From positions 1-53,132 of the forward strand of contig CAZKKF010000002.1 in the NCBI GenBank assembly GCA_964553285.1: a stretch of DNA of 53,132 bases, written 5' to 3'. Shown here piece after piece: positions 1 to 53,132 of this stretch (its first letter is position 1; each line of letters starts with the position of its first letter). The position numbers were made by a program, and so were the translations under genes. This DNA is from an uncultured Candidatus Saccharibacteria bacterium. GTDB taxonomy: Bacteria > Patescibacteriota > Minisyncoccia > Phycocordibacterales > Zambryskibacteraceae. Under the pieces are notes generated by a model, which saw only the letters and a program-made list of their open reading frames with translations, ran no database searches and had not been told where the DNA came from.

Positions 1-1
1 G

Positions 2-193
2 GTCAATCCCCTGCTTGCGGCCGCCTTTGGCGGGCACGAAGAGCTTAGGGATAATTATTTTCAAGTCGGCCAGTCAAAGATAATGTGGGGAGAAGTGCTC
101 TCTACCGGCCTGGATTTTCTCATCATCGCCTTCGTCATCTACTACGGAGTAAAAGTGATAGGCTTGGAGAAGCTCGACAAGCCAAAAAACTAA
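2..193 (+). CDS. mscL: MscL large-conductance mechanosensitive channel, C-terminal fragment (5' end outside window)
   Basis: Frame 2 is open from the window edge to TAA 191-193: VNPLLAAAFGG...IMWGEVLSTGLDFLIIAFVIYYGVKVIGLEKLDKPKN. This matches the DFLI(I/V)AF.I TM2/C-terminal pattern of MscL. It is missing from the ORF track only because it has no start codon in the window. Confidence 0.6.
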   Translation, partial: VNPLLAAAFGGHEELRDNYFQVGQSKIMWGEVLSTGLDFLIIAFVIYYGVKVIGLEKLDKPKN

Positions 194-1320
194 TGACAGG
201 ACTGCCTGCCAAAATCCTCCTTGCCGCATGCGTGTTGTGCGCGCCCATCGCTTTGCCGGCGCAGGAGCTATACGTTGACCTGCAGGGTATATACCGCGCC
301 AAGGTGGTGGAGGTAAAGAGCGAAGAAGTCCTGGCTTTGCCCGGGCTTGGCACGGAAGTTTTGGTGCAAAGCCTTGAAGTGGAATTTCTTGAAGGCCCTG
401 GGAAGGGAGAGGTGGTGGAAGTGCAAAATGACTATGCCCGTTTTTATAAGGGAGACAAGCTTTTCGTAAATTATCTCAAAACCATAAACGGCGATGAGAT
501 ACATTCCGTGCGCGAGGCGGACAGGCTCGGCAACATTATGGTCTTGGTGGCGATTTTTGCCGTAGCAGTCATCCTCTTTGGGCGAAAGCAAGGCGCGCGC
601 TCTCTTCTTGCCCTTGCGGTGAGCATTGCGGCAATAGTTTTCATCCTGATACCACTGCTTCTGAAAGGGGTAAATCCCCTCGTGGCAAGCACAATGGTCG
701 CATCGGGCATCTTGGTCTTTGCCATACTTGCAACGCACGGCTTCAACCGCGAATCTTTGGCGGCACTCATAGGCACCGTATCGGCAGTGTGCATCACTTC
801 CCTTCTGGCGGGCTTTGCGGTGGATGCCGCAAAGCTAATAGGATTCTTTTCCGATGAAACGGTTTTTCTAAACATGCAGACCGGCGGAGCCTTGGACTTT
901 CGCGGACTACTTCTGGGCGGCATTATTATAGGAACGCTTGGAGTACTGGACGACATAGCTATCACCCAAGCGGCAGTGGTGCGAGAACTCAAGCTTGCAA
1001 ACGACTCTCTTACAAAGAAAGAGATTTTCCACAAAGCTATGCGTGTCGGGCGCGAGCATGTGGGAGCGCTGGTAAACACTCTGGCCCTTGCTTATACCGG
1101 TGCGGCCCTGCCTTTGATACTTCTCTTTTACAGCTCTGAAGCGCCGATACGGCTGATTATCTCCGGCGAAAATGTATCAACCGAAATAGTGCGCACTTTG
1201 GTGGGAGGTTTGGGGCTCATCCTTGCAGTGCCTATCACCACTTATGTAGCAGTGAGGCTTGTAAAAGCGAAAGGAAGCGGCGGCGGACACTCACATTCTC
1301 ACGGGCACGCACACAACTAA
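193..1320 (+). CDS. YibE/F-like polytopic membrane protein with His-rich C-terminal tail
   Basis: ORF 85-1320. The likely start is ATG 193 (TAATG overlap with the mscL stop), giving MTGLPAKILLAACVLCAPIALPAQ, then a soluble N-domain and multiple TM helices. The tail is GGGHSHSHGHAHN. Confidence 0.55.
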   Translation: MTGLPAKILLAACVLCAPIALPAQELYVDLQGIYRAKVVEVKSEEVLALPGLGTEVLVQSLEVEFLEGPGKGEVVEVQNDYARFYKGDKLFVNYLKTINGDEIHSVREADRLGNIMVLVAIFAVAVILFGRKQGARSLLALAVSIAAIVFILIPLLLKGVNPLVASTMVASGILVFAILATHGFNRESLAALIGTVSAVCITSLLAGFAVDAAKLIGFFSDETVFLNMQTGGALDFRGLLLGGIIIGTLGVLDDIAITQAAVVRELKLANDSLTKKEIFHKAMRVGREHVGALVNTLALAYTGAALPLILLFYSSEAPIRLIISGENVSTEIVRTLVGGLGLILAVPITTYVAVRLVKAKGSGGGHSHSHGHAHN

Positions 1321-1327
1321 AAAACAA

Positions 1328-2404
1328 ATGGGTACCGAATGGAAAGTTTTCATAAAAACGGAAGACGTCTGGGACGCGATGAAAGAGCTTTGTCTCAACG
1401 CAAAAAAAGAGATTCTTTGCGAGCAGTTTATCCTGGACACCGATGAGGCTGGCCTTGAATTGCTGGATATATTGGCCCAAAAATCAGCAGAGGGGGTGAA
1501 GGTGCAAATACTTTGCGACATGGTGGGATCGGTGGGGCTGTTTACCAGCCCCACTTTGCAAAAGAAGCTCACGGACGCGGGAGTGGAGCTTGCCTTCTGG
1601 AATCCGGTCAAGCTGTGGCGCATAGACACTTTCTTTTCCTGGTTCTTCCGTGACCACAGGAAAATGCTGGTGGTGGACGAAGAGCACGGCATGCTCGGGG
1701 GAGCGGGCCTGAGGGAGGACATGAGAGAGTGGTGGGATGCCCATGTGGAAGTGTCCGGCCCCGTAACGGCGGAGATGAAGCATTCTTTTATGGAGATGTG
1801 GGCGCTTGCTCACGAAAAAAGGTTGCTCAAAAGGATAAAGCAGAGAAAGACCATATCAAAAGGATTTGAGTTTGTGGCCAATGCACCGTCCAGAAAGTCC
1901 CACCACCTGTATAACGCCATTTTGGCCGCCATCAAAAACGCAAAGGAATTTATAAACATCACCACTCCCTACTTCATACCGGACAAGAGGCTAAAGAGGG
2001 CCTTGATCCAGGCAGCCAGAAGAAAAGTGTCGGTAAACATACTGGTGCCAAAAGTCTCAAACCATATCTGGGCCGACAGGGCGAGCCAGGCCATGTTTGC
2101 CGATCTTCTGGCGGAAAATATAAACATACTCACCTACGGACCGGACATGATACACGCCAAAACCATAGTCATAGACAACAAGTGGGCAACGGTGGGCTCC
2201 ATGAACCTGGATTCCCTTTCTCTGTCATTCAACTACGAGGCAAACCTGGTTTCCACAAACAGCAATTTTGCAAAATATTTAACCATGCTCTTTGAGGACA
2301 ACATGGACAATACCGAGAGAGTCATAGAATGGAGCTGGAGAAAACGCGGCATCAGGCGCAAACTCCTTGAGCGCATTGCCTGGCTGTTTCGCAAAGTGCT
2401 GTAA
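1328..2404 (+). CDS. phospholipase D / cardiolipin synthase-like protein (two HKD motifs, no N-terminal TM)
   Basis: HRKMLVVDEEHGMLGGAGL and HAKTIVIDNKWATVGSMNLD are two HxK(x)4D(x)6G motifs. Confidence 0.8.
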   Translation: MGTEWKVFIKTEDVWDAMKELCLNAKKEILCEQFILDTDEAGLELLDILAQKSAEGVKVQILCDMVGSVGLFTSPTLQKKLTDAGVELAFWNPVKLWRIDTFFSWFFRDHRKMLVVDEEHGMLGGAGLREDMREWWDAHVEVSGPVTAEMKHSFMEMWALAHEKRLLKRIKQRKTISKGFEFVANAPSRKSHHLYNAILAAIKNAKEFINITTPYFIPDKRLKRALIQAARRKVSVNILVPKVSNHIWADRASQAMFADLLAENINILTYGPDMIHAKTIVIDNKWATVGSMNLDSLSLSFNYEANLVSTNSNFAKYLTMLFEDNMDNTERVIEWSWRKRGIRRKLLERIAWLFRKVL

Positions 2405-2479
2405 ACATTTGATAATAAGGCCTTACTACGCTATAATAAAAAGAACGAAGTAACAGTCCGCCCAAAAACACCCAAATTC

Positions 2480-3004
2480 GTGTATCAGAGAACCAGAATA
2501 AACTTAATGATAAAAGCTCCCACTCTAAGGGTCATTGGAGCCGAGGGAGAAAACATAGGCATCATAAGCAGGGAGGAAGCCATGCAAAAAGCCCTGGAAG
2601 CCGGTCTTGATCTGATAGAGATATCGCCAAACGCCAACCCGCCGGTAGCGAAGATAATGAACTACGGCAAATGGCAGTATGCAGAGGCCAAGAAGCTAAA
2701 ACAAGCTAAAGCAAAAACTCACCAGGTAGAGGTAAAAAACATACAGGTAAAAATAGGCACCGGGGAGCACGACCTGTCCCTCAAAGCGCGCAAAGCGTCA
2801 GAGTGGCTAAAGGAGGGCAACCGCATAAAGATAGACCTCTTCCTGCCGGGCCGTACCAAATACCTTGATCAAAAATTTCTTAAGGAAAGGATGGACAGGT
2901 TTTTGAACCTGATTACCGAAGAGTTTGTTGTTGCAGACCCGGCCAAAAAAAGCCCCAAGGGCATGACGGCGATTATAGAAAAAGGCAAAAGCAAGCAGGC
3001 CTAA
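2480..3004 (+). CDS. infC: translation initiation factor IF-3
   Basis: [63 protein letters not shown] matches the IF-3 N and C domains. The start is non-ATG (GTG 2480), as is common for infC. TTGATA-N17-TATAAT lies upstream at about 2410-2440. Confidence 0.9.
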   Translation: [174 protein letters not shown]

Positions 3005-3017
3005 AACACAGCCTCAC

Positions 3018-3044
3018 AAAAGCCCCCATTTGGGGGCTTTTGTT
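3018..3044. terminator. bidirectional intrinsic terminator between convergent infC and rplT
   Basis: AAAAGCCCCC-attt-GGGGGCTTTT stem with A/T runs on both sides. Confidence 0.75.
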
Positions 3045-3074
3045 ATTTCCTACTGTCCGAACAGAATACAAGGA

Positions 3075-3422
3075 TTAGGAGCGAGCTTTCTCTGCTATTG
3101 ATTCAAATACCTTGGGTCTACCGTGGGCAAGCTCGGATAGAACTTTGCGGTTGAGCCTGATGTCTGACTTCTTAAGGTCGCCGATAAACTTGCTGTATGA
3201 CATGCCGAGAGGCCTTAGAGCGGCATTAAGCTTGACTGTCCAGAGTTTTCTGAAGTCTCCCTTCTTGTCTCTGCGATGAGCAAAAGCATAACTGCCGGCG
3301 TGGAGTATCGCCTCCTGGGCCTGGCGCTCTTTTGTTGATCTGCCGAAACGATAGCCCTTGGCCATCTTGAGCAGATTGCGGCGGTATTTGAGTGCATTGA
3401 CTCCTTTCTTTACTCTTGTCAT
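3075..3422 (-). CDS. rplT: 50S ribosomal protein L20
   Basis: MTRVKKGVNALKYRRNLLKMAKGYRFGRS... is a canonical L20 N-terminus. Confidence 0.95.
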   Translation of the reverse strand: MTRVKKGVNALKYRRNLLKMAKGYRFGRSTKERQAQEAILHAGSYAFAHRRDKKGDFRKLWTVKLNAALRPLGMSYSKFIGDLKKSDIRLNRKVLSELAHGRPKVFESIAEKARS

Positions 3423-3428
3423 TTCAGT

Positions 3429-3620
3429 TTATAGATTAGCTAGAAAACGGCTTCCGGCCTTATTGGAAATAGTAAAAGAAGCAGAACGCTTCCTGTTGAG
3501 GCGTGCCCTTCGAGACTCCTTGGCATTGAAATGGTTCTGCCCAGGGGCGCGAGCCAAAACCTTGCCTGTTTTGGTTACTTTGAGCCTCTTTGAAAACGAT
3601 TTGTTGGTTTTTATAGCCAT
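3429..3620 (-). CDS. rpmI: 50S ribosomal protein L35
   Basis: MAIKTNKSFSKRLKVTKTGKVLARAPGQNHFNAK. The internal ATG at 3620 was chosen over the track start at 3656. Confidence 0.9.
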   Translation of the reverse strand: MAIKTNKSFSKRLKVTKTGKVLARAPGQNHFNAKESRRARLNRKRSASFTISNKAGSRFLANL

Positions 3621-3715
3621 AATTTGGACCTCAAAACACGAAAGGAGATTATACATCTTTCCCAGCCCAAAGCAAGCGCCAGGCCGGCCTGAGGCCCTGA
3701 TATGGGGTTTCCGGC

Positions 3716-5086
3716 CTAAAGCACGTACTCCACACCCTTTTGCATAACGGTAGCCTCGACTCCAACCTCGTCCTTCAGCCTCTGAGAAAGGAATGTGGCG
3801 GATTTCAGCTCTCCCATGGCCACAAACACGCGCTTGGGCTTGGGCTCAAAACCCTCCACGAAAGCCGTCAGACCGTCAGAGTCTCTGTGGCCGGAAAAAC
3901 CCTTTATGGTAACCACCTCGGCCCTCACAGAGACGGGCTTGTCGTCTATCATCACTTCCCCCGCCCCCTCTTCTATCTGTCTTCCCAAAGTTCCGGGCGA
4001 CTGGTATCCGGTGAAAATTATCATGGCGTTGGAGTCCGGCAGATATTTTATTTCGTGAGACAAAACTCTTCCGCCGGTTGACATGCCTGACCCTGCCAGG
4101 ATTATCTTGGGGCCGGGCACGGCGGCGATGTTTTCCGACTGGGACCTTTTGGCGGTTTCCTTGAGGCGGGAGAAACGAAAGATCTTATCGCCGGAACGTA
4201 TTTCCTCCCGAGCGCTTTCGTTGTACAGGTCAAAGGCCCTTTCGTATTCTTCGGTGATTTTGATAGCGAGGGGCGAATCAAGAAAAACCGGCACAGAAGT
4301 GAGTTTGCCGCCTTCAATGAAGTTATCAAGCAAGAAGAGCATCTCCTGCGTCCTCTCCAGAGAAAAGACGGGGATTATAACCGTGGCCTTGCGGGAAACA
4401 GCCCTCTTTAAGGTTTCGAGCAAAATCTCTTCTCTTTTGTCTCTGTTTTCGTGAAGACGGTCGCCGTAGACGCTTTCCATAAGCACATAATCCGCATAAG
4501 GCACTTTGTCGGTGTCTTTGAGCAATACGGCCGGCGAGTTGCCCAGATCTCCGGTAAAGAGAATGCTCTTGTCCAAGGCTCCTTGCTTCACCTTTACCAG
4601 ATACATGGCGGAACCCAAAATATGGCCTGCATCGTAAGCAGTAACACCTACACCCTGCAGAGGTGAAAAATCTTTGTAGTAAGACACCACCTCCCAACGG
4701 GACATGATGTCTATCACATCCCTTTCGGTAAACACCGGCCTTCGGCTTTCTTTCTCGGCTCTTGCAATCTCCAAACGCAAAGCGTCATTGAGCATCAGAG
4801 CCGCAAGCTCCTTGGTTTCCGGTGTGGAGTAAACCGTCCCCGAAAAGCCGGCGGCCGATATGGTGCCAAGCCTGCCCACATGGTCTATGTGCGAGTGAGT
4901 AACCAAAATCACAGACACAAGCGCGGGGTTGAAAAGAAAATCCTTTCCATTGCTCCCCTCCTGAAGGCCGTTCCCCTGGCTCATGCCGCAGTCAACGAGC
5001 AAAGTGCCCGCCGGAGTTTGGAGCATAAAGTTTGAACCCGTTACTTCTTCCGCACCGCCGAATGCTGTTAGTTTTATATCACTCAT
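3716..5086 (-). CDS. MBL-fold / beta-CASP RNA-metabolising hydrolase (RNase J/CPSF-like)
   Basis: HSHIDHVG metallo-beta-lactamase motif near the N-terminus. The length of about 455 aa and the C-terminal GHRDSDGL-type motif are typical of the beta-CASP family. Confidence 0.75.
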   Translation of the reverse strand: MSDIKLTAFGGAEEVTGSNFMLQTPAGTLLVDCGMSQGNGLQEGSNGKDFLFNPALVSVILVTHSHIDHVGRLGTISAAGFSGTVYSTPETKELAALMLNDALRLEIARAEKESRRPVFTERDVIDIMSRWEVVSYYKDFSPLQGVGVTAYDAGHILGSAMYLVKVKQGALDKSILFTGDLGNSPAVLLKDTDKVPYADYVLMESVYGDRLHENRDKREEILLETLKRAVSRKATVIIPVFSLERTQEMLFLLDNFIEGGKLTSVPVFLDSPLAIKITEEYERAFDLYNESAREEIRSGDKIFRFSRLKETAKRSQSENIAAVPGPKIILAGSGMSTGGRVLSHEIKYLPDSNAMIIFTGYQSPGTLGRQIEEGAGEVMIDDKPVSVRAEVVTIKGFSGHRDSDGLTAFVEGFEPKPKRVFVAMGELKSATFLSQRLKDEVGVEATVMQKGVEYVL

Positions 5087-5092
5087 GAGACA

Positions 5093-5458
5093 TCAATTAT
5101 AAATCTTATAAACAAAAACGCCGAACATCGCACCCGCCACAGAGGCCAAAGCGTCTCCTGCGGTATCAAAGAAAAGGCCGGATGATATGAATGTCATGCC
5201 GGTAGCGTACTCAAACATTTCCCACAAAAAAGATACACCCAGCACCCCCGCCATGGCCCACACATACTGCCTTCCACCCGCAAAGACCGCGGCAAAGAGG
5301 ATACCGAGGGAAAGCCCGACCAAAACATGCACCCCTTTGTCCGCCATATCAAACCTCCAATACCAGGCAAAGCGGAGAGCCTGGGTGTGCGCAAAAAGAG
5401 CTGACGCGGCTACCGCCAGAGACGCAAGCAGAGATACATGGCGGCGCGTTATGTTCAT
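5093..5458 (-). CDS. VanZ-like small membrane protein
   Basis: Four hydrophobic segments. DKGVHVLVGLSLG and WEMFEY...FDTAGDALASVAGAMFG resemble VanZ-family motifs. ATG 5458 was chosen because a TATAAT (5473-5468) lies inside the longer track ORF. Confidence 0.45.
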   Translation of the reverse strand: MNITRRHVSLLASLAVAASALFAHTQALRFAWYWRFDMADKGVHVLVGLSLGILFAAVFAGGRQYVWAMAGVLGVSFLWEMFEYATGMTFISSGLFFDTAGDALASVAGAMFGVFVYKIYN

Positions 5459-5481
5459 GATATGCAAATTATAGCGCACAA

Positions 5482-5672
5482 ATGAGAATGCCGTCCCCTG
5501 TGCGAGACGGCATGCTTATGGGACCGCAGAGTATCAATTTCCTAGCCCTATGGGCCAGGTGGGTTTCCGCAGGAGAGGGATCATGTGCGGCCATGGGCCG
5601 CGCAGCTTCTCGTCTCCGATTTAGGAATCCCTGAAAAAAATCGTTTGGAAATAATACCCTGCGATCCTGTCT
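5482..5672 (-). ncRNA. candidate ~185-nt structured small RNA (class unknown)
   Basis: Minus-strand TTGAGG(5703-5698)-N17-TATAAT(5680-5675). A long closing helix pairs GGAUCGCAGGGUAUUAUUUCC with GGAAAUUGAUACUCUGCGGUCC, and there are internal hairpins (GCGGCC/GGCCGC). The 3' hairpin is ATGCCGTC/GACGGCAT (5488-5513) followed by a U-rich tail. No credible ORF. Confidence 0.3.
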
Positions 5673-5789
5673 GGATTATACGCCCGCCCCAACCCAACCT
5701 CAATCAGAAAGCGCTGTGCATAATGAATAAGAAAACACAAAGCGGCACGGCTACAATACATAGCGAAAAACAGGCCCAAGCGAAGCCTC

Positions 5790-5822
5790 AAAAAACAGCC
5801 CCGTCTGAGGGGGCCGTTTTTT
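5790..5822. terminator. terminator downstream of ndk (symmetric A/T flanks)
   Basis: aaaaaaca-GCCCC-gtctgag-GGGGC-cgtttttt. Confidence 0.6.
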
Positions 5823-5843
5823 AGCAAACAAAGATATCGCCGT

Positions 5844-6443
5844 TTATTCCAAAATGCCGTCCAGGTTGATATCGTACAGAATCTTTTCCTGAAGAAGCGC
5901 ATAGGATATAAGTTCTTCCGGAGAAAACCAGATGCTTATTTCCCTTTCCGCCTCGGATGGCTGGTCGGAGCAGTGAATGAGGTTGCGCACGGCCCTTCCG
6001 TCGGTGTTGGCGATATCGTAGGAGTCCAGGGTAAAATCACCGCGGATGGTGCCTACGTCTGAGGTGGTGGGTTCCGTGCCGCCAACGAGCTTTTTGACTA
6101 TGGCCACAGACTGGTTGCCCTCCACTACCATGCCCACTATCGGGCCGCACATGAAGTACTTGTACAGGGCCGACAGCACGTCTCTGCCGTACTCTATGGC
6201 AGGCTTCTGAGGCTCTCGCCCGTCTTTCTTGAGGTTTTCAACGGTACGCTCGCCCACTTTCTCGCACCAGGCATCGTCTTTGCCGTAGTGCCTTTGGGTG
6301 CGATCCTGATCCGGCACAAACATTTTCAAAGCTATCACCTTAAGGCCCGATCTCTCGATGCGGTTTATAATTTCGCCAACCAGGGAACGCTGTATTCCAT
6401 CGTGTTTTATGGCCACGAATGTTCTTTCTTTTTTGGGGTGCAT
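5844..6443 (-). CDS. ndk: nucleoside diphosphate kinase (long form)
   Basis: ERTFVAIKHDGIQRSLVGEIINRIERSGLKVIALKM plus NLIHCSD (active-site His region). Start taken at MHPKKERTF. Confidence 0.85.
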   Translation of the reverse strand: MHPKKERTFVAIKHDGIQRSLVGEIINRIERSGLKVIALKMFVPDQDRTQRHYGKDDAWCEKVGERTVENLKKDGREPQKPAIEYGRDVLSALYKYFMCGPIVGMVVEGNQSVAIVKKLVGGTEPTTSDVGTIRGDFTLDSYDIANTDGRAVRNLIHCSDQPSEAEREISIWFSPEELISYALLQEKILYDINLDGILE

Positions 6444-6488
6444 GGATTGAAAGCTTACAGTGAAATAAAAAAGTTTCAAGCAAAAAAC

Positions 6489-7259
6489 CTAGCTCGCAGT
6501 CAGCACAATGGCGCCGTCATCGGTTATGGCTACGGTATGCTCAAAGTGGGCGGCATTGGAACCATCGGCGGTCTTGTATGTGTATCCGTCTCTCCCAAGC
6601 GCAATTTCTTTTGTACCGATGGCAAACATGGGTTCAATGGCAATGACCATACCGGGCCTTAGGGAAAGACCATGCCCTTTTATGCCGGTATTTGGCACAT
6701 ACGGGTCTTCGTGAATGGATCGCCCCACTCCGTGGCCGGACAAGCCTTCGCATATTTTGAAGTTGGTTTTTCTCGCCACCAACTCAACCGCCGCACCTAT
6801 GTCCCCCAAAAACCCTCCGGGGCGGCAGGCCAGAATAGCGTCATGCAAGGCTCTCTCGGTGGCGGCTATGAGATGCTCGTCCTCCGTTGATATGCGGCCC
6901 ACGGGTACGGTAACCGCAGAATCGGTGATAAGACCTTCGTGTATTATCCCAAGGTCAATGGATACAATGTCCCCTTCCTTCAAGGTCCTGGCGTTTTTGC
7001 TAGGAATGCCGTGCACTATTTCATCGTTTACCGAAACGCAGACAGCCGCCGGGTAAGGTTTTCTTGCCCCTTCCGGACGATAGTTCAGGAACGCAGGCAC
7101 CACGCCCCTGCTCTTGCAGCGCTTCAAGGCCATGGCGTTTATTTCATTCAGGGAAACTCCGGGATGCGCCATTGAGGCAAGCTCTGCGAGTATGCCGGCG
7201 TGTATTTTGCCGCCTTCGCGCATGGTCTTTATCTCTGAAGGAGTCTTGAGATGTATCAT
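6489..7259 (-). CDS. map: methionine aminopeptidase type I
   Basis: Full-length MetAP pattern: VCVSVNDEIVHGIP, DIVSIDLG, GHGVGRSIHE, IAIEP, EHTV. Confidence 0.95.
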   Translation of the reverse strand: MIHLKTPSEIKTMREGGKIHAGILAELASMAHPGVSLNEINAMALKRCKSRGVVPAFLNYRPEGARKPYPAAVCVSVNDEIVHGIPSKNARTLKEGDIVSIDLGIIHEGLITDSAVTVPVGRISTEDEHLIAATERALHDAILACRPGGFLGDIGAAVELVARKTNFKICEGLSGHGVGRSIHEDPYVPNTGIKGHGLSLRPGMVIAIEPMFAIGTKEIALGRDGYTYKTADGSNAAHFEHTVAITDDGAIVLTAS

Positions 7260-7853
7260 TTAGATCTTCAATTTTGAAATAATTTCCTCGTGCACCGCTT
7301 CTATCGGCTGTTCTCCGTTTATATCCAGAAAATCGTAATAAGGCTCGCTTTTATAATATTCAATAGCGGGAATCACGTCCGCGGCAAACCAGGCCAGGCG
7401 TTTTTCGTTTTTTTCCCTGCTTAGGTCATCCTGCCTTCCTCGGCTCTCGAGCCTTTGATGAGACCATTCATCCGAAACGTTGAGATAGACAATGGTGGGC
7501 TTCATAAACTGCAAAAACTTCAGAGCCGTTTCAAGCATAAACGCCTCGTTTTTGGAGCGCGGAGTACCGTCAAACACAAGATGCGTGCCCTCGGTATATA
7601 CATCTATCAAAGATTCGGCCCACATATAGGCGGCAAGAAAATCGGGCTGTCTTACACCTGCTTTGTACGCTTCGTTTGATAATTTCTGCACATACTTGTC
7701 TCCTTTTATAAAATCCCTGAACATCTCGCCCGTCTCTATGGTTATGATGTCTCTGCCGGAATCCAGGTTTTTCAAATACTTCTCAAGAAGCTCCCTTTGG
7801 GTGCCTTTGCCGGATCCTGAACGGCCTATGAAAATAAAAGCTTGCGGGTTCAT
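7260..7853 (-). CDS. adk: adenylate kinase-like nucleoside monophosphate kinase
   Basis: P-loop FIGRSGSGKGTQ, and the position between secY and map is conserved. Confidence 0.8.
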   Translation of the reverse strand: MNPQAFIFIGRSGSGKGTQRELLEKYLKNLDSGRDIITIETGEMFRDFIKGDKYVQKLSNEAYKAGVRQPDFLAAYMWAESLIDVYTEGTHLVFDGTPRSKNEAFMLETALKFLQFMKPTIVYLNVSDEWSHQRLESRGRQDDLSREKNEKRLAWFAADVIPAIEYYKSEPYYDFLDINGEQPIEAVHEEIISKLKI

Positions 7854-7919
7854 CTGTTTACCCTTTCTAGCTTATAGGTTTTGGCGCAAAAAGCAAAAGC
7901 CTCTGCGAAAAAATGCGTA

Positions 7920-9191
7920 TTAGTACTCCCTGGCTGAAACCTGGGCATCAAGCTTCTTAACCAAATCAAGAACCACGGAAACAACGATGAGCAGAGCCGT
8001 ACCTCCTATGGCAAAGGCCTGAACGCCGGTGAGAGCCCTCATAATAAGAGGCAAAACGGCGATAAGACCGAGGAAGGTGGCGCCGACCAAAGTAAGGCGG
8101 GTAAGTATTCGTGCCACATACTGGGAGGTTGATGCGCCCGGGCGCACACCTGGTATGAAAGCTCCGTTTTTCTGCAGGTTGGTGGCAAGCATGTCCGGAT
8201 CAAAGGTAACGGCGGTATAGAAGTAAGTGAAGAGGAATATGAGCAGGAAGAAGGCTATGCCGTAGAACCACTGGTTGGCAAGAAGCACCAGTCCCCACTG
8301 GGCAAAGCTTCGCACAGCCATGTTGGAAGCTTCAGCCATAAAGTTGAGGAGCATCTGGGGGAATAGCAAAATGGAGAGGGCGAAGATTATGGGAATAACT
8401 CCCGCCTGGTTTATGCGGATAGGAAGGTAGGTTGATACGCCGCCGAACATGCGCATGCCCCTGACGCGCTTGGCATAGGTAACAGGTATCGGCCTTTCAG
8501 CCTCCGTTACCACCACCACTCCGAAGATGACCAAAGCGGCCACCACAAAGAAGGCAACATACAGGGGCAAATCGGCGGGAGTAAAGGTAAGCGCCAGCTG
8601 CATTACGCTCGTAGGCAAAGCGGAAATAATACCGGCAAAGATAACCAGCGATACGCCGTTGCCCACGCCATATTCGGTAATAAGCTCGCCTATCCACATG
8701 ACAAGCATGGCTCCTGCGGTAATGACTACCAGGTTGACGGCCATATCCATGCCGGAAAGACCGGAGATAACTCCCTGTCGAGAAAGAAGCGTGAGAAAGG
8801 CAAAGCCCTGAATGAGTGCCAATGGTACGGCAAGCATTCTTGAGTACTGGGCAAACTTTCTCTTTCCCGCTTCGCCTTCTTCCTGCTGCATCTGCTTGAG
8901 CTTCGGAATGAGAATAGTCATCAACTGCATAATGATGGAACCGGTAATGAAAGGCCCCACTCCAAGCATCATTATTGAAAGGTTTGAAAGGCCGCCGCCG
9001 GTAAAGACGTTGAGCAGACCCAGAAAGTCGTTTTGTGCAAAAAACTGCTCGAGGCGGAAGGCGTCAATGCCGGGTATCGGTATTACGGAAAGGGCGCGGA
9101 AGACAAGCAGGGCCACAATGGCAAAAAGCATGCGCTTGCGCATCACCGGGTCTTCCAACAGCAGGCGTATTTTTTGGAAAAGTGTTTTCAT
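7920..9191 (-). CDS. secY: preprotein translocase subunit SecY
   Basis: 423 aa, 10-TM pattern, LGVGPFITGSIIMQL and the conserved position after rplO. Confidence 0.95.
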   Translation of the reverse strand: MKTLFQKIRLLLEDPVMRKRMLFAIVALLVFRALSVIPIPGIDAFRLEQFFAQNDFLGLLNVFTGGGLSNLSIMMLGVGPFITGSIIMQLMTILIPKLKQMQQEEGEAGKRKFAQYSRMLAVPLALIQGFAFLTLLSRQGVISGLSGMDMAVNLVVITAGAMLVMWIGELITEYGVGNGVSLVIFAGIISALPTSVMQLALTFTPADLPLYVAFFVVAALVIFGVVVVTEAERPIPVTYAKRVRGMRMFGGVSTYLPIRINQAGVIPIIFALSILLFPQMLLNFMAEASNMAVRSFAQWGLVLLANQWFYGIAFFLLIFLFTYFYTAVTFDPDMLATNLQKNGAFIPGVRPGASTSQYVARILTRLTLVGATFLGLIAVLPLIMRALTGVQAFAIGGTALLIVVSVVLDLVKKLDAQVSAREY

Positions 9192-9207
9192 TTTGAAACC
9201 TTCTTAC

Positions 9208-9654
9208 TTAGGATTTGACGGTACCTCCGGCGCTCAAAACAGATTCTTTGGCGGAAGCCGAAAGAGCGATACCCTTAACGGAAACCTTGGGAACTTCGCC
9301 CTGGCCGACTATCTTCACAAGCGGCAGTTTGCCGTTGCGGGACTCTATGATGCCGCGCGAAGCAAGAATGTTTAAGGTTACAATCTCACCATCTTTGAAA
9401 GCGGCGAGCCTCTTCACAGACACGGCAACGGCCTTCTCCCTGCTTCCCACAGTGGACTTGGCGCGATTTTTTCCGTAACCCCTCTTCTTGGGCAGGCGCT
9501 TTATGATGTCTCTTTCTTCCGGGCGCTTCTTCCTGCCGGCGCGCGCGTTCTGGCCTTTTGTACCGCGGCCGGAAGTCTTACCGCGGGTGCCGCCGCGACC
9601 CACTTGTACGGCTTTCATCCTTTTTGTCTTTCTTGAGAGAGTGTTTTTCTGCAT
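9208..9654 (-). CDS. rplO: 50S ribosomal protein L15
   Basis: GRGGTRGKTSGRGTKGQNARAG motif. Its start (9654) lies 5 nt downstream of the rpsE stop (9660). Confidence 0.9.
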   Translation of the reverse strand: MQKNTLSRKTKRMKAVQVGRGGTRGKTSGRGTKGQNARAGRKKRPEERDIIKRLPKKRGYGKNRAKSTVGSREKAVAVSVKRLAAFKDGEIVTLNILASRGIIESRNGKLPLVKIVGQGEVPKVSVKGIALSASAKESVLSAGGTVKS

Positions 9655-9659
9655 GGCTT

Positions 9660-10310
9660 TTATTTTATCTTGGTGTTGGAAAAACTCCCAAGCGCCTTGA
9701 TGGTAGCTTTGGCGATGTTTAGCGAGTTCTTGGAACCGGAAAGTATCTTGGCGTTAACCTCTTTCACTCCGGCAAGGTCAAGCACCGTTCTCACCGAGGA
9801 GCCGGCCAGTATTCCCTTTCCGGGGGCGGGCATCATTTTTATTCTGGCGCTTGAGTATTTTGACGTAATCTCGTGGGGAATACGCATAGACTTGGTAAGA
9901 TGCGCGGTAACGATATTTTTCTTGGCATTGCGAATGGCTTTCTCAATGGCAATGGGAGTATCGCTTGACTTGCCCTGACCAACGCCTACCATGCCTTTTC
10001 TGTTGCCGATTACTACAGTGGCCGAGAAAGAAAATCTGCGTCCTCCGGCAACGGTACGGGACACGCGGCGAATACCCACCAGCTTGTGATCAAACTCCGG
10101 CTTTACTCTGGGCTCTTTCCTTCCGCCTCCGGGACGGCCTCCTCTTCCGCGAGGCGCTCCTCTGCGGCCCCTGTCTCCGCCTCTGGGGTGAAACTTGTCT
10201 CCTGCGGGCTGGGCGGCCGGTGCGCCATTTTGCACGCCGGAAGGAGCGGGAGCCGCGGCTGCCGGAGTTTCAATTGGCTGATTTTCGATTTTTGTTTCCT
10301 CTGTAGTCAT
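9660..10310 (-). CDS. rpsE: 30S ribosomal protein S5 with RGG/Pro/Ala-rich N-terminal extension
   Basis: The core VGIRRVSRTVAGGRRFSFSATVVIGNRKGMVGVGQGKS matches S5. ATG 10310 was chosen because the longer track ORF overlaps rplR. Confidence 0.9.
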   Translation of the reverse strand: MTTEETKIENQPIETPAAAAPAPSGVQNGAPAAQPAGDKFHPRGGDRGRRGAPRGRGGRPGGGRKEPRVKPEFDHKLVGIRRVSRTVAGGRRFSFSATVVIGNRKGMVGVGQGKSSDTPIAIEKAIRNAKKNIVTAHLTKSMRIPHEITSKYSSARIKMMPAPGKGILAGSSVRTVLDLAGVKEVNAKILSGSKNSLNIAKATIKALGSFSNTKIK

Positions 10311-10314
10311 ATTT

Positions 10315-10668
10315 TTAGAAAGCGAGTCCTCCTTCGCGTGCACCCTCGGCAACTGCACGAATGCGTCCTGTATAAATAAATCCTCCCCTGTCAAAAACCG
10401 CCTTTGTAACGCCCTTCTCCTTGGCAACTGCGGCGATCTTTGCGCCCACGGCTTTTGCCCTCTCAACTTCGGTACCGGCTTTATCGCCGCGGGATGTGGC
10501 GGAAGCTATGGTCTTTTGGGCCGTATCATCTATAAGCTGGGCATTTGTATATCTGTTGGACTTGAAAACGGCCAGGCGCGGCTTATCGGCAGTCCCCTTT
10601 ACGGTAGACCTTATTCGCGCATGACGCCTTTTGCGGTGTTCTTTTTTTGTTTGTGTAACCGTTTTCAT
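10315..10668 (-). CDS. rplR: 50S ribosomal protein L18
   Basis: RHARIRSTVKGTADKPRLAVFKSNRYTNAQLIDD...FDRGGFIYTGRIRAVAEGAREGGL. Confidence 0.95.
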   Translation of the reverse strand: MKTVTQTKKEHRKRRHARIRSTVKGTADKPRLAVFKSNRYTNAQLIDDTAQKTIASATSRGDKAGTEVERAKAVGAKIAAVAKEKGVTKAVFDRGGFIYTGRIRAVAEGAREGGLAF

Positions 10669-10710
10669 GTCTGTTTCGTAAAACTACAGGATTTAAGCTT
10701 ATGAGGCAAG

Positions 10711-11244
10711 TTATGCCGATTTCTTGCCCTGCTTAATCTTGATAACCTCACCCTCGTATCTCAAGCCCTTTCCTTTGTAAGGCTCCGGCTCCTTGAGGGC
10801 TCTCACCTTGGCCGCAAAAGCGCCCACATCTTCTTTGTTGATGCCGGAGATCGTGATTACGTTCTTCTCAACCGTTACAGACAGGCCCTGGGGCACCTTA
10901 ACCTCCACAGGATGAGAAAAGCCCAAAGCAAAAACCAAAGTGTCGCCCTTGAGCTCGGACTTGTATCCGATACCTTCGAGCATAAGCTTTTTTTCAAATT
11001 TGGTGTTTACGCCGGATACCATATTGCGCACATGAGCCGCTACGGTGCCGATCATGGCTTTGGTTTCAAGAGTTTTTTTTCTGGCCTCAAAAGAGACGTG
11101 GCCGTCCGCCACCTCGACACCTATGGTATTGGGAAAAGAGCGCGATAAATCGCCGTGAGGGCCTTTCACAGACACCGTAGTGCCTTCAACCGATACGGTT
11201 GTGCCTTGTGGTATATCTACTCCTTTTTTAGCTAGTCTTGACAT
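10711..11244 (-). CDS. rplF: 50S ribosomal protein L6
   Basis: MSRLAKKGVDIPQGTTVSV...PEPYKGKGLRYEGE. Confidence 0.95.
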   Translation of the reverse strand: MSRLAKKGVDIPQGTTVSVEGTTVSVKGPHGDLSRSFPNTIGVEVADGHVSFEARKKTLETKAMIGTVAAHVRNMVSGVNTKFEKKLMLEGIGYKSELKGDTLVFALGFSHPVEVKVPQGLSVTVEKNVITISGINKEDVGAFAAKVRALKEPEPYKGKGLRYEGEVIKIKQGKKSA

Positions 11245-11256
11245 GTTTTTAATTCA

Positions 11257-11646
11257 CTACCACATAACGAAAAGCGCTTCGCCGCCGACACCCTCTTTCC
11301 TGGCGGTAATGTCGGTCATAACTCCCTTGGGGGTGGACAAGACCATGATGCCGTAGCCGTTCTTGATTGGGCGCAATTCCTTAACGCCCTTGTATACGCG
11401 CCTTGAGAGCTTTGAAACTCTGTCCGAGCCCTGTATGCGGGGGCGGTTGTTTTCGTACTTAATGCCAACCTCTATATACTTCTCCACCTTTTTGCCCTTC
11501 TTCTCCACGGAAGAAACAAAACCTTCCTTCTCAAGCAAGCCGAGTATCTCCTCCATAAATGCGGAAAAAGGCACCTCTACCGTCTCCTTTTTGACGGCCT
11601 GGGCGGTGCGAATCCTATTTAGCATGTCTGATATTGGATCGGTCAT
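11257..11646 (-). CDS. rpsH: 30S ribosomal protein S8
   Basis: MTDPISDMLNRIRTAQAVKKETVEVPFS. Internal ATG 11646 chosen. Confidence 0.95.
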   Translation of the reverse strand: MTDPISDMLNRIRTAQAVKKETVEVPFSAFMEEILGLLEKEGFVSSVEKKGKKVEKYIEVGIKYENNRPRIQGSDRVSKLSRRVYKGVKELRPIKNGYGIMVLSTPKGVMTDITARKEGVGGEALFVMW

Positions 11647-11650
11647 TTTT

Positions 11651-11836
11651 TTACCAGGAGGACTTCTTAACGCCGGGTACTTTGCCCTGATTGGCAAGTT
11701 CCCTGAAGCAAATGCGGCACAGTTCAAAATCTCTCATATAGCCGCGCTTCCTGCCGCACTTGAAGCAACGTCGAACTACCCTCGTTGAAAATTTGGGTTT
11801 CTTAAGTGATCTTGCTATGACTGATGTTTTTGCCAT
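11651..11836 (-). CDS. rpsN: 30S ribosomal protein S14, zinc-binding type Z (61 aa)
   Basis: [38 protein letters not shown] with the CxxC...CxxC pattern. Confidence 0.95.
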
Positions 11837-11959
11837 TTTATCTTAAATCTCTCTCCCCTTCTGCCCGGGGCAAATGCCCTCAGACAAACAAAAAAGCCCT
11901 AAAAAGCTTTCGCTTCAGACTACCAAGTAAGGCACCGTATGTCAATCACTCCCTAAGGC

Positions 11960-12493
11960 CTATTTCTTGAACGGAAAGCCCAGGTAGTCCAAGAACGCCT
12001 CAAGCTCCTTTTTGGACTTGGCGGTGGTAACTATGGTGATAGCAAGGCCAAAAACGTCCTTGAGCTCCTCGTCAGAAGTCTCCGGGAAGATGGTGTGCTC
12101 CTTGATACCGATAGTTATATTGCCCATTTCGTCCATGGCGGTCCTCGATATACCGCGGAAGTCCTTGGTGCGCGGAAGGGAGATATTGAGCAACTTGTCC
12201 AGGAAGTCATACATCCTGGGGCCCCTCAATACCGCCTGCAATCCCACCACATCTCCCTGCCTCACCTTGAAAGAAGCCACAGACTGCTTGGCTCCTTTCC
12301 TTGCAGGCCTCTGGCCGGTGATGCGGGCAACCCTGTCGGCGGCAAGGTCAACTTTGTTCTTATCCTTGAAAGAGCCCACTCCGGCGGAAACCACCACTTT
12401 GGTAATGCGGGGCGCCTGCATGGGGTTCTTATAGCCCATGGAATCTTTCATGGACTTAAAGGCTTCTTTTACTTTTTGGTTTACTGTCTGCAT
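11960..12493 (-). CDS. rplE: 50S ribosomal protein L5
   Basis: APRITKVVVSAGVG...RGISRTAMDEMGNITIGIKEHTIFPE. Confidence 0.95.
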   Translation of the reverse strand: MQTVNQKVKEAFKSMKDSMGYKNPMQAPRITKVVVSAGVGSFKDKNKVDLAADRVARITGQRPARKGAKQSVASFKVRQGDVVGLQAVLRGPRMYDFLDKLLNISLPRTKDFRGISRTAMDEMGNITIGIKEHTIFPETSDEELKDVFGLAITIVTTAKSKKELEAFLDYLGFPFKK

Positions 12494-12508
12494 GGCTTTT
12501 GTTGAAAA

Positions 12509-12817
12509 TTATGAGATCTTGGCACCGCTCTTTGCGGCAACCCTCAGCTTCTTGCCCCCTTCTCTCACAAAGCGAACGCGCGTAGGTTTCTTGGTCTTGG
12601 GGTCTGCGATCATGACGTTTGAAACGTCAAACGGAGCGGCCTTCTCTACCACCTGGCCCTTGGTATTGGCCTTGCCTTTGCGCTGATGCACTTTCTTCAT
12701 ATTGACTCCTTCCACCAAAACTTTTCCGAGACGCGGAAAAGCGCGCACCACGGTAGAGGTTTTTCCTTTGTCCTTACCGGACATCACTATGACTGTGTCT
12801 CCTTTCTTGATTTTCAT
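12509..12817 (-). CDS. rplX: 50S ribosomal protein L24
   Basis: MKIKKGDTVIVMSGKDKGKTSTVV (KOW motif). Confidence 0.95.
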   Translation of the reverse strand: MKIKKGDTVIVMSGKDKGKTSTVVRAFPRLGKVLVEGVNMKKVHQRKGKANTKGQVVEKAAPFDVSNVMIADPKTKKPTRVRFVREGGKKLRVAAKSGAKIS

Positions 12818-12822
12818 GATAT

Positions 12823-13194
12823 TTATACGACTTCGGGCGCCAGGGAAATTATCTTCTGGTATCCCTTCTCGGCCAGTTCGCGGGGAATGGGACCGAACAC
12901 GCGGCCCGCTATCGGCTCCTGCTTGCCTTTTTCTATGATGACCACGGCATTTTCGTCAAAGCGAATATACGAACCGTCGGCGCGGCGGGTGGGAGCCTTG
13001 GAGCGAGCCACCACAGCATAAAGAACGTCTTTTTTCTTGACCTGCTTGCGGGGCTCGGCTTTCTGCACCGAGAGCACCACGATATCGCCTATGCGGGCAT
13101 AGCGCTTCTTTGAGGAGCCGAGCACCTTGAAGATGCGGCCAATCTTGCCGCCGGAGTTGTCTGCTATTTTTACTATGGATCTTGGCTGTATCAT
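12823..13194 (-). CDS. rplN: 50S ribosomal protein L14
   Basis: MIQPRSIVKIADNSGGK...IRFDENAVVII. Confidence 0.97.
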   Translation of the reverse strand: MIQPRSIVKIADNSGGKIGRIFKVLGSSKKRYARIGDIVVLSVQKAEPRKQVKKKDVLYAVVARSKAPTRRADGSYIRFDENAVVIIEKGKQEPIAGRVFGPIPRELAEKGYQKIISLAPEVV

Positions 13195-13203
13195 GTTTTT
13201 GTA

Positions 13204-13503
13204 TTATGCGACCACCACGAAGTGCTTGTCTTTGGAAATCGGTCTGCTCTCCGCTATCTCCACCTTGTCTCCTATGGCTCTGGTGTTGCCGGCATCATGC
13301 GCTTTGTACTTCTTGCTGCGCATCACATACTTGCCCACGCGAGGATGTTTCTTGTAAGAAGTAACTTCCACCACCACCGTGTCTTTCATCTTGTTTGAAA
13401 CAACCGTGCCCTTGAGCACTCTGCCTGCGGCATAGGAGGTTACGGCCCCGTCAGAGGACTTTGTATCGGTATCTTTATCTTTTTTGGAAAATGGATTTTT
13501 CAT
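13204..13503 (-). CDS. rpsQ: 30S ribosomal protein S17
   Basis: [39 protein letters not shown]. Confidence 0.9.
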
Positions 13504-13508
13504 TGTTT

Positions 13509-13700
13509 TTATTTTGTCTTGCCGATTCTTGCGGAAAGTTCTGTCAGCATGCGGGCTATCTCGCGGCGGTAAGCCCTGCCCTCGCGCACATTGCGGGTCT
13601 TAGAGCCGGAAACGCCAAATCGAAACTGACGGAGAAGTTCTCTCTTCTCTTTCACCTCGTTGCGGATATCCGCATCTGTTTTTTCTTTGTATGAAGACAT
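13509..13700 (-). CDS. rpmC: 50S ribosomal protein L29
   Basis: 63 aa, [31 protein letters not shown], and conserved position. Confidence 0.9.
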
Positions 13701-13706
13701 AAAAGT

Positions 13707-14126
13707 TTATACCCTGGCCACGACCTTGACCTTCACCGGAAGCTTGGTGCCGCCCTTTCTCAAGGCTTCGCGAGCCACAGCCTCCTCAACGCCGTCCACC
13801 TCAAAAAGCACGCGGCCGGCCCTGACAGGCGCCTGATAGCCTGAAAGTTCGCCCTTTCCCTTACCCATTTTCACCTCGGCGGGTTTCTGAGTATAAGGCA
13901 TGTCCGGGAAAATGCGAATCCATACCTTGCCGGTCTTGCCAACCGTTCTTGAAATGGCCTTTCTTGCCGCTTCTATCTGGTTTGAGCGTATGCGTCCCGG
14001 CTCCATTGCCTTAAGGCCGAATGAACCGAAAGAAACAGCAACGCCACGAGTGGCCGGGCCGACTTTTTTCGGATTTTTGCGCATGGTATGCCACTTTCTG
14101 AATTTTACTTTTTTTGGATACAACAT
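13707..14126 (-). CDS. rplP: 50S ribosomal protein L16
   Basis: MLYPKKVKFRKWH...IRIFPDMPYTQKPAEVKMGKGKG. Confidence 0.97.
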   Translation of the reverse strand: MLYPKKVKFRKWHTMRKNPKKVGPATRGVAVSFGSFGLKAMEPGRIRSNQIEAARKAISRTVGKTGKVWIRIFPDMPYTQKPAEVKMGKGKGELSGYQAPVRAGRVLFEVDGVEEAVAREALRKGGTKLPVKVKVVARV

Positions 14127-14132
14127 GGCGGT

Positions 14133-14801
14133 TTATCTGGCGGCCTCATCACCGAATATATCTCCGCGATATATCCAGACCTTAACTCCGATATGGCCGT
14201 AAGGAAGCTTGGCTTCATAGTGGCAATAATCCACATCGGCCCTCAGGGTCTGCAAAGGAATTCTTCCAAGCTTGCGAGTCTCAGAGCGGGCAATGCTTGA
14301 GCCGGCCAGGCGGCCTCCCAAGACTATCTTTACACCCTTAACGTCTCTGTTTGCCATCACTTTCTCAACCATCTGCTTCTGTACGCGGCGGTACGGCAGT
14401 CGCTTTTCCAAGCCTTCCGCCACCATCTGCGCCACGATAGCCGCATTGGCTTCAGGCGACCTTACCTCCCTGACATCAAGCTTCACCTCCTCGTTTGAAA
14501 TAAGGTTGTTTGCCTTTAGGAGCTTTATGATCTCATCGCGGAGCTTGGTCTGCCCGTCTCCCTGCCTGCCGATGATAAGACCCGGCCTCGAGGTCTCTAT
14601 GATTATGCGCAAAGTCTTCTCGCTCCTTTCTATATCTATAGAAGCAACGTACTGGCCGCGAAGCTTTTTCTCAAGAAAACTGCGAACGATTACATCGCTC
14701 TTCAAAAAAGAGGCGTATCTTCCCTTGGTGCCAAACCAGCGCGACTTCCAGTCGCGGATAATGCCAAGGCGGTGTGAATATGGATGGACTGTGTGTGACA
14801 T
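14133..14801 (-). CDS. rpsC: 30S ribosomal protein S3
   Basis: HTVHPYSHRLGIIRDWKSRWF...GGRLAGSSIARSE. Confidence 0.97.
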   Translation of the reverse strand: MSHTVHPYSHRLGIIRDWKSRWFGTKGRYASFLKSDVIVRSFLEKKLRGQYVASIDIERSEKTLRIIIETSRPGLIIGRQGDGQTKLRDEIIKLLKANNLISNEEVKLDVREVRSPEANAAIVAQMVAEGLEKRLPYRRVQKQMVEKVMANRDVKGVKIVLGGRLAGSSIARSETRKLGRIPLQTLRADVDYCHYEAKLPYGHIGVKVWIYRGDIFGDEAAR

Positions 14802-14807
14802 GTTTGT

Positions 14808-15212
14808 TTATTTGGAATCTTCGGCCTTTTCAGTCTTTTCGGCAGGCTTTTCTTTCTTTACCCGAACGCGCTTGTTGGGCCTTCCCTCCTCCAAAACCAC
14901 CGTAACGTGGCTTCGGCGCAGGCGTACGGGGTGAGCAGAACCTCTGGATGCCGGCTGACTGCGATAAAGAGTGGTGGCCTTATCAACCCTTATATCCTTC
15001 ACCACAAGATTATCCTCGGACAGGCCTTTGTTTTTGGCATTGGCGGCGGCTGAGGAGATGAGCTTCTTTATGGGGTGAGAAGGCCTCTTTACGGTAAAAG
15101 TAAGCATATCCATGGCATCGGATACGGACTTGCCTTTGACCAAATCTGCAACGCGGCGCGTCTTGCGAGGCGACTGGCCGTAATCTGAGAGTTTTGCTTT
15201 TACTTGTGTCAT
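14808..15212 (-). CDS. rplV: 50S ribosomal protein L22 (K/E-rich C-terminal tail)
   Basis: SPRKTRRVADLVKGKSVSDAMDML.F, and conserved position. Confidence 0.93.
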   Translation of the reverse strand: MTQVKAKLSDYGQSPRKTRRVADLVKGKSVSDAMDMLTFTVKRPSHPIKKLISSAAANAKNKGLSEDNLVVKDIRVDKATTLYRSQPASRGSAHPVRLRRSHVTVVLEEGRPNKRVRVKKEKPAEKTEKAEDSK

Positions 15213-15244
15213 TGGATTATTCCGAAAGAGTTTTCAAAATGGGC

Positions 15245-15586
15245 CTATTTCTTGGCCGCGGGCGATGCCTTGGCCGCCTGCGCCGCCGCTATCTCAGACT
15301 CTTTCTTCTTTGTCTCAAGCTCCTTTTGCATCTTACCGCCGTGGCGCACGAACTTCCTGGTCGGAGAAAACTCCCCCAGGCGGTGGCCCACCATATCTTC
15401 AGTCACGAATACTTCGAGGTGGCTGCGGCCGTTATGTACGCCAAAGGTAAAACCCACCATTTCCGGGGAGATTTGGCTTGCGCGCGCCCAGGTCTTTACA
15501 ATACCGACCTGATCGGGCTTTTTCCCCTCAATCTTCTTGAGGAGCTTTTCGTCTACATATGGGCCTTTGTGGGATGATCTCGTCAT
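15245..15586 (-). CDS. rpsS: 30S ribosomal protein S19 (K/A-rich C-terminal tail)
   Basis: [19 protein letters not shown]...[33 protein letters not shown] 15586 chosen. Confidence 0.95.
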
Positions 15587-15623
15587 AAGAAACAAAGAAG
15601 CTCTAAACAGAGCTCAGGCAAAG

Positions 15624-15652
15624 ATTCTATCCGAAGATGCTCCCAGTGTCAA
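15624..15652 (-). promoter_or_regulatory. consensus sigma-70-type promoter directly upstream of rpsS
   Basis: Minus strand: TTGACA(15652-15647)-N17-TAGAAT(15629-15624). Confidence 0.55.
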
Positions 15653-15715
15653 ACACACCGGCCGGAAGCCGTAAAATCAGGCCTATATTACGCTCGCGTC
15701 CGAAGAAGCTCCGGT

Positions 15716-16246
15716 TTAGGAATTGCGGTTGATAGTAATAATAACTTCCCTCTTGAGCGACTCGTCCTCCCTGACGGAAATAACCACTGATTCGACCGAA
15801 GAACCAATATGTCTTTCAGCGAATATCCTGGCCTGATCACCGGCGGTAGAGGCAGTGCTGGTTTTTACCTCGTAACCGTTTTGCCTCAAATGCTCAAGAT
15901 AGGCCTGGAAAAGATCGTTTATGGGCGATCGGGTCTTGTATACGGCAACAAACAGATCGGTTGACTGACCATTTCTGTGTGCGGCTACGGCGTGATGAGA
16001 GCGGGTTATCTCTGCGTCGTTTGTCAAAATAAAACCCCGGCTGAAGCCAGCCACTGTTTCTCCCTCGGGAGCGCTTGTCTGTATCTTTACCGGAGAGGAG
16101 CCGGGCGTGAACTTTGCCCACCAAAAACCCAAGGCCGCCAAAAGAAGGAGGGCCAAAATACCGATAATAATCTTGGTGTTTTTGTTGCCTCCCTGATCGG
16201 TTCCGACCGGAACAGAACGACCCATGTTCATATTTTCTGCGCTCAT
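15716..16246 (-). CDS. hypothetical membrane-anchored protein inserted between rplB and rpsS
   Basis: ORF 15716-16339. The likely start is MSAENMNMGRS (16246). One TM helix (IIIGILALLLLAALGFWWAKF) is followed by a ~130-aa soluble domain with no motif I recognise. Confidence 0.55.
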   Translation of the reverse strand: MSAENMNMGRSVPVGTDQGGNKNTKIIIGILALLLLAALGFWWAKFTPGSSPVKIQTSAPEGETVAGFSRGFILTNDAEITRSHHAVAAHRNGQSTDLFVAVYKTRSPINDLFQAYLEHLRQNGYEVKTSTASTAGDQARIFAERHIGSSVESVVISVREDESLKREVIITINRNS

Positions 16247-16356
16247 ATTTTTTATTTTAATTGTTCTTATTTGCCGCACGACCCGAAGAACTGTACGTAC
16301 ATCTAGTGTAACACCAAATAACCATATGCAAATCCACAATCCACAGATTTGATTTC

Positions 16357-16393
16357 ACCTAAAACAAATACGCAAGTTGCCTTGCGTATTTGT
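16357..16393 (-). terminator. strong intrinsic terminator immediately after rplB
   Basis: Perfect 13-bp stem ACAAATACGCAAG-gcaa-CTTGCGTATTTGT (16393-16364 on the minus strand) followed by TTTT. Confidence 0.7.
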
Positions 16394-16438
16394 GTCAGCC
16401 CAAACTACAGCTGTATTTTATTCTTAGGAGGACGAAAA

Positions 16439-17284
16439 TTATTTCCTCTTCTTGCCTACAGAGCGGCGGCGCACAATGAGAACGTTTGAGTATTTCTTGC
16501 TTCGGCGGGATTTCTGGCCTTTGCCGGTGGGCTTGCCGTAGATACTTCTTGCCCTCCTGTGTCCTCTGCCGGAGCGGCCTTCTCCACCTCCGTGAGGGTG
16601 GTCTACAGGGTTCATAGCAGAACCGCGCACCGTAGGCCTTATACCAAGCCATCTGGAACGGCCGGCTTTGCCGATATTTGTAAGTCTGCTTTCCGGATTT
16701 GAAACCTCACCTACGGAAGCAAAGCACATTCTGTGTACTTTGCGCACTTCGGAGGAAGGAAGCTTTATGTGCACATAATCACCGTCCTTGGCGATGACTT
16801 CGGCATATCCGCCTGCAGAACGCGCAATCTTTGCGCCGCCTTTGGGCTTTACTTCTATGTTGTAAACAAAAGTACCAACGGTTACGTTTGCAAGAGGAAG
16901 CCTGTTGCCCGGAGTTTCCGGTGCATCCGGAGAAGTAAGATAGGTGTCCCCCACTCTGGCGGTATTTGGAAGAAGAATGTATCTCTTCTCGCCGTCCTTG
17001 TATGCCACCAATCCGATGAAGCCGGAGCGATTGGGATCGTACTCAACGGTCTTTACAGTGTAAGGCACGCCGATTTTGTCGTATGAAAAGTCCACATCGC
17101 GGAAGCGCCTCTTGTGTCCACCGCCTTTGTGGCGAGTGGTAATACGGCCGTGATGGTTTCTTCCAACAAACCTCTTTCCGCCTTTGGTAAGCGATTTCTC
17201 AGGCTTGGATGATGTCAAAACACCCTTGTACGATACAACGGTTATGTGTCTGCGGGATGGTGTGGTGGGCTTGAATCTTTTCAT
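16439..17284 (-). CDS. rplB: 50S ribosomal protein L2
   Basis: GRNHHGRITTRHKGGGHKR...MNPVDHPHGGGEGR. Confidence 0.97.
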   Translation of the reverse strand: MKRFKPTTPSRRHITVVSYKGVLTSSKPEKSLTKGGKRFVGRNHHGRITTRHKGGGHKRRFRDVDFSYDKIGVPYTVKTVEYDPNRSGFIGLVAYKDGEKRYILLPNTARVGDTYLTSPDAPETPGNRLPLANVTVGTFVYNIEVKPKGGAKIARSAGGYAEVIAKDGDYVHIKLPSSEVRKVHRMCFASVGEVSNPESRLTNIGKAGRSRWLGIRPTVRGSAMNPVDHPHGGGEGRSGRGHRRARSIYGKPTGKGQKSRRSKKYSNVLIVRRRSVGKKRK

Positions 17285-17291
17285 GGCTGTT

Positions 17292-17663
17292 TTATGAAAG
17301 CTGTATAGTATCGCCTTTCTTGAGAGTTACATAGGCCTTCTTGCCGCCGGATGTAACACCCCTCTTTCCGCGTACCGTAACTTTCTTGCTCGGTATGCGC
17401 ACTGTGCGCACATCCTGCGGAGTTACTTTGTACAAAGCCTCAATGGATCGGGACACATCTCTCGAAGAAGCATCCGGATGAATATTGAAAACGTAGGTAT
17501 TTTTATTTTCGGCAACAAAAGAAGCCTTCTCGGTAATGCGCGGAGAAATTATTATTTTTCTGGAACGCAGTGCGCCCAAAGAAGCCTTGGGAGAAAAGGT
17601 TTTTACTTTGGGAGCAGAGTCCGCCGGAGCTTTCTTTTTGTTTTTTTGTGAGAAAATAGCCAT
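17292..17663 (-). CDS. rplW: 50S ribosomal protein L23 (N-terminal extension)
   Basis: IISPRITEKASFVAENKNTYVFNIHPDASSRDVSRSIEALYKV, and conserved position. Confidence 0.9.
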   Translation of the reverse strand: MAIFSQKNKKKAPADSAPKVKTFSPKASLGALRSRKIIISPRITEKASFVAENKNTYVFNIHPDASSRDVSRSIEALYKVTPQDVRTVRIPSKKVTVRGKRGVTSGGKKAYVTLKKGDTIQLS

Positions 17664-17671
17664 GATGGTTT

Positions 17672-18415
17672 TTATGCTTTCTTTGCTTTAGCCTTGGCGG
17701 TTTTTTTGACCGGCTTCAATTTTTTGGCAACAGGCTCTTTACCTGCATCTTTTCTGTTTGAAACCTTGCCGGAAAGAAAGGCCAAAGACTCGTCCGGATT
17801 TACCAGCACCAAATACTTGTATTTCAAAACATTTACCGGGTCAAGGCTTCTGGTCTCGGTGAGCGAGATAGATCCTATGTTGCGGAGACCGCGTTCGGAC
17901 GAATCGCTCTTCTTGCCGAAAGCAATGTAAGCGGCATTGTTGCGGCGGGTGGAAAGCTCCGGAAGAGCCGCGCCCTTGGCCACATCGCGGAGAGCGGCAA
18001 TGCCAAGTTTGGTCTTTCCGGAAACTTCAAAAGATTCCACAAACACCACCTTGCCGTCTTTCCACTTGCGGGATATTAGAGACGCCAAAGCCGCGGCCTT
18101 CATCTTCTTGTTTACCTTGCGCAGGTAGTTTTTCTCATTTCTTGGGCCGTGAGTAACGCCTCCGCCAACCCATATGGGCGAACGGCGAGAACCATGACGA
18201 GCACGTCCTGTTCCCTTCTGCTTCCAGGGCTTTTTGCCGCCTCCTGAAACCTCACCGCGGTTCTTGGTATGAGCTATGGGGCTTCGGGCGGAGCTTTCCA
18301 TGGAAGTTACCACCTGATGCACCATGTCCGCGTTGAAGCGCGCGCCAAACACACGCTCCGGCAGAGAGATAGTGCGAGAAACTTTTCCTTCAGATGTATA
18401 TACGACTGCTTCCAT
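17672..18415 (-). CDS. rplD: 50S ribosomal protein L4 (K/A-rich C-terminal tail)
   Basis: NRGEVSGGGKKPWKQKGTGRARHGSRRSPIWVGGGVTHGP. Confidence 0.95.
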   Translation of the reverse strand: MEAVVYTSEGKVSRTISLPERVFGARFNADMVHQVVTSMESSARSPIAHTKNRGEVSGGGKKPWKQKGTGRARHGSRRSPIWVGGGVTHGPRNEKNYLRKVNKKMKAAALASLISRKWKDGKVVFVESFEVSGKTKLGIAALRDVAKGAALPELSTRRNNAAYIAFGKKSDSSERGLRNIGSISLTETRSLDPVNVLKYKYLVLVNPDESLAFLSGKVSNRKDAGKEPVAKKLKPVKKTAKAKAKKA

Positions 18416-18420
18416 GTTTT

Positions 18421-19035
18421 TTATTTGATAGCCCTTACTTCAACCAAAGTGCCCCTTCTGCCCGGCACCGCACCGCGAAGGACAAGCTTGTTTTCCTCCG
18501 GAATGACGGCGATAACCTCAAGGTTTTTTACCATCACGCTGTCTCCTCCCATGCGGCCGGCCATGCGCATGCCTTTCGGCACCTTGGAACGCAAGCCTCC
18601 GCCAATGGATCCCGCCTCGCGCTCGGAGTGCTTCTGTCCGTGAGAACGGCGTCCTCCGGCAAAGCCGTGCCTCTTCACCACGCCCTGGAAACCCTTGCCC
18701 TTGGAGGTTGAGGTAACGCGCACCATATCTCCCGGAGCAAATACTGATACTTCTATCTTATCGCCGCGGTTTGCGGTCTCTCCGCTTTCAAGGCGAAACT
18801 CCTTGAGATACTTGAAACTGCCGAGATCGCCGGTGTGGCCTCTCTGCGGCTTGGCTATGTTCTTTTCCCTGCGGGAAGCAAAACCCACCTGCGCGGCTTC
18901 ATATCCATCTTTGTCTTTGCTTTTGACCTGCGTTACCACCACCGGGCCCGCCGTGAGGACAGTCGCCGGATGAACGACTCCTTTGTCGTCAAAAAGCTGG
19001 GTCATATTCTGTTTTTCTGCAAGAATGAATTTCAT
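18421..19035 (-). CDS. rplC: 50S ribosomal protein L3
   Basis: MKFILAEKQNMTQLFDDKG...SKGKGFQGVVKRHGFAGG. ATG 19035 chosen. Confidence 0.95.
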   Translation of the reverse strand: MKFILAEKQNMTQLFDDKGVVHPATVLTAGPVVVTQVKSKDKDGYEAAQVGFASRREKNIAKPQRGHTGDLGSFKYLKEFRLESGETANRGDKIEVSVFAPGDMVRVTSTSKGKGFQGVVKRHGFAGGRRSHGQKHSEREAGSIGGGLRSKVPKGMRMAGRMGGDSVMVKNLEVIAVIPEENKLVLRGAVPGRRGTLVEVRAIK

Positions 19036-19116
19036 TTGGGTTTTTGGCACCGAGCCACACTGCGCACCTCGCGAAACAAATAAGTCCGCGCCGTCTTTAG
19101 AGTCCAAGCCTCTGGC

Positions 19117-19488
19117 TTACATAATCTTGACGTCAATCGACACACCTGAAGGCAAAGACAAGTTGGTCAGGGATTCTATAAGCTTCTGCGAAGGGTTCAC
19201 GATGTCTATCAGCCTCTTGTGTATCCTCATCTCAAACTGCTCTCGCGCATTTTTGTAGACGAATGACGCACGGTTGACTGTGTACTTCTTGAACTCTGTC
19301 GGCAACGGTATCGGGCCGTGCACCTCGCCTTCGTAGCGGATGGCGGTGTCAATAATCTGCTTGACCGATACATCAAGAATCTTGTTCTCGTAAGCCCTGA
19401 CTCTTATCCTCAAGCGGGAAATGCCGCCTTCGGATTCTTTTGTCTTAGCTTTTGGAGCCTTTATTTTTGCCGTTTTTGTGCTTGTCAT
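19117..19488 (-). CDS. rpsJ: 30S ribosomal protein S10 (K-rich N-terminal extension)
   Basis: LRIRVRAYENKILDVSVKQIIDTA...HGPIPLPT. Confidence 0.95.
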   Translation of the reverse strand: MTSTKTAKIKAPKAKTKESEGGISRLRIRVRAYENKILDVSVKQIIDTAIRYEGEVHGPIPLPTEFKKYTVNRASFVYKNAREQFEMRIHKRLIDIVNPSQKLIESLTNLSLPSGVSIDVKIM

Positions 19489-19533
19489 GTGTGGTGGGAA
19501 AGAACTTCTCTCAAACCTAATCTGTTTCTCCGA

Positions 19534-20739
19534 TTAGGCTACGATTTTGGTTACAACACCTGCGCCTACGGTCTTGCCTCCTTCGCGGATAGCAAACTTC
19601 TGCTTCTCCTCAAGAGCAACAGGAGCCACAAGCTTTACCTTGAAGGTAGCGTTGTCTCCGGGCATTACCATCTCAACGCCATCGGCAAGAGTAACCTCTC
19701 CGGTAACATCGGTGGTGCGGATGTAGAACTGGGGCTTATAACCTGTGAAGAATGGTGTGTGACGGCCTCCTTCCTCTTTCTTGAGGATGTACACCTCTGC
19801 TTCAAAGTCGGTGTGAGGAGTAACGCTTCCGGTCTTGGCGAGCACCTGTCCGCGGGTGAGATCTTCTTTCTTGGTACCGCGCAAAAGAATACCTGCGTTG
19901 TCTCCGGCCTGAGCGGCATCCAACTGCTTGTTGAACATTTCCACTCCGGTAACGGTGGTCTTGGCTGTAGCCTTGAGACCCACGATCTCTATTTCCTCGC
20001 CAACCTTGAGCACGCCGCGCTCTACCTTACCGGTAACCACGGTGCCTCGGCCTTCGATGGAGAAGATGTCCTCAATCGGCATAAGGAAGGGCTTGTCCAT
20101 GTCTCTTTCCGGAACGGGAATGTATGAGTCCAGGGTATTGATGAGCTCAAATACCTTCTGTGCCCACTCATCGGAAGTGTCCTTGGCTTCAAGAGCCTTG
20201 AGGCCTGAACCACGGATGATGGGGGCGCTTGCGCCGTCATACTCGTACTTGGTCAAAAGCTCGCGAATTTCTTCTTCCACAAGGTCAATAAGCTCCTTGT
20301 CGGGAACCATGTCGCACTTGTTTAGGAATACCACAATCTTGGGCACACCAACCTGGCGGGCAAGAAGGATGTGTTCGCGCGTCTGGGGCATCACGCCGTC
20401 GGTAGCCGCAACCACGAGTACTGCGCCGTCCATTTGAGCGGCACCGGTAATCATGTTCTTGATGTAGTCGGCGTGGCCTGGGGCGTCAATGTGAGCGTAG
20501 TGGCGGCCCGGAGTCCAGTATTCGGAGTGGTGAAGAGCGATAGTAATACCGCGTGCACGCTCCTCCGGAGCCTTGTCAATGCTGTCTATAGCCTCAACTC
20601 TGGCGCCATAACCCTGGTCCTTGTGCATATCAAGCACATGGAGGATGGAGGCCGTAAGAGTGGTCTTACCGTGGTCAACGTGGCCGATTGTACCTACGTT
20701 TACGTGCGGTTTGGAACGATCAAAAGTGTCTGCTGCCAT
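19534..20739 (-). CDS. tuf: elongation factor Tu
   Basis: [33 protein letters not shown]. Confidence 0.98.
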
Positions 20740-20968
20740 GTTTTTTTGTTAGTTTTTTAGTACCAACCTTCCCGAAACGCGCGAGATAATGGTTTCCGGA
20801 AGCCTGCTACCCTGTGATAATTGCCCGCCAAAAAGAAAAAGCCGTAACTAGCGGTAGGACACATAATACAGGTAGCCAAATAATAGTCAATAGAGAGCCA
20901 GCCCCGCTCTTCCTTCCGGAGGAGCGGGGCTGGCTTTTAGCGCACTTTGCCCTAAGGGATTTCCGAAT

Positions 20969-21670
20969 TTACCTGTGGGCTATTTCGTTGCGAACTTTCT
21001 CAATGTAGCGCGAAGCCGCTTCCTGGCCGCCAAGACCGAAGGAAAGGCCGAAGGCCAGAGCCAAAGCCACCACAACGCCTGTAAAGAGGGTGTTTATGAT
21101 GGTTGCTCCGATGCCAAGCTGTGAAAGCGCTACCAAAAGACCGAAGATCCAAATGGCCCATCTGGTGATGGTGCCGAGCATGTTGGCGGAACGGATGCCT
21201 GCGGCGCGGGAAGAAGTGGCAACTATCTTCTGCATCACATCACCCAATACGCCCGCTACAAGAAGCACCAATACAGCCACTATCACCTGAGGCAAGTAGC
21301 CCAGAACGGTCTGCTGGAGGAAGAGGTTGACCTGTGAAAGGCCCAATACCTCAAATGCCGCCACAAGGAAGACGATAATGACAAACCACTTAACCAGGCC
21401 GCCTACGAAGGCGCCGCTGTTTAGGTTTATACCGCCCTTGTTCATAAGATCATCAGCTCCCGTCCTGCGGAGAGCATCATCAACTCTGATACTGCGGAAT
21501 ATCTGTCCAATGGCCTTGCCGACCACCGATCCTAGAACCCAGCCCAGAATGATAATTATCACCGCAACCAGAAAACTCGGCACAAAACGGGCGATGCCCA
21601 TCCAGACATCCTGAAAGGAAGCGGTAAGCACATCTCCCCATGTATTCAACATCATGTTTTTAGCGCGCAC
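20969..21670 (-). CDS. polytopic membrane protein, conserved-TM-helix-repeat / small mechanosensitive-like
   Basis: 233 aa with repeated TM plus amphipathic units. No catalytic motif. Confidence 0.5.
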   Translation of the reverse strand: MRAKNMMLNTWGDVLTASFQDVWMGIARFVPSFLVAVIIIILGWVLGSVVGKAIGQIFRSIRVDDALRRTGADDLMNKGGINLNSGAFVGGLVKWFVIIVFLVAAFEVLGLSQVNLFLQQTVLGYLPQVIVAVLVLLVAGVLGDVMQKIVATSSRAAGIRSANMLGTITRWAIWIFGLLVALSQLGIGATIINTLFTGVVVALALAFGLSFGLGGQEAASRYIEKVRNEIAHR

Positions 21671-21815
21671 TCGGCGCGTCTCATCACTCTAAACGAATAA
21701 TTTATTGACCTGTCGCGAATGCTATGGCCTGGGGTAAATTATACCCCGAAATAAAGCGCAAAAAACCCTCTTGTGGATAAATGGCCGATTGGAGGGGTGA
21801 TTTAAGGCCTATTTG

Positions 21816-22379
21816 TTAGGACAAAAGGAGCTTATTGAGAAGTTTTTCGTGGGGAAAATCCAAAATATCCCTTATCAGCTTGTCATAAAGACCCACTCTG
21901 TATTTCCAGTCCGGCGTTTCAAAAGCGGCGTACCTGACCTCTTTGCCCAAAAGCGACTCAATGTGCGCCACCGCATTGCGCAAAGGCCCCTTGCGCAAAC
22001 CGTCCCCCACTACGAGCAAATCCACCCTGCTCTCCGGATTTTGTATGAAAAGGCCGGAGACTATGATGAGCTTGATATTTCCCGCTTTGGAGATCTTTTG
22101 CACTATCTCTTTGTTGCTTACGGAACCCACTTCCGTAAGGAAGTTTTCAAGAGAGGCGCGGTGAGGATAGGCTTTGTTTAGGGCATAGCCGCTTGTTCGC
22201 CTCTTTATGAGGCCCGCCTTGGACAGCTCATTTAGCTCTTTGCGGACTATCCTGGGGCTCTCTTTTACCCTGTCTATGACATATTTAGCCTTATAAATGC
22301 TGTCCGGATTGAAGAGGAACAGGCGCATTAGCTTTACTTTGGCTTCGCTTCCGAATATTGCCGAAACTGACTTGGTCAT
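21816..22379 (-). CDS. winged-helix DNA-binding protein with C-terminal nucleotidyltransferase-like domain
   Basis: The N-terminal wHTH is KVKLMRLFLFNPDSIY...RIVRKELNELSKAGLIKRR. The C-terminal part carries RVDLLVVGD. The start could be 22379 or 22388. Confidence 0.5.
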   Translation of the reverse strand: MTKSVSAIFGSEAKVKLMRLFLFNPDSIYKAKYVIDRVKESPRIVRKELNELSKAGLIKRRTSGYALNKAYPHRASLENFLTEVGSVSNKEIVQKISKAGNIKLIIVSGLFIQNPESRVDLLVVGDGLRKGPLRNAVAHIESLLGKEVRYAAFETPDWKYRVGLYDKLIRDILDFPHEKLLNKLLLS

Positions 22380-22500
22380 TGCCGGCATTGTATATAAGGG
22401 GACGGAAGGTCGCAACTGCGAAGCAAAATAGCAAAACACAAACCCCCCAGCTTAGCTGGAGGGTTTGCAACACAAAACCTAAATACTTTGGAAATAAAGC

Positions 22501-22923
22501 TTATTTGAAAGCAACCTTGCCTCCCGCTTCTTCCACCTGCTTCTTCAGGGCTTCTGCCTCCTCTTTCTTCATGTCTGTCTTGATGACTGCCGGAGCACCA
22601 TCTACCAGGTCTTTTGCCTCCTTGAGACCGAGGCTCAAAACCTCCTTGATCACCTTGATAACGGCTATCTTGTTTGCGCCTGCGTCCGCCAACTCAACCG
22701 TAACGGTTGATTTTTCTTCCTCGGCGGGGCCTGCAGGACCTGCGGCGGCAACGGCTACAGCCGAAGCCGACACTCCAAACTTCTTCTCAAACACTTTCAC
22801 CAATTCGTTGAGGTCGAGCACGCTCATCTTTTCTATCTCCTCAACTATCTTTGCGAACTTGGCGGGTACCTGTACTTCGGCGCCTGCGTTGTTCTCTACT
22901 GCGTTGTTTTCTGTATCTGACAT
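22501..22923 (-). CDS. rplL: 50S ribosomal protein L7/L12
   Basis: [27 protein letters not shown]...[26 protein letters not shown]. Confidence 0.97.
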
Positions 22924-22950
22924 TTTAGGAATAGATAAAACTTTTAATTC

Positions 22951-23439
22951 TTAATTTTTGGAATCCGCTATGGCCTTGAGCCCTATCACCAGTCTCTGTA
23001 TGGGAGAATTGATGATATTCACGAACTTGCCATGAAGTACCGGCAAGGCGGGAATGGAGGCAATTTCGCTCATCTCCGAGGCGTTCATGAACTTTCCTTC
23101 AAACACTCCTCCCAAAATGGAAAGATTCTCCGGAAACTTCTTCTTGAACTCAAAGATGGAACGGGCCGGAGCAATAAGATCTTCTCCGTACGCCCAGGCC
23201 ACTTCTCCGGGAGTCTCAGGCATTTCCCCTTTTACGCCCGCATCGGTCAAAGCTTTGCCCATCAGGCTTTTCTTTGCCACGGTGTAAGAGACTTCGTTGT
23301 CGGACAACGCGCGCCTCATGTCGGTGGTACCTGCCATATTGAGACCCTTGAAGTGAACAAAGACGATTGATTTTGCCTGCTTCACGACATCGCCAAGCTT
23401 GTGCAAAATCTCCTTTTTCTTTTCTCTTGTTAACGCCAT
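22951..23439 (-). CDS. rplJ: 50S ribosomal protein L10
   Basis: ALTREKKKEILHKLGDVVKQAKSIVFVHFKGLNMAGTTDMRRAL. Confidence 0.93.
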   Translation of the reverse strand: MALTREKKKEILHKLGDVVKQAKSIVFVHFKGLNMAGTTDMRRALSDNEVSYTVAKKSLMGKALTDAGVKGEMPETPGEVAWAYGEDLIAPARSIFEFKKKFPENLSILGGVFEGKFMNASEMSEIASIPALPVLHGKFVNIINSPIQRLVIGLKAIADSKN

Positions 23440-23673
23440 GTTTGTCTTTTGGTTTTTTATATCGACCTTCGTAAGGTTTGGGCCTCGGTTTTTTGGGCAA
23501 ATAAAAAACCCTCAACCAAGGGCCATGAGGATCGCAAAATATTGCGCGGGCAAGGGCTTCTCTAGAAGCCTCTCCCGACCTCGGCAGGGTTTATGAGAAA
23601 GAAACAAATCTTCCTCACCTGCTGTCTCTGGCCTTACGCACGCTACTTTACACCATTCTCCAATTTAATTCAA
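23440..23673 (-). promoter_or_regulatory. rplJ promoter plus ~200-nt structured leader (possible L10-type leader/attenuator)
   Basis: Minus strand: TTGAAT(23673-23668)-N17-TAAAGT(23650-23645). The long leader ends in CCTCA...TGAGG-GTTTTTTATTT shortly before the rplJ ATG. Confidence 0.4.
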
Positions 23674-23719
23674 CAAAAACGAAAAGGGAGCGCCGTGCCA
23701 AAAAGGCCGCGCGCTCCCC
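23674..23719 (-). terminator. intrinsic terminator after the 23754-24095 ORF
   Basis: GGGAGCGC...GCGCTCCC stem (23686-23718), followed on the minus strand by TTTTCGTTTTTG. Confidence 0.65.
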
Positions 23720-23753
23720 GTGGAAGTTTTGGGCACTTCCGAGCCCTTTGTCG

Positions 23754-24095
23754 CTAGCGCGTCTGGCGCGCGAGCATTGCTTCAATCTCGGAAACCCGAA
23801 GCTCAAGCTCGCCCACCCGCGCAAACACGGAGTCCAAGCGAGCCTCCTCGGAGAGCCTTGCCGCCCGCTTCTCAGACAGCAAGTCGCCGAAGACCCTGTC
23901 CAAGCTGAACAGCATCGCTGCGAACGCCACAACAAGACAGAACACAAAGATGAAGTTGTCTCGCCTCGTTGATTTGGGACGGTAATGACCACCTCCGCTT
24001 CCGATACCCATTCCCATGTGTCCTCCGGGCCATTGGCCGGCGAAATGTACGCATACTATGAGCAGAATTGCCCATATGTGCCCTTCTCCCCCCAT
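23754..24095 (-). CDS. hypothetical small membrane protein (2 TM, Gly/His loop, C-terminal coiled coil), high G+C
   Basis: MGGEGHIWAILLIVCVHFAGQW-PGGHMGMGIGSGGGHY-...NFIFVFCLVVAFAAMLFSL-...LSEKRAARLSEEARLDSVFARVGELELRVSEIEAMLARQ. The start is uncertain because ATG 24095 overlaps a TATAAT. Confidence 0.5.
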   Translation of the reverse strand: MGGEGHIWAILLIVCVHFAGQWPGGHMGMGIGSGGGHYRPKSTRRDNFIFVFCLVVAFAAMLFSLDRVFGDLLSEKRAARLSEEARLDSVFARVGELELRVSEIEAMLARQTR

Positions 24096-24122
24096 TATAG
24101 CATACCCCGCCTCAAAAATCAA
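24094..24122 (-). promoter_or_regulatory. promoter-like module P1 (TTGATT-N17-TATAAT followed by GGGGGGAGAAGGG)
   Basis: Minus strand: TTGATT(24122-24117), 17-nt spacer, TGc-TATAAT(24099-24094). Confidence 0.45.
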
Positions 24123-24150
24123 GTACCGCAAACGGCGGCCAAAATAGGCT

Positions 24151-24183
24151 CAAAAAACACCCTCACTTGGCAGGGTGTTTTTA
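24151..24183 (-). terminator. intrinsic terminator after fusA
   Basis: ACACCCT-cacttggc-AGGGTGT stem flanked by A and T runs. Confidence 0.7.
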
Positions 24184-24209
24184 CTAGAGGACACAGGAGA
24201 AGGAAAATA

Positions 24210-26372
24210 TTATTTCGCGCCCATTCTTGATTCCGTGATGCCCTGGGCTACGTTGTTTGGCACGATGGCGTAGTGGTCAAACTCCATGGAGAAGTTGCCG
24301 CGACCCTCGGACATTGAGCGGAGCTGTGTAGCATAGCCAAACATCTCTGCCAGAGGCACAAAGGCGCTGATGACCTTGAGTTCTCCGCGCTCTTCCATGC
24401 CTTCAATCTGACCTCTCTTGGAAGAAAGCGAACCTGTTACGTCGCCCATGAACTTGTCCGGCACCACTACTTCTATTTTCATAATAGGCTCAAGAAGAAC
24501 GGGCTTGGCTTTTTTGGCCGCTTCCTGGAAGGCCTGGCTTGCCGCTATCTTGTAGGCGATTTCGGAAGAGTCCACATCGTGGTAGGAACCGAAGAGAAGC
24601 TCGCAGGAGATGTCTGTCATCTTGAAGCCCGCGACCACTCCCCTGTCCATGGCTTCGCGCACGCCTTTTTCCACTGCCGGAATAAACTCCTGCGGGATAA
24701 CGCCGCCCTTGATGGAGTCAATAAACTCAAAGCCCTCTTCTCTGGTCACATTCTTCGGCACCTTTTCTTCCGGATCGTACTTGGGCAAAGGCATAATCTT
24801 TATCTTCACATGACCGTACTGGCCCTTTCCTCCGGTCTGCTTGATGTATTTGTTTTCCACCTCAGCTTCGCCGGTAATGGTTTCCTTGTATGCCACCTGG
24901 GGAGCGCCGACATTTGCTTCCACGTTAAACTCTCTCTTCATTCGGTCAACGATAATTTCCAGGTGAAGCTCTCCCATGCCCATGATAACCGTCTCTCCCG
25001 TATCAGGGTCCGACTTGATGCGGAAAGTGGGGTCTTCATCGGATAGACGCTTCAAAGCAAGACCCATTTTGTCCTGATCGGCTTTGGTCTTTGGCTCAAT
25101 GCGAAGAGAGATAACCGGCTCGGGGAAGGTAATCTGGTCAAGCACGATGGGGTTGTTTTCGTCGCAGAAAGTGTGCGAAGTCTTGGCGTCTTTGAGGCCC
25201 ACAGCGGCGGCAATTTCTCCTGCGAAGACTTTTTTCACTTCTTCTCTCTGGTTTGCCTGCAAACGCACGATACGGCCGAGGCGCTCCTTGGTGCCGGTGG
25301 TGGAGTTGTATATGTAAGAGCCCGCCTCCACTGTTCCCGAATACACTCTGAAGAACGTGAGCTGACCCACAAAAGGATCAGCCTGAAGCTTGAAGGCAAG
25401 GGCGGCAAAAGGCTCCGAGTCTGAAGCATTCCTTATGGCTTCTTCTCCGTTGCGGGGGTCTACTCCTATGATGGGAGGAATGTCCAAGGGTGAAGGGAGT
25501 AGATCCACAACGGCATCAAGCACCAGCTGTACGCCTTTGTTTTTCAAAGCCGAACCGCAGTACACAGGGAAAATGGTATTGGCAATAACCGCCTTGCGCA
25601 GAGTTTTTATCAACGCGTCATAAGCTATTTCCTCGCCGCCGAGGTACTTGTTCATCAGCTCATCGTCGTTTTCCACAATGCGCTCCAGAAGCTCGGCACG
25701 ATATTTTTTGGCATCTTCAAGCAGGTTTTCGGGAATGTCTTTTTCCATCACCTGGTTGCCCATGTTGCCTTCAAAGTAAAAAGCCTTCATGCGAAGCAAG
25801 TCCACTACGCCGTCATGCTTGTCCTCTTCACCAATGGGGATCTGGAGTCTTACAGCCTTTTTGGAAAGCCTGTCAAGAATGGATTTATATGAACGCTCAA
25901 AGCTTGCTCCGGTACGATCAAGCTTGTTGATGAAGCAAATGCGCGGCACCAGTGCTTCCTCGGCATAACGCCAGTTAGTTTCCGACTGCGGCTCAACGCC
26001 CGCCACTCCGTCAAACACTACCACCGCACCATCAAGCACCCTCAAAGACCTCTTCACCTCCACGGTAAAATCAATGTGTCCGGGAGTATCTATAATATTG
26101 AAACGATATTTGCTCTCATTTTTTGCGCGCTCTGCCGCAGAAAGATATGTCGGGCTCCAAAAACAGGTAACAGCCGCGGCGGTAATGGTGATACCGCGCT
26201 CTTTTTCCTGCTCCATCCAGTCGGTGGTGGTTTCTCCCTCATGCACCTCTCCTATCTTGTGCTGGGATCCGGTGTAGTAGAGCACGCGCTCTGATGTGGT
26301 GGTCTTGCCAGCATCCACGTGGGCCACGATTCCAAAGTTTCTTACCTTTTCAAGCGGATAATCTCTTTGCAT
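24210..26372 (-). CDS. fusA: elongation factor G
   Basis: NFGIVAHVDAGKTTTSERVLYYTG, IIDTPGHIDF, 720 aa. Confidence 0.98.
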   Translation of the reverse strand: MQRDYPLEKVRNFGIVAHVDAGKTTTSERVLYYTGSQHKIGEVHEGETTTDWMEQEKERGITITAAAVTCFWSPTYLSAAERAKNESKYRFNIIDTPGHIDFTVEVKRSLRVLDGAVVVFDGVAGVEPQSETNWRYAEEALVPRICFINKLDRTGASFERSYKSILDRLSKKAVRLQIPIGEEDKHDGVVDLLRMKAFYFEGNMGNQVMEKDIPENLLEDAKKYRAELLERIVENDDELMNKYLGGEEIAYDALIKTLRKAVIANTIFPVYCGSALKNKGVQLVLDAVVDLLPSPLDIPPIIGVDPRNGEEAIRNASDSEPFAALAFKLQADPFVGQLTFFRVYSGTVEAGSYIYNSTTGTKERLGRIVRLQANQREEVKKVFAGEIAAAVGLKDAKTSHTFCDENNPIVLDQITFPEPVISLRIEPKTKADQDKMGLALKRLSDEDPTFRIKSDPDTGETVIMGMGELHLEIIVDRMKREFNVEANVGAPQVAYKETITGEAEVENKYIKQTGGKGQYGHVKIKIMPLPKYDPEEKVPKNVTREEGFEFIDSIKGGVIPQEFIPAVEKGVREAMDRGVVAGFKMTDISCELLFGSYHDVDSSEIAYKIAASQAFQEAAKKAKPVLLEPIMKIEVVVPDKFMGDVTGSLSSKRGQIEGMEERGELKVISAFVPLAEMFGYATQLRSMSEGRGNFSMEFDHYAIVPNNVAQGITESRMGAK

Positions 26373-26442
26373 AAAATTTATGTATTAAATAATGCTCATC
26401 TTGCGACAAACCCAAAGCAGACCCGACCTAACAAAGCCCAAA

Positions 26443-26913
26443 TTACCAGGCAAAGTGAGCAAATGCCTTGTTGGCCTCGGCCATCTTGTGCACATTCTCT
26501 CTCTTTTTGATTGCCTCGCCCTCGTTTTTTGACGCCAGAGTAAGCTCCTCTGCCAGGCGCTTTGCCATGGGCATACCCTTGCGTGCGCGGGCCGCTTCTA
26601 TGAGCCAACGTATTGCCAGAGCCTGCTTTCTCTCCGGACGCACTTCTCTTGGCACCTGGTAGTTGGCGCCGCCCACTCTCTTTGAGCGTACTTCAACCGT
26701 GGGGCCGGCATTGCGCAAAGCGCTTTCAAATACTTCCAACGGATCGCCGCCTCCTGCGGCGATTATGTCAAAAGCGCCGTACACAACCCTGCGGGCGGTG
26801 TTTTTCTTGCCGGACTCCATTATATGGTTGATAAACTTGCCAACCTTGTCTGAACTGTACTTCAGATCAGGCAATACTTCGTGTTTTTCTCTTTCTTTGA
26901 GTTTCCTTCTCAT
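26443..26913 (-). CDS. rpsG: 30S ribosomal protein S7
   Basis: [28 protein letters not shown]...[16 protein letters not shown]. Confidence 0.97.
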
Positions 26914-26916
26914 GGT

Positions 26917-27324
26917 TTATTTGGGTTTCTTTGATCCGTACAAAGACCTGCTCTGGCGCCTGGTTTCCACTCCGCCGGCATCAAGCACGCCGCGAACGAT
27001 AGAGTAGCGAAGACCAACGTCTTTTACGCGGCCGCCCTTAAGCACCACCACAGAGTGCTCCTGCAGGTTGTGTCCGATTCCTGGCACATAGGCGGTAACT
27101 TCCACTCCGTTGGTCAGACGTACGCGGGCAATTTTACGGATAGCCGAGTTAGGCTTCTTGGGAGTCTTTGTGGTTACTTTGGTGCAAGTGCCTCTCTTAA
27201 AAGGAGAGTCGTAGAAAGTGGGTTTGTTCTTGAGAGTATTAAAACCGCGCAGTAAAGCCACGGATTTGGACTTCCGCTTTATTTTGGTTCGCTTTCTTTT
27301 TGCCAGTTGGTTTATGGTTGCCAT
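26917..27324 (-). CDS. rpsL: 30S ribosomal protein S12
   Basis: MATINQL...[38 protein letters not shown]. Confidence 0.98.
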
Positions 27325-27410
27325 TTGAAAAAGCGCCGCTTTGGCGCAACAGAGAGTCTAACCTAGAGAGCAAAAAAGAGCAAGGCCTGCGCCATTTTGC
27401 CTCTCTCTGG

Positions 27411-28001
27411 TCAGGCTCCCACAAACATCTTGAATAGGTACATACTGAAAGGAAAGATAAATCTCCATATAAATACGGCAAGAATCAGGGGCAAAAGTAT
27501 GCCGAATCTTTCAATTGACCAGAAAAAGCTCCTTAGAGAGGGGAAAATACCCGTAAGTACGCGGGAACCGTCAAGCGGCGGCACCGGAATAAGGTTGAAG
27601 CAGGCCAAAAGGATATTGATAAACACCACCGTACCGACCATAGGCATTACTTCCGGAGCAAAAGCGCCGATTCTTATAAAAAAGGCAAAAACAGCGGCCA
27701 GGACGATATTTGACAGGGGTCCGGCAAAAGCAACTATTGCCTCGCCCCAGCGGCGATGCCTGAAGACAGACGGATTGATAGGCACAGGCTTTGCCCAACC
27801 GAGGAAAAAGCCCCCAAGGATATAAGTGGCAAAAGGCACAACAAAAGAGCCGATAGGATCAAGGTGTTTTATGGGGTTTGGCGAGAGGCGACCAAGCGAG
27901 CTTGCCGTCATATCCCCCTCAAAACGGGCGGCATACGCGTGGGCCGCCTCGTGCAAAGATACGGAGAAAAGCAGGACTAATATTGCAAAAAGGGTATCCA
28001 T
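27411..28001 (-). CDS. site-2 protease family (peptidase M50) membrane protein
   Basis: HEAAHAYAA (HExxH) in TM1, a polytopic protein, and a later NLIPVPPLDG motif. Confidence 0.8.
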   Translation of the reverse strand: MDTLFAILVLLFSVSLHEAAHAYAARFEGDMTASSLGRLSPNPIKHLDPIGSFVVPFATYILGGFFLGWAKPVPINPSVFRHRRWGEAIVAFAGPLSNIVLAAVFAFFIRIGAFAPEVMPMVGTVVFINILLACFNLIPVPPLDGSRVLTGIFPSLRSFFWSIERFGILLPLILAVFIWRFIFPFSMYLFKMFVGA

Positions 28002-28043
28002 ATAGTTGAAGTTTTGCTGCTTTATGTTAGCATATCGCCTGTC

Positions 28044-28286
28044 ATGGCTAAAACATGCGTCATATCGGGAAAGAGCTCGCAGATGTCGGGAGGTTACTCA
28101 AACCGCACCCGTGCTACCCAGTTCAATCCCACCGGAAAGAAACGCAGATATGCAAACCTCCAGAAGAAGAGGATTTTTGTGCCGGAACTAAAAAAGACCG
28201 TCTCCATAGTGGTATCGGCCCGCGGCTTAAAGACCATTCAGAAAAACGGCGCCTACAAAACCCTCAAGAAAGCCGGCGTAGTTTAG
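28044..28286 (+). CDS. rpmB: 50S ribosomal protein L28
   Basis: MAKTCVISGKSSQMSGGYSNRTRATQFNPTGKKRRYANLQKKRIFVPE. ATG 28044 chosen. Confidence 0.9.
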   Translation: MAKTCVISGKSSQMSGGYSNRTRATQFNPTGKKRRYANLQKKRIFVPELKKTVSIVVSARGLKTIQKNGAYKTLKKAGVV

Positions 28287-28293
28287 AGTTTGG

Positions 28294-29142
28294 CTATCTC
28301 AACTTCAGTGTTTCCCCATCCGTTTCAAATATGATGCGGCCCTTTTCGTATGTGCCAATAATAGCCGCGCCCGCCAAAGACAAAGTGTCTGTAACTTCTT
28401 TGTGAGGGTGGCCATATCTGTTGTTTTTACCCGCAGAGATAACTGAGTACTCCGCCCCTACGGCCTCTACAAAAGATGAGATGCTTGAGGTGCGCGAACC
28501 ATGATGCCCCGCCTTCAGCACATCGGCAGACACATTATCCCCTGCCGCCACAAGAGCCTGCTCCGCCGACATAGGCGCGTCTCCGGTCAGCATGAAGGAA
28601 TGATTGCCAAAAGAAAGTATGCCCATTATTGAAGCGTCATTTGTATCCATGCCCGAAACATTTACCGGATGCAAAATCTCAAAAACCGCCCCATCGCCAA
28701 AATCAACCACCGTACCGCGCCTTACTTCAAGTACCGCTACTCCGCGTTTTTTGACAAGTTCGCGCAAGGCATCATCCGCATTGCTCTCTGAATCCGCCCC
28801 GCTTTCCAGAAAAACGCCCGCAGAAAAGCGCGACACCACGCCCGGCATGCCGCCTATATGGTCTGCATCCGGATGCGTGGCGAGGAGCACATCTATATGC
28901 CTGTCGTAAAAAGACATGACTTGGGACAGCTCCGATAAAACCGCGCTGTTGAACCCCGCGTCAATAAGCATGTCATTGCCGGAGGGCGAGCGGACATATA
29001 TGGCATCTCCCTGGCCCACATTAAGAAATGCCACCATCATATTGCCCGGCCGCTCCGTATGCTCCACATGCCAGACAAACACATTGGCAACAAGGAGAAC
29101 TGCGAGGCCAAAGTAAAAAGCGTGTTTTCTAAAGAAATTCAC
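28294..29142 (-). CDS. ComEC/Rec2-type metallo-beta-lactamase domain protein (stand-alone C-terminal module)
   Basis: N-terminal TM, then LNVGQGDAIYV, LLATHPDADHIGG and AGHHGSR, which are the MBL motifs of the ComEC C-domain. GTG start at 29142. Confidence 0.7.
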   Translation of the reverse strand: MNFFRKHAFYFGLAVLLVANVFVWHVEHTERPGNMMVAFLNVGQGDAIYVRSPSGNDMLIDAGFNSAVLSELSQVMSFYDRHIDVLLATHPDADHIGGMPGVVSRFSAGVFLESGADSESNADDALRELVKKRGVAVLEVRRGTVVDFGDGAVFEILHPVNVSGMDTNDASIMGILSFGNHSFMLTGDAPMSAEQALVAAGDNVSADVLKAGHHGSRTSSISSFVEAVGAEYSVISAGKNNRYGHPHKEVTDTLSLAGAAIIGTYEKGRIIFETDGETLKLR

Positions 29143-29173
29143 AGCTCAATTATATACGGTGTATTATGTATGC

Positions 29174-29782
29174 ATGAGTAAAAAATTCACAGCAAGAGAA
29201 TTTGTGATACCGGAATTAAAAGGCATCTCCGCAAAAACCATTGGAGAGCACTTGAAGCTTTATACGGGGTACGTCAACAACGCCAATTCCATACTTGAGA
29301 AGATTCCTGTATACGAGGGATACGCAGGAGAAGACACTTTCTCTCCCTATGTTATAAGCGAGCTTCACCGCAGATTCGCATTTGAATTTGACGGCATGAG
29401 AAATCATGAATATTACTTCTCTCATTTTGAAGGAGGCTCAAACGCACTTGATGCAGACAGCCCGTTGTACAAAAAAATTGAAGAAGAATTCGGAAGCTTT
29501 GCCGCCTGGCTTGAGAGATTCAAAGCAACGGCTCTTACCCGCGGGATAGGCTGGGTGATGCTTTACTACGATCCATCCACAAAAAGACTTATCAATGCCT
29601 GGATAGACGAACAGCACCTGGGACACCTGACAGGACTCTCCCCCATACTTGCCTTGGACATGTGGGAACACTCGTATGTTGCAGACTATCTTCCAAGCGG
29701 CAAGAAGCAGTACGTTGAAGACTTCTTCGCCAATCTAAACTGGCAGAGCTGTGAAAACAATTTCAAAGAAGCGGCAAAATAA
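29174..29782 (+). CDS. Fe/Mn superoxide dismutase
   Basis: HLKLYTGYVNN, NHEYYF and LALDMWEHSYVADY (the D..WEH.Y metal-ligand motif). ATG 29174 chosen. Confidence 0.85.
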   Translation: MSKKFTAREFVIPELKGISAKTIGEHLKLYTGYVNNANSILEKIPVYEGYAGEDTFSPYVISELHRRFAFEFDGMRNHEYYFSHFEGGSNALDADSPLYKKIEEEFGSFAAWLERFKATALTRGIGWVMLYYDPSTKRLINAWIDEQHLGHLTGLSPILALDMWEHSYVADYLPSGKKQYVEDFFANLNWQSCENNFKEAAK

Positions 29783-29785
29783 AAA

Positions 29786-31255
29786 TCACTCAAACGCCCT
29801 AGAGCGCTCGCTGTAAAAAATCAGTGCAACAAAAAGTGTGAGATAGAAGCCGGCTATCACAACCGGATTTATTTCGGGCACCTGGACGGAAGAAAAAGGA
29901 AGAGCCGACACAAGAGCGGACACGGATACGATCCAGCCGGAAAGCATCGCTGCAGTAAATGCGGGCAAAAAGTTGAGCACGGGAATAAAAGAAACAAGTG
30001 CCGTGCAAAGTGCGGCAAGCATGAGAAGCGGCACCATGGGCACTACCAGAATGTTTGCCAAGAGTCCGTAAAGAGAAACTTTGCCGGAGATGTATGCAAG
30101 CAAAGGCAAGACGGTTGCCTGCGTTGCTACGGTGGCGGCGACTATTTCCCTAAGACCCAACTTGTCGGGGACAAACGTTAGCCTGTTCATAATAGGCACG
30201 GACAAAGTGATGAGGCCGAAAGTGGCAAGGAACGACAATTGGAAAGACGGGTCATGAAGAAGTATCGCCGGCTCAATACAGACCATAATGAAACCCGCCA
30301 CAAGCAGTAGCCGCAAAGCATCCGCCGAGCGCGAGTGAAACAGGGCAATAAGGCCGAGAGACCCCATAAGGCCCGCGCGCACCACCGTGGCGGAAGGCCC
30401 GACAAACATCACAAACAGCGCCACGCCTATCAGAGCGGCAGTGAGAGAACCCTTCAGCCCAAGAGGCGAAGAGAGCCTGCGGAAAAACAGAGCTACTATG
30501 GTGATGTTGTATCCGGAGAGCACGGCGATATGTATAAGACCGGCTCTGATAAGATTCTCTTCCACTTTTTCGGGTATGGCTTTCTTCTCTCCCAAAAGCA
30601 CACCCTGGGAAAGTGCGGCATGGGGCTCATGGAGATTTCTTTCCAAAGACCTAGACGCTTTAAGTTTGAGAAGATACATCACGTCAAGAAGCGACCTGTC
30701 AGTGCCGATTTTCTCAAGCTTGGGATTTTTGATTTCGGCCGTGATGCCTTTGCTTTTTAAATAAGCGGGATAATCAAAGATGCGTCCGGTGTCCGTCTCA
30801 AAAGATTCCGGTAAGGATAATGTACCGCTGAAACTTACAATATCTCCTCTGCTAAGCTGCATATGAGAGGGAGCGAAGACCACTATCTTTCCTTCTTCTT
30901 CGCCCTTTTGCACATGCAAAACCAGGCGGGCATTGAGGTCGCGAGGCTCCGACAATACCACCTTGGCCTCCCCTTCAATCAAATTGCCAAAACTTTCCTC
31001 AAATACTTTCGGAGTCTTTGTCTGCAAAAACAGTGACATAAAAACTCCCGCAATAAAAACAGCCATCAAAGCGTGAAACGCCTTGGGCCTGAAGCCCAGC
31101 ATGAAAAAAGCCGCCCAAAGGGCGGCCGCAAACATAAGCGCAGACACTATCGGCGAAGAAAATACCTCCGCAAAGACAACGCCCGAAGCAAAGCAGGCAA
31201 AAGCCAGGCCTAGAGTTTTTGTAGAGGGTATGAACCTGTACCAAGATGCGGGCAT
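29786..31255 (-). CDS. comEC: ComEC/Rec2 N-terminal OB-fold plus competence (membrane channel) domains, lacking the MBL domain
   Basis: 489 aa, polytopic, with an OB-like insert (EGEAKVVLSEPRD...IVSFSGTL) followed by the competence-domain pattern GLIHIAVLSGYNITIV. Confidence 0.7.
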   Translation of the reverse strand: MPASWYRFIPSTKTLGLAFACFASGVVFAEVFSSPIVSALMFAAALWAAFFMLGFRPKAFHALMAVFIAGVFMSLFLQTKTPKVFEESFGNLIEGEAKVVLSEPRDLNARLVLHVQKGEEEGKIVVFAPSHMQLSRGDIVSFSGTLSLPESFETDTGRIFDYPAYLKSKGITAEIKNPKLEKIGTDRSLLDVMYLLKLKASRSLERNLHEPHAALSQGVLLGEKKAIPEKVEENLIRAGLIHIAVLSGYNITIVALFFRRLSSPLGLKGSLTAALIGVALFVMFVGPSATVVRAGLMGSLGLIALFHSRSADALRLLLVAGFIMVCIEPAILLHDPSFQLSFLATFGLITLSVPIMNRLTFVPDKLGLREIVAATVATQATVLPLLAYISGKVSLYGLLANILVVPMVPLLMLAALCTALVSFIPVLNFLPAFTAAMLSGWIVSVSALVSALPFSSVQVPEINPVVIAGFYLTLFVALIFYSERSRAFE

Positions 31256-31266
31256 CGCCTAAAGCC

Positions 31267-31977
31267 TTACGAAAACTCCCGGATAATCCTATCCTCCTCG
31301 CTCTTGCTCAGCGCTTTTTTGAATCGCGCTCCGGAGACTCCGCTTACCCTGCTCAAACACTGAGCCCATGTCTTGTCGGTGTACACAACTCCGTTTACTT
31401 TGCTTATATAAGAATAAGCTTTGGCACTGCTTTTCTTCTGCGAGGATGAACGCGCCTCCTTTTGGGCGGTGGCTTCAACCGTAAAAATATCCACACCATA
31501 ATCCTCCATCCGTCCGGCAAAAAGATTGTGCTCGCGTCCGTCCGCAAAAGCGGTGGCTATCTCATCGCATCTTTCATTGCCCGGCACGCCCGCATGGCCT
31601 TCAACTTTGCACCAGGTGATTTCTTTGTCCGCGGAGACGCTCACAAGCTCCTGCCATAATTCTTTATTTTCCACCGGCTTTTTGGATGCGGTCATCCAGC
31701 CGTTTTTTTGCCAGCCGTTTACCCACGAAGTAATGCCGTTCAGCACATAAGACGAGTCGGAATAAACATTGATATTCTTTTCTTCTTTACACGCGCGCAA
31801 AGCTTCTATCGCCGCCGCAAGTTCCATCTGGTTGTTTGTGGCCTTTGGGGACGCGCCGCCTATTTCCCTCACTTTCCCATCTGCAAAAATAATAGCCCCC
31901 CAGCCCGCAGGACCCGGATTGCCTCTGGCCGAACCATCTGTAAAAATCACGCATCCGTCTTTTTTCATTGCATACAA
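31267..31977 (-). CDS. rnhA: RNase HI with C-terminal hybrid-binding (viroplasmin-like) domain
   Basis: IFTDGSARGNPGPAGWG, NNQMELAAAIEAL, VYSDSSYV and GHAGVPGNERCDEIA form the DEDD/H core. The C-terminal AYSYISKVNGVVYTDKTWAQCLSRVSGVSGARFKKALSKSEE looks like an HBD. Confidence 0.85.
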   Translation of the reverse strand: MYAMKKDGCVIFTDGSARGNPGPAGWGAIIFADGKVREIGGASPKATNNQMELAAAIEALRACKEEKNINVYSDSSYVLNGITSWVNGWQKNGWMTASKKPVENKELWQELVSVSADKEITWCKVEGHAGVPGNERCDEIATAFADGREHNLFAGRMEDYGVDIFTVEATAQKEARSSSQKKSSAKAYSYISKVNGVVYTDKTWAQCLSRVSGVSGARFKKALSKSEEDRIIREFS

Positions 31978-31998
31978 TTATAGCAGGCGCCGGTCTTA

Positions 31999-33630
31999 TT
32001 ACTTCACATCAACCACCCTCACCCTCCAAGCGCTCCTGCCGCGAAAAGGATCTTCTTCTATCTGGCCAAGCACATCGCAGGTTGCGCCCGCGGATACCTT
32101 GTCTGAAAAAGCGCCCGCAAAAAACTTTATGCCGCGGCCGGTAGACTCTCCGTGCTTCATCATTATCTCCAGGTGCTCTTTGGCTTTGCCGAAGTTTTTT
32201 ACCTCGCCAAGATTTACCTGCGGAAAATTAAAAAGCGGCTTGTCGTTTTCCAAACCGAAAGGTCTCATGGCAAAAAGCGAGCGCAGGAGCGATGGCGTAA
32301 TATCTTTTATATAAACCGATGCTTCAAAAACTTTTTCCGGAGCGGCCAGCACAGAATCCATATTGCCAAAAGCGGAAGAAAGAGTATCCGGCAAAGCGTG
32401 CAAATTTTCTTTGGCAACGGTAAAACCGCCCGCTTCTTTGTGTCCGCCGTACTGAATGAAGATGTCGCTTGAGTGCGCCATGAGATCATGCACGGATACA
32501 CTCTTGTTGCCGCGGCACGAGCCGCGTAGTTCTTTGGAACCGTCTTCGCCCCAGAGGAATACCGGCCTGTCGTATTTTTCGGCAATGTTGTTTGCAACCA
32601 GGCCAAGCAGAGACGGCCGCCAGCCCACCGAGCCGAGCACTATGACCGGACTCTCGTGTAAACGAAGTTCTTCTATGCGCTCATGCGCCTCCTTTACCAT
32701 AGCGGCAACCACGCCCTTGCGCGAGCGGTTGACCGCTTCAAGTTCCTTGGCAAAAGCATAAGCCGCCGTCTCATCCTCTGCGGAGAGCAGGTTGCCTGCA
32801 AGAGAAACTTCTCCCATGCGCGAAGCGGCATTTATTCTTGGAGCAATAAGAAAGCCCACATCGTCTTCCGTTATGTTTCTCAGGCGAAGCATGGAAGTAA
32901 GCGCACGGATGCCCGGCCTGCGGGACCTGTTTAGGACCAGGAGGCCGAACTTGGCAAGTATTCTGTTTTCTCCCGTCAGAGGCACCATGTCGGCAATGGT
33001 CGCGATAGCCACCAAATCCAAGAGCCACTTCTCCTGCCCGGGCGCCATATTCAAGACACCTTTTTGCTGTAGAGCCTGGACCAGCTTAAAAGCGACCCCC
33101 GTACCGCAAAGACCCTTGAAAGGATAATTGCAGTCCGGCTGTTTGGGATCAAGCACGGCAATGGCATTCATCACGCACTGTCCGCTTTCGTGGTGATCGG
33201 TGATGATGACATCAATGCCGAGAGTATTTGCTCTTTCCACCGCATCACAGTTTGCAATGCCGCAATCAACGGTAATGATGAGCGACACCCCTTCTTCATG
33301 CAGTTTATCCACCGCCTCTTGGTGAAAACCGAAACCGTCCGCATGCCTGTCCGGCATATAAGAAATGACATCGGCGCCGGAAGAGGCAAGAGCAGACTTA
33401 AGCATCACTCCGCCCGGCACTCCATCCGCATCAAAGTCGCTGTAGACCGCTATCTTTTCTTTGTCTCTGAAAGCTTTCTCAATGCGAGAAACTGCCTTGT
33501 CCATATCCTTCATCAAAAAAGGATCGTGAAGGTCTTCGTATTTTGGATTCAAAAAGTTTTCTTTCTCATCAATGCCGTAACCGCGGTTTAAGATGATGTC
33601 TTCTATGAGGGGGTGGAGGACTGTTGGCAT
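31999..33630 (-). CDS. recJ: single-stranded-DNA-specific exonuclease RecJ
   Basis: DFDADGV, ITVDCG, IITDHH (DHH motifs), 543 aa. Confidence 0.9.
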   Translation of the reverse strand: MPTVLHPLIEDIILNRGYGIDEKENFLNPKYEDLHDPFLMKDMDKAVSRIEKAFRDKEKIAVYSDFDADGVPGGVMLKSALASSGADVISYMPDRHADGFGFHQEAVDKLHEEGVSLIITVDCGIANCDAVERANTLGIDVIITDHHESGQCVMNAIAVLDPKQPDCNYPFKGLCGTGVAFKLVQALQQKGVLNMAPGQEKWLLDLVAIATIADMVPLTGENRILAKFGLLVLNRSRRPGIRALTSMLRLRNITEDDVGFLIAPRINAASRMGEVSLAGNLLSAEDETAAYAFAKELEAVNRSRKGVVAAMVKEAHERIEELRLHESPVIVLGSVGWRPSLLGLVANNIAEKYDRPVFLWGEDGSKELRGSCRGNKSVSVHDLMAHSSDIFIQYGGHKEAGGFTVAKENLHALPDTLSSAFGNMDSVLAAPEKVFEASVYIKDITPSLLRSLFAMRPFGLENDKPLFNFPQVNLGEVKNFGKAKEHLEIMMKHGESTGRGIKFFAGAFSDKVSAGATCDVLGQIEEDPFRGRSAWRVRVVDVK

Positions 33631-33651
33631 TTGGTGTATTTTATATGAAAC

Positions 33652-34050
33652 ATGGACAACTGCATATTTTGCAAGATAGCAAACAAGGAAATCCCCTCAC
33701 AAACAGTCTATGAGGACGACAAATGTCTGGCCTTTTTGGACATCCATCCTTATCAGGAAGGCCACACTTTGCTGGTGCCAAAAAGCCACAACCAATGGAT
33801 GACGGATGTGCCAGACGAAGAATTGGCTTATCTTTTTCAAACAGCCAAGAAGATAATGAAAGGGTTAAAGACTGCAATGAACGCAGATTTTGTGAGCCTC
33901 GGCGTAGTAGGCGTTGACGTGCCTCATTTTCATATTCACTTAAACCCCAGATACTTCAACGACAGACTGCGCAACACCATACCAACGATTGAATACAAAA
34001 ATGTGGAGCACATGAAAGAAGTTGCCGACAAAATCAAAAACTCCTTATAG
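33652..34050 (+). CDS. HIT-family (histidine triad) hydrolase
   Basis: CIFCKIANKEIPS...VPHFHIHLNP. Confidence 0.9.
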   Translation: MDNCIFCKIANKEIPSQTVYEDDKCLAFLDIHPYQEGHTLLVPKSHNQWMTDVPDEELAYLFQTAKKIMKGLKTAMNADFVSLGVVGVDVPHFHIHLNPRYFNDRLRNTIPTIEYKNVEHMKEVADKIKNSL

Positions 34051-35175
34051 CGGATTTTTGTCTAGCGCTTCGATGCCGGGCAAAGTTTCATTCAAAAGAT
34101 AATCAAGCATGGCACCCCCTGCGGTGGATACAAAAATCCTGTCCCCCAAAGTGTGAACACCTGCGCCTATCGCCGCCACCGTATCCCCTCCTCCCACTAC
34201 GGCTTTGACACTTTGCGTGCTGATGATTGCATCGGCTATGCTCTTGGTACCGGCGGAAAAACCTTTTTCGTAATTTCCAAGTGGACCGTTCCAAACCACT
34301 GTCTTTGCTCTGCTTAATAAATCAGCAAGTTCTTGCGAGGAAAGCAAACCTATATCAACTATCTCATCATTCTGGCCCACTTCATCTGCCATTACTGTTT
34401 TAGTCTCGCCATTTTCATCAATCACAACCACGTCCTTAGGAAGTTTGAGCGGTGGTGAAGTAATATCTGACAAATCAAGATCAAGACCGGAAACAAGCGA
34501 ACGGCCGGTTTCAAAACCCTGCGCCTTAAAAAAATCGTTTGCAAGAGCACCCCCCACAAAAACATAGTCCGCCCTCTCGGCAAACTTGCGAAGCAGGGGG
34601 AGCTTTGTTTCAAATTTGGCTCCGCCAAGCACAAAAAGCAGAGGCTTCTCCGGGGAAAGTGCCGCGGACAGTCCGGCAACTTCTTCTTCAAAAAGAAACC
34701 CTGCGCATGACGGCAAAAACTCCGGCACGCCGACAATGGAAGAGTGCTTACGATGGGACACGGAAAAAGCATCATTCACATAAAAATCCGCAAGGCTTGA
34801 AAGGAGCTTCGCAAACTCCATATCATTTGCCGCTTCCTGCGGATAGCGACGCAGATTTTCAAAAAGGGTTACTTCTCCTGCCGGATACTCCCCCATTTGG
34901 CAAACGGGAAAATAATCGTCCATAAAACGCAACGGAAATTTCTTGGAGAGATGATCTGCAACCGGCTTGAGGCTTGGCGAAGATTCCGTATGCGAGATCA
35001 AAACAACATGCGCACCGGCCGAAAGCAAAAAGTTTATAGACGGCAGAGTTTTGTCTATGCGATAGGTGTCGGATATTTTGCCGCCGTCAACGGGCACATT
35101 AAAATCCGCCCGCAAAAGAACTTTTTTGTTTTTGAAAAAATCGGGATTATCCCGCAAAGAAGACAGGTACTTCAT
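34045..35175 (-). CDS. pgk: phosphoglycerate kinase
   Basis: VLLRADFNVPV...SHRKHSS...GGGDT. Its start overlaps the tpiA stop. Confidence 0.93.
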   Translation of the reverse strand: MKYLSSLRDNPDFFKNKKVLLRADFNVPVDGGKISDTYRIDKTLPSINFLLSAGAHVVLISHTESSPSLKPVADHLSKKFPLRFMDDYFPVCQMGEYPAGEVTLFENLRRYPQEAANDMEFAKLLSSLADFYVNDAFSVSHRKHSSIVGVPEFLPSCAGFLFEEEVAGLSAALSPEKPLLFVLGGAKFETKLPLLRKFAERADYVFVGGALANDFFKAQGFETGRSLVSGLDLDLSDITSPPLKLPKDVVVIDENGETKTVMADEVGQNDEIVDIGLLSSQELADLLSRAKTVVWNGPLGNYEKGFSAGTKSIADAIISTQSVKAVVGGGDTVAAIGAGVHTLGDRIFVSTAGGAMLDYLLNETLPGIEALDKNPL

Positions 35176-35951
35176 TTTCTTTTTGCCGCAGGAAAAAGAC
35201 TTTCCATAATGCGGGTCATCTCCTGCGCGCGGATGCTTGCTCTTCCAACCAAAAATCCCTGCGCAGAGCCCGCAGACAAAAGCTCTTGCGCATTTGAGGA
35301 ATCAACCGAACCTCCATATATTATTCTCGCCTGATGCGCGGGAGCGTTGCCAAACATATCTGCAAGCACTTTCCTTATAAAGATGATGGTTTCAAAAAGC
35401 GAAGCGGGCGACATGGCACTACTTGCCTTCTCCCCCACCGCCCAGACGGGCTCATAGGCAAGAATGATTTTGCCCAAAGAGTTTTTTGGAATACCGTCAA
35501 GCGAACTTTTTATCTCATCGCGCAAAACGTTCCAATATTCTCCGGCATAGTCGCGCTCTTTTTCGCCCACGCAAACAACCGGCACGAGGCCCGCCTTAAG
35601 CGCAAGCTGAACTTTGCGGGATACATCTTCGGAGCTCTCGCCTTCGGCCCTCTCTTCGGAGTGGCCGAGTATCACAAACTCCGCTCCGGCATCCTTGAGC
35701 TGAAACACGGAAGACTCCCCGGTGTGAGCCCCTTCCGGATAGGCAGACATTCCCTGCGCACCAAGGAGAAGATTTTTAGGAAAAGCGCGCGAAGAAAGAG
35801 AAAAGATGTGGGCATGGCTCGGGGCCGCGCCAAAAAATACTTTTGAGTATTTTTTGGCGCACTTCACATAAAAAGAGAAGAGGTCTTTAGCAGAATCCAC
35901 ATCACGAAGGTACATCTTCCAGTTGCCGATAAAAAAGATCTTGCGCTGCAT
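35172..35951 (-). CDS. tpiA: triosephosphate isomerase
   Basis: FFIGNWKMY...ILGHSERA...AYEPVWAVG...IIYGGSV. Confidence 0.95.
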   Translation of the reverse strand: MQRKIFFIGNWKMYLRDVDSAKDLFSFYVKCAKKYSKVFFGAAPSHAHIFSLSSRAFPKNLLLGAQGMSAYPEGAHTGESSVFQLKDAGAEFVILGHSEERAEGESSEDVSRKVQLALKAGLVPVVCVGEKERDYAGEYWNVLRDEIKSSLDGIPKNSLGKIILAYEPVWAVGEKASSAMSPASLFETIIFIRKVLADMFGNAPAHQARIIYGGSVDSSNAQELLSAGSAQGFLVGRASIRAQEMTRIMESLFPAAKRK

Positions 35952-35999
35952 GGTTGGAGATAATTATACCAAACCCCGGCCCCGTATGACACAAAGGCT

Positions 36000-37760
36000 T
36001 TAACTCCCTGCAATACGAAAAGCTTCTTCCAGAGGAATATGCTTTTGAAAAGCGGCAAAAAGAGCCTCATCTTCAAGCAAGAGGCTCTTTTCCAGGCGCA
36101 TTTCCGCCTTTAGAGCCTCCACATCGGAAGCGGCCACCAGAGTTTTGGACGTAAGCCCGACAGGCACAACCTCATACACCCCGCGCTTGTCCCTTTTGTC
36201 CGACAAGCCTTCCCCCGCGCTCATAAACACAGGCATTTTCATGCCGCCTTTGGGCGACAGCACACCCTCCTCCTGCAAGGCAGTTATAACAAGCTTCAAA
36301 TCTGCTCCCTTTATTCGCTTCATAAGCTCTTTTTCGGGTATTTCTATCTCTTTGTCGCCGTAAGAAGTGCGGGCCGACAGGCGGCTGGTAACCGCAAGAG
36401 AGAGCACCGAGGCAAGCTTTGCTGGAGAAATACCAAAATCTTCCATTTTTGAAATCAAACCGGAAATGTTTTCGGTCTTGACCGAGGCCAAAACCAATCT
36501 GCCGTGGGCCGCCGCAGACACCGCAAGCATGGCCGTATCATGGTCTTTTATCTCGCTTATCATCAAAATATCCGCATCCTGTCTCATCGCCGCCCGAACC
36601 GCCGCCGGAAAAGAAAGCCCTTTGTCCGGACGGACGGTAATTTGGTTGACCCCCGCCAGAGAATGCTCTATGTGCTCCTCCACCGATATCGCCGTCTTGC
36701 CGGGGCGATTGGCAATATCAATCATCGTATAAAGAAGGGTGGTCTTGCCCGAAGAAGCGGGCCCGGCCACAAGTATCAAGCCGCTTCTTGCATGCAAAGC
36801 TTTGTGGGTATCCTCCAGGCCCTTGCCGTGGAAACCCAGAGTCTCCAGTGTGAAACCGGCTGAAGTCTCTTTAAACAAGCGCAGGACTATCCTTTCCCCG
36901 CGATGAGTGGGAACAACGGATATTCTTGCGGTGCGCAAAGACGCACCCTCGCCGAAAGACACCTTGCCTTCCTGCGCCAGGGCTGTCTCTTCCACCGTAA
37001 GACCAGAGAGCATCTTCAGTCTTGCAGACACTATGGGCGCAATGCGTGCAGGCAAGACCATGCCTTCGTGCAAACTTCCCCCGATACGAAACTTCACCGA
37101 AAGGCCTTTGTCCGCAGGCTCAAGGTGTATGTGATCGGCGTGCTGGGAGTTTGCATACCAAATGACAGATTCAAGCAGTTCGCTTGCCTGCGAACTCTCG
37201 GCGAGCACTTTTATATATTCCCCGGACAAAGCGGGATTTTTGGAAAGCTCGGAGAGAAGCGTCTCCGAATGCGAGTCCATCTGCCCTCCCACATGAGTGC
37301 GCACACCGCGCTGGTAGGCGATGAGCGCATACTTCATGGAAGCCGCATCCGTCAGGCGGCAGAGCACGGGCGCACCTATTCTCTCCTCCAAAAAAGAAAC
37401 GGCGTCCGCATCCAAAGGCTCAAGCGAGGCGACCTCCACCCCCTCCCCCTTGCGGGCAAAAGAAACAATGCGTTTTATGCGGGAAATCGGCTCCGGAACC
37501 AGAGAAAGTATCTCGTAGGAAAGCGCCCTGTTTGCAAGGCTCACAAAAGGGATGCCCGTCAAAGCCGAATAAGCTCGGCGCACATCATCCTCCCCCACCG
37601 CGCCGGAAAGAACGAGCGCCTGGCTCAATGGTATTTTCCTTTCCCTGGCATCATTCAGCGCAAGCTTCATCTCGGTTTTGGAGACAACGCCCGAGTCGGT
37701 GAGAAAATCCTTTAGCAAACTATCAGTGCGATCAATGTGCATATTATTTACATCAATCAT
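36000..37760 (-). CDS. pilB: type II/IV secretion / type IV pilus assembly ATPase (GspE/PilB family)
   Basis: N-terminal MshEN-like domain. Walker A is GPASSGKTT, followed by the DADILMISEIKD Asp box and His box. No pilC or pilM neighbours in the window. Confidence 0.85.
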   Translation of the reverse strand: MIDVNNMHIDRTDSLLKDFLTDSGVVSKTEMKLALNDARERKIPLSQALVLSGAVGEDDVRRAYSALTGIPFVSLANRALSYEILSLVPEPISRIKRIVSFARKGEGVEVASLEPLDADAVSFLEERIGAPVLCRLTDAASMKYALIAYQRGVRTHVGGQMDSHSETLLSELSKNPALSGEYIKVLAESSQASELLESVIWYANSQHADHIHLEPADKGLSVKFRIGGSLHEGMVLPARIAPIVSARLKMLSGLTVEETALAQEGKVSFGEGASLRTARISVVPTHRGERIVLRLFKETSAGFTLETLGFHGKGLEDTHKALHARSGLILVAGPASSGKTTLLYTMIDIANRPGKTAISVEEHIEHSLAGVNQITVRPDKGLSFPAAVRAAMRQDADILMISEIKDHDTAMLAVSAAAHGRLVLASVKTENISGLISKMEDFGISPAKLASVLSLAVTSRLSARTSYGDKEIEIPEKELMKRIKGADLKLVITALQEEGVLSPKGGMKMPVFMSAGEGLSDKRDKRGVYEVVPVGLTSKTLVAASDVEALKAEMRLEKSLLLEDEALFAAFQKHIPLEEAFRIAGS

Positions 37761-37876
37761 TATAAACAGCTAAACATGGCGTGCCTAGGACCTAAACTGC
37801 TAACAACGTCCCGCCGCCGGAAGCCGACGACGTGTTTTTCTTGGTGCAGTCAGTAAGGTGGAGGCAATCCTGCGAT

Positions 37877-38116
37877 TTAGCGTTTCTTGTTTTTTGTCAG
37901 ATTTATAAATTCTTCCCGGGAAATACCCAGGTCGGTCAAGATACCCCACAAAGTGCCTTTGGGTAGATCGTTGTTGCCATGCACCGGCACAACAATCCTC
38001 TTGCCATTGTTATCCCTAAGTACATGGTGGCTACCTTTTATATAATCCGGACGATAATCAATCCCCTGCAAAATCTTTAATAGTTGTTTGCCTGTAACAT
38101 TGGGCAATTTAGGCAT
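37877..38116 (-). CDS. hicA: HicA-family mRNA interferase toxin
   Basis: MPKLPNVTGKQLLKILQGIDYRPDYIKGSHHVLRDNNGKRIVVPVHGNNDLPKGTLWGILTDLGI (YcfA/HicA fold signature GSH...P.H). Confidence 0.85.
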   Translation of the reverse strand: MPKLPNVTGKQLLKILQGIDYRPDYIKGSHHVLRDNNGKRIVVPVHGNNDLPKGTLWGILTDLGISREEFINLTKNKKR

Positions 38117-38366
38117 ACGCTTTTTTGCTTCTGAAAACCGGAGTGGGAATTGATACGGTTTCAATGGATTGAAGCCCCTCATCACTTGGTATAGGGTCGC
38201 CGTTCTTCGCGCATGAAATAAGATAGGCTTCTATTGCCTCGTTCAGTCTTTTTTTGGTGTCTTCTATAGTGCTTCCAAAAGTATGACACCCGGGCAAAGC
38301 CGGAACAAAACCATGGTACTTTGTGCCGTCTTTTTCAATTACAGTGCGGAAAGAGTAGCTCTTCAT
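38109..38366 (-). CDS. hicB: HicB-family antitoxin (short form, no obvious DNA-binding domain)
   Basis: MKSYSFRTVIEKDGTKYHGFVPALPGCHTFGSTIEDTKKRLNEAIEAYL. 8-nt overlap (ATGCCTAA) with hicA. TTGCTC-N17-TATACT lies 8 nt upstream of the ATG. Confidence 0.8.
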   Translation of the reverse strand: MKSYSFRTVIEKDGTKYHGFVPALPGCHTFGSTIEDTKKRLNEAIEAYLISCAKNGDPIPSDEGLQSIETVSIPTPVFRSKKAYA

Positions 38367-38442
38367 ATATCGCAAGTATACCGACAGGCCCGAGCGAGAG
38401 CAAGCCGTTGATGTGGCAGTGTTCCTAGCCCCCATTTTCCCC

Positions 38443-38471
38443 TTGACTTCCCCTACCAACTATGATACAAT
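38443..38471 (+). promoter_or_regulatory. promoter module P2 (TTGACT-N17-TGaTACAAT followed by GGGGGTAGAAGGG)
   Basis: TTGACT 38443-38448, 17-nt spacer, extended -10 TGa-TACAAT 38466-38471. Confidence 0.6.
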
Positions 38472-38549
38472 GGGGGTAGAAGGGTAGGTATTCGCCTAAC
38501 CCCCGTACTTGGCGGCTCCAAGCAAGTTCTCTTCATAGGAGATGACGCC

Positions 38550-39158
38550 ATGACCGAGGTCATGACCCCATCGGAGATCACCGCAGGGCAGATCGGCAAG
38601 TTCCAGGAACTCCTGGGTGCCGGTCTCCGCAAGAGCGGACTCCAGAGCGAGCCGACCCAGACGGTCCTTGAGACCCAGGGTGACTCGCTCGTCACCGAGC
38701 TCGTTGCAGTGGTGCGCAGGCGGGTGGAAGCCATCGTCAACATGATCTTCCGCCGTGTTCGCGTAGATCGTACCAAGACCGCGACGCAGGTCATCGACGG
38801 CACTGGCCGCTACAAGTGGTACATCGACGAGGAAGTTCTCGCCGAGATGCCGATGCTCGGCCGTGAGGAGGATGATGTTGGGTTCTTTAAGCTCAACTAC
38901 GATCCAACTCCCGATGAACTGGACCGTGAGTACGAAGCTCGCGGCCTCCGTCCCGATCCTGCGGCCACGGCGCAAGCTATGGCTGACGACCCTGCCTTCG
39001 CTGATGAGCGGCCCGTTGGCGTTCAGTGGCGAGACAGCAGGGGTCGGGCGTGCTTCGCGATCTTCCGCCGCAGCGTCGGCGAGCGCGAGGTGTACGTCTA
39101 CCGCATCGATGACGGGTGGAGTCGGCGCTGTCGGTTTTCCGGCGTGCTCAAGGCCTAG
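38550..39158 (+). CDS. hypothetical protein, 202 aa, compositionally foreign (high G+C) ORFan
   Basis: AGGAGA (38537-38542) lies 7 nt before the ATG. Third positions are strongly G/C-biased. It has its own promoter and terminator. No motif recognised. Confidence 0.65.
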   Translation: MTEVMTPSEITAGQIGKFQELLGAGLRKSGLQSEPTQTVLETQGDSLVTELVAVVRRRVEAIVNMIFRRVRVDRTKTATQVIDGTGRYKWYIDEEVLAEMPMLGREEDDVGFFKLNYDPTPDELDREYEARGLRPDPAATAQAMADDPAFADERPVGVQWRDSRGRACFAIFRRSVGEREVYVYRIDDGWSRRCRFSGVLKA

Positions 39159-39186
39159 CTTCAGCACAGGGCCCTTACTTGGGCCG

Positions 39187-39211
39187 AGCACCTCCACTGG
39201 GGGTGCTTTTT
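39187..39211 (+). terminator. intrinsic terminator of the ORFan cassette
   Basis: AGCACCTCC-act-GGGGGTGCT (9 bp, one G.U pair) followed by TTTTT. Confidence 0.7.
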
Positions 39212-39256
39212 ACATATACATGGCGGGTGTCCGTGTACGCACTTTGCTCCAGCCAC

Positions 39257-39285
39257 TTGACTTTTGAGGCTCGCGGGTATATAAT
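39257..39285 (+). promoter_or_regulatory. promoter module P3 upstream of nusA (TTGACT-N17-TATAAT followed by taGGGGGTGAGAG)
   Basis: TTGACT 39257-39262, 17-nt spacer, TATAAT 39280-39285. Confidence 0.6.
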
Positions 39286-39315
39286 TAGGGGGTGAGAGTG
39301 CGTGGAAGTAGAGGA

Positions 39316-39344
39316 GGTTCGCCCGTCGGGCGGGCCATTTTTTT
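39316..39344 (+). terminator. leader terminator / attenuator between P3 and the nusA start
   Basis: GGTTCGC-ccgtcgg-GCGGGCC stem followed by A-TTTTTTT. It ends 23 nt before the nusA ATG. Confidence 0.55.
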
Positions 39345-39367
39345 AAGAGCAATCAGAAAAAACAATC

Positions 39368-40642
39368 ATGTTTGATCTCAAAGTCATAAACGCGGTCTTG
39401 GGAGAGCTTGAAGAGACGCGCGGCATACCAAAAGAAAAAGTCATAGAAGCCATAGAGGCCGCCCTTGCCACTGCCTACAGAAAAGAGTACGGCAAGCGCG
39501 GGCAGATAGTGCGCGCTAAGTTTGACATAAATACCGGCAAAACGGACTTCTTCCAGATAAAGACCGTGGTGGACGACACTCTGGTTTTCATGGACGACGA
39601 AGAAAAAGAAGAAGCTCTGGAGAAAAATCCGGAAGACGACCGCATCATGTTCAGCTCCGAACAGCACATACTCCTTGAAGACGCCAAGTTCATCAAGAAA
39701 GACGTGGCTTTGGATGACGAAGTGGTGTTCCCCCTGGAGCACAAAGACGATTTCGGCCGCATCGCGTCGCAGACCGCAAAGCAGGTCATCATGCAAAAAA
39801 TCCGCGAAGCGGAGAGAGTATCCGTAATGGGCGAATACGGCTCACGCGAAGGAGAGATAGTAACCGGCACCGTACAGCGCATTGAAAGGGGCGCCATCTT
39901 CCTTGATATAGGGCGCGCCACCGGCGTTTTGACCTTTGAGGAGCGTATCCCTGGGGAACACTTCAACCAGGGCGAGAGAGTAAGAGCATATCTTTATCGC
40001 GTAGAAGAATCTCCGCGCGGAGTTTTCCTCAAGCTTTCCCGCTCCCATCCTAAGTTTTTGGAGAAGCTCTTTGAGCTTGAGTCTCCGGAGATAGCAAACG
40101 GCATAGTTACCATAAAGGCCGTGGCCCGCGAAGCAGGTTCGCGTTCAAAAATCGCCGCTCACTCTGAAGACGAGCATGTCGATCCCGTAGGCTCCATGGT
40201 GGGCCAGAGAGGCGTGCGCGTTTCTACCGTCATGTCTGAACTGCGCGGAGAAAAGATAGACATCATTGAGTGGTCCGCCGACCCTGTGAAGTTTATAGAA
40301 GATGCCGTATCTCCGGCAAAAGCCATGAGCGTTGAGGTGGACGAGAAAGATCACAGAGCAACAGTGACGGTATCCGAAGATCAGCAATCGCTTGCCATCG
40401 GCAAGGGCGGACAGAACGTGCGCCTGGCGGCAAAGCTTACCGGCTGGAACATAGACATAAGGTCTGTCGCGGGAGAAGCCATAGCTCATGCCGATGAGAA
40501 AGCAAGCAAAGACGCTTCACCGGAAAAAGCCCCGGACATACATGCCGAAGATATAATTCCGGAAGAATCTGCGGCACAAAACCTTGAAGAAGCGAAGTCT
40601 GCGGAAAACGCTCCCGAGGAGACAAAAGAGGCGGTAGAATAA
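39368..40642 (+). CDS. nusA: transcription termination/antitermination factor NusA
   Basis: The N-terminal domain is INAVLGELEETRGIPKEKVIEAIEAALATAYRKEYG, followed by S1 and two KH domains (GKGGQNVRLAAKLTGWNIDI) and an acidic tail. Confidence 0.95.
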   Translation: MFDLKVINAVLGELEETRGIPKEKVIEAIEAALATAYRKEYGKRGQIVRAKFDINTGKTDFFQIKTVVDDTLVFMDDEEKEEALEKNPEDDRIMFSSEQHILLEDAKFIKKDVALDDEVVFPLEHKDDFGRIASQTAKQVIMQKIREAERVSVMGEYGSREGEIVTGTVQRIERGAIFLDIGRATGVLTFEERIPGEHFNQGERVRAYLYRVEESPRGVFLKLSRSHPKFLEKLFELESPEIANGIVTIKAVAREAGSRSKIAAHSEDEHVDPVGSMVGQRGVRVSTVMSELRGEKIDIIEWSADPVKFIEDAVSPAKAMSVEVDEKDHRATVTVSEDQQSLAIGKGGQNVRLAAKLTGWNIDIRSVAGEAIAHADEKASKDASPEKAPDIHAEDIIPEESAAQNLEEAKSAENAPEETKEAVE

Positions 40643-40683
40643 GCGCGGGCAAAAATTATCAAAATAAAAAATCAAAAAACACT

Positions 40684-41208
40684 ATGAACTTGTGGCACGA
40701 CGTAAAAGCGGGCGAAAAAAACAAGATGAATGTCATCGTTGAGATAGGCAAGGGTTCCAAAAACAAATACGAGATAGACAAAGAAACCGGTCTTATCGCT
40801 TTGGACAGAGCCATGCACTCCGCCCAGGATTATCCCTTTGACTACGGCTTCGTGCCGCAGACTCTCTGGCACGACGATGACGCGGTGGATGTAGTGCTCC
40901 TTGCCACCTGGCCCTTTGCTTCCGGCATCTTGGTGCGTGCCAGGCCCGTTGCCGTGATGAACATGATTGACGGCGGCGAAATGGATGACAAGGTTATAGC
41001 CGTACCGATAGACGACCCGCGCTGGGACAATGTACAGGATCTTGAAGACATAAACCCTCACACCATCAAAGAAATGGAGCACTTCTTCTCCACCTACAAA
41101 AAGATTCAGGGCAAAGAGGTTGAGGTAACAGGTTTCAAAGGCAAAGCGGAAGCGGAAAAGGTTTTTGAGGAAGGCCAAGAGCTTTACAACAAGAAATTCG
41201 GCAAATAA
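40684..41208 (+). CDS. ppa: inorganic pyrophosphatase (family I)
   Basis: VIVEIGKGSKNKYEIDKETG...DYGFVPQTL..DDDAVDVVLL...DDKVIAV. Confidence 0.95.
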   Translation: MNLWHDVKAGEKNKMNVIVEIGKGSKNKYEIDKETGLIALDRAMHSAQDYPFDYGFVPQTLWHDDDAVDVVLLATWPFASGILVRARPVAVMNMIDGGEMDDKVIAVPIDDPRWDNVQDLEDINPHTIKEMEHFFSTYKKIQGKEVEVTGFKGKAEAEKVFEEGQELYNKKFGK

Positions 41209-41322
41209 TAGTGCCTTTCCCTGCGGAAAAATCCCATTTTATGGGATTTTTTCTTATGGGGTATAATGTCCTTGTCCGTGGATTTCTCTATCGGACTGCA
41301 TTATAAGACTCAAGGAAAACCG

Positions 41323-41991
41323 ATGAAATTACATTTGACGGCCCTTGCATTGCTTGCTCTGGCAATAACCGCGCCTTTTGGAGCGATAAGCGGGCAAGAG
41401 ACAACAGAGTCGCGCCCCGCGGCAGATAGAGTGAATGCGGCCGAGGAATACCGCAAAGCTTTGGAGGAGCAGAAGCGGGCCTATGACGCATCTCTTAGGG
41501 CAAGGGAGGCTGAGATAAAGTCAGCCGTGGAAAAACGCCTTCAGGGACGCGATGAAACGGAAGCAAACATCAAAGAAAGAACCGCCGAAACAGGGAGGAA
41601 TATCTCCGACAGGGCCGATGCTGTCTCAAGCGAGATAAGCGACAGAACCGCCGCTTTGGTTGAAAGGATGACACTAAGCCAGCTCGGATTCATCAAGCGC
41701 CTGGAACTCATCGCCGAAAAAACCCAAAACCGCATAGGGGCAATCAGGGTAACAGGAGGAAACACAAGCGCCTCCGAGAGACTGCTTGAGGAAGCCCTTA
41801 GCGAGCTTGCGGAAGCAAAAAACAAAGTCGCGCGCCTCGGAGCAATGCTTGGAAGCGTTTCCGACAACAGCACTTTGCGCATAGCCTGGAACGAATCAGG
41901 AAAGGCGGCAATAGCGGAAATTAACAGCCACATCAGAGAGGCCCACCGCCTTATCACCGAGGCCGTAGCGGCGCTCAAAGCAGGAAATTAG
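41323..41991 (+). CDS. secreted coiled-coil protein, hypothetical
   Basis: Signal peptide MKLHLTALALLALAITAPFGAISG, then an E/R/A-rich helical sequence. Confidence 0.5.
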   Translation: MKLHLTALALLALAITAPFGAISGQETTESRPAADRVNAAEEYRKALEEQKRAYDASLRAREAEIKSAVEKRLQGRDETEANIKERTAETGRNISDRADAVSSEISDRTAALVERMTLSQLGFIKRLELIAEKTQNRIGAIRVTGGNTSASERLLEEALSELAEAKNKVARLGAMLGSVSDNSTLRIAWNESGKAAIAEINSHIREAHRLITEAVAALKAGN

Positions 41992-42027
41992 TGCACCATT
42001 AAACTTTAACTTGAAATAAAAACAGAC

Positions 42028-42321
42028 ATGGAACCGGAAAACAACAACACAGTTAATCAAAATAATGCCGCGACAGGCAAGGGATCATGGGGCGCCCTCA
42101 TAGGCATCATCGTGATAGTGGCAATTTTGCTTCTCGGAGCATTTTATTTCTCAGGCTCCACTCCGGCGGCAGTTGAGGAAGTGCCCGCTTCAGGCGAGGC
42201 TCTAAGCGAAGGCAACGAGCCTGCGGATATAGAAGAGGACCTGAACGCATCAGATGTCTCCGCTCTTGAAGGCGAGGTTGACGGTCTTTCCGCAGAACTT
42301 GAAGCTTCTATCGGAGAGTAG
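42028..42321 (+). CDS. small membrane-anchored acidic protein, hypothetical
   Basis: One TM (WGALIGIIVIVAILLLGAFYF) followed by an E/D-rich tail. A terminator follows. Confidence 0.45.
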   Translation: MEPENNNTVNQNNAATGKGSWGALIGIIVIVAILLLGAFYFSGSTPAAVEEVPASGEALSEGNEPADIEEDLNASDVSALEGEVDGLSAELEASIGE

Positions 42322-42351
42322 GACAAAAAATACTCTAATAAAACTTGTGCT

Positions 42352-42385
42352 AAACACCCCGCCTTTGAGGCGGGGTGTTTGTTTG
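42352..42385 (+). terminator. intrinsic terminator
   Basis: AAACACCCCGCC-tttga-GGCGGGGTGTTT followed by GTTTG. Confidence 0.7.
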
Positions 42386-42418
42386 CAAAAAAACGCTCAG
42401 GCAATATACTGGCAAACC

Positions 42419-43432
42419 ATGACAAAGACATACAAAAAGGCCGAAATCAAAACAGAAAACGGCAAGACCGTAATCACCGCCATTATAGACAAGGAAGTGC
42501 TTGAAGAAGCGAGAAACAGCGCCCTCAAGGAAATGCTTGCAGAGGCCGAACTGCCCGGTTTTAGAAAAGGCAAAGTGCCGGAAAGCCTCTTTGTGGAAAG
42601 AGTGGGCGAGCTGACAGTCCTCCAGGAAGGTGCGGAGAGAGCTATCGCCAATGCCTATCCTGAAATCATCACCGACAACAAAATCTCCCCCGTATCGCGC
42701 CCAAAAATAAGGATCACAAAGATTGCCGCAGGCAACGACCTTGAGTTTGATGCAGAAGTGGAAACAATGCCCGAGATAAACCTGCCCGATTACAAGGCCA
42801 TAGCCAAAGCGGCCGCGCCGGCAGAAACAGGATTTGCCGCTGACGACAACGAGGTAAACGAAGTGATACACCAGCTCCAGCACAGAATGATGCCGCAGGA
42901 CGGCAAAGAGCACGATCATCCGGAAATAAACAACGAGTTTGCCAAGAAAATGGGCGGCTTTGAAACAGTGGACGAGCTTAGAGAAGCTATACGCAAAAAC
43001 ATCGTGAGCGAGAAAGAGCTTCGCGCCAAAGACAAGCGCCGCGCCGAAATAGCGGAAAAAATATCAGACGGCATAAAAGAAAAGATTCCGGCAAGCCTGA
43101 TAGAAGATGAGATAATGCGCATGATGGAGAGGCTTAAGCACGACATCTCCCGTGTCGGGGTGAAGTGGGAAGATTATCTAAAGAATGCCAAAAAGACCGA
43201 AGAAGAAATAAAAGTGGAGATTACTCCGGACGCGGAAAAGAGGGTCAAGCTTGAATTGGCGGTTGTTATGATAGCCGAAAAAGAAAACCTCTCCCCTTCC
43301 AAGGATGAGATTACCAATGAGGCGCAAGAACTCATGGCCGCCTACCCTGCCGCAGAACCCATAAGAGCGGAGGAATATGTACGAAACATTCTCACAAACA
43401 AAAAAGTTTTTGAGTTTCTGGAGTCTATTTAG
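42419..43432 (+). CDS. tig: trigger factor, short form lacking the PPIase domain
   Basis: The N-domain carries the ribosome-binding signature GFRKGKVP. ATG 42419 was chosen (MTKTYKKAEIK), giving 337 aa, and the N-domain runs straight into the helical C-domain. Confidence 0.8.
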   Translation: MTKTYKKAEIKTENGKTVITAIIDKEVLEEARNSALKEMLAEAELPGFRKGKVPESLFVERVGELTVLQEGAERAIANAYPEIITDNKISPVSRPKIRITKIAAGNDLEFDAEVETMPEINLPDYKAIAKAAAPAETGFAADDNEVNEVIHQLQHRMMPQDGKEHDHPEINNEFAKKMGGFETVDELREAIRKNIVSEKELRAKDKRRAEIAEKISDGIKEKIPASLIEDEIMRMMERLKHDISRVGVKWEDYLKNAKKTEEEIKVEITPDAEKRVKLELAVVMIAEKENLSPSKDEITNEAQELMAAYPAAEPIRAEEYVRNILTNKKVFEFLESI

Positions 43433-43439
43433 TTAAAAT

Positions 43440-44141
43440 CTACAGGAGAAAAAGGCTCGCCGAGGCGATTGAGGCTGTTTCGGCTCTCAAGGTTTGGGCG
43501 CCGAGGGAGATTATGTAAGCCCCTTTTTGCCTGGCCTCTTTTATTTCCGGGTCGGAAAACCCTCCTTCGGGTCCAACGAGCAGAGCGACAGCGTCTTTGC
43601 CATCTCTAAACAAGTCCGGCAGTGGATCGCCTTCCGGAGAAAGGAGAATAACCCTGCCCTCCTCGAGCAAACTATCCAGAGTTTCAGAAAAGCCACTCAC
43701 CGGAAAAACCGCAGGAATATCCGCTCTGCCGGACTGCTCTGCCGCTTCGCGGGCTATCACCTCCAGACGCTCCTGCTTGAGCGATTTCTTTTCGCTTCGG
43801 GCAGACAAAAAAGGCCTAAAGGCGGCGACACCAATTTCCGTCCCCTTCTCAGTCACCCATTCCGCCTTATCTTTTTTTATGACCGAAAAAGCAAGCGTCA
43901 ATTTGCGGCGAGGCACATTTGCGGATTCCTGCACGCTCTCTATGGCGCATCGCACCCTGGACTCATTCAAGTCGGTTATGACGGCCAGATATTCAAAGCC
44001 GGAGCCATCAAGAAGCACCAGCCTGCCGCCCACAGTCATGCGCAGGACTCTCCTTATCTGGCTCACAAGATCTCTGTCTGATATTTCATAAGACTCCAGC
44101 CCCCGGAGAGGCTCGTTCACGAAGAATCTGTGGTATCTCAT
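43440..44141 (-). CDS. rsmE: 16S rRNA (uracil1498-N3)-methyltransferase RsmE
   Basis: MRYHRFFV... N-terminal PUA-like domain and C-terminal LLVGPEGGFSDPE SPOUT motif. Confidence 0.85.
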   Translation of the reverse strand: MRYHRFFVNEPLRGLESYEISDRDLVSQIRRVLRMTVGGRLVLLDGSGFEYLAVITDLNESRVRCAIESVQESANVPRRKLTLAFSVIKKDKAEWVTEKGTEIGVAAFRPFLSARSEKKSLKQERLEVIAREAAEQSGRADIPAVFPVSGFSETLDSLLEEGRVILLSPEGDPLPDLFRDGKDAVALLVGPEGGFSDPEIKEARQKGAYIISLGAQTLRAETASIASASLFLL

Positions 44142-44223
44142 GTTTCAAGCATACGCAAAATCACATAAAGATAAAGCTTGCCCCGCTTAGCGGGGCTTGC
44201 TCTAAGGGCCTTAAGTGAGTAAG

Positions 44224-44817
44224 ATGCTTGCCATGCTTATACCCACAGTTATAGAGAAGGTGCCTCAGGGCGAAAGAGCCTACGACATATATTCCCGCCT
44301 GCTTAAGGAGAGGATTATTTTCCTAGGCGGCCCCATTGATGACAACATATCAAACCTCATCATCGCCCAGCTTCTGTTTTTGGAAAACGAAGACTCCAAG
44401 AAAGACATTTTCCTTTATGTAAACTCCCCCGGCGGGTCTGTAACCGCAGGTATGGCCATAGTTGATACCATGAACCATATCAAGCCGGCAGTCTCCACCG
44501 TCTGCGTAGGCATGGCCGCTTCCATGGGCGCAGTTATTCTTGCTTCAGGAGAAAAAGGCAAAAGATTCGCACTGCCTAATGCCGAGGTAATGATCCACCA
44601 ACCCCTGGGCGGTGCCGAAGGTCAGGCTACAGATATTGAAATATCAGCAAAGAGAATCGTCCGGCACAGGGATGTACTAAACAAGCTTCTGGCAGAAAGA
44701 ACCGGCCAGCCGCTCTCAAAGATAGAAAAGGACGTGGACAGAGACTTTTTTATGGACGCAACAGAAGCCCAAAAGTACGGCCTAATAGACAAAGTGTATT
44801 CCATCAAGAGCAAGTAA
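44224..44817 (+). CDS. clpP: ATP-dependent Clp protease proteolytic subunit
   Basis: [40 protein letters not shown] and MIHQPLGG (catalytic Ser and His regions). The start could be 44215, 44224 or 44233. Confidence 0.95.
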
Positions 44818-44844
44818 CTACGCTCCTACTTTTTTGGGCCATTT

Positions 44845-44873
44845 TTGACTAATCTTTATCAAAAAGATATTGT
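44845..44873 (+). promoter_or_regulatory. rny promoter
   Basis: TTGACT(44845-44850)-N17-TATTGT(44868-44873). A ~145-nt C-rich 5' UTR follows. Confidence 0.5.
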
Positions 44874-45020
44874 GTAGCCGTTAGCAATAATAAAGACCCT
44901 CAAGGAGAGCTTTTGCCACAGAGAAAACCCCGCCCCGCCGCAACTGCCGCCCGCTTTTCCCTACCGCACCGCCCCTTTCCCTTTTGTCCCGAAAAAGACT
45001 CCCAGGGGTTATAAACAGAC

Positions 45021-46550
45021 ATGTCAATTAAGATACTTTTGCTCGTAGTCGCCCTCGCGGCGGCGGCGGGCATCGCTTTCGGCTACTTCTTGAGATGGAT
45101 TATATCCATCGGGCGCAAAGGCTCTATGGAGCTTGATATCAAGCAGATGATGCTTGAAGCCAAGGAAGAGGCCGGAGGCATCATATCCGAAGCGGAAAAA
45201 AAGGCAGATGACATATTGGATTCCGCCAGAGACGAGGCCCGCGAAAAGGGAGAAAAATACCAAAAGACCGAGGAGCGCCTCATCAAAAGAGAGGAGTTTT
45301 TGGACAAGAGGCAAACCGATCTTGAAAGCGAGATAGAGCACATCAAAGAAAAGATGGAAGAGGTGCGCCTGCTCAAAGAGCGTGCCGAAGAGCTCAACCG
45401 AGAAAGGGAAGCTCTCCTCTCCAACGCATCGGGCCTGTCAAAAGAAGAGGCCACAGCCGAGCTTTTGAGTCTTGCCGAAAAGGAAAACGAGGAAGACTTC
45501 CTCTCCCGCATAAGAAAACTTGAGCGGGAAAAAGGTGAGATTTTGGAAGAGAAGGCCCGCGAGATACTATCAAGCACCATCCAACGCCTGGCTACAAGCG
45601 TACCGTCGGAGATCATGACGACCAGCGTGCCCATCTCTTCGGACGAGATAAAGGGCAAGATCATAGGCAAGGAGGGGCGCAACATCAAAGCCTTTGAGAG
45701 AGCAACGGGGGTTGAAGTCATCATAGACGACACGCCGGGCCTTATTACCCTTTCATCTTTTGATCCGGTAAGAAGGCAGGTGGCAAGAGTGGCGCTTGAA
45801 GTGCTCATTGCAGACGGCAGGATACAGCCCGCAAAGATAGAGGACGAGGTGGCCAAAGCCAAACAGGAGATAAACAAGATAATAAAAGAAAAGGGCGAGC
45901 AGGCTGTGTATGAGTGCGGCGTCTTCAATATTGATCCGCGAGTTGTTGCGGTGCTCGGGCGGCTTCACTTCCGCACAAGCTACGGCCAGAACGTACTTCA
46001 GCACTCTATAGAGATGTCTCACATAGCCCGTATGCTCGCCGAAGAGCTTGGTGCCGATGTTGCCGTGGCAAAGACCGCCGCACTTCTTCATGACATAGGC
46101 AAGGCGATGGATCACGAAGTAGCGGGCACACATGTTGAGATAGGCAGAAGAATATTGCAGAAGTTTGGCGTATCGGAAGAGGTGGTCAAAGCCATGCAGG
46201 CTCATCACGGAGAATATCCTTATGAAACGATAGAGGCGGTTATTGTGCAGACGGCAGACTCAATTTCCGGAGGAAGGCCGGGCGCACGCAGAGATACGGT
46301 GGAAAACTATCTCAAGCGCTTGAAGGAGCTTGAGTCTATCGCCGCAGACTTCAAGGGTGTAGAAAAAGTATACGCGCTGCAAGCCGGGCGCGAGATACGG
46401 GTGTTTGTAACCCCGACCAGCGTTTCCGACATTGAAGCCAAAAAGATGGCCCGCCAGATAGCAGACCGGATAGAAAAAGAGCTTAAATATCCTGGAGAAA
46501 TAAAGATCTCTGTCATAAGGGAGACTCGCACAATAGAATACGCAAGGTAG
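45021..46550 (+). CDS. rny: ribonuclease Y
   Basis: N-terminal TM, coiled coil, KH domain (IGKEGRNIKAFERATG) and HD domain (LLHDIGKA). Confidence 0.95.
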   Translation: MSIKILLLVVALAAAAGIAFGYFLRWIISIGRKGSMELDIKQMMLEAKEEAGGIISEAEKKADDILDSARDEAREKGEKYQKTEERLIKREEFLDKRQTDLESEIEHIKEKMEEVRLLKERAEELNREREALLSNASGLSKEEATAELLSLAEKENEEDFLSRIRKLEREKGEILEEKAREILSSTIQRLATSVPSEIMTTSVPISSDEIKGKIIGKEGRNIKAFERATGVEVIIDDTPGLITLSSFDPVRRQVARVALEVLIADGRIQPAKIEDEVAKAKQEINKIIKEKGEQAVYECGVFNIDPRVVAVLGRLHFRTSYGQNVLQHSIEMSHIARMLAEELGADVAVAKTAALLHDIGKAMDHEVAGTHVEIGRRILQKFGVSEEVVKAMQAHHGEYPYETIEAVIVQTADSISGGRPGARRDTVENYLKRLKELESIAADFKGVEKVYALQAGREIRVFVTPTSVSDIEAKKMARQIADRIEKELKYPGEIKISVIRETRTIEYAR

Positions 46551-46793
46551 AGAGTGCCACAAAACGGCTCTATACGGCCCCGTAAAGGCCTTATAGCCAC
46601 TAACTTGGGCTTACGACGAGAGGCTCACGGAAACCGCGGTCATAAAGACTGCGGTTTTCATTTTATGGCTCTACTTGCGCAAAAAATAGCCCTTTCCTAT
46701 AATACAGACAGCCTTAGTCCCCTTCCGCCACTGCGGATGCGGGGAATACAAAGCGGGCCGAATTAACAAAGCTAAAGAAAGACAGAATCAACA

Positions 46794-47066
46794 ATGAACA
46801 AACAAGGAATAGTTGATGCGGTACATGCAAAGATAGGCGGTACGAAAGTATCAGCCGAGCAGTCCGTAGAAACAGTGATTGACTGCATTGTAAATACTCT
46901 TAAGAAGGGCAACGAAGTATCAATCGCAGGTTTGGGAATATTTGCCACCAAGACCAGAGCGGCCAGACAAGCCCGCAACCCCCGCACCGGCGCTTCAATA
47001 TCGGTACCGGCTATGCGCGTGCCCAAGTTCAGAGCGGCTAAAGCCCTCAAGGACGCGGTAAAATAA
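46794..47066 (+). CDS. hup: HU-family DNA-binding protein
   Basis: MNKQGIVDAV...GLGIFATKTRAARQARNPRTGASISVPAMRVPKFRAAKALKDAV. Confidence 0.95.
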   Translation: MNKQGIVDAVHAKIGGTKVSAEQSVETVIDCIVNTLKKGNEVSIAGLGIFATKTRAARQARNPRTGASISVPAMRVPKFRAAKALKDAVK

Positions 47067-47099
47067 TTATTGCGTTCTTGGAAATAGAAAACTTTGCCA

Positions 47100-47135
47100 C
47101 AAACATCCCCGCCTAGGCGGGGATGTTTGTTTTTG
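47100..47135. terminator. bidirectional intrinsic terminator (hup / tRNA-Gly convergent)
   Basis: CAAACATCCCCGCC / GGCGGGGATGTTTG 14-nt arms followed by TTTTT. Confidence 0.75.
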
Positions 47136-47145
47136 CCCTATTGAA

Positions 47146-47192
47146 ATCACTTCAGGGTGCTTGCACCGCGTAGCTCTGTACCCAGAGCGAAG
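47146..47192 (-). repeat. 47-nt structured tRNA-Gly 3' trailer, copy A
   Basis: 41/47 identical to 47656-47702. Contains hairpin GCTCTG-ggta-CAGAGC (minus strand). Confidence 0.7.
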
Positions 47193-47266
47193 TGGTGCGG
47201 GATGGGAGAATCGAACTCCCGCCCACAGTTTGGAAAACTGTTATTCTACCATTAAACTAATCCCGC
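47193..47266 (-). tRNA. tRNA-Gly (anticodon UCC), CCA encoded
   Basis: Hand fold: acceptor GCGGGAT/ATCCCGC, anticodon stem ACAGT/ACTGT, loop TTTCCAA, T-arm GGGAG-TTCGATT-CTCCC, 3' ACCA. Confidence 0.85.
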
Positions 47267-47294
47267 TTAGACGAGAGTATACCGCAATATATAA

Positions 47295-47582
47295 TTATTG
47301 CACCAGCGCAAGCACCGCCTCCTCGTTATCCTCTTTTACTATACTTGCCGCCCTTTCAAAACCGCACATCTCACATTTGTGCAAAATCCTCACCGGCACT
47401 CCCCCGCGCGCTTCCACACCCACAGGCTTCATCATGCCTCCGCACCCCTCTTCCCTGTCTCCGGGAAAAACGTCAACGTGTTTTGACCAAAGACAATTCG
47501 GACAATGATTTGTGTATCCATTGCCCTCCACCTGAGTGCCGCATTTCTCGCAAACAAAATCCTCCTTGGTTCTGATAAACAT
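47295..47582 (-). CDS. RNHCP-domain zinc-ribbon protein
   Basis: FVCEKCGTQVEGNGYTNHCPNCLWSKHVD...CGGMMKPV...HKCEMCG fits the RNHCP family signature (NHCP.CL.S.H). Confidence 0.7.
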   Translation of the reverse strand: MFIRTKEDFVCEKCGTQVEGNGYTNHCPNCLWSKHVDVFPGDREEGCGGMMKPVGVEARGGVPVRILHKCEMCGFERAASIVKEDNEEAVLALVQ

Positions 47583-47655
47583 TTAGGATTTATGAATTAT
47601 TGCCATGTGTGGACTGAAGACAAAGCTGTTCAGGATGTGGAGAAGTAGATTATAA

Positions 47656-47702
47656 ATCACTTCGGGGGGCTTGCACTTCGTAGCTTTGTACTCAGAGCGA
47701 AG
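47656..47702 (-). repeat. 47-nt tRNA-Gly 3' trailer, copy B (overlaps the RNHCP promoter -35)
   Basis: 41/47 identical to copy A. GTGCAA(47676-47671)-N16-TATAAT(47654-47649) on the minus strand. Confidence 0.7.
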
Positions 47703-47776
47703 TGGTGCGGCTACCGGGAATCGAACCCGAATCTCGTCCTTGGCAAGGACGCGTTCTACCACTAAACCATAGCCGC
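47703..47776 (-). tRNA. tRNA-Gly (anticodon GCC), CCA encoded
   Basis: Acceptor GCGGCTA/TAGCCGC, anticodon stem CGTCC/GGACG, loop TTGCCAA, T-loop TTCGATT, 3' ACCA. Confidence 0.9.
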
Positions 47777-47827
47777 AGTGCAAGCACTTTAGCAGAAAAA
47801 ACAGGCTTGCTCAACTAACCTAAAATG

Positions 47828-47898
47828 TCGGAGCGCCGAGAATCGAACTCGGACCTCATGCTCCCAAAGCATGAATACTGCCACTATACTACGCTCCG
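47828..47898 (-). tRNA. tRNA-Pro (anticodon UGG), no encoded CCA
   Basis: Acceptor CGGAGCG/CGCTCCG, anticodon stem CATGC/GCATG, loop TTTGGGA (G37), T-loop TTCGATT. Confidence 0.9.
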
Positions 47899-47958
47899 TT
47901 TGGCCTCTACCAGAGACCAGAATACCCTATCCTACACGAATAAGGAAAATAAACCTTG

Positions 47959-48029
47959 TCGGGCTGCCGGGAATTGAACCCGGGCCTTACCCACCCCATG
48001 GGCAAATACTACCGTTATACTACAGCCCG
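47959..48029 (-). tRNA. tRNA-Pro (anticodon GGG), no encoded CCA
   Basis: Acceptor CGGGCTG/CAGCCCG, anticodon stem TGCCC/GGGTA, loop ATGGGGT, T-loop TTCAATT. Confidence 0.85.
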
Positions 48030-48082
48030 CACGCTCCCTTGCGGGAGCCTCACAAACCCAAACTCCGTACCAAAATTTTGCT

Positions 48083-48153
48083 TCGGACTGCTGAGAATCG
48101 AACTCAGGGCTCACGAACCCGAATCGTGTATATTACCACTATACGACAGTCCG
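48083..48153 (-). tRNA. tRNA-Pro (anticodon CGG), no encoded CCA
   Basis: Acceptor CGGACTG/CAGTCCG, anticodon stem CACGA/TCGTG, loop TTCGGGT, T-loop TTCGATT. Confidence 0.9.
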
Positions 48154-48286
48154 TTAAATTTGATACGGCAAGGCAAACTATATATCATAAAGGCTAAAAA
48201 TTGAAGATTAGCCGAATAAGGTTATTATGTACCCTGCCTGGAAGTGATCTAAATATATTTCCAGGCTTGCCCCGTAAAGGCAATAT

Positions 48287-48358
48287 GCACCCGTGGTGAA
48301 ATGGATATCACAACGGTCTTCGGAACCGTTGTTGTGGGTTCGAGTCCTGCCGGGTGCA
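48287..48358 (+). tRNA. tRNA-Arg (anticodon UCG), no encoded CCA
   Basis: Acceptor GCACCCG/CGGGTGC, D-stem GTGA/TCAC, anticodon stem ACGGT/ACCGT, loop CTTCGGA, T-loop TTCGAGT. Confidence 0.9.
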
Positions 48359-48434
48359 CTACTTAGTGGTTCAACAAACTCACCACAAGCAAGCTCAGTG
48401 CAAGCCCTATGAACATCCCCTCATTCGAAGGTTT

Positions 48435-48517
48435 CGGAGGTCTCACCCCAGAGTAGTTGTCAACCTCGCAGGTTGACAACTATCCTACCCCTTACAGCCC
48501 CATCCGGAGGTCTCACC
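48435..48517. repeat. perfect 13-bp hairpin bracketed by 13-nt direct repeats
   Basis: The direct repeat CGGAGGTCTCACC occurs at 48435-48447 and 48505-48517. The hairpin TAGTTGTCAACCT-cgc-AGGTTGACAACTA lies at 48454-48482. Confidence 0.8.
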
Positions 48518-48796
48518 TTGGGATGAGTTAGCGAGGCGGGGGCAAATGTCTTTTGAAAGTCTTTTAGGGTTTGAGGCCTATCTCCCCTGCCTGCCAAAAT
48601 ATTCTTTAGGTTAGCCAAAACTCGGCCATATTTTTGGAAATTGTGAATAATAACTGTGGATAACCTTGGGGACATGTGCAAAAGGACACGCCATGTCTGA
48701 TAGAATAAAAAGGTGAAAACGGCCCTGCTTAGCCAATAAAAAGCTAAACAGGTCAAATATAGGTTTCACGTGAAACCTGTTACACGCGAAACACTT

Positions 48797-49174
48797 ATGG
48801 CAGGCAAAACCCGCAAAAAAGAGCTCGGAGATCTGGGAGAAAGAGCCGTTACAATGTTTCTCATGAAACATGGCTTTAGCATAGAGGCCAGGAACTATAG
48901 CGTTCGGGCGGGAGAAATAGACATCGTGGCCAAAAAGGCCAACAAAATGCACTTTGTAGAGGTAAAGACGGGCCTGAATGTTTCGCGTGAAACTATAAAC
49001 CCCGGAGAAAATCTGACCGAGGATAAGGTGAGAAAGGTTGCCAGGGCAGGCGCCAAGTACATGAACGAAAAAGGTTTCAAAGGGGAGTGGCAGATAGACG
49101 GCGCAGTGGTAAATATAGATGCGGTTTCAAAAAAGGCCCATATTACTATGATTTGGAATCTGATAGCCTCTTAA
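48797..49174 (+). CDS. YraN-family (UPF0102) endonuclease-like protein
   Basis: GDLGERAVTMFLMKHGFSIEARNYSVRAGEIDIVAKKANKMHFVEVKT (PD-(D/E)xK-like EID..VEVK). ATG 48797 is preferred over GTG 48770. Confidence 0.8.
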   Translation: MAGKTRKKELGDLGERAVTMFLMKHGFSIEARNYSVRAGEIDIVAKKANKMHFVEVKTGLNVSRETINPGENLTEDKVRKVARAGAKYMNEKGFKGEWQIDGAVVNIDAVSKKAHITMIWNLIAS

Positions 49175-49215
49175 TCTTTTTCTTCGGCCTCTGATACAAT
49201 AAAATAACCATAAAA

Positions 49216-50679
49216 ATGACCTCCTTCAACATACCTGAAATAGTCGCCGATACCGCAAAAACCCTTGAAAATAAGGGTTTTGAGGCATATCTGGTGGGAG
49301 GATGCGTTAGAGACCTTTTCCTCGGCAAAACCCCAAAAGACTGGGATATAGCCACAAACGCTTCGCCCGATGAGATAATAGCCGCTTTCCCGAAGACTTA
49401 TTACGAAAACAGTTTTGGCACGGTGAGTATCGTCAATGAAGAGGAGGAAGACCCGTCGCTAAAGGTCATAGAGATCACCCCCTATCGCTCCGAAGGAGCT
49501 TATACGGACAAAAGACGCCCGGACAGCGTGGATTTTGTGAAGAAGATAGACAAAGACCTGGAACGCCGGGACTTCACCATAAACGCTATGGCCTACTCTG
49601 TGTCGAGCGATGCTCTGGTGGACCCTTTTGAAGGCAAAAAAGACCTGATTTCAGGAGTGTTGAGAGCTGTAGGCAATCCGGCCGAGAGATTTGAGGAGGA
49701 TGCCTTGAGGATAATGAGGGGAGTGCGGTTTCACGCGAAACAGGGTTTCACTATTGAGCCCGAAACCCTAAAAGCCATGAAAGACAAGGCGAGGCTTCTG
49801 CAGTTTGTCTCCAAGGAGCGCATAAGAGACGAGTTTATAGGAATTATTGAATCTCCCAAGCCTTCTTTGGGTCTGGTAATGGCCAAGGATTTGGATATTT
49901 TGCGTTTCATAGTGCCTGAGCTTGAGGAGGGAATAGGAATAGAGCAAAACCAGGCCCACGCCTTTGATGTGTGGACACACTTGATAAAAAGCCTGGATCA
50001 TGGGGCGGAAAAGGGCTACCCCTTTCACGTGAAACTGGCCGCCTTGCTTCACGACATAGGCAAACCGATCTCCCGCAGAAAGGGCCCGAATGGGGACTGG
50101 ACTTTTTATGGACACGAAGTCGTAGGAGCCAGGATGACCAAAAAAATCCTGGCGGATCTGCGTTTTCCCAAGGATATAAGCCAAAAAGTGGTAACTCTGG
50201 TCAGGTGGCACATGTTTTTTAGCGATACGGAGCAAATAACCCTCTCTGCCGTAAGGCGGCTCCTTGCCAATGTGGGGGAGGAGCTTATTTGGGATCTTAT
50301 GAACTTGCGCGTTTGCGACAGGATAGGCACTGGAAGGCCCAAAGCTCACCCATACAGGCTTAGAAAGTTCCAATCCATGATAGAGGAGGTATTGAGAGAT
50401 CCCGTGTCTGTGGGGATGCTAAAGGTGGACGGCAACGACCTTATGGAGCTTGGGGAAAAGCCGGGCCGCAGAATTGGCCTTATTTTGCACGCACTTTTGG
50501 ACGCGGTACTTGAAGACCCGGGCCTAAACGACAAGGACGCATTGCTTGGAAAAGCCAAGGAAATGATGGGCCTAAAAGACGCCGAGCTTATAAAGCTGGG
50601 CGAGAGGGGCAAAAAGACCAAGGAAGAGAGGGAGGGAGAGGAGCTTTCTAGGCTTCGCTCAAAATACGGCGTTAGATAA
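49216..50679 (+). CDS. cca: CCA-adding tRNA nucleotidyltransferase with HD domain
   Basis: YLVGGCVRDLFLGKTPKDWDIAT, RRDFTINAMA and ALLHDIGK. Confidence 0.9.
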   Translation: MTSFNIPEIVADTAKTLENKGFEAYLVGGCVRDLFLGKTPKDWDIATNASPDEIIAAFPKTYYENSFGTVSIVNEEEEDPSLKVIEITPYRSEGAYTDKRRPDSVDFVKKIDKDLERRDFTINAMAYSVSSDALVDPFEGKKDLISGVLRAVGNPAERFEEDALRIMRGVRFHAKQGFTIEPETLKAMKDKARLLQFVSKERIRDEFIGIIESPKPSLGLVMAKDLDILRFIVPELEEGIGIEQNQAHAFDVWTHLIKSLDHGAEKGYPFHVKLAALLHDIGKPISRRKGPNGDWTFYGHEVVGARMTKKILADLRFPKDISQKVVTLVRWHMFFSDTEQITLSAVRRLLANVGEELIWDLMNLRVCDRIGTGRPKAHPYRLRKFQSMIEEVLRDPVSVGMLKVDGNDLMELGEKPGRRIGLILHALLDAVLEDPGLNDKDALLGKAKEMMGLKDAELIKLGERGKKTKEEREGEELSRLRSKYGVR

Positions 50680-50685
50680 TTTTAG

Positions 50686-50965
50686 ACAAACAAAAACCGC
50701 CCCAGCGCATGGGCGCAGGGCGGTGGGGAAGAATCCCCCAGGAAGACGCATGGAACCGAACACGGTGCCAATTTTTATTGATGATTGAGACACCCTAGAC
50801 TTCGGGTTTCCGGGCCCACCAGGGAAAACTTTCCGGAGTGGCCTCTCCATAAAGAACTACTGCTTGAGCGTAAGCCTTAGATGCGGGTTCCCGGGGAACC
50901 AGAGGATTCCTCAGGTAGGGTTTGTGCTCAAGCTCTGCAAAGAAGTATATATCTTTAAAGGACAA
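50686..50965 (-). ncRNA. candidate ~270-nt structured RNA between convergent cca and xth (class unknown)
   Basis: No credible ORF. Nested helices include GCTTGAGC...GCTCAAGC and GGTTCC-ccgg-GGAACC. The 3' hairpin CCGCCC...GGGCGG (50697-50723) is followed by TTTTTGTTTG only on the minus strand. Confidence 0.3.
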
Positions 50966-51018
50966 AATACAGAGGCTCCTCTGTGGATAACATTTTGTCT
51001 TTTATAAAATCTCCTTCG

Positions 51019-51807
51019 CTACTTCGTATCAATACTTATAGGACAGTGGTCGGAGCCGAAAATATCGCTGTGTATAGTCATTTTTTCTATATCCACCGCG
51101 GCTTTTTTGTTTGCAAAAAAATAGTCTATGCGCCAGCCCACGTTCCTAAGGCGGGCAAAAGTTTTTTGATCCCAGTATGTATACGCATCTTTTTTGTCTG
51201 GAAAAAAGTTCCTGTACACATCGGTAAATCCAGACCTTACCACTCTGTCTATCCATGCTCTTTCTTCAGGCAGGAAGCCCGTGTGGGTTTCGTTTTCCTT
51301 TGGGCGGGCAAGGTCTATCTCTTTGTGGGCGGTATTCACATCTCCGCAGAAGATCACTTTGCCGTGCTTCTTTTCTAGCTGTTTCACAAAAGCCAGGAAC
51401 TTGTCATAAAAGACGAGTTTGTACTTGAGCCTCTCAGGGCCACCTCCGCCGTTTGGAAAATAGATATTCAAAAGCACAAAGTCTTCAAATATGGCTCCAA
51501 CCAGCCGGCCTTCTTGGTCTTGGAGGGGAGTGTCTTCTCCAAAAAAAACCTCTTTTGGCTTTTCCTTGCTATACATAGCCACTCCGCTATAGCCCTTTTT
51601 GGCCTTGGGCCAGTCAAAAAAAGCATGGTAGCCTGCGGGACTTGCCACTTCGGGTGGCAGTTGGTCCACTGAGGCCTTCACTTCCTGCAAACATATAATA
51701 TCCGCCCCGCCCTTGCCCCCCTTGGCTGAAGATTCAAAAAGCCAGCCCAAATCTCCGCGCTTGTACACAGCCCTTATGCCATTTACGTTCCAGGAGACTA
51801 TTCGCAT
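51019..51807 (-). CDS. xth: exodeoxyribonuclease III
   Basis: MRIVSWNVNGIRA, ICLQE, GDVNTAH, SDHCP. Confidence 0.93.
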   Translation of the reverse strand: MRIVSWNVNGIRAVYKRGDLGWLFESSAKGGKGGADIICLQEVKASVDQLPPEVASPAGYHAFFDWPKAKKGYSGVAMYSKEKPKEVFFGEDTPLQDQEGRLVGAIFEDFVLLNIYFPNGGGGPERLKYKLVFYDKFLAFVKQLEKKHGKVIFCGDVNTAHKEIDLARPKENETHTGFLPEERAWIDRVVRSGFTDVYRNFFPDKKDAYTYWDQKTFARLRNVGWRIDYFFANKKAAVDIEKMTIHSDIFGSDHCPISIDTK

Positions 51808-51866
51808 ATAGATAGAGGCAGTATATCAGAGTGCCAGGCGGGGGAGATCCAGGCCTGGATTTTGGT

Positions 51867-51900
51867 AAACACAAAAGGCGCTACGATTTTCTGTAGCGCC
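51867..51900 (-). terminator. intrinsic terminator ending the high-G+C small-gene operon
   Basis: GGCGCTAC-...-GTAGCGCC (51877-51900), followed on the minus strand by TTTTGTGTTT. Confidence 0.65.
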
Positions 51901-51938
51901 TCACGAGCGTTTTTAGGTAACCGCACAACCTTTTGCCA

Positions 51939-52196
51939 CTATGGGTTCGGGGTGGCCCTTCTCCTGCCGCTGTAGTAGGCCAAGAGGATGAATCCGGCGT
52001 ACTTCATGAAAAGAAAAGCGCCGAATATCCACCGCGCCGAGGCCTGGTCAACGGGACTGCTGAGCAGAACAAACATCTGCAGCAATCCCTCGGCCGGAGC
52101 GGACCATACCCCTGAACCCAGTGCGGGCATCAGGAGCACACCCCCGAACACCCACACCCAGGCGGCCCAACCAAAAACGAGAACGGCGGCGCGCAT
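51939..52196 (-). CDS. hypothetical small membrane protein (85 aa, ~3 TM), high G+C
   Basis: MRAAVLVFGWAAWVWVFGGVLLMPALG... The ATG overlaps the upstream TGA by 1 nt, with AAGGAGGAG upstream. Confidence 0.5.
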   Translation of the reverse strand: MRAAVLVFGWAAWVWVFGGVLLMPALGSGVWSAPAEGLLQMFVLLSSPVDQASARWIFGAFLFMKYAGFILLAYYSGRRRATPNP

Positions 52197-52350
52197 CACT
52201 CCTCCTTGTCGTTGAAGTTGGCAACGCGGCGGTCTTCGGCCCGCCGATTGATGTTGGCGAGCTTCTTGACCTCAGCGCGCACGCTCCACCGGTTGGCGTT
52301 GCTTGCGCCAGCCTTGTGGCCGCCCTCGGTCTTCTTGAGCTTCCCGCTCA
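52196..52350 (-). CDS. hypothetical small basic protein (51 aa), high G+C
   Basis: MSGKLKKTEGGHKAGASNANRWSVRAEVKKLANINRRAEDRRVANFNDKEE. AAGGAG lies 7-8 nt before ATG 52350. Confidence 0.45.
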
Positions 52351-52382
52351 TGGTTCCACTCCTTGTTTGGTGGTTGGGTATG

Positions 52383-52444
52383 TTATCGGTTTGGAAACAC
52401 AAGATTCACAAATTAAACATTAAATCCTGTGCTTCCAAACCGAT
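52383..52444 (-). promoter_or_regulatory. 20-bp hairpin / inverted repeat in the upstream region of the small-gene operon
   Basis: Arms at 52383-52402 and 52425-52444. There are 13 perfect bp (TATCGGTTTGGAA), and the two non-Watson-Crick positions are G.U only on the minus-strand RNA (A.C on the plus strand). The 22-nt loop is AT-rich. Confidence 0.45.
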
Positions 52445-52989
52445 ATAACTAAAAAGAACTGCTGTTTCGCTCTTTTGAGCTCGTCAGTTGGGACATTCAT
52501 CCCAATACAGCGGGTGTCAAAATCGACACCCATATAACTATCACACTCTTGCGAGCGTGCGCGGTCTTCGGACCACGACTCTTCGATTCTGTTCCCAAGT
52601 TCGAAGTAGACTCGGCACACGGAGGGCAATCCGCTGACTGGACGGTCGCGCCTAGTGGCGCGGACCGTTGCAGTGACAGATCGCCCGAACACTCTCGGAG
52701 TGTTCGGTGCGGGACCGCCCATCCTCACGGAGTCCGCAACGACGGAGGAACTCAGTCGCCTGTTTCTCCAGGCGCTTCCGTTCCTCCTCGCGCTGAACTT
52801 CGTCGAGGATGTCGGCAAAAGAAAAGGCCTTTGCCATGGGAATCCTTGCGCGTGTTTTCACAAAGAACTCCTTTGCCCCGCGGGCAATAAGGGTTTGCTG
52901 TTTCATCCTTTCGGAATCATCAGTCCCGACATACATCGGAATACAGCACGGAGATTCTGTTGCCAGGTTCTCCGCAAACCCCGTCTTCC

Positions 52990-53130
52990 CTAGAAGACAG
53001 TAAACCGATCCGGCCGCATCCGCTTTTCGGCGGGCGGACGGCGCTCGTAGCCCTCGGCTGCGATCATGCCGACCACGCGGCCCGGGAATCCCTGGGCGGC
53101 GATGATCGATCCGACAATCACAGCACCGGG
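52990..53130 (-). CDS. C-terminal fragment of a high-G+C hypothetical (membrane?) protein, 5' end outside window
   Basis: Open frame from the window edge: PGAVIVGSIIAAQGFPGRVVGMIAAEGYERRPPAEKRMRPDRFTVF, stop TAG 52992-52990. Confidence 0.4.
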   Translation of the reverse strand, partial: PGAVIVGSIIAAQGFPGRVVGMIAAEGYERRPPAEKRMRPDRFTVF

Positions 53131-53132
53131 GT

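Follow-up and report, generated by a model that had tools for sequence, protein, structure and literature searches.

The 202-aa open reading frame (ORF) at 38550..39158 on the + strand of the window (the whole 53,132-nucleotide stretch of DNA that was analysed) is identified by homology as one of a large family of proteins, found predominantly in Patescibacteria (CPR), that serve as the variable (target) proteins of diversity-generating retroelements (DGRs). This identity is assigned because its relatives are linked to DGRs and show adenine-specific mismatches between the variable region (VR) of the gene and the template repeat (TR). The window copy itself is probably a target that has been decoupled from mutagenesis and is in this sense 'frozen', since it is accompanied by no TR, Avd, reverse transcriptase (RT) or post-VR element, and its terminal block has drifted. 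The features on which this reading is based are as follows; the limits of the ORF are those of the open reading frame listing.

38443..38471, + strand: promoter-like site TTGACT-N17-(TG)aTACAAT, a 10/12 consensus match with TG extension (putative function)
38536..38549, + strand: conserved ribosome-binding block AGGAGATGACGCC, directly before the ATG, delimited by DNA homology to L005/L083
38550..39158, + strand: variable-protein gene, DGR family member of 202 aa (homologs, AlphaFold model, conserved columns)
39051..39152, + strand: VR equivalent, residues 168-201, aligning to the TRs of L005, L083 and L006
39120..39158, + strand: terminal template-matching (IMH-like) block, drifted, judged by identity to relatives
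39159..39211, + strand: downstream region with two hairpins, from folding

In DGRs, RNA of the invariant TR serves as template for a reverse transcription in which bases are misincorporated at random opposite A; the resulting cDNA replaces the VR (PMC5758913). CPR DGRs form their own clade (clade 2, Roux et al., 2021), and their targets are without recognisable membrane or other domains (PMC8144416). CPR VR classes with unassigned folds are referred to as 'UVR' (Wu et al., 2018, PMC5758913), and the family described here resembles these classes in kind, without being equated with any one of them. DGRs are strikingly enriched in Patescibacteria, where published surveys have left target folds unassigned and remote or orphaned targets undetected. 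By homology and by the behaviour of its family, the window ORF belongs to an already known kind, the CPR DGR targets, with which it shares a C-terminal VR of ~100 nt, the lack of any transmembrane or known domain and a distribution mostly in CPR genomes; its relatives further share the cognate TR with adenine-only mismatches and the adjacent Avd and RT. What is modestly new is a large, uniform family with a confident structural model, a post-VR element that is missing from the window copy, and a family-wide GC signature. The first survey of CPR DGR variable proteins is reportedly that of Paul et al. in 2017.

The initial annotation had called the gene an ORFan, a label that did not survive comparison with databases. 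There are 125 full-length homologs of ~200 aa, the best at 68-70% identity with E about 1e-82 (P0002-P0004), and homologs of this length form at least 891 clusters at 50% identity with E<=1e-3, 447 of them with E<=1e-10. The named sources of these homologs are mostly Patescibacteria, among them Paceibacterota, Zambryskibacteria, Andersenbacteria, Moranbacteria, Nomurabacteria and others, and the few metagenome-assembled genomes (MAGs) labelled as other phyla seem to reflect noise in binning. The host of the window is likewise a Patescibacterium, since all named neighbours of its EF-Tu, at 83-87% identity, are Patescibacteria, Paceibacterota or Zambryskibacteria. The accompanying remark that no family could be recognised in the protein stands insofar as no model in Pfam, NCBIfam, PHROGs or PADLOC matches either the window protein or 47 family members; it fails in that a large family of homologs exists. 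Sequence and profile searches of the PDB with the protein returned chance matches only. No relative occurs on the viral contigs of IMG/VR and PHROGs gave no match, so that the protein does not resemble a phage-borne DGR target. Its full-length matches include proteins with a demonstrated VR, and what had seemed a foreign ORFan falls into a DGR-target family that is very large and uniform and has a structural model of high confidence.

In the first homolog contexts, a bAvd gene (PF22296) and a reverse transcriptase gene (PF00078, RVT_1) adjoin the homolog, and the last ~100 nt of the homolog gene are repeated 320-440 nt further downstream, with mismatches at TR adenines in 15/15, 17/17 and 12/12 instances; at the P0003 and P0004 loci, the corresponding figures are 8/8 (by eye) and 12/12. 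Adenine-only mismatches against a downstream copy constitute the diagnostic DGR pattern. A census of 76 loci was taken from species-representative genomes, and DGR linkage was counted over the 50 full-length loci that have 2.5 kb or more of downstream sequence. TR or RT is present downstream in 35 of these 50, in a stereotyped order in which the target is followed by the TR at 312-445 nt, an opposite-strand Avd at ~430-550 nt and the RT at ~950-1050 nt after the stop. Over 38 VR/TR pairs, 588 of 628 mismatches fall at TR-A and 7 at VR-A. DGR linkage also holds for both of the closest relatives whose context is available, L004/L005 (Ca. Zambryskibacteria, 69%) and L083 (70%). Among the neighbours of 70 loci, Avd and RT are the sole recurrent partners; a functional tie to type IV pili was considered and rejected, PilB being a neighbour in just 7/70 loci.

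The other 15 of the 50 well-flanked loci (about 30%) have no adjacent DGR. Two of these share a contig with a complete DGR: the VR of L059 differs from the TR of L018, which lies on the same contig ~206 kb away, at 15/15 positions that are TR adenines, and the VR of L062 differs from the TR of L049, again on the same contig, with 16/19 mismatches at A. Judged by these mismatch patterns, L059 and L062 are demonstrably orphan targets serviced in trans. Some of the ~30% of family copies that stand apart from any DGR are thereby serviced over >200 kb. Such copies keep a post-VR sequence much like that of the servicing DGR's own target, and that of L059 is nearly identical to that of L018. They are comparable to the remote targets of Treponema denticola and Legionella, which are likewise far from the RT and serviced in trans (PMC5758913), although in the survey of Wu et al. 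(2018) targets more than 100 kb from the RT occurred only outside the CPR set (PMC5758913). The window copy differs from all of these in that no servicing TR is known for it.

In the window copy, the stretch 39051-39145/39151 is alignable to the TRs of L005, L083 and L006. Across the family, entropy exceeds 3 bits at residues 180, 182, 184, 186, 188, 191 and 193, which are encoded in the window by the codons at 39087, 39093, 39099, 39105, 39111, 39120 and 39126. These hypervariable residues interleave with the near-invariant V181, V183, R185 and W190 (F196 and G198 are also invariant), an alternation which indicates that one face of a beta-hairpin is diversified. Hypervariability in the family is confined to the VR, with a dN/dS of 0.6-0.7 in the VR vs 0.20-0.27 outside it. 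In 49 of 50 conserved columns the window protein agrees with the family consensus, the lone departure being R200L; by this measure and by the dN/dS outside the VR it is intact. No hydrophobic segment of transmembrane grade and no signal-like segment was found in the family members, in line with what has been published on CPR targets (PMC8144416).

An AlphaFold2 model computed from the 47-sequence alignment has a mean pLDDT of 92; it starts with a helical hairpin (residues 12-63), which is followed by a small alpha/beta subdomain (64-106) and then by a C-terminal domain (about 107-200) with the order beta-alpha-alpha-beta-beta-beta-beta; modelled alone, the C-terminal domain has a pLDDT of 90. 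In Foldseek searches of the PDB and BFVD, the only whole-domain matches were C-type lectins (CD23, snaclecs, BDCA2, CLEC5A and a herpesvirus lectin), at TM 0.42-0.49 and E>0.3, which falls below the threshold applied for the C-type-lectin fold, namely a TM above 0.5 or a significant Foldseek E-value. The same databases gave no significant E-value with either the full-length or the C-terminal model, and known DGR variable proteins were not retrieved. The C-terminal domain may be C-type-lectin-like, as would be expected of DGR targets, and on this point the model is inconclusive by the usual thresholds. Like Mtd (Bordetella phage), TvpA (Treponema) and TaqVP (Thermus), the family varies in its last ~35 residues, on a predicted beta-hairpin surface (PMC6328139); its predicted order of secondary structure fits the C-type-lectin topology, and AAC codons occupy the variable positions of the template. 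It differs from these proteins in having no detectable sequence similarity to them and in not recovering them by Foldseek, in its unusually small domain (~95 residues) and in the preceding helical hairpin, which they lack.

Searches of the 53-kb window by tblastn with two CPR DGR RTs and Avds returned noise only (E>0.4), and no TR-like repeat of 39020-39158 was found within the 53-kb window, which derives from a fragmentary MAG. The repeat at 52460/52896 (spacing 436) was considered as a VR/TR pair and rejected because its mismatches are not adenine-specific; repeats at 47-48 kb were set aside as tRNA genes. DNA homology to the DGR-linked relatives runs from 38536 (38536/38537 for L005/L083) to 39152, six bases before the stop. 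In both DGR-linked and orphan related loci, a conserved element of ~53 nt follows straight after the stop, with the consensus nCTTnGnnCTTGGnCnCTTnG...CCTTTGACCTTnGnCCTTG, and its profile was found at 59 places in the related loci. When the window was searched with this profile at E<=10 and with filters off, nothing was found after the ORF, and 39159-39211 is not homologous to the element of the family. Taken as a group, the elements show more structure than their dinucleotide-shuffled versions (mean z -1.12, p about 2e-8), and the downstream region of the window has a z of -1.4 against shuffles. RNAalifold predicted no consensus structure from the alignment of the post-VR elements. Inspection by hand suggests a covarying inner hairpin, the support from shuffles being collective only.

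The post-VR element invites comparison with the IMH and the downstream GC-rich inverted repeat of BPP-1 (PMC5758913). The family likewise has an ultra-conserved VR 3' end and, after the stop, a conserved, weakly structured element of ~53 nt, which in this family sits at adjacent and remote targets alike. It differs from the BPP-1 inverted repeat in being longer, in its periodic CTTnG pattern and in its absence from the window copy. By analogy with the inverted repeat of the Bordetella phage, the post-VR element would be required for homing, and it may mark competent DGR targets.

The 3' end of the VR has diverged as well. The terminal 33-nt block is 82-91% identical among the DGR-linked members of the subfamily, in which it is the most conserved DNA, but 67-73% identical between these members and the window, so that it has diverged in the window at roughly the gene-wide rate; the window protein ends in ...RFSGVLKA* vs the near-invariant ...FAGVRK* of the family. 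Within its 53 kb, the window copy thus differs from CPR DGR targets in lacking the cognate TR, a nearby RT or Avd, the conserved VR 3' end and the cis element after it. Its VR contains 11% A, compared with 12% in active VRs. Being as adenine-poor as these, it does not look long abandoned.

The same observations can be read in another way, in which the window copy is an active remote target, with a complete DGR elsewhere in the genome rewriting 39051-39152 in trans and the GVLKA* end matching a divergent TR. This has some appeal: 15 of the 50 well-flanked loci are without an adjacent DGR, the pairs L059/L018 (15/15 at A, ~206 kb) and L062/L049 (16/19) are serviced in trans, the window protein is fully intact and its VR as low in A as active ones, only 53 kb of a fragmentary MAG can be seen, and such targets have been documented for other DGRs (PMC5758913). 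Against this, trans-serviced orphans keep the post-VR sequence of the servicing target, and nearly all orphans retain the element, while the window copy has none; the terminal block, moreover, has diverged at about the gene-wide rate, and DGR components are absent throughout the 53 kb. An active remote target is for these reasons considered rather unlikely, if well worth keeping in mind, and decoupling from mutagenesis is the reading preferred here.

The canonical cassette comprises the gene, a TR of ~100 nt, an opposite-strand Avd and the reverse transcriptase. By the established DGR mechanism, RNA of the TR is copied with misincorporation opposite adenines and the cDNA replaces the VR, which makes up the final ~100 nt of the gene; this would rewrite about 7-10 codons on one face of the C-terminal beta-hairpin of a putative C-type-lectin-like ligand-binding domain. 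The window copy is the module from ribosome-binding site to stop only, placed between hicBA and nusA. Under the decoupled reading, it would still be expressed and kept by selection, presumably as a binding protein of fixed specificity that is soluble and probably cytoplasmic.

In composition, the ORF stands apart from its surroundings. Its GC content is 63.1% vs 50.6% for the window, it is the highest-GC 609-nt stretch of the whole 53 kb (z=4.2), and abrupt compositional boundaries flank it on both sides. The hand counts of G+C per 60-nt row in the initial annotation (40/60, 43/60, 31/60 and 21/60) proved exact on recount, and the excess of codons ending in G or C that it described is borne out by a GC3 of 0.76, vs about 0.55-0.60 in other ORFs, and by 153 of 202 codons. 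The CAI of the ORF is 0.59, and 27 of 29 ordinary host genes have a higher one. The composition and codon usage of the ORF are atypical for its host.

The G+C-rich composition and codon endings had been taken as the mark of a recently acquired accessory gene, whose donor could be a high-G+C organism such as an actinobacterial host. The GC excess, however, extends across the family. Of 63 loci, 62 have a target gene that exceeds its flanks in GC; the mean excess is 13 points, the hosts range from 33 to 61% GC, and the regression slope is 0.36. In 28 complete cassettes, GC is 57% in the target outside the VR, 67% in the VR, 55% in the TR, 47% in the spacer, 45% in Avd and 43% in RT, compared with 48% in host ORFs; in L004, L083 and L006, Avd and RT have 37-41% GC. 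The A content is 12% in the VR vs 27.5% in the TR, and the extra GC and low A of the VR are attributed to A-to-N mutagenesis. Of the 10-point GC excess outside the VR, about 3 points stem from the amino acids encoded and about 7 from the choice among synonymous codons; the excess is flat along the gene, ends at the ORF boundaries and is driven by C-ending codons (C3 0.40 vs 0.25). The high G+C is a signature that belongs to the family itself and would travel with the gene among Patescibacteria. Because it is family-wide, bounded by the ORF, mainly synonymous and absent from Avd and RT, it is not evidence for a high-GC donor.

Several causes of the signature were examined and rejected. Adenine loss driven by the RT does not account for the whole gene, T rather than A being depleted outside the VR (T -0.075 vs A -0.017). 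GC-biased conversion from homing tracts would grade the excess toward the VR, whereas GC3 is flat (0.65-0.73). Translational selection for C-ending codons in the host of the window is at odds with the CAI given above, and a GC-rich origin of the entire cassette with the 37-45% GC of Avd and RT.

Though the origin in a GC-rich donor was not upheld, horizontal exchange was. The target in the window shares 69-72% identity with the copy in L004, whereas the syntenic PilB, TpiA and Pgk share only 36, 44 and 43%, respectively. At four-fold sites of conserved codons, the target differs at 0.48-0.49 vs 0.67-0.69 at saturation (ratio ~0.7), and the housekeeping genes have reached 0.86-1.01 of saturation. 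Since the target is both less saturated and more identical than the housekeeping genes, these comparisons support movement of the target among Patescibacteria more recently than the divergence of its hosts. The whole cassette has probably been exchanged too, the RT and Avd being 66-75% identical among L004, L083 and L006. As a caveat, the synonymous change of the target could also be slowed by a constraint at the nucleotide level, and within the L004-L083 cassette pair saturation is lower for the target (0.68) than for RT (0.89) or Avd (0.84). Of the claim that the gene is a recently acquired foreign accessory gene, the atypical codons and the discordance between target and housekeeping identities speak in its favour, while the argument from GC falls with the family-wide excess.

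In its full form, the initial proposal was of a foreign ORFan from a high-G+C donor, residing with hicBA in a defence or addiction island and possibly acting in toxicity or phage resistance. The host-unlike composition and codon usage, the adjoining hicBA and the exchange indicated by the target and housekeeping identities are all in line with it. On the other hand, hundreds of homologs exist and are mostly labelled Patescibacteria, the GC excess recurs in 62/63 loci whatever the GC of the host and is absent from the co-resident Avd and RT (37-45% GC), no PADLOC or PHROG model matches, relatives on viral contigs are absent, and no toxin-antitoxin cluster is recurrent across the 70 loci. Neither the donor nor the island finds support in these results, and the proposal as a whole is very improbable.

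It is conceivable, though speculative and doubtful at present, that the target family is a self-contained, ORF-bounded GC-rich module, running from the ribosome-binding block to the stop, with a nucleotide-level signature of its own: C-ending codons and slow synonymous change, which its Avd and RT partners do not share and which are not adapted to the codon usage of the host. Such a module would move between Patescibacteria and could be taken up as a gene on its own, its binding specificity frozen. DGRs in episymbionts would in that case generate new binding proteins of fixed specificity that are later domesticated, and the GC signature would be linked to retrohoming on the entire target gene, as an unrecognised requirement or a by-product. 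For annotation, a GC spike confined to one ORF of a CPR genome may mean a DGR target and not a recent GC-rich import; such a signature could mislead the detection of horizontal transfer and genomic islands, and might help to find DGR targets.

The expression signals listed in the initial annotation were largely confirmed. The promoter-like site TTGACT-N17-TACAAT with its TG extension is present at 38443-38471 (10/12), ~78 nt upstream of the ATG, and has no homology to the relatives; promoter-like sites number 3 in the region, where 1.3+/-1.1 are expected, which is not striking. L083 and L006 carry consensus promoters of their own at a similar distance from the target gene, so that a private promoter is a feature of the subfamily to which the window copy belongs. 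AGGAGA, a strong ribosome-binding site, is found 7 nt before the ATG at 38550, as had been noted, and forms part of a conserved ribosome-binding block with the layout AGGAG-ATGACGCC-ATG, which also occurs in L005 and L083 as AGGAGGATGACGCC-ATG. Downstream, a small hairpin (GGCCC-TTACTT-GGGCC) lies at 39170-39185, and the hairpin with a 9-bp stem and T5 that had been read as a terminator at 39187-39211 was reproduced by folding (-14.2 kcal/mol). A terminator scan made no call there, because the T-run can partly pair into the stem, and Rfam gave no match within 37700-39500. These findings support the view of the ORF as an accessory, self-contained transcription unit.

Its neighbours are those originally named, hicBA, pilB and nusA, as judged by Pfam domains: HicA (PF07927), HicB (PF15919/PF21748) and PilB/T2SSE, together with TpiA, Pgk, NusA and Ppa. 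The sharp compositional edges at both ends of the ORF might be taken to mean that a GC-rich segment of the metagenome was misjoined to the contig. ORF-bounded GC edges are nonetheless the norm in the family, being seen in 49 other loci, and an independent assembly of SRR16797977 contains a 3.4-kb contig (L082) that is 100% identical to window 38461-41884, a stretch which starts 89 nt before the ATG and takes in nusA and ppa. The start of this contig at 38461 falls short of the hicB junction, which leaves that side to the chimera reading; even so, a chimera is the most improbable of the explanations considered. On the 3' side, where a check of the join had been proposed, the order target-nusA-ppa is reproduced at 100% by the independent assembly, and the nusA junction is for this reason no assembly artefact.

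Two targets that lack an adjacent diversity-generating retroelement (DGR) can nonetheless be matched to template repeats (TRs) elsewhere on their contigs. The variable region (VR) of the orphan target L059 differs from the TR of L018, a DGR-linked locus that lies ~206 kb away on the same contig (CAVURJ010000001.1), at 15 positions, all of them template adenines. Likewise, 16 of the 19 mismatches between orphan L062 and the TR of L049, which share contig DATDWN010000015.1, fall at template adenines. Because these orphan VRs differ from a distant TR only or mainly at template adenines, the sequence comparisons indicate that remote targets in Patescibacteria undergo trans-diversification (L059/L018 and L062/L049). 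Trans-diversification of remote targets was not seen in the CPR set of Wu et al. 2018 (PMC5758913). A related case is found within one MAG (Ca. Zambryskibacteria RIFCSPHIGHO2_01_FULL_46_25), which carries two cassettes, L006 and L007. The L006 VR is closer to the L007 TR (18/18 mismatches at A) than to its own adjacent TR (16/22), suggesting either that the two DGRs cross-service each other's targets, or that a TR is in decay.

Following the target stop codon, related loci carry a conserved DNA element of ~53 nt (59 places; e.g., L063:10627-10678), in which CTTnG recurs periodically and which contains an inner hairpin. The stem of this hairpin differs by locus (GGTTC/GAACC, GATCC/GGATC, TGCAC/GTGCA, GTGAGC/GCTCAC, and others), and a strong GC hairpin often lies past the element, at +47 to +57. 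This post-VR element is a candidate for the sequence by which retrohoming recognizes its target.

In the CPR cassettes of L001, L004, L006, L083, and most DGR-linked loci, avd lies on the strand opposite to TR, VR, and RT (e.g., L004:10735-11203), with no more than a few bases between its stop codon and the TR 3' end; therefore, reading on past the TR in the sense direction leads into sequence that is antisense to avd. In contrast, the Bordetella phage layout is avd-TR-brt. L001 additionally contains duplicated units:

L001:9555-14900, two target-TR units with duplicated flanks
L001:12376-13056, second target, 226 aa, also followed by the post-VR element

The flank repeats include one of 300 nt at 98% identity and several of 45-98 nt that are spaced ~2432 apart, and the two units are separated by a Y1 transposase gene of the IS200/IS605 type (PF01797, weak match).

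The window organism lacks a close sequenced relative; even the contig's EF-Tu, EF-G, NusA, Pgk, and Ppa each stand alone in their own 90%-identity cluster, and the best neighbours of EF-Tu are just 87-88% identical. The target gene of the window is surrounded by the following features:

37877-38369, (-) strand, hicB (ATG 38369) then hicA (probable ATG 38116)
38496-39197, (-) strand, antisense ORF of 233 aa spanning the entire target gene
39257-39285, near-consensus promoter-like site TTGACT-N17-TATAAT (11/12 match), the second such site beside the target gene's own
39316-39344, strong hairpin plus T7 run, resembling a terminator, ~30 nt past that site

The hicA start and hicB stop overlap by 8 nt; a hicA/hicB pair is present in L004 too, adjoining pgk rather than the target gene. 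The antisense ORF is one of the shadow ORFs to which GC-rich coding sequence gives rise. The promoter-like site and hairpin (within 39257-39367) stand directly upstream of the nusA ATG (39368) and look like a short nusA leader or attenuator, for which an Rfam search returned no family.

Two features lie further downstream in the window:

52460-52511 and 52896-52947, 52-nt direct repeat, 73% identity, spacing 436
47144-48359, six clustered tRNA genes (Gly-TCC, Gly-GCC, Pro-TGG, Pro-GGG, Pro-CGG, Arg-TCG)

The direct repeat, near the window end amid small overlapping ORFs, was rejected as a VR/TR pair because its mismatches are not adenine-specific. In the tRNA cluster, ~50 nt directly 3' of the tRNA are conserved between both tRNA-Gly genes (84% identity over 73 nt).
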